A DNA stretch of 8,736 nt from the IMG/VR virus record IMGVR_UViG_2579778784_000003. One strand, written 5' to 3'. Position numbers and translations under genes: made by a program. Below the pieces are notes generated by a model, which did not search any database, was not told where the DNA came from, and was given only the letters and a program-made list of their open reading frames with translations. This DNA comes from a virus. Taxonomy: Duplodnaviria > Heunggongvirae > Uroviricota > Caudoviricetes. Shown piece after piece: positions 1 to 8,736 of this stretch. How positions within the stretch are numbered: position 1 is the first letter of the stretch; every line of letters begins with the position of its first letter.

Positions 1-639
1 TGCGGCCTCCCGCGCTTTTGTGGTGGCGACTCCGGCATTTTCAGCGGCTGACTCTGCATTACGGCGGGAAGCCTCTTCACTGTCTGCGGAGGCTTCTTCT
101 GACGCACGGGCATTTGTCTCTGAACGTTCTGCCGCTGTTGCTGCGTTTTGTGCGGCTGTTTTTGAAGAAGCTGCCGCTTTCGCGCTGTTACCTGCATTCG
201 TCTCTGATGTTTTCGCCGCATTCCTGGACGATGCCGCTGCTGTTTCTGATTTCTTTGCTGCCGCTGCGCTCTGAGAGGCGGCTTCAGCGTTGCGTGCCGC
301 TTCTTCCACCATTTCCTCAAAACGACGCAATGCCTCCGGCATGACATCATCTTCCGTCATGGCACCGAGAAAATCATTCAGCGTACCTGGTCTGGAACCT
401 TCATAGACGGTAATGGTCCCGGCATGTGAAGGCGGAAAACCTTCAACCAGCAGGGTGACGCTGTACTGTCCATACTCAACATCCATGCTGTAACGCCCGG
501 CTTCATCCGGATTTTCAGAGGCCACTGTGTTGACCAGTACCGTGGTGCTGTTACGCTTTGCCTTCAGTTGAATAGTGCAGTTCTGTATTGGTTTTCCCGC
601 ACCATCTTTCAGCACACCTGAGATTTTTACTGCTGCCAT
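1..639 (-). CDS. stf: Side tail fibre protein Stf, N-terminal 213 codons only (3' end lies beyond the window start)
   Basis: Not in the supplied ORF track because it has no stop in the window. Hand translation of the minus strand from the ATG at 639..637 gives MAAVKISGVLKDGAGKPIQNCTIQLKAKRNSTTVLVNTVASENPDEAGRYSMDVEYGQYSVTLLVEGFPPSHAGTITVYEGSRPGTLNDFLGAMTEDD..., then an Ala/Ser-rich repetitive segment (..SETNAGNSAKAAASSKTAAQNAAAAERSETNARASEEA..). It runs open to position 1 in frame. The N-terminus closely matches lambda Stf as I recall it. GGAG RBS-like motif at 648..645 (minus). Position directly downstream of lom matches lambda synteny. Confidence 0.85.
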   Translation of the reverse strand, partial: MAAVKISGVLKDGAGKPIQNCTIQLKAKRNSTTVLVNTVASENPDEAGRYSMDVEYGQYSVTLLVEGFPPSHAGTITVYEGSRPGTLNDFLGAMTEDDVMPEALRRFEEMVEEAARNAEAASQSAAAAKKSETAAASSRNAAKTSETNAGNSAKAAASSKTAAQNAATAAERSETNARASEEASADSEEASRRNAESAAENAGVATTKAREAA

Positions 640-650
640 ATCCACTCCAC

Positions 651-676
651 AAAAAAGCCCGCCTGAACCGGCGGGC
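651..676 (-). terminator. Putative intrinsic terminator downstream of lom
   Basis: Minus-strand RNA would read GCCCGCC-GGUUCA-GGCGGGC followed by UUUUUU (plus strand: A-run 651..656, stem arms 657..663 and 670..676). A 7-bp GC-rich stem followed by a U-tract, oriented for minus-strand transcription, 28 nt after the lom stop and 12 nt before the stf start. Confidence 0.5.
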
Positions 677-703
677 TGTCATAACACTGTGTTACCTGGC
701 TAA

Positions 704-1303
704 TCAGAATTTATAACCGACACCAACGATGAAACCGTCAGTGCGCCAGTCGCCACTGCCGGAACCTTCATAAGCAATATCAATGGCCACGGATTCGGTC
801 GGGTTAAACTGCACGCCAGCCCCCCATGCCAGAGACGTGTCGCTGTGGCGACCGTCATCACTTCCGGTCAGCACATCGTGCGTTTTCCCCTTGTTGTCAG
901 TTACGCGGAGATAATCCCCGGAGAACGTCGAAACACGGCTGTAAGCCACACCCGCCATCGCATAAGCACTGAACCATTCATTCACGCGTACAGACGGCCC
1001 CGCCATCACGCTGAACCAGCGGTTACGCACTGAATCTTCATGCCAGCGGGTATCGCTGTAATGCGTTTTTTGCTCATCTTTGGCATTGGCATAACTGAAT
1101 GACGTCACCAGCCCCAGCGTGTCCGTAAATTCATAACGGTATTTCACGTTAATGCCCTTCAGGTCATCACTGCCTGGCATATCAGTATGGGTCTGAAGAT
1201 ACCCGGCGCTTAGTGTGGACTGATGCTCTGCTGCGCTCGCTGGCGTACCAGCGGCAACCAGCCAGACTACTGCGGACAGAATAACAGCACATAATTTACG
1301 CAT
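704..1303 (-). CDS. lom: Lom-family outer membrane protein (Ail/Lom/OmpX 8-stranded beta-barrel family), prophage moron
   Basis: 199-aa ORF. N-terminal signal peptide MRKLCAVILSAVVWLVAAGTPASA with an AxA cleavage motif. C-terminal block IDIAYEGSGSGDWRTDGFIVGVGYKF matches the lambda Lom C-terminus as I recall it; terminal aromatic residue typical of OM beta-barrels. Location between J and stf is the canonical lom position. RBS-like GAGAGG upstream. Confidence 0.9.
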   Translation of the reverse strand: MRKLCAVILSAVVWLVAAGTPASAAEHQSTLSAGYLQTHTDMPGSDDLKGINVKYRYEFTDTLGLVTSFSYANAKDEQKTHYSDTRWHEDSVRNRWFSVMAGPSVRVNEWFSAYAMAGVAYSRVSTFSGDYLRVTDNKGKTHDVLTGSDDGRHSDTSLAWGAGVQFNPTESVAIDIAYEGSGSGDWRTDGFIVGVGYKF

Positions 1304-1325
1304 AATTACCTCTCGCTTTTCTGCA

Positions 1326-1351
1326 ATAAAAAAGGCGTCATTTCTGACGCC
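1326..1351 (-). terminator. Putative intrinsic terminator downstream of J
   Basis: Minus-strand RNA would read GGCGUCA-GAAA-UGACGCC followed by UUUUUUAU (plus-strand stem arms 1334..1340 and 1345..1351, A-run 1326..1333). It starts 20 nt after the J stop, with a GNRA-like tetraloop. Confidence 0.55.
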
Positions 1352-1370
1352 CGTATTGGGGTTATAAAAT

Positions 1371-4300
1371 TCAGCTGATACTGATACCAGCTGTAGATTT
1401 CTTCATCACAACAACAAGAAGGTCGCTGATACTGGTCGTTGGCGTCCAGTTATTAGCACCATATGAAGAAACATTGAAAGTCAGGGTGACATGGCCGTGT
1501 CCGGCAGGCATATCAATGACTGATGAAAATACCCTGCTGACATCCGTCGCGGGTTGCTGAAAGATTTCCTGTCCGTTCTTCAGCACCTGCAGCTTACAGG
1601 TTGAATACCAGTATGACTGTTGGTTGTTGCTGTTGAAGTTTTCATGCTTACCACCGCGAAACAGAACGGGGGGGATTACTATCTGACGGTCAAAAGCCTG
1701 GTCATCGTACACAGTGACCGTTATTGTACCGCTGGCATAACTGCCATTTCTCGGAAAGGCTTTTCCCACCGTTTTGACAATATCACCTTCAATCTGGTTG
1801 GCTGACAGTTTTCCCAGAATCCGACAGTTCTGATTAATCGTGACGTTGTTGAGCGTCCCGGAGTTCGCGTTCACGTTACCGCTGATATCCGCATTTTTCG
1901 CCGTCAGTCGCCCGTCAGGTGTCAGTGAAAACGTTGGGGGATTGCCACCGCTGGTAATGGTGGGAGCCGTCAGATATTTCAGGAACACTTCGTTCATGAA
2001 TATCTGATCGCCCTGCCCAACAAACATCGGCTTTGTGTTGCCATTCGCAGGATTAATCATCGCAATCCTGTCTGCCGCCAGCAGCACCTGACTCTGCATA
2101 CCGTCGGGGGTGTTCTCAATACCGGCACCGATACCCGCGATATAAAGGCGTCCGTCCTGCATCTGCTGCAGCTTCACAGCCCACATGCTGTTCAGGTTAT
2201 TATTTGTATCAACCTGAACCTTCTGTATCTGCTGGATCGCTGCACTCTGGTCTTCCAGTTTCTTATTGACGGTCTGCGTGATTTCATTGCTGACACCCGT
2301 AATGGATGTCCTGATTTCAGCCAGGTCAGGCGCAAGCTGACCGTTATCAATCTGCGTCCACAACTCCTGAGCCAGGTGTGTTTTTCCTATCTCTCCTTTG
2401 AAAAAATCCAGATAGCCGGATGCGTCATCACTCGGCTGACCGACAGCCTCCACGAATGTCGATTTGCCGACGGTGTTCACACTGCGAACGTAAAAATAAT
2501 AATCATGGCCCGGTTTGATATTGATACTGGCGGCTATCCAGTACAGCGCCGTGCCAAGATAGCGGGCTGTGGTTTCAACCTGCCTGATATCCGCAATCCG
2601 CTTTTCCGAGAACCAGAACTCAAACTGTACCGTCGGATCATAAACCGCAAGATGCGGCGTGGCGGTTATCTGAAAATAGCCCGGCGTCAGCTCAATCCGC
2701 GACGGCGCTGCCGGTGCGGCAATCCGGAACGATACCGATGCCGGATCGCCCTGCTGTCCCCACGCATTTACCGCCCGGACCGTCAGCGTGTAACGCCCCA
2801 GCGCCAGTTGCCTGAAGCGGTATGTGGTTTCCGTCGTCCGGGCCGTGCTGACCAGCCGCTCACTGCCGTCGTCCGCTGTTACGGTCAGGCGAAGCAGGAA
2901 GCTCACCCCCTTCACCACCTTCGGTGTGTCCCAGCGCGCCAGCACCTGGTATTCCCCGCTGTCTGCGGTGACTTCTGCGGTCAGGTGCTGCACCGCTGGC
3001 GGCGTGACACCGTTTACCGTTCCGCTCTGGTCGCCGTCAAAGTGCGCCCCGTTATCCACGATGGCCTCTTTTTCCGGTACATGCTGCACGGCGGTGATGG
3101 CATACGTGCCGTCGTCGTTCTCACGGATACTCACGCAGCGGAACAGGCGCTGGCGCAACGTCGGCAGCTTCAGCCCCCATACGCTGTATTCAGCAACGCC
3201 GTCAGGAACACGGCTCACTTTCACCTTCACGCCGTCGGTGACGGACTGAACCTCCACGCTGACCGGACTCCCCTGCCCGTCAACCAGACTTATCAGCGTG
3301 GTGCCGGAAGATGGCAGCGTGATTTCACGGTCGAGCGTCAGCGTCCGGGTCTGGCTGTTTACCGCCAGCACGCGCCCGCCGGTGCGGATACCGGCATAGT
3401 CATCATCGCAGATTTCAATGACATCGCCCGGTACATGGCGAAGCCCTTCGGCACCCACGCTGAAATCCACGGTCTGCGTTTCCAGCAGTTCTGTTTTAAT
3501 CAGCCACAGCCCGGCGCGGTGTGCCTGCCCCCGGCTGGTACAGCCAAAAGCATCCATCTTCGTGACGTTACGACCGTAACGGGCAATGGCCTGCGTATCC
3601 TCCACAAGCTCTGTCGCCGTCTCCCAGCCGTTGTTCGGGTCAATCCAGTTCACCTCAACGGCATTATGGCGGTCTTTCAGGGCGCTGAAGCTGTAGCGGA
3701 ACGGCGCGCCATCATCCGGCATCACCACATTACTGCGGTTATAGGTCCACACCTTATCCGACGGTCGGTCCTGCACGAACGTCAGCGTCTGCCCGTTCCA
3801 TACCGGCATACAGCGCATCGCCGAGCAGAAATCACTGAGCACATCCCACGCCTTGCGCTGTGTGGTCAGGTAAGCGTTACAGGTGATGCGCGGCTCCGTG
3901 CCGCCAAAGCCGTCCGGCACCGACTGGTCGCAATTCTGGCCGATGACATACAGCGCCCATTTATCCACATCCGCCGCACCAAGACGTTTCCCCATGCCGT
4001 AGCGCGGATGGGTCAGCATATCCCACAGACACCAGGCCATGTTGTTGCTGTATGCCGGTTTTAACGTTCCGTCCCAGATACCGCTGTATTGCCGCGTCTG
4101 CGGGTTATAGTTCGACGGCACCTGCAGAATGCGCCCGCGAAGATGATAATTACGGCTCACCTGCTGGCTGCCGAACTGCTCCGAGTCCACCTGCACGCCA
4201 ACCAGTGCCGTGTTCGGGTAGCACTGTTTCACATCGATGATTTCGGTGTATGACGACCAGAGCGTTTTGTTCTGCAACTGGTCTGTGGTGCTGTCCGGCG

Positions 4301-4853
4301 TCATCCTGCGCATCCGGATATTAAACGGGCGCGGCGGCAGGTTATCCACCACCACCGAGGCCAGATACTGCGAGGTGGTTTTGCCCTTAATGGTGATGTC
4401 TTTTTCCGTCACCCAGCCACCGTTACGCTGTATCTGAACCAGCAGGCGAACTTCCGACGGATTCCTGTCTCCCTTTGAGGTGGTTTCCACCAGTGCCTGT
4501 ACACCGAAGGTAAAGCGCAGACGGTCGATGTTTGCCGACGTGATGGTCCGGGTGATCGGCGTGTCATATTTCACTTCCGTACCCAGCACCGTCTCGGAGC
4601 CGGAGGATTCAAATCCCTCCGGCGGTGACTGCTCCTGCTCACCGGCCCGGAACACCACCGTGACGCCGGATATATTGGTATTCCCCTCACTGTCCAGCAC
4701 CGGCGTACTGTTCAGCAGCACGCTTTTTAACCCATCCACCGGACCTTCAACCGGCCCTTCGCTGATGGCATCGATCACACTCAGCAACTGCGTGGACTTC
4801 AGGTTGTCCTTCGCTTCGCGCGGGGTATGCCCCTTACTGCTGCCTTTACCCAT
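1371..4853 (-). CDS. J: Tail tip host-specificity protein J (central tail fibre)
   Basis: 1160-aa ORF. N-terminus [54 protein letters not shown] and C-terminus ..[39 protein letters not shown] both recognisably match lambda J (1132 aa in lambda, from memory). GGAG RBS at about 4866..4863 (minus). Follows I and precedes lom as in lambda. Confidence 0.95.
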
Positions 4854-4875
4854 TCGTCATGCTCCATAAACGACA

Positions 4876-4895
4876 AAACCGCCCGCAGGCGGTTT
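4876..4895. other. Perfect 8-bp stem / 4-nt loop hairpin in the I-J intergenic spacer
   Basis: AAACCGCC-cgca-GGCGGTTT read directly from the sequence. No convincing U-tract on the transcribed (minus) strand, so it is not called as a terminator. Lies about 20 nt upstream of the J RBS. Confidence 0.3.
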
Positions 4896-4913
4896 CACAT
4901 AAAACATTTTGCA

Positions 4914-5561
4914 TCAGCGACCAATCACCACAACCTGACCACCGTCACCTTCGTCTGCCGTGCTGATCTCCTGAGAAACCACCCGCGACCCCACACGCAT
5001 TTCACCGTACAGAACAGGCAGAACATTGCCCTGAGCAACCATGTTATCCAGTGAGGAGAAATAGGTGTTCTGTTTGCCGTTATCTGTACTGGCTGCCGTG
5101 GGCGTCCTGGCTTTCGGTGCCAGCATCTGGGCCACACCACCCAGAATCATACTGGCCCCTGCCGCATACATGCCCGATACAGCCGCAGCACCCAGCCAGC
5201 CCACAGGGTTCCACCATGCCACCGCAATCAGCGCCGCCCCCAGCACCACCTGAAACACACCGCCACTTTTAGCTCCCGCCATACGCGGCACGATGTGAAT
5301 CACGGCACCATTTTCCAGCGGCTCATTAAGACGGGCAGATAATTCATTTTCGCCTGCATCACGCCCGGCAATGCGCACCTGATACCAGCCCTCATTCAGT
5401 TTCTGGCGAAACGACGGAAGCTGCGTGGCCAGCGCCCGGATGGCTTCAGCCCCCGTTTTCACACGAAGGTCGATGCGGCGGCCAAATCGTTGTAAATCCC
5501 CGTAAAGGCAGATGCGTGCCATGCCCGGTGACGCCAGAGGGAGTGTGTGCGTCGCTGCCAT
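4914..5561 (-). CDS. I: Tail tip assembly protein I
   Basis: 215-aa ORF. N-terminus MAATHTLPLASPGMARICLYGDLQRFGRRIDLRVKTGAEAIRALATQLP and C-terminus KQNTYFSSLDNMVAQGNVLPVLYGEMRVGSRVVSQEISTADEGDGGQVVVIGR match lambda I as recalled. Central Gly/Ala-rich hydrophobic segment. The 103-nt overlap with the 3' end of K is the same arrangement as in lambda. Confidence 0.9.
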   Translation of the reverse strand: MAATHTLPLASPGMARICLYGDLQRFGRRIDLRVKTGAEAIRALATQLPSFRQKLNEGWYQVRIAGRDAGENELSARLNEPLENGAVIHIVPRMAGAKSGGVFQVVLGAALIAVAWWNPVGWLGAAAVSGMYAAGASMILGGVAQMLAPKARTPTAASTDNGKQNTYFSSLDNMVAQGNVLPVLYGEMRVGSRVVSQEISTADEGDGGQVVVIGR

Positions 5562-6202
5562 TTGTCGGTATACCTCTCTCGTTTGCTCAGTTGTTCAGGA
5601 ATATGGTGCAGCAGCTCGCCGTCACCACAGTAAATGGCGGCATGATTCGGCACCGATGAACCAAAACAGCACAGCAGCACATCGCCCGGCTGCGCCGCTG
5701 ACAACGGCACCTGATACAGCCCTGTGGCCTCCAGATTATCCAGATAGAGATTCTGACCGTGACGCCACCAGTCATCCCCGCGATGAAAATCCGGCATCTC
5801 AATCCCCGCCAGATGGTAAGCATCCCGGAACAGCGTGTAACAGTCCGTCACCCCGTGCTCAAAGCGCCGCCCGGTAAGATGCGGCACACAGCGGAATTTA
5901 TGAATCTCACCCCGGCAGACCAGCCACCACGGCAAATCACTCTGCACCTGCAGCCGCCGGTCAGCCTCACTCAGCCAGGGCAGACCACCGGGGTGGCTGT
6001 GGACCAGCGCCACAATCTCACCCTGCGTCTCTGCCCGCAGCCAGTCCTCCGGCGACATCCGGAAATACTCCTCCGGCTCACCGGAGATATTCACGCAGGG
6101 AAAATATCTTTCCCCTTCCGGCGTTCTCACCACGAAGCCGCACGACTCCGCTGGCGCACATCGCCGGGCGTGCGCCAGAATCGCTGATTCTGTCTGTGTC
6201 AT
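5459..6202 (-). CDS. K: Tail tip assembly protein K (N-terminal MPN/JAMM-like domain plus C-terminal NlpC/P60-like domain)
   Basis: 247-aa ORF starting MTQTESAILAHARRCAPAESCGFVV. It contains HSHPGGLPWLSEAD, which fits the JAMM signature HxHx7Sx2D, and a downstream Cys (GVTDCYTLF) and His (NHAAIYCGDGELLHH) consistent with an NlpC/P60 papain-like fold. Start lies 5 nt after the L stop. An internal ATG at 6058..6056 (Met49) would give a 199-aa product, which I believe corresponds to the classical lambda K annotation. Confidence 0.88.
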   Translation of the reverse strand: MTQTESAILAHARRCAPAESCGFVVRTPEGERYFPCVNISGEPEEYFRMSPEDWLRAETQGEIVALVHSHPGGLPWLSEADRRLQVQSDLPWWLVCRGEIHKFRCVPHLTGRRFEHGVTDCYTLFRDAYHLAGIEMPDFHRGDDWWRHGQNLYLDNLEATGLYQVPLSAAQPGDVLLCCFGSSVPNHAAIYCGDGELLHHIPEQLSKRERYTDKWQRRTHSLWRHRAWHASAFTGIYNDLAAASTFV

Positions 6203-6207
6203 GGGAT

Positions 6208-6906
6208 TTACTGCGAAAGTTTGTTAATGGAAAGGAAGCCGCCAAAGTTGCTGACATTATTGCGGAACTTACAGCCACTCAGGCATTTGCTGCATTTATC
6301 CTTCGTGATATCGGACGTCGGCTGGTCATATTCATCCGCGACAGCCGGACCGTGATAACCACACTCATCGCCGCGATAGGTCCAGGTGCAGGTGTTGGCC
6401 AGCATGATACGCCCCGGAAAAACAGCACCATCCGTTTCCGTCGGTGTGGACAACACAAAGGAGGCACTGACCGCACTCAGTTCGCTGCACTGCTCGATGC
6501 GCCAGCGGCTGATCACCTCCTGCTCCGGATCGGCGTCGCTGTTTCCGTTGACGAAGTTCACCGCATCCAGAAAACGGGCGTAAACCTTACGCCGGACCAC
6601 CGTTCCTCCGACCAGACTCTGCAGGTCTTCCGCCATCCCGGTGACCATGCCGTGCAGGTTAGAAACCGTCAGTGTCGGACGGGCAGCACTGCCCTTGCCG
6701 TTCAGTTCAAATCCCGTCCCCTGAATGGGATACGCCTGATACTGTCGCCCCTGCCAGGTGACCGGCTCACCTTTTTCGTTCTGCTCATTACAGAAAAAAT
6801 AACGTTCTCCACCGACCACTGTCAGATCGATTTCCCAGAGCACCACCTGGGCTGACTGAGTGAGGCGTGTCGTCTCATGATGTGTTTCCTGTGGAATATC
6901 CTGCAT
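6208..6906 (-). CDS. L: Tail tip protein L
   Basis: 232-aa ORF, the same length as lambda L. N-terminus MQDIPQETHHETTRLTQSAQVVLWEIDLT and a C-terminal Cys-rich segment (..CTWTYRGDECGYHG..CSKCLSGCKF..) match lambda L as recalled. AGGAG RBS at about 6915..6911 (minus). Confidence 0.9.
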   Translation of the reverse strand: MQDIPQETHHETTRLTQSAQVVLWEIDLTVVGGERYFFCNEQNEKGEPVTWQGRQYQAYPIQGTGFELNGKGSAARPTLTVSNLHGMVTGMAEDLQSLVGGTVVRRKVYARFLDAVNFVNGNSDADPEQEVISRWRIEQCSELSAVSASFVLSTPTETDGAVFPGRIMLANTCTWTYRGDECGYHGPAVADEYDQPTSDITKDKCSKCLSGCKFRNNVSNFGGFLSINKLSQ

Positions 6907-6915
6907 CAGAGACTC

Positions 6916-7386
6916 CTATGCCACGACCTGTTCAAAATCTGCCGTTATGGTTACCCACAACGCCCCCACGCTTACCGACCATTTACGACAAACCACCCTG
7001 ATCGGCTTCCAGTCATAAGGTGGCGTCCACTGAAATGCGCGGACGCCACCGTGCCGTTCCAGAAAGGCTTTTAAAGATGGGTGTTCACATTTACGAACAC
7101 GTATCGTCACGCTGTAAGTCGACAACTGGTTATTCAGTCCCGCCGCACGACGCTGTTCATAACCATCGCCCAGCTTCACTGTCACCACACCGTGCCGTTC
7201 CAGAAAGGCTTTTAAAGATGGGTGTTCACATTTACGAACACGTATCGTCACGCTGTAAGTCGACAACTGGTTATTCAGTCCCGCCGCACGACGCTGTTCA
7301 TAACCATCGCCCAGCTTCACTGTCACCACTTTCGGCTCTGATACCACATTCATATCCGGGCGCACTTTCCAGTGAAACGTCTCCAT
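6916..7386 (-). CDS. M: Tail tip protein M carrying an internal 47-aa in-frame tandem duplication
   Basis: 156-aa ORF. N-terminus METFHWKVRPDMNVVSEPKVV and C-terminus FQWTPPYDWKPIRVVCRKWS..FEQVVA resemble lambda M (about 109 aa). The block VVTVKLGDGYEQRRAAGLNNQLSTYSVTIRVRKCEHPSLKAFLERHG occurs twice in direct succession. The start ATG (7386..7384) overlaps the H stop TAA (7388..7386) by 1 nt. Confidence 0.85.
   Translation of the reverse strand: METFHWKVRPDMNVVSEPKVVTVKLGDGYEQRRAAGLNNQLSTYSVTIRVRKCEHPSLKAFLERHGVVTVKLGDGYEQRRAAGLNNQLSTYSVTIRVRKCEHPSLKAFLERHGGVRAFQWTPPYDWKPIRVVCRKWSVSVGALWVTITADFEQVVA
7047..7329. repeat. Perfect direct tandem duplication, 2 x 141 bp, inside M
   Basis: Base-by-base comparison of 7047..7187 with 7188..7328 found no mismatches. 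Identity also extends one base to 7329, and it breaks at 7046 vs 7187 and at 7189 vs 7330. The period of 141 bp equals 47 codons, so the frame is preserved. Confidence 0.9.
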
Positions 7387-8735
7387 TACCGATATGCTCC
7401 ACTTAACCGACCACCATCACGGGCCTGCTGTTGCATAAAGTCCGCTGCCGCTTTTTTCCCAAGGTCATAAACCACCTTCAGGGCAGCCGGACCTATCTGC
7501 CCGTTCGTGCCATCGTTATTGATCTCGATGTTGTACTGCGGGGCAAACATCGCCATACCTGAACCACCAATGTCCGCCACAACCCCCAGCTTACCGTCAG
7601 CACCACGACGCAGTGGCAGAATGGCTTCAGGTCCAGCTTCCCCCATCACACCCGCGCCTTTTGCAAAAGCAAAAAACGTCGGACGGTTAACCACCGTGCC
7701 ACTGTAACGACTCAAATCAGCAGACTGATAAATCCCCCCATTGGCATTCAGGGAAAGGCTGCTGAGATCAAATCCCAGTACACTGCCAATCCCTTTTATC
7801 GATTTCATCACGGTTGCCTGCGCCAGGATCTTCGCCATATCTGACAGCACCGAAGAGGTGAAGGATTTGAAGTTGAGTTTGCCGGTAGTGACAAAAGTTG
7901 CCAGGCCATTTCCCATGTTGCTGAAGGCTGACGAGAACACCTGTTCTGCTGTTCCTGCCGTATTGTCTGCATCCACGGTAAAATCCTGAAATGCACGCAG
8001 GACTCCGTTTTTCCAGTTACCCTGCACAACTTCAAGCTGTTGCCAGTAACGGCGATTCTCATTCAGTTGTCGGTTCAGGCTCTCCGTCAGCGCCTGCTCG
8101 GACTTTCTGTAGTCATCCGTGTTATATGTCCCTTTCTGCTCACTATCCCGCCTCAACTGCTCCAGCTGTTGCTGGTATTTCTGGCGAAGACTCAGTTGTA
8201 CCTGATATCGCTGCCGCTGCTGATCACCCATACCCACCGTGGCGATATCCAGGTCATGTTGCTGACGCTGAGCGCGCTCTTCTTCAGCCAGTTGACTGGT
8301 CAGCTGAATTGTTTTTTTCTTCAGCTCGTTGAGTGCCGTCTGTTTCTGAAGCTCCTGCTGTTTTACATCCAGCAGCGTCAGTGCCTGAATCAGTTCATCT
8401 TTACGGGCCAGCACACTCTTTTCATCTGCCGTCAGTTTTTTCCCGTCCAGGTCGCTGATGCGCTGCTGCAGAGCCAGAAGCTGTTTATGCGCTTCTGTCA
8501 TCCTTTCCGTGGCAATGCCTGCTGACTGTCTGGCAGCAGCAATCTGTCCTTCCACCTGTGCCTGTTGCTGACTGTACTGCAGCAATAACCGGGTGGCCTC
8601 ATCATTACGGGTTTCGCGTGTTTTTTTCTTACCGGATGCCAGGGCTTTCTCGTAACGTTCATTTTCACGTTGTATCGCCGCATCCCTGACAGCCTGATCG
8701 GCGTACTGCATGGCATTAATACGCGCAATTTCACG
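7386..8735 (-). CDS. H: Tail tape measure protein H, C-terminal portion (5' end lies beyond the window end)
   Basis: The ORF track gives 441 aa from an internal Met at 8711, but the frame stays open to the window edge (hand-translated upstream codons give ..REIARINA-MQYADQ.. with no stop), so the true start is outside the window. Gln/Glu/Leu-rich coiled-coil-like stretch followed by a Gly/Ser-rich C-terminal region, typical of tape measure proteins. Position immediately upstream of M with a 1-nt stop/start overlap matches lambda H-M. Confidence 0.88.
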   Translation of the reverse strand, partial: REIARINAMQYADQAVRDAAIQRENERYEKALASGKKKTRETRNDEATRLLLQYSQQQAQVEGQIAAARQSAGIATERMTEAHKQLLALQQRISDLDGKKLTADEKSVLARKDELIQALTLLDVKQQELQKQTALNELKKKTIQLTSQLAEEERAQRQQHDLDIATVGMGDQQRQRYQVQLSLRQKYQQQLEQLRRDSEQKGTYNTDDYRKSEQALTESLNRQLNENRRYWQQLEVVQGNWKNGVLRAFQDFTVDADNTAGTAEQVFSSAFSNMGNGLATFVTTGKLNFKSFTSSVLSDMAKILAQATVMKSIKGIGSVLGFDLSSLSLNANGGIYQSADLSRYSGTVVNRPTFFAFAKGAGVMGEAGPEAILPLRRGADGKLGVVADIGGSGMAMFAPQYNIEINNDGTNGQIGPAALKVVYDLGKKAAADFMQQQARDGGRLSGAYR

Positions 8736-8736
8736 C

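Follow-up and report, generated by a model that had tools for sequence, protein, structure and literature searches.

The window analysed here, a stretch of 8,736 nucleotides, covers the distal tail module of a lambda-like prophage, and all of its long open reading frames (ORFs) lie on the minus strand. In the direction of transcription, the ORF listing and Pfam matches give the C-terminal part of H (7386..8711), M (6916..7386), L (6208..6906), K (5459..6202), I (4914..5561) and the tail-tip attachment and host-specificity gene J (1371..4853). The C-terminal 330 residues of J match Phage_Tail_Tip and Ig_GpJ_C, and its final ~165 codons (1371..1865) form a receptor-binding end of low GC content. 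J is followed by lom (704..1303) and then by the N-terminal part of stf (1..639; ATG at 639..637; Pfam phage_tail_N, E = 2e-64), a gene that is cut by the window edge. lom encodes an outer-membrane beta-barrel protein of the Ail/Lom family, 199 aa long, which matches PF06316 over its full length (residues 1-199 on profile positions 1-199), scoring 425.6 bits (cut-off 23 bits; E = 3.4e-128).

Two short spacers set lom apart from its neighbours, one of 67 nt between J and lom (1304..1370, GC 0.39) and one of 64 nt between lom and stf (640..703), the latter nearly identical to lambda 19586..19649. The J-lom spacer ends in the lom leader (1304..1324), which carries the Shine-Dalgarno sequence GAGAGG at 1314..1309, and the lom-stf spacer ends in the ribosome-binding region of stf (640..650). 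Elsewhere in the window, M carries a perfect tandem duplication of 141 bp (7047..7329, minus strand, 2.0 copies, 100% identity) that adds an in-frame repeat of 47 aa and brings M to 156 aa. A 541-nt query is covered over only 400 nt, at 100% identity, in the best-matching complete E. coli genomes, which are therefore single-copy for the 141-bp unit; the duplication is either a rare real event or an assembly artefact.

Terminator-like hairpins on both sides of lom

Each spacer contains a hairpin with the anatomy of an intrinsic terminator, taken as a GC-rich stem of at least 5 bp, a short loop and a U-run immediately 3' on the transcribed strand. The first, T1 (1325..1352), reads GGGCGTCA-GAAA-TGACGCCT from 1352 to 1333, followed by TTTTTATT. 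Its arms (1352..1345 and 1340..1333) form 8 pairs, 5 of them GC, around a GNRA-type GAAA loop of 4 nt (1344..1341), and the run of six T (1333..1328, the stem-closing T included) continues with ATT to position 1325. The second, T2 (651..677), reads AGCCCGCC-GGTTCA-GGCGGGCT from 677 to 656, followed by TTTTT at 655..651; its arms (677..670 and 663..656) form 8 pairs, 7 of them GC, around a loop of 6 nt, and the T-run counts five to six. The sequence 3' of this run is GTGGAGTGGAT; the stf Shine-Dalgarno sequence GGAG (648..645) immediately adjoins the run, and 11 nt separate the run from the stf ATG.

A terminator scan of both strands of the whole window returned 15 terminator-like sites (7.7 ± 2.7 expected), among which T2 ranks first and T1 second, and no similar hairpin was found at the remaining gene junctions. 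The stem-loop energies are -13.0 kcal/mol for T1 and -17.6 kcal/mol for T2, and the whole-spacer folds are more stable than those of shuffled sequences (z = -2.6 for J-lom, -2.4 for lom-stf). Since the plus strand lacks a T-run at either site, both elements are unidirectional and co-oriented with the genes. An earlier note on this DNA, made from the sequence, had described lom as bracketed by spacers of 67 and 64 nt, each with a GC-rich hairpin and a U-tract oriented for minus-strand transcription. The ORF listing, scan and energies agree with that description: both hairpins are real, conserved (see below) and the two top-ranked sites of the window, and the coordinates proposed for them (1326..1351 and 651..676) were right to within one base.

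A search for Rfam-type RNA families gave two hits, both below threshold. One, to a eukaryotic lncRNA model, was rejected. The other placed T2 in the Trp operon leader (RF00513, Trp_leader; hit 649..731) and was likewise rejected, with 27.3 bits against a gathering threshold of 41. T2 does share a AGCCCGCC...GCGGGCT stem and a U-run with the terminator of the E. coli trp attenuator; unlike the attenuator, it has neither a leader peptide nor alternative pairings, and the resemblance is one of terminator hairpins only.

Conservation of the hairpins and their linkage to lom

Relatives were collected in four scans (a Lom protein scan of IMG/VR, two IMG/VR pattern scans and a pattern scan of a collection with one genome per species), and extraction with the leader pattern from the loci of the earlier scans gave 159 distinct lom loci. 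Among these, the stem of T1 occurs as GGCGTCA/TGACGCC, GGCGCCA/TGGCGCC and GGCACCA/TGGTGCC, differences that are compensatory, and as a few wobble or mismatched intermediates, with GAAA or GGAA loops. In an alignment of 28 distinct T1 sequences 98.2% of cells are paired, with compensatory changes (13 doubly changed cells) in 2 of the 8 pairs. Pairing falls to 32-62% when the partner is slid by 1-3 columns. Pairing, doubly changed cells and covariation score were each matched by 0 of 500 shuffles, a test that related sequences may pass even without structure. Because there are two independent compensatory pairs, and because lambda has a non-homologous hairpin at the same position, the simplest reading is that the T1 helix is under selection. 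T2 varies by loop changes, by wobble or single-sided changes and by rare mismatches; no compensatory pair was seen among the T2 variants of the relatives, which is uninformative on pairing either way, so covariation backs T1 only. A second family of lom-stf spacers, ~160 nt long and present at 19 loci, carries an unrelated hairpin, AAGCCCG...CGGGCTT with T7 (-18.7 kcal/mol), which again lies ~17 nt ahead of the stf ATG. In two IMG/VR loci (L090 and L150) the T1 stem is the same and the loop is flipped to TTTC in place of GAAA. This is the whole hairpin in reverse complement, the outcome expected where a perfect inverted repeat undergoes inversion or template switching.

We compared the window region by region with six relatives, lambda among them. 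The T-tract and leader (1332..1304) are 100% identical in the five non-lambda relatives, and the last 330 nt of J in the same relatives are 34-65% identical. Two of them, L083 and L086, drop to 64-66% identity over the first 75 nt of lom, next to a leader that is 100% identical. On the other side, the 3'UTR is 100% and T2 81-100% identical in L001, L083, L086 and L062; despite these conserved sequences, the body of lom is 50-60% identical in L001 and L083. Among 145 related records that reach far enough upstream, 140 have a J-lom spacer of 66-70 nt, and across the set the J C-termini beside it are 40-100% identical over their last 150 residues. T2 is also kept after lom where stf is absent (L011, L018 and L021), with divergence starting right after the T-run. 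T1 and T2 belong to the lom cassette, since these flanks are better conserved than the genes that they border and stay by lom where J receptor-binding ends, lom bodies and stf N-termini differ. The two hairpins thus mark the borders of a unit; exchange either moves this unit whole or swaps its body between the conserved borders. Taken together, anatomy and conservation support T1 and T2 as genuine, selected terminator-like elements that travel with lom.

Several single loci bear on the history of the region. In the Stx1a phage LC744186 (L083, 1952..2648) T1, leader, 3'UTR and T2 are 100% identical to the window around a lom allele with 53% protein identity, and the lom body appears to have been swapped between fixed non-coding edges. 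In an IMG/VR record (L062) an ORF with a transposase-like C-terminus (...RPHHYNGGLTPEESE...) replaces the J end upstream of T1, with a gap of 68 nt from its stop to the lom ATG; judged by eye, this is a probable IS insertion at the cassette edge. Scanning with the T2 pattern returned mostly unrelated generic terminators and one prophage (L212, ~9019..9290) in which only the final 16 nt of the lom 3'UTR precede T2 and stf. Directly upstream of these 16 nt stands a YbcW-like ORF of 68 aa that stems from a lysis/bor/ybcV-type region, and the locus looks like a deleted, rearranged prophage. The pattern scan of IMG/VR found no phage locus in which this stf start lacks a preceding T-run; the single match to that pattern was a chance hit inside an unrelated ORF and was rejected. 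Nor did the IMG/VR pattern scans find an empty junction, with the same J and stf and without lom, which leaves the original insertion event beyond reconstruction. In HK97, stf comes straight after J and lom is absent, and its J and stf are not close homologues of those in the window. Within the lom-less J-stf spacer of HK97, 207 nt in length, a long inverted repeat was read by eye (L207, 5045..5160), GGAAGGTGCGAATAAGT...ACTTATTCGCACCTTCC, whose arms lie ~60 nt apart.

The closest described system is lambda itself, in which J, lom and stf (orf-401; NC_001416, 18,904..19,649) have the same order and strand logic, with spacers of 61 and 64 nt. Lambda 18.9-19.7 kb and the window are nearly identical from the last ~120 nt of lom through the 3'UTR and T2 with its T-run to the stf ribosome-binding site (81-100% for 3'UTR, T2 and ribosome-binding site), whereas the body of lom is ~52% identical and the Lom proteins share 46% identity. 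T2 of lambda reads AGCCCGCCG-GAAC-CGGTGGGCT. The lambda J-lom hairpin occupies the same place as T1 with a different sequence, CGTCCG-GGAA-CGGGCG followed by TTTTATT, and is weaker (6 bp, -9.0 kcal/mol); a leader homologous to that of the window lies 3' of it, and the receptor-binding end of lambda J differs from that of the window J. Luk and Szybalski (1983) reportedly described tandem terminators distal to J, a description not used as evidence here. In the Stx phages of the phi24B, 933W and VT2-Sakai type, which are short-tailed, lom is also of the Ail/Lom family and has a strong intrinsic terminator downstream, but identity is down to 32%, the surrounding genes are different and there is no terminator upstream.

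Composition, promoters and the moron concept

We asked how far lom departs from its surroundings in composition. Its GC content is 0.535 (0.555 at third codon positions, GC3), against 0.563 (GC3 0.677) for the whole of J; the J end that adjoins it (1371..1865), with GC 0.473 and GC3 0.533, lies below lom. Among the other neighbours, GC content is 0.540 for the N-terminal part of stf, 0.520 for M and 0.523 for H. We set lom against 136 control windows of 150-200 codons drawn from the other genes. It ranks at the 40th percentile in GC content and at the 9th in GC3; in synonymous-codon distance from the pooled tail genes, 16% of the control windows exceed it. The impression that lom is less GC-rich than J is therefore correct for the whole genes and wrong for the J segment next to lom. 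The earlier note had also suggested that lom was a separately acquired unit, an idea that it held would fail if GC content and codon usage were indistinguishable from those of the flanking genes. This is essentially what the calculation gave: lom is no outlier among the 136 windows, and composition does not mark it as separately acquired. The composition break is inside J, not at lom.

A consensus scan found no sigma-70-like site upstream of lom. We also scanned with an approximate sigma-70 position-weight matrix built on approximate consensus frequencies. The best score in 1304..1750 was 5.4 (ATGACC-16-GATAGT), below the mean maximum of shuffled sequences (8.2 ± 1.7), and 95% of 200 dinucleotide shuffles of the same interval scored at least as high; the second-best hit, CTGACT-15-TATGGT at 1484..1458, scored 5.35. 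Neither the spacer nor the final 450 nt of J thus shows a detectable sigma-70 promoter, a weak one or one of a non-sigma-70 type being beyond a sequence scan. Applied to the region upstream of lambda lom, the same matrix gave no promoter-like site above shuffled expectation. Both scans agree with the earlier failure to assign a convincing sigma-70 promoter; the accompanying suggestion of a promoter overlapping the 3' end of J finds no support in a best score of 5.4 against a shuffled-maximum mean of 8.2. Because no promoter-like site precedes lom here or in lambda, an independent, autonomously regulated transcription unit is no more than a hypothesis for lom in its J-lom-stf form. On the plus strand of the J-lom spacer (1342..1370) a promoter-like match, TTCTGA-17-TAAAAT, scores 9.1 and points into J in antisense; its -10 region, read in the opposite sense, is a conserved TTATAACCC motif upstream of T1. 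With a score inside the range of shuffled maxima, the match is probably due to chance.

The term moron was coined for HK97 and HK022. In the GenBank record of HK97, gp22, a 'moron product', lies between I and J, and a putative terminator (AGCCACC-TTTG-GGTGGCT followed by TTTTT) ends 12 nt before the J start, the same geometry as that of T2 before stf. The HK022 record places the 'moron' cor downstream of J. Like lom, these are accessory genes inserted in a late tail operon, although the genes themselves are unrelated. The slot between I and J, used by gp22 and gp23 in HK97, is also that of the Hfq-dependent sRNA PasB in EPEC strain E. coli E2348/69 (L250; NC_011601, 1466256..1466495), which lies on the opposite strand of a 240-nt I-J spacer; the I-J spacer of the window (4854..4913) is 60 nt long and holds no insert. 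PasB was considered for its relevance to lom and rejected, given this position in the I-J spacer of E2348/69, antisense to the genes, and the lack of its probe sequence anywhere in the window.

Morons are described as having their own promoter and terminator and a GC content unlike that of the surrounding genes (Cumby et al., PMC3594210). For lom, T2 (677..651) is a factor-independent terminator of its own, top-ranked at -17.6 kcal/mol and kept in the absence of stf. Neither the consensus nor the matrix scan gave lom a promoter of its own, and its composition does not differ from that of the flanking genes. Expression from prophages, which the earlier note had ascribed to the Lom/Ail family, is reported in the literature: repressed lambda prophages express both lom and bor (PMC7067206), lambda Lom is an example of a prophage-expressed moron-encoded protein (PMC3594210), and the distant homologue in phi24B is expressed constitutively, uncoupled from phage regulation (PMC3342100, PMC4651098). 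The phi24B lom has an AT-rich spacer of ~90 nt with a moderate promoter-like sequence, TTGAAG-19-TAAAAT, that scores 9.5. Our literature search found no usable transcription start site or Term-seq data on lom, lomR or stfR.

Proposed transcription across the lom cassette

We consider that the region is probably a lambdoid lom cassette within the late tail operon, with a terminator at each end that would limit transcription in the lysogen and be read through under Q. On this reading, the accessory Ail/Lom gene, inserted between J and stf, is closed off on either side by a Rho-independent terminator oriented with the operon. During lytic growth, Q-modified RNA polymerase from pR' would ignore T1 and T2, and a long late transcript would provide J, lom, stf and tfa. 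In the lysogen, which lacks Q, T1 would halt stray transcription leaving J and T2 would end any transcript covering lom, such that the side-tail-fibre genes would stay silent and Lom could be made; together the two terminators would limit prophage transcription in the lysogen to lom. We infer these functional steps from lambda biology, in which a 27-kb transcript from pR', made with the antiterminator Q, carries the late genes and lom-stf-tfa is dispensable (PMC10695390). Since Q-modified polymerase reads through, the position of T2 close ahead of the stf ribosome-binding site would be no bar to fibre synthesis. The proposal that stf expression depends on read-through of T2 is supported in this respect and fits a Q-antiterminated late transcript of ~27 kb (PMC10695390).

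Three other explanations were weighed below insulation of lom by two terminators, and none is mutually exclusive with it. The first takes T1 as a leader attenuator that would set or regulate the polymerase reaching lom, with a lysogenic lom transcript starting in the 3' end of J or at TATAAC (1366..1361). The conserved upstream part of the cassette does consist of the hairpin, the T-run and a 29-nt invariant leader, such that a normal promoter would not fit between the hairpin and the start codon, and the TTATAACCC motif upstream of T1 is conserved beside different J ends. However, TATAAC lacks the conserved final T, has a -35 match of 2-3 out of 6 and scores 2.5, far under the shuffled maxima; the 3' ends of J are highly variable, and a promoter inside J would not travel with lom; and no alternative anti-terminator structure is evident in the fold of the 67-nt spacer. 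We regard a role of T1 as attenuator in place of insulator as unlikely. We are similarly doubtful that the cassette is a terminator-leader-gene-terminator unit with no promoter of its own, in which lysogenic Lom would be made by conditional read-through of T1 as an attenuator or under post-transcriptional control of the leader. Such control could act on the invariant 29-nt U-rich leader through, for example, Hfq or an sRNA, modelled on other outer-membrane-protein mRNAs.

The hairpins might instead act mainly as RNA 3'-end stabilisers or processing barriers in the late mRNA, shielding its J and lom segments from 3' exonucleases, and be weak terminators. They are stable stem-loops at the 3' ends of two cistrons, and since Q suppresses termination, any lytic role would have to be post-transcriptional. 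Yet the T-runs are kept as strictly as the stems, at T5-T7 in almost all variants, and a T-run is needed for termination and not for protection against exonucleases; the other gene junctions of the window, moreover, do without such hairpins. This makes a predominantly stabilising function improbable. It is just as improbable that the flanks serve chiefly as recombination joints for the exchange of J ends, lom alleles and stf alleles, the hairpin form being incidental: identity does fall sharply on either side of each flank, and lom alleles with a protein identity of 46-53% have flanks in common (T1 and T2 in the case of L083, T2 alone for lambda), but the compensatory changes in T1 point to selection on pairing beyond sequence, lambda and the long-spacer variant place terminator hairpins of unrelated sequence at the same positions, and the roles of joint and terminator are compatible.

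Returning to a lom cassette insulated by terminators, the arrangement is a common one. Of 5426 complete E. coli genomes, 4869 (about 90%) contain matches to a J-lom-stf segment of 1 kb, with a median of two copies per genome, and the matches span at least 80% of the query in 3860 genomes; among the matches listed, annotations are Ail/Lom family protein, gpJ and tail-fibre protein. In the collection with one genome per species, the window-type leader occurs only in Escherichia and Shigella. The lambda-type leader, searched as a 35-nt match, appeared in low-coverage contigs of Pseudomonas, Shewanella, Neobacillus, Kitasatospora and others (L251-L279), three of them ~48.4-48.5 kb long; these are taken to be contamination of the assemblies with lambda control DNA.

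J-lom-stf with bracketing terminators is an ordinary arrangement that is already known. The present finding mostly confirms annotation, and the earlier interpretation stands for the terminators and for read-through into stf; it does not stand for composition, where the calculation makes lom no outlier, or for a promoter in the J end, which the scans did not find. Two points may nevertheless be useful. Both terminators, not just the downstream one, belong to the mobile lom unit and appear to be kept by selection, and lom, as far as its sequence goes, lacks the promoter of its own and the different GC content by which morons are usually recognised. If the cassette is truly promoterless, its logic would differ from that of the textbook 'promoter-gene-terminator' moron.

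Follow-up and report, generated by a model that had tools for sequence, protein, structure and literature searches.

The stretch of DNA analysed here (the window) is 8,736 bp long and corresponds to the tail-tip region of a lambdoid prophage. Its genes were identified from open reading frames and Pfam matches, and lie in the lambdoid order H-M-L-K-I-J-lom-stf. The features are, from the upstream end:

7386-8711, minus strand: H, C-terminal part (ORF and Pfam)
6916-7386, minus strand: M (ORF and Pfam)
6208-6906, minus strand: L (ORF and Pfam)
5459-6202, minus strand: K (ORF and Pfam)
4914-5561, minus strand: I (ORF and Pfam)
1371-4853, minus strand: J, tip attachment protein or central tail fibre, an intact ORF of 1160 amino acids, stop codon included
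1333-1352, minus strand: terminator-like hairpin and T-run just downstream of J (consensus scan; phage 21 has an annotated terminator at this position too)
704-1303, minus strand: lom, an Ail/Lom outer-membrane protein of 199 amino acids encoded downstream of J (PF06316)
656-677, minus strand: terminator-like hairpin and T-run directly after lom (consensus scan)
running off the window at position 1, minus strand: side tail fibre gene (stf), start only

The hairpins after J and lom are strong matches; a third, weaker terminator-like match (1372-1393, minus strand) overlaps the J stop codon. Contig JJNT01000064.1 of draft assembly GCA_000696545.1 consists of exactly this window, whose ends fall inside H and stf. 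Contigs bounded by repeats in this way are typical of genomes that carry several lambdoid prophages, and the sequence may be a consensus that is collapsed or chimeric. We also observed that M encodes 156 amino acids, as compared to 109 in lambda and phage 21, due to a perfect in-frame tandem duplication of 141 bp (47 codons) at 7047-7329. A 100-nt query spanning the duplication junction matched 1773 complete E. coli genomes; among the matches listed, the two pieces of the query spanned 142 bp, the arrangement of a single copy. The duplication either is real but rare or arose during assembly.

The J reading frame is free of frameshifts and premature stop codons. Its stop codon occupies positions 1371-1373, and positions 1374-1850 on the minus strand are its last 159 codons (residues 1002-1160). 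The length of 1160 amino acids given by the first-pass annotation, as compared to 1132 for lambda J, was confirmed from the intact ORF and from the lambda reference. Six Pfam domains were found above their cut-offs, in the order FNIII-A_GpJ, Phage-tail_3, Ig_J, Ig_J_second, Phage_Tail_Tip, Ig_GpJ_C. A phmmer comparison of J with lambda gpJ chains gave an E-value of 0. For residues 866-1160, the E-value was 4.8e-95 with the gpJ713 chain of lambda and 1e-144 with A8 gpJ, indicating that homology of this region to both proteins is far above chance. The series of domains, the gene order and the predicted fold described below all place J in the family of lambda-type tip attachment proteins. Within J, we distinguished the following segments and codons:

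2406-4853, minus strand: residues 1-816, lambda-like hub and FNIII/Ig domains (96.9% amino acid identity to lambda J)
2259-2405, minus strand: residues 817-865, divergent alpha-helical shaft segment with 28 extra residues relative to lambda (22% identity, 27 gap positions)
1854-2240, minus strand: residues 872-1000, central straight fibre (Pfam Phage_Tail_Tip, PF09327, E = 1.7e-31), with a conserved island at residues ~941-1000
1374-1781, minus strand: residues 1025-1160, Ig-like receptor-binding domain of the phage 21 type (PF12421, Ig_GpJ_C, at residues 1038-1160, E = 1.4e-37; beta-sandwich in the AlphaFold2 model)
1779-1781, minus strand: codon 1025, read as ATT (Ile), the wild-type state
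1674-1676, minus strand: codon 1060, ATC (Ile), where GenBank phage 21 has GTC (Val); the sole difference in the last 160 residues
1641-1643, minus strand: codon 1071, GAA (Glu), the start of predicted distal loop 2; the same as in GenBank phage 21

We aligned J globally with lambda J (NC_001416, 1132 amino acids) and calculated identity for each segment. The near-identity of residues 1-816 gives way to 22% identity in residues 817-865, followed by 63% in residues 866-992. In the last 160 residues, identity is about 46-47.5% depending on the alignment used, with five gap positions that make up three indels. Residues 973-1132 of lambda J and the corresponding domain of the window J are thus far from being the same allele (47.5%), with 84 of the 160 residues lacking an identical residue in lambda. 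The first-pass annotation had described this region as differing from lambda at many positions, and had proposed a C-terminal pairwise alignment as a check; that alignment returned 47.5% identity with three indels rather than near-identity, a greater distance than the description conveyed. The divergence it noted in the last ~150 residues is real, but the divergent block is larger, spanning the whole C-terminal ~345 residues (shaft, straight fibre and receptor-binding domain) and starting near residue 800-817 rather than near residue ~1010. The surplus of 28 residues, which had been associated with the receptor-binding region, is instead found in the alpha-helical shaft, as an insertion of 21+7 residues at ~836-865. 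Similarly, three strings that had been put forward as conserved anchors are all present in J (13 residues at 1017-1029, 10 at 1112-1121 and 12 at 1141-1152), but only 7 of 13, 6 of 10 and 6 of 12 of their residues are identical in lambda.

The identity profile of the DNA has a sharp edge. In 150-nt windows, identity to lambda is 91-99% up to nucleotide 2393 of the gene, at about codon 798, and is then mostly 40-65% over the last 1.1 kb. This abrupt break near codon 800 indicates exchange of a module, as opposed to a build-up of point mutations. Residues ~941-1000 (window positions 1854-2031) form an island of conservation relative to lambda, with 85-92% amino acid identity and 83% DNA identity. 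On either side of the island lie divergent regions, the shaft and the receptor-binding domain. The island contains the fusion point used by Brodel et al. (lambda residue 964); it is plausibly a natural site of recombination. In lambda, the alpha-helical shaft comprises residues 809-861, and flips and refolds upon receptor binding (PMC11101478). The counterpart in the window J, residues 817-865, is practically unalignable with the lambda shaft and is 28 residues longer.

The three indels in the receptor-binding domain are located at lambda residues 1011-1014, about 1053/54, and 1103, corresponding to predicted loops 1, 2 and 4. Across 1207 natural J homologues, hotspots of indel and sequence variation have been described at lambda residues 1012, 1048/49, 1077/78 and 1107 (Maddamsetti et al., 2018), and the three indels in J lie at or near three of these four (1012, 1048/49 and 1107).

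We generated an AlphaFold2 monomer model of residues 1001-1160 from a 31-sequence alignment. The homologue set behind this alignment consists mostly of short fragment ORFs, some of them frameshifted, and was used for structure prediction and not for a census of alleles. The mean pLDDT of the model is 79; most 10-residue blocks between residues ~1031 and 1150 score 83-97, with values falling in places to 68 and 79. The predicted fold is a beta-sandwich with its first strand at residues 1025-1031, and the top four PDB matches to the model are all gpJ fibre tips, with TM scores of 0.75-0.81. The closest are 9wca and 9wcb, the A8 gpJ 713 central tail fibre (82% identity, TM 0.80-0.81), followed by 8xck and 8xcj, the lambda fibre tip (47% identity, TM 0.75-0.76). 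9wca is the closed form of A8 gpJ 713 and 9wcb the open form bound to OmpC of E. coli EDL933; a literature search found no paper describing these two entries. 8xck and 8xcj are the closed and LamB-bound forms of the lambda tip, respectively. The model predicts distal loops at about residues 1032-1041, 1072-1080, 1103-1106 and 1133-1144, their placement at the "bottom" of the domain being suggested by its topology, and these four loops agree with bottom loops L1-L4 of lambda.

We next compared J with phage sequences by tblastn, using its last 159 residues to search 50,697 phage records. Matches were found in 243 records, with 22 at 99.4% identity, 69 at 80-90% and 97 below 60%. The 22 records at 99.4% are led by phage 21 (OL657228) and include many gut isolates labelled lambda-like; the 80-90% set consists mainly of Stx-converting phages together with BP-4795. 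The J proteins of the window and of phage 21 (OL657228, CPT_21_21) are equal in length and differ at 23 of 1160 residues (98% identity), with DNA identity of 92-100% in every 150-nt window of the gene. Only three of the differences fall after residue 816 (V912I, S984T and V1060I), the remainder being in the N-terminal body. Over the last 160 residues, 159 are identical, and the exception, V1060I, is conservative. Ile at position 1060 lies in a predicted beta-strand and is common to BP-4795, A8 gpJ and the 741-member protein cluster P0001. Moreover, phage 21 J shares the shaft that is 28 residues longer than that of lambda, the same pattern of indels relative to lambda, and I1025. From these sequence comparisons, the C-terminus of J is the phage 21 allele of an exchangeable specificity module, joined to a lambda-like N-terminal body. 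The description "lambda-like but substituted" does not fit a domain that matches a separate natural allele at 159 of 160 residues.

The phage 21 allele family is very common in E. coli genomes: when we compared the 480 nt of DNA encoding the receptor-binding domain with 5426 complete E. coli genomes, 1083 records had at least 95% identity, 24 of these at least 99%. No exact copy of the window was found in complete E. coli genomes, the best match to the whole window being 96% and the best match to the receptor-binding-domain DNA 99.8%. The allele itself is already known and nothing about it is new here; its sequence has been published as part of phage 21 (Feiss et al., 2022; PMC9119081), there are studies of which receptors it uses and how readily that use evolves, and a cryo-EM structure exists for a close relative.

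The ancestral laboratory phage 21 infects through LamB only (PMC11336670; bioRxiv 10.1101/2023.04.13.536812). A single substitution in its J protein, I1025T, adds the use of OmpC (PMC11336670), and further J mutations add OmpF (PMC11336670; bioRxiv 10.1101/2023.04.13.536812). The window J retains I1025, with which phage 21 is unable to use OmpC. Based on this, and on the identity of 159 of 160 residues with phage 21, we consider LamB the likely receptor of the window J, the same as that of lambda despite only 47% identity between the two domains. The prediction falls short of certainty because a relative, A8 gpJ, uses OmpC, and because the phage 21 that was tested differs from the window J at two positions. 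One of these is residue 1060. The other follows from a report that the laboratory phage 21 tested for LamB use carries G18903A in J relative to the GenBank sequence (bioRxiv 10.1101/2023.04.13.536812); by our own reading of the coordinates, this mutation would change codon 1071 from GAA to AAA (E1071K), at the start of the predicted receptor-facing loop 2. Codon 1071 (window positions 1641-1643; position 6208 of L001) encodes Glu or Gln in the window and in the related natural alleles that were checked. Searches of the literature on other carriers of the allele (Lambda_ev and mEp460 isolates, ECOR phages) gave no usable receptor data, and a paper on an EHEC phage was set aside as receptor evidence, its J being different and distant.

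Three other explanations of the domain were weighed against a phage 21 allele that recognises LamB. One is that J carries the lambda receptor-binding domain with accumulated point substitutions of the host-range type. The fold and the protein overall are indeed lambda-like, residues 1-816 being 97% identical to lambda, and host-range substitutions in lambda do fall in the C-terminal region of J. However, lambda after experimental evolution carries 4-10 substitutions and no indels, as compared to 84 of 160 residues unmatched and three indels here; DNA identity in the last 1.1 kb is mostly 40-65%, after an abrupt drop near codon 800; and the same allele is present essentially unchanged in phage 21 and at 99.4% identity in 22 phage records. 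The amino acid and DNA identity profiles rule out a point-substituted lambda J, and we rejected this explanation as having next to no probability. It is also improbable, albeit less extremely so, that J belongs to a defective or mis-assembled prophage remnant and that its domain has no current function in adsorption. That possibility is raised by the window being a whole contig that ends inside H and stf, and by the perfect 141-bp duplication in M, where the E. coli genomes listed appear to have a single copy; against it, all eight ORFs of the window are uninterrupted and co-linear with those of lambda, and J is intact, with only 2% of its residues differing from those of an infectious phage's J.

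The remaining alternative concerns the receptor, and would have the domain bind OmpC, alone or together with LamB, as do A8 and 1A2 gpJ and evolved phage 21; the receptor would then differ from that of lambda. An A8 gpJ chimera, engineered by joining the A8 sequence to lambda at residue 964, uses OmpC for DNA delivery into cells from which lamB has been deleted, and a 1A2 chimera also binds OmpC (Brodel et al., 2024; PMC11338833). The A8 protein sequence, which we took from the PDB alignment, is 82.5% identical to J over the last 160 residues, is the closest relative with a solved structure (and that structure is OmpC-bound), and matches the window J at every residue of predicted loops 2 and 4 and the C-terminal strand. 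Furthermore, phage 21 acquired OmpC use through a single J mutation in all replicates of a coevolution experiment, and the window J has E1071, as does A8, while the laboratory phage 21 that uses only LamB would, by our reading, have K1071. By contrast, J retains I1025, and 82.5% identity is well short of near-identity to A8: 28 of the 160 residues differ, and these differences cluster in predicted loops 1 and 3 and on exposed strands at ~1047-1049, 1087-1092 and 1099-1107. The difference from phage 21 at residue 1060 is a conservative one in a predicted strand, and Ile and Val at this position do not separate the two receptor types, Ile occurring in alleles on both sides. Taking these observations together, we consider OmpC binding unlikely for the window J. 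Nonetheless, porin specificity is labile in the clade of phage 21 and A8, in that phage 21 is one mutation from OmpC use, and A8 and 1A2 bind OmpC. The caution in the first-pass annotation that the receptor could not safely be equated with that of lambda was therefore sound in principle, given that an 82%-identical domain binds OmpC, although the receptor we predict is the same one, LamB.

Overall, the explanation we favour, and hold to be probable, is that this end of J is the phage 21 allele of an Ig-like receptor-binding domain, which in a lambdoid prophage forms the tip of the central tail fibre and here most likely has LamB as its receptor. What we computed for J is its sequence relationships, architecture and fold; trimer formation, recognition of LamB and the mechanism of opening are carried over by homology. 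By analogy with the structures of lambda and A8 gpJ, three copies of the domain would cap the distal end of a trimeric straight fibre, and the four distal loops would enter a trimeric outer-membrane porin from its extracellular side. Porin binding would be expected to spread the domains at the bottom and close them at the top, with the straight fibre twisting. The alpha-helical shaft may then flip and partly refold, with dissociation of the FNIII domains, and the tail tip would presumably open for ejection of DNA.

The comparison with lambda and A8 bears on how receptors are predicted for lambdoid prophages. The lambda domain has the same Ig-like fold, the same four distal loops, the same position at the fibre tip and probably the same receptor, LamB, but identity is only ~47%, three of its four loop regions contain indels, and its shaft is 28 residues shorter. 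Here the lambda domain, at 47% identity, probably has the same receptor, whereas the A8 domain, at 82% identity, goes with a different one. This suggests that the C-terminal module should be matched to characterised alleles (lambda, 21, A8, 1A2 and 434), rather than relying on the overall similarity of J. The J C-terminus is a textbook case of an exchangeable lambdoid specificity module, and the importance of the window itself extends little beyond correct annotation. The phage 21 allele family is widespread, however, and its receptor use is relevant to the host range of prophages and to engineered lambda delivery vectors. There is a slim chance that the natural domain with E1071 and I1060 differs from the K1071 laboratory phage 21, using OmpC besides LamB or recognising other LamB variants. 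If so, the receptor range of a very common prophage allele would be misrepresented by the laboratory strain.

Lastly, we compared the arrangement of the window with those of related phages. BP-4795, one of the Stx-converting and related lambdoid phages, carries a J of the same allele family, with 89% identity in the last 160 residues, although the remainder of its J is far more distant (73% DNA identity overall); no published receptor for BP-4795 J was found. In phage 21, J is followed directly by the side tail fibre gene and lom is missing, whereas in the window, as in lambda and BP-4795, lom lies between J and the side tail fibre gene. The presence of lom here and its absence from phage 21 indicate that the tail module is itself mosaic, with a phage-21-type J set in a tail end that has been assembled differently.

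Follow-up and report, generated by a model that had tools for sequence, protein, structure and literature searches.

A perfect in-frame tandem repeat in tail tip gene M of an E. coli prophage contig is most probably an unmerged contig overlap

Genes of the contig and identity of gene M

The stretch of DNA analysed here, called the window throughout, is the entire 8,736-bp contig JJNT01000064.1 (L001) of the draft E. coli assembly GCA_000696545.1. It carries a series of tail genes: the tape-measure gene H, which is cut by the contig end, then M, L, K, I, J, Lom and the N-terminus of a side tail fibre gene. M is annotated on the minus strand at 6916..7386 as an ORF of 156 aa (KDO87619.1 / WP_032165714.1), where we infer a true gene of 330 nt encoding 109 aa. 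The annotated ORF matches the Pfam family PF05939 (Phage_min_tail) with 183.7 bits for a cut-off of 39 (E = 1.2e-54), and the match falls in two stretches, owing to the repeat described below. Once the repeat is merged, the 109-aa protein aligns with the lambda gpM chain 8iyk_M, residues 1-108 to residues 1-108 (E = 3e-36). Pfam matches of the neighbouring ORFs, together with the gene calls, place M between H on one side and L, K, I and J on the other; the neighbouring tail genes are all intact ORFs, and the gene order around M is identical in the annotated prophage of Combat2C1. Both protein matches and the H-M-L-K-I-J synteny support the assignment to tail tip gene M made in a preliminary description of this DNA.

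The distal tail protein of lambda is gpM, whose 109 residues, all of them ordered, form a beta-sandwich together with an E-loop and a flanking helix; a ring of six copies connects the tail tube to the tip (PMC10721106). In a listing of 120 homologues from a collection of 5.8 billion proteins, the full-length proteins nearly all have 109-110 aa, and a few have 111-113 aa. The 156-aa annotated ORF departs from this length and the merged gene, with 109 aa, agrees with it: the departure is a fault of the record, not of the gene. The corrected M is indistinguishable from hundreds of E. coli prophage M genes, and is an ordinary lambda-type M.

We also inspected longer M homologues, of 130-260 aa, and found no internal duplication among them. 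They are H-M or Z-M fusions, proteins with frameshifted tails or alternative starts and, in one case, the product of an unrelated 84-bp insertion. This AT-rich insertion, in a homologue of 137 aa (P0033), follows M nucleotide 196, two bases from the polymorphic site discussed below, and has a direct repeat of about 14 bases (CTGGAACGGCACG...) at its flanks. The gene lies on a 1.2-kb metagenome contig (ENA ERZ773486 NODE_46350, L085 463-876) with a coverage of 2.7 and, given this very low coverage, the insertion may be either a chimeric path or a small insertion.

AlphaFold2 modelling of the 156-aa ORF gave confident predictions for residues 1-15 and about 87-156, and a pLDDT below 50 for residues 16-86. 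As the alignment of homologues covers one copy only, this result is weak and uninformative on the reality of the repeat.

Several features of the contig outside M were also recorded. J occupies 1371-4853 on the minus strand, and encloses a 562-aa antisense ORF on the plus strand (2376-4064) that bears no sign of coding. As called, the ORFs of K (247 aa, JAB and NlpC/P60) and I (215 aa) overlap by 103 bases (5459-5561); the overlap is annotated likewise in complete genomes, for example Combat2C1 and JE86-ST05, and is therefore a conserved feature of the calls rather than a peculiarity of this contig. An Ail/Lom outer-membrane gene (lom ORF 704-1303, minus strand) lies between J and the side tail fibre gene. 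It is missing in the Combat2C1 prophage, which is otherwise a close match (the alignment there passes from window position 656 straight to 1325, without 657-1324), and looks like a cargo gene, or moron, subject to presence or absence. Most differences from the nearest complete genome fall within 3500-5500, in J, I and K.

A 141-bp repeat in the window and a single N in the public record

Tandem Repeats Finder reports a repeat of period 141 at 7047..7329 of the window, with 2.0 copies, 100% matches, 0 indels and a score of 566. A direct comparison of the letters at 7047..7187 with those at 7188..7328 gives 0 mismatches, and identity at period 141 extends over 283 bases, one base ('C') more than two units, which corresponds to a microhomology of 1 base (1-2 bases had been proposed at first). 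A chance origin of this string is far too improbable to be considered. The perfect, in-frame 141-bp tandem duplication that the preliminary description had placed at 7047-7329 is thus present in the window, and its effect on the annotated protein is as had been described: residues 20-66 of ORF 6916..7386 recur as residues 67-113, and these 47 repeated residues bring M from about 109 to 156 aa. An antisense ORF on the plus strand (7020..7406), which had been attributed to the same repeat, is indeed lengthened by it, from 81 to 128 aa, and shows no sign of coding.

The public record differs from the window at one position only. Position 7189 (L001 1548) is 'N' in the record and 'A' in the window. 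This N, which could be a literal N or another ambiguity code displayed in that way, is the sole ambiguous base among the 8,736. It occupies the second place in copy 2, two bases beyond the junction of the copies; the chance that it would fall within 2 bases of the junction is about 5/8736. The 'perfect' identity at 7189 arises from an N that was turned into a letter in the window. The claim that both copies are identical at every base therefore holds for the window, where the mismatch that would have spoken against the repeat is not found, and does not hold for the deposited record, where 7189 is N. Since the window shows 'A' at this position, the N was not visible when the preliminary description was made.

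The position of the N matters for the evidence that the record can carry. After a C at 7188 that both versions share, 7189 is the first base at which a duplication junction (A) would depart from the gene as it normally continues (T), the duplication-junction string being ...GTCACCAC-A-CCGTGCC.... A genuine duplication should have its junction-specific bases called, and in the public record 7189 is N; because this sole informative base is uncalled, the deposit is devoid of junction-specific evidence. We considered whether the N could be a mixed call caused by misplaced reads from the flanks, and rejected this as the main reading: reads of this kind should bring conflicts at 7190, 7191, 7192 and the bases beyond as well, and these are all called.

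Overlap of the two pieces on either side of the N

Splitting the contig at the N gave piece A (1..7188) and piece B (7190..8736), which we read as the left-hand and the right-hand contigs of the assembler, with 7189 as a one-base gap placeholder between them. The suffix of A equals the prefix of B over exactly 140 bases, and no other length from 2 to 999 gives a match. The overlap occurs a first time at 7049..7188, where it ends piece A, and a second time at 7190..7329, where it starts piece B. Its length plus the N makes the period of 141, and 140 is k-1 for the odd value k = 141.

Once A and B are merged through the overlap, a sequence of 8,595 bp results, in which M encodes 109 aa. From its position 5781 to its end, and hence across the join, this sequence shows 100% identity with the Combat2C1 chromosome, a complete E. 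coli genome. BLAST aligns 7188..8736 of the window with Combat2C1 at 100.000% over 1,549 bases, and the alignment also breaks at 7188. In 23 listed complete genomes, window 6850..7500 is matched at 100% as a 510-base, single-copy locus. The locus displays three signs of a scaffold join, namely an ambiguous base at the join, an exact suffix/prefix overlap and a canonical sequence on merging. That A and B derive from different prophage lineages, and that the join is a mosaic boundary, was rejected, the merged sequence being 100% identical to a single complete genome across the join.

A polymorphic site just before the overlap

The base that precedes the first occurrence of the overlap, 7048, is position 141 counted from the end of A. 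On the minus strand it is nucleotide 198 of M, in the wobble position of codon GGT for Gly66. In a set of 81 closely related M genes, this site, one of only 16 that are polymorphic, has T in 79 and C in 2. Five complete E. coli genomes have the alternative allele (G on the plus strand) directly before an exact copy of the 140-mer. JE86-ST05 has both alleles, in two prophages that differ at exactly the base equivalent to 7048; from there on they agree over the whole 140-mer and over a further 517 bases, which extend into H. A graph of JE86-ST05 built with k = 141 would break exactly at the point where A and B meet, with one contig ending at the equivalent of 7188 and the next starting at that of 7049. 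The difference at 7048 between two prophages is thus seen in other strains, and by analogy a second allele would be present in the source genome; piece B would then probably be the sequence common to two prophages of that genome.

Both this branching and the concatenation of overlapping contigs have precedents: a SNP at 'position k' is a signature of de Bruijn contig ends, and scaffolders concatenate overlapping contigs, sometimes with gaps inserted between them (PMC5368935). Repeated templates are abundant in the species, with homologous tail regions in 5,010 of the 5,426 complete E. coli genomes (median 2, up to 15 per genome). Because such regions recur within a genome, short-read contigs break in the tail region, and the presence of several of them also explains why the contig studied here is short and bounded inside H and inside the tail fibre gene.

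Search for the junction in other sequences

A 60-base probe spanning the junction found no match in the 5,426 complete E. coli genomes, and among 50,697 phage records it gave only single-copy matches in two pieces. A 50-base junction was not found in IMG/VR, in the JGI metagenome contigs or in the GTDB species representatives. The exact 156-aa protein is recorded on contig JJNT01000064.1 only. An independent occurrence, which would argue for a genuine duplication, was thus absent from the five collections and from the records of the exact protein. Sister prophages were also looked for by way of the exact 1160-aa J protein, which is on no other contig of the assembly collection.

Discussion

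We estimate at about 90% the probability that the repeat arose as an artefact of scaffolding, when two contigs overlapping by 140 bases were joined through one N instead of being merged, and is not a feature of the genome. The preliminary description had proposed either a very recent duplication or an assembly artefact. The second branch of this alternative is favoured by the N, by the 140-base overlap, by the SNP and by a junction that is unique to this record, and we found nothing in favour of the biological one.

The following scenario would account for the deposited sequence. A de Bruijn-graph assembler, run at k = 141 as we infer, would have produced two contigs. The first would run for 140 bases beyond a position at which two lambdoid prophages of the strain differ, and the second, corresponding to the sequence common to both prophages, would start right after that position. 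Neighbouring contigs of such a graph overlap by k-1 bases, here 140. The scaffolding step would then have put them in the right order, left the overlap unmerged and written a single 'N' between them. At submission, a lone N would not count as a gap, and it may therefore have been kept inside the deposited contig as an ordinary ambiguous base, without splitting the contig. The 140 + 1 bases would afterwards be read as 141-base 'tandem copies', and because the period happens to be a multiple of three, gene callers gave an uninterrupted M of 156 aa. Finally, the conversion of N to 'A' in downstream processing would have made the repeat look perfect in the window.

Directly observed in favour of this scenario are the N, the 140-base overlap, the canonical M that merging produces, the failure to find the junction elsewhere and the existence of real genomes with the required arrangement of the SNP. 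The type of assembler, the value of k and the second prophage carrying the other allele in the source genome are deduced from these observations. The scenario makes predictions for the raw reads: none should contain ...TGTCACCACACCGTGCCG..., coverage should be even on the merged version, an A/G mixture should be seen at the site equivalent to 7048, and depth should be approximately doubled over 7190..8736. Against it, a k of 141 is large for the short-read assemblers of 2014, and needs, for example, 2x250 reads and a build that permits it. Moreover, the identical string would result from a genuine duplication whose junction happened to carry an unrelated base of low quality.

The latter possibility deserves attention as the first alternative: M of one prophage would have undergone a genuine and very recent in-frame duplication of 141 bp, by illegitimate recombination or slippage at the 1-base microhomology, and the N would be an unrelated weak call. 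The perfect, in-frame repeat of 2.0 copies in the window and the intact ORFs of all neighbouring tail genes speak for this reading, and in principle a real duplication would also branch the graph at the same 140-mer if k was 141. We nevertheless consider it very unlikely. It requires that the N at the junction and the even overlap of 140 bases both be coincidences, and it does not predict an overlap that starts just after a SNP distinguishing prophages. The only base that could reveal it, A instead of T, is uncalled in the record; the junction, marked by CACCACACCGTG in the context of 7000..7400, has no second occurrence in any collection searched, and the length of the family is essentially fixed at 109-110 aa. 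The low pLDDT (<50) of residues 16-86 points in the same direction, weakly, the alignment being on one copy only.

Were this duplication real, the doubled residues 20-66 would, going by the description of lambda gpM, cover part of the beta-sandwich together with its E-loop and the flanking helix. Either the hexameric distal-tail ring would probably be disturbed, or the duplication would be tolerated only in a defective prophage. The event would be days to years old. It would catch domain accretion, or else inactivation, in a rare natural instance, within a siphophage tail-tip ring protein whose length is tightly constrained.

A different assembly error with the same outcome, in which an overlap-layout or reference-guided pipeline, or a gap closer, concatenated contigs overlapping by about 140-141 bases and in which the N is a true mixed A/G call reflecting a SNP between collapsed prophage copies, is in keeping with the homology of 7189 to M nucleotide 198, a real T/C polymorphism (A/G on the plus strand), and with the frequency of repeated prophage tail regions in E. 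coli genomes, but it needs an overlap of 141 (an even k of 142, or contigs overlapping by k), leaves unexplained why 7189 is ambiguous and 7048 called, and strikes us as scarcely credible. Its practical upshot is unchanged, in that the duplication is not real.

If the repeat is an unmerged overlap, it has no biological significance, and the value of the case is practical, as one of data quality. A join of one N passed submission as part of a contig and, the period being in frame, resulted in a 156-aa 'phage tail protein'. This M has entered GenBank, RefSeq and UniRef, as KDO87619.1, WP_032165714.1 and UniRef100_UPI00049F2BC1 (which lists 9 members). In scans of draft assemblies for recent duplications, repeat junctions should be inspected for ambiguous bases, and overlaps for a length of k-1. 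The replacement of ambiguous bases by a fixed letter, as at 7189, can make false perfect repeats or hide joins elsewhere.

In a clustering at 90%, the 156-aa protein belongs to a cluster of 115, whose listed members are mostly fragments of M at contig ends (26-90 aa). This composition indicates that draft assemblies often break within M.

How does this locus compare with known systems? Engineered in-frame duplications in the lambda tape-measure gene H lengthen the tail, as has been verified experimentally. The repeat in M resembles these duplications of lambda tail genes in being an in-frame, internal repeat of a tail gene. The two proteins differ, however, H being extended and tolerant to changes in length. 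M forms compact ring subunits of 109 residues, every one of them ordered (PMC10721106). Compared with lambda gpM itself (PF05939; 8IYK chain M), the merged 109-aa gene is alike in its alignment over residues 1-108 and in its setting between H and L-K-I-J, and the annotated ORF differs by its 156 aa, which are due to the join.

The closest counterpart is found in the unmerged overlaps of de Bruijn contigs (PMC5368935), with which the locus shares a 140-base overlap, a lone N and a canonical sequence on merging; the site at position 141, polymorphic in other genomes, would be its distinguishing SNP. It departs from them in that the join is hidden inside a deposited 'contig', and in that the period is in frame, hence a protein that looks plausible.
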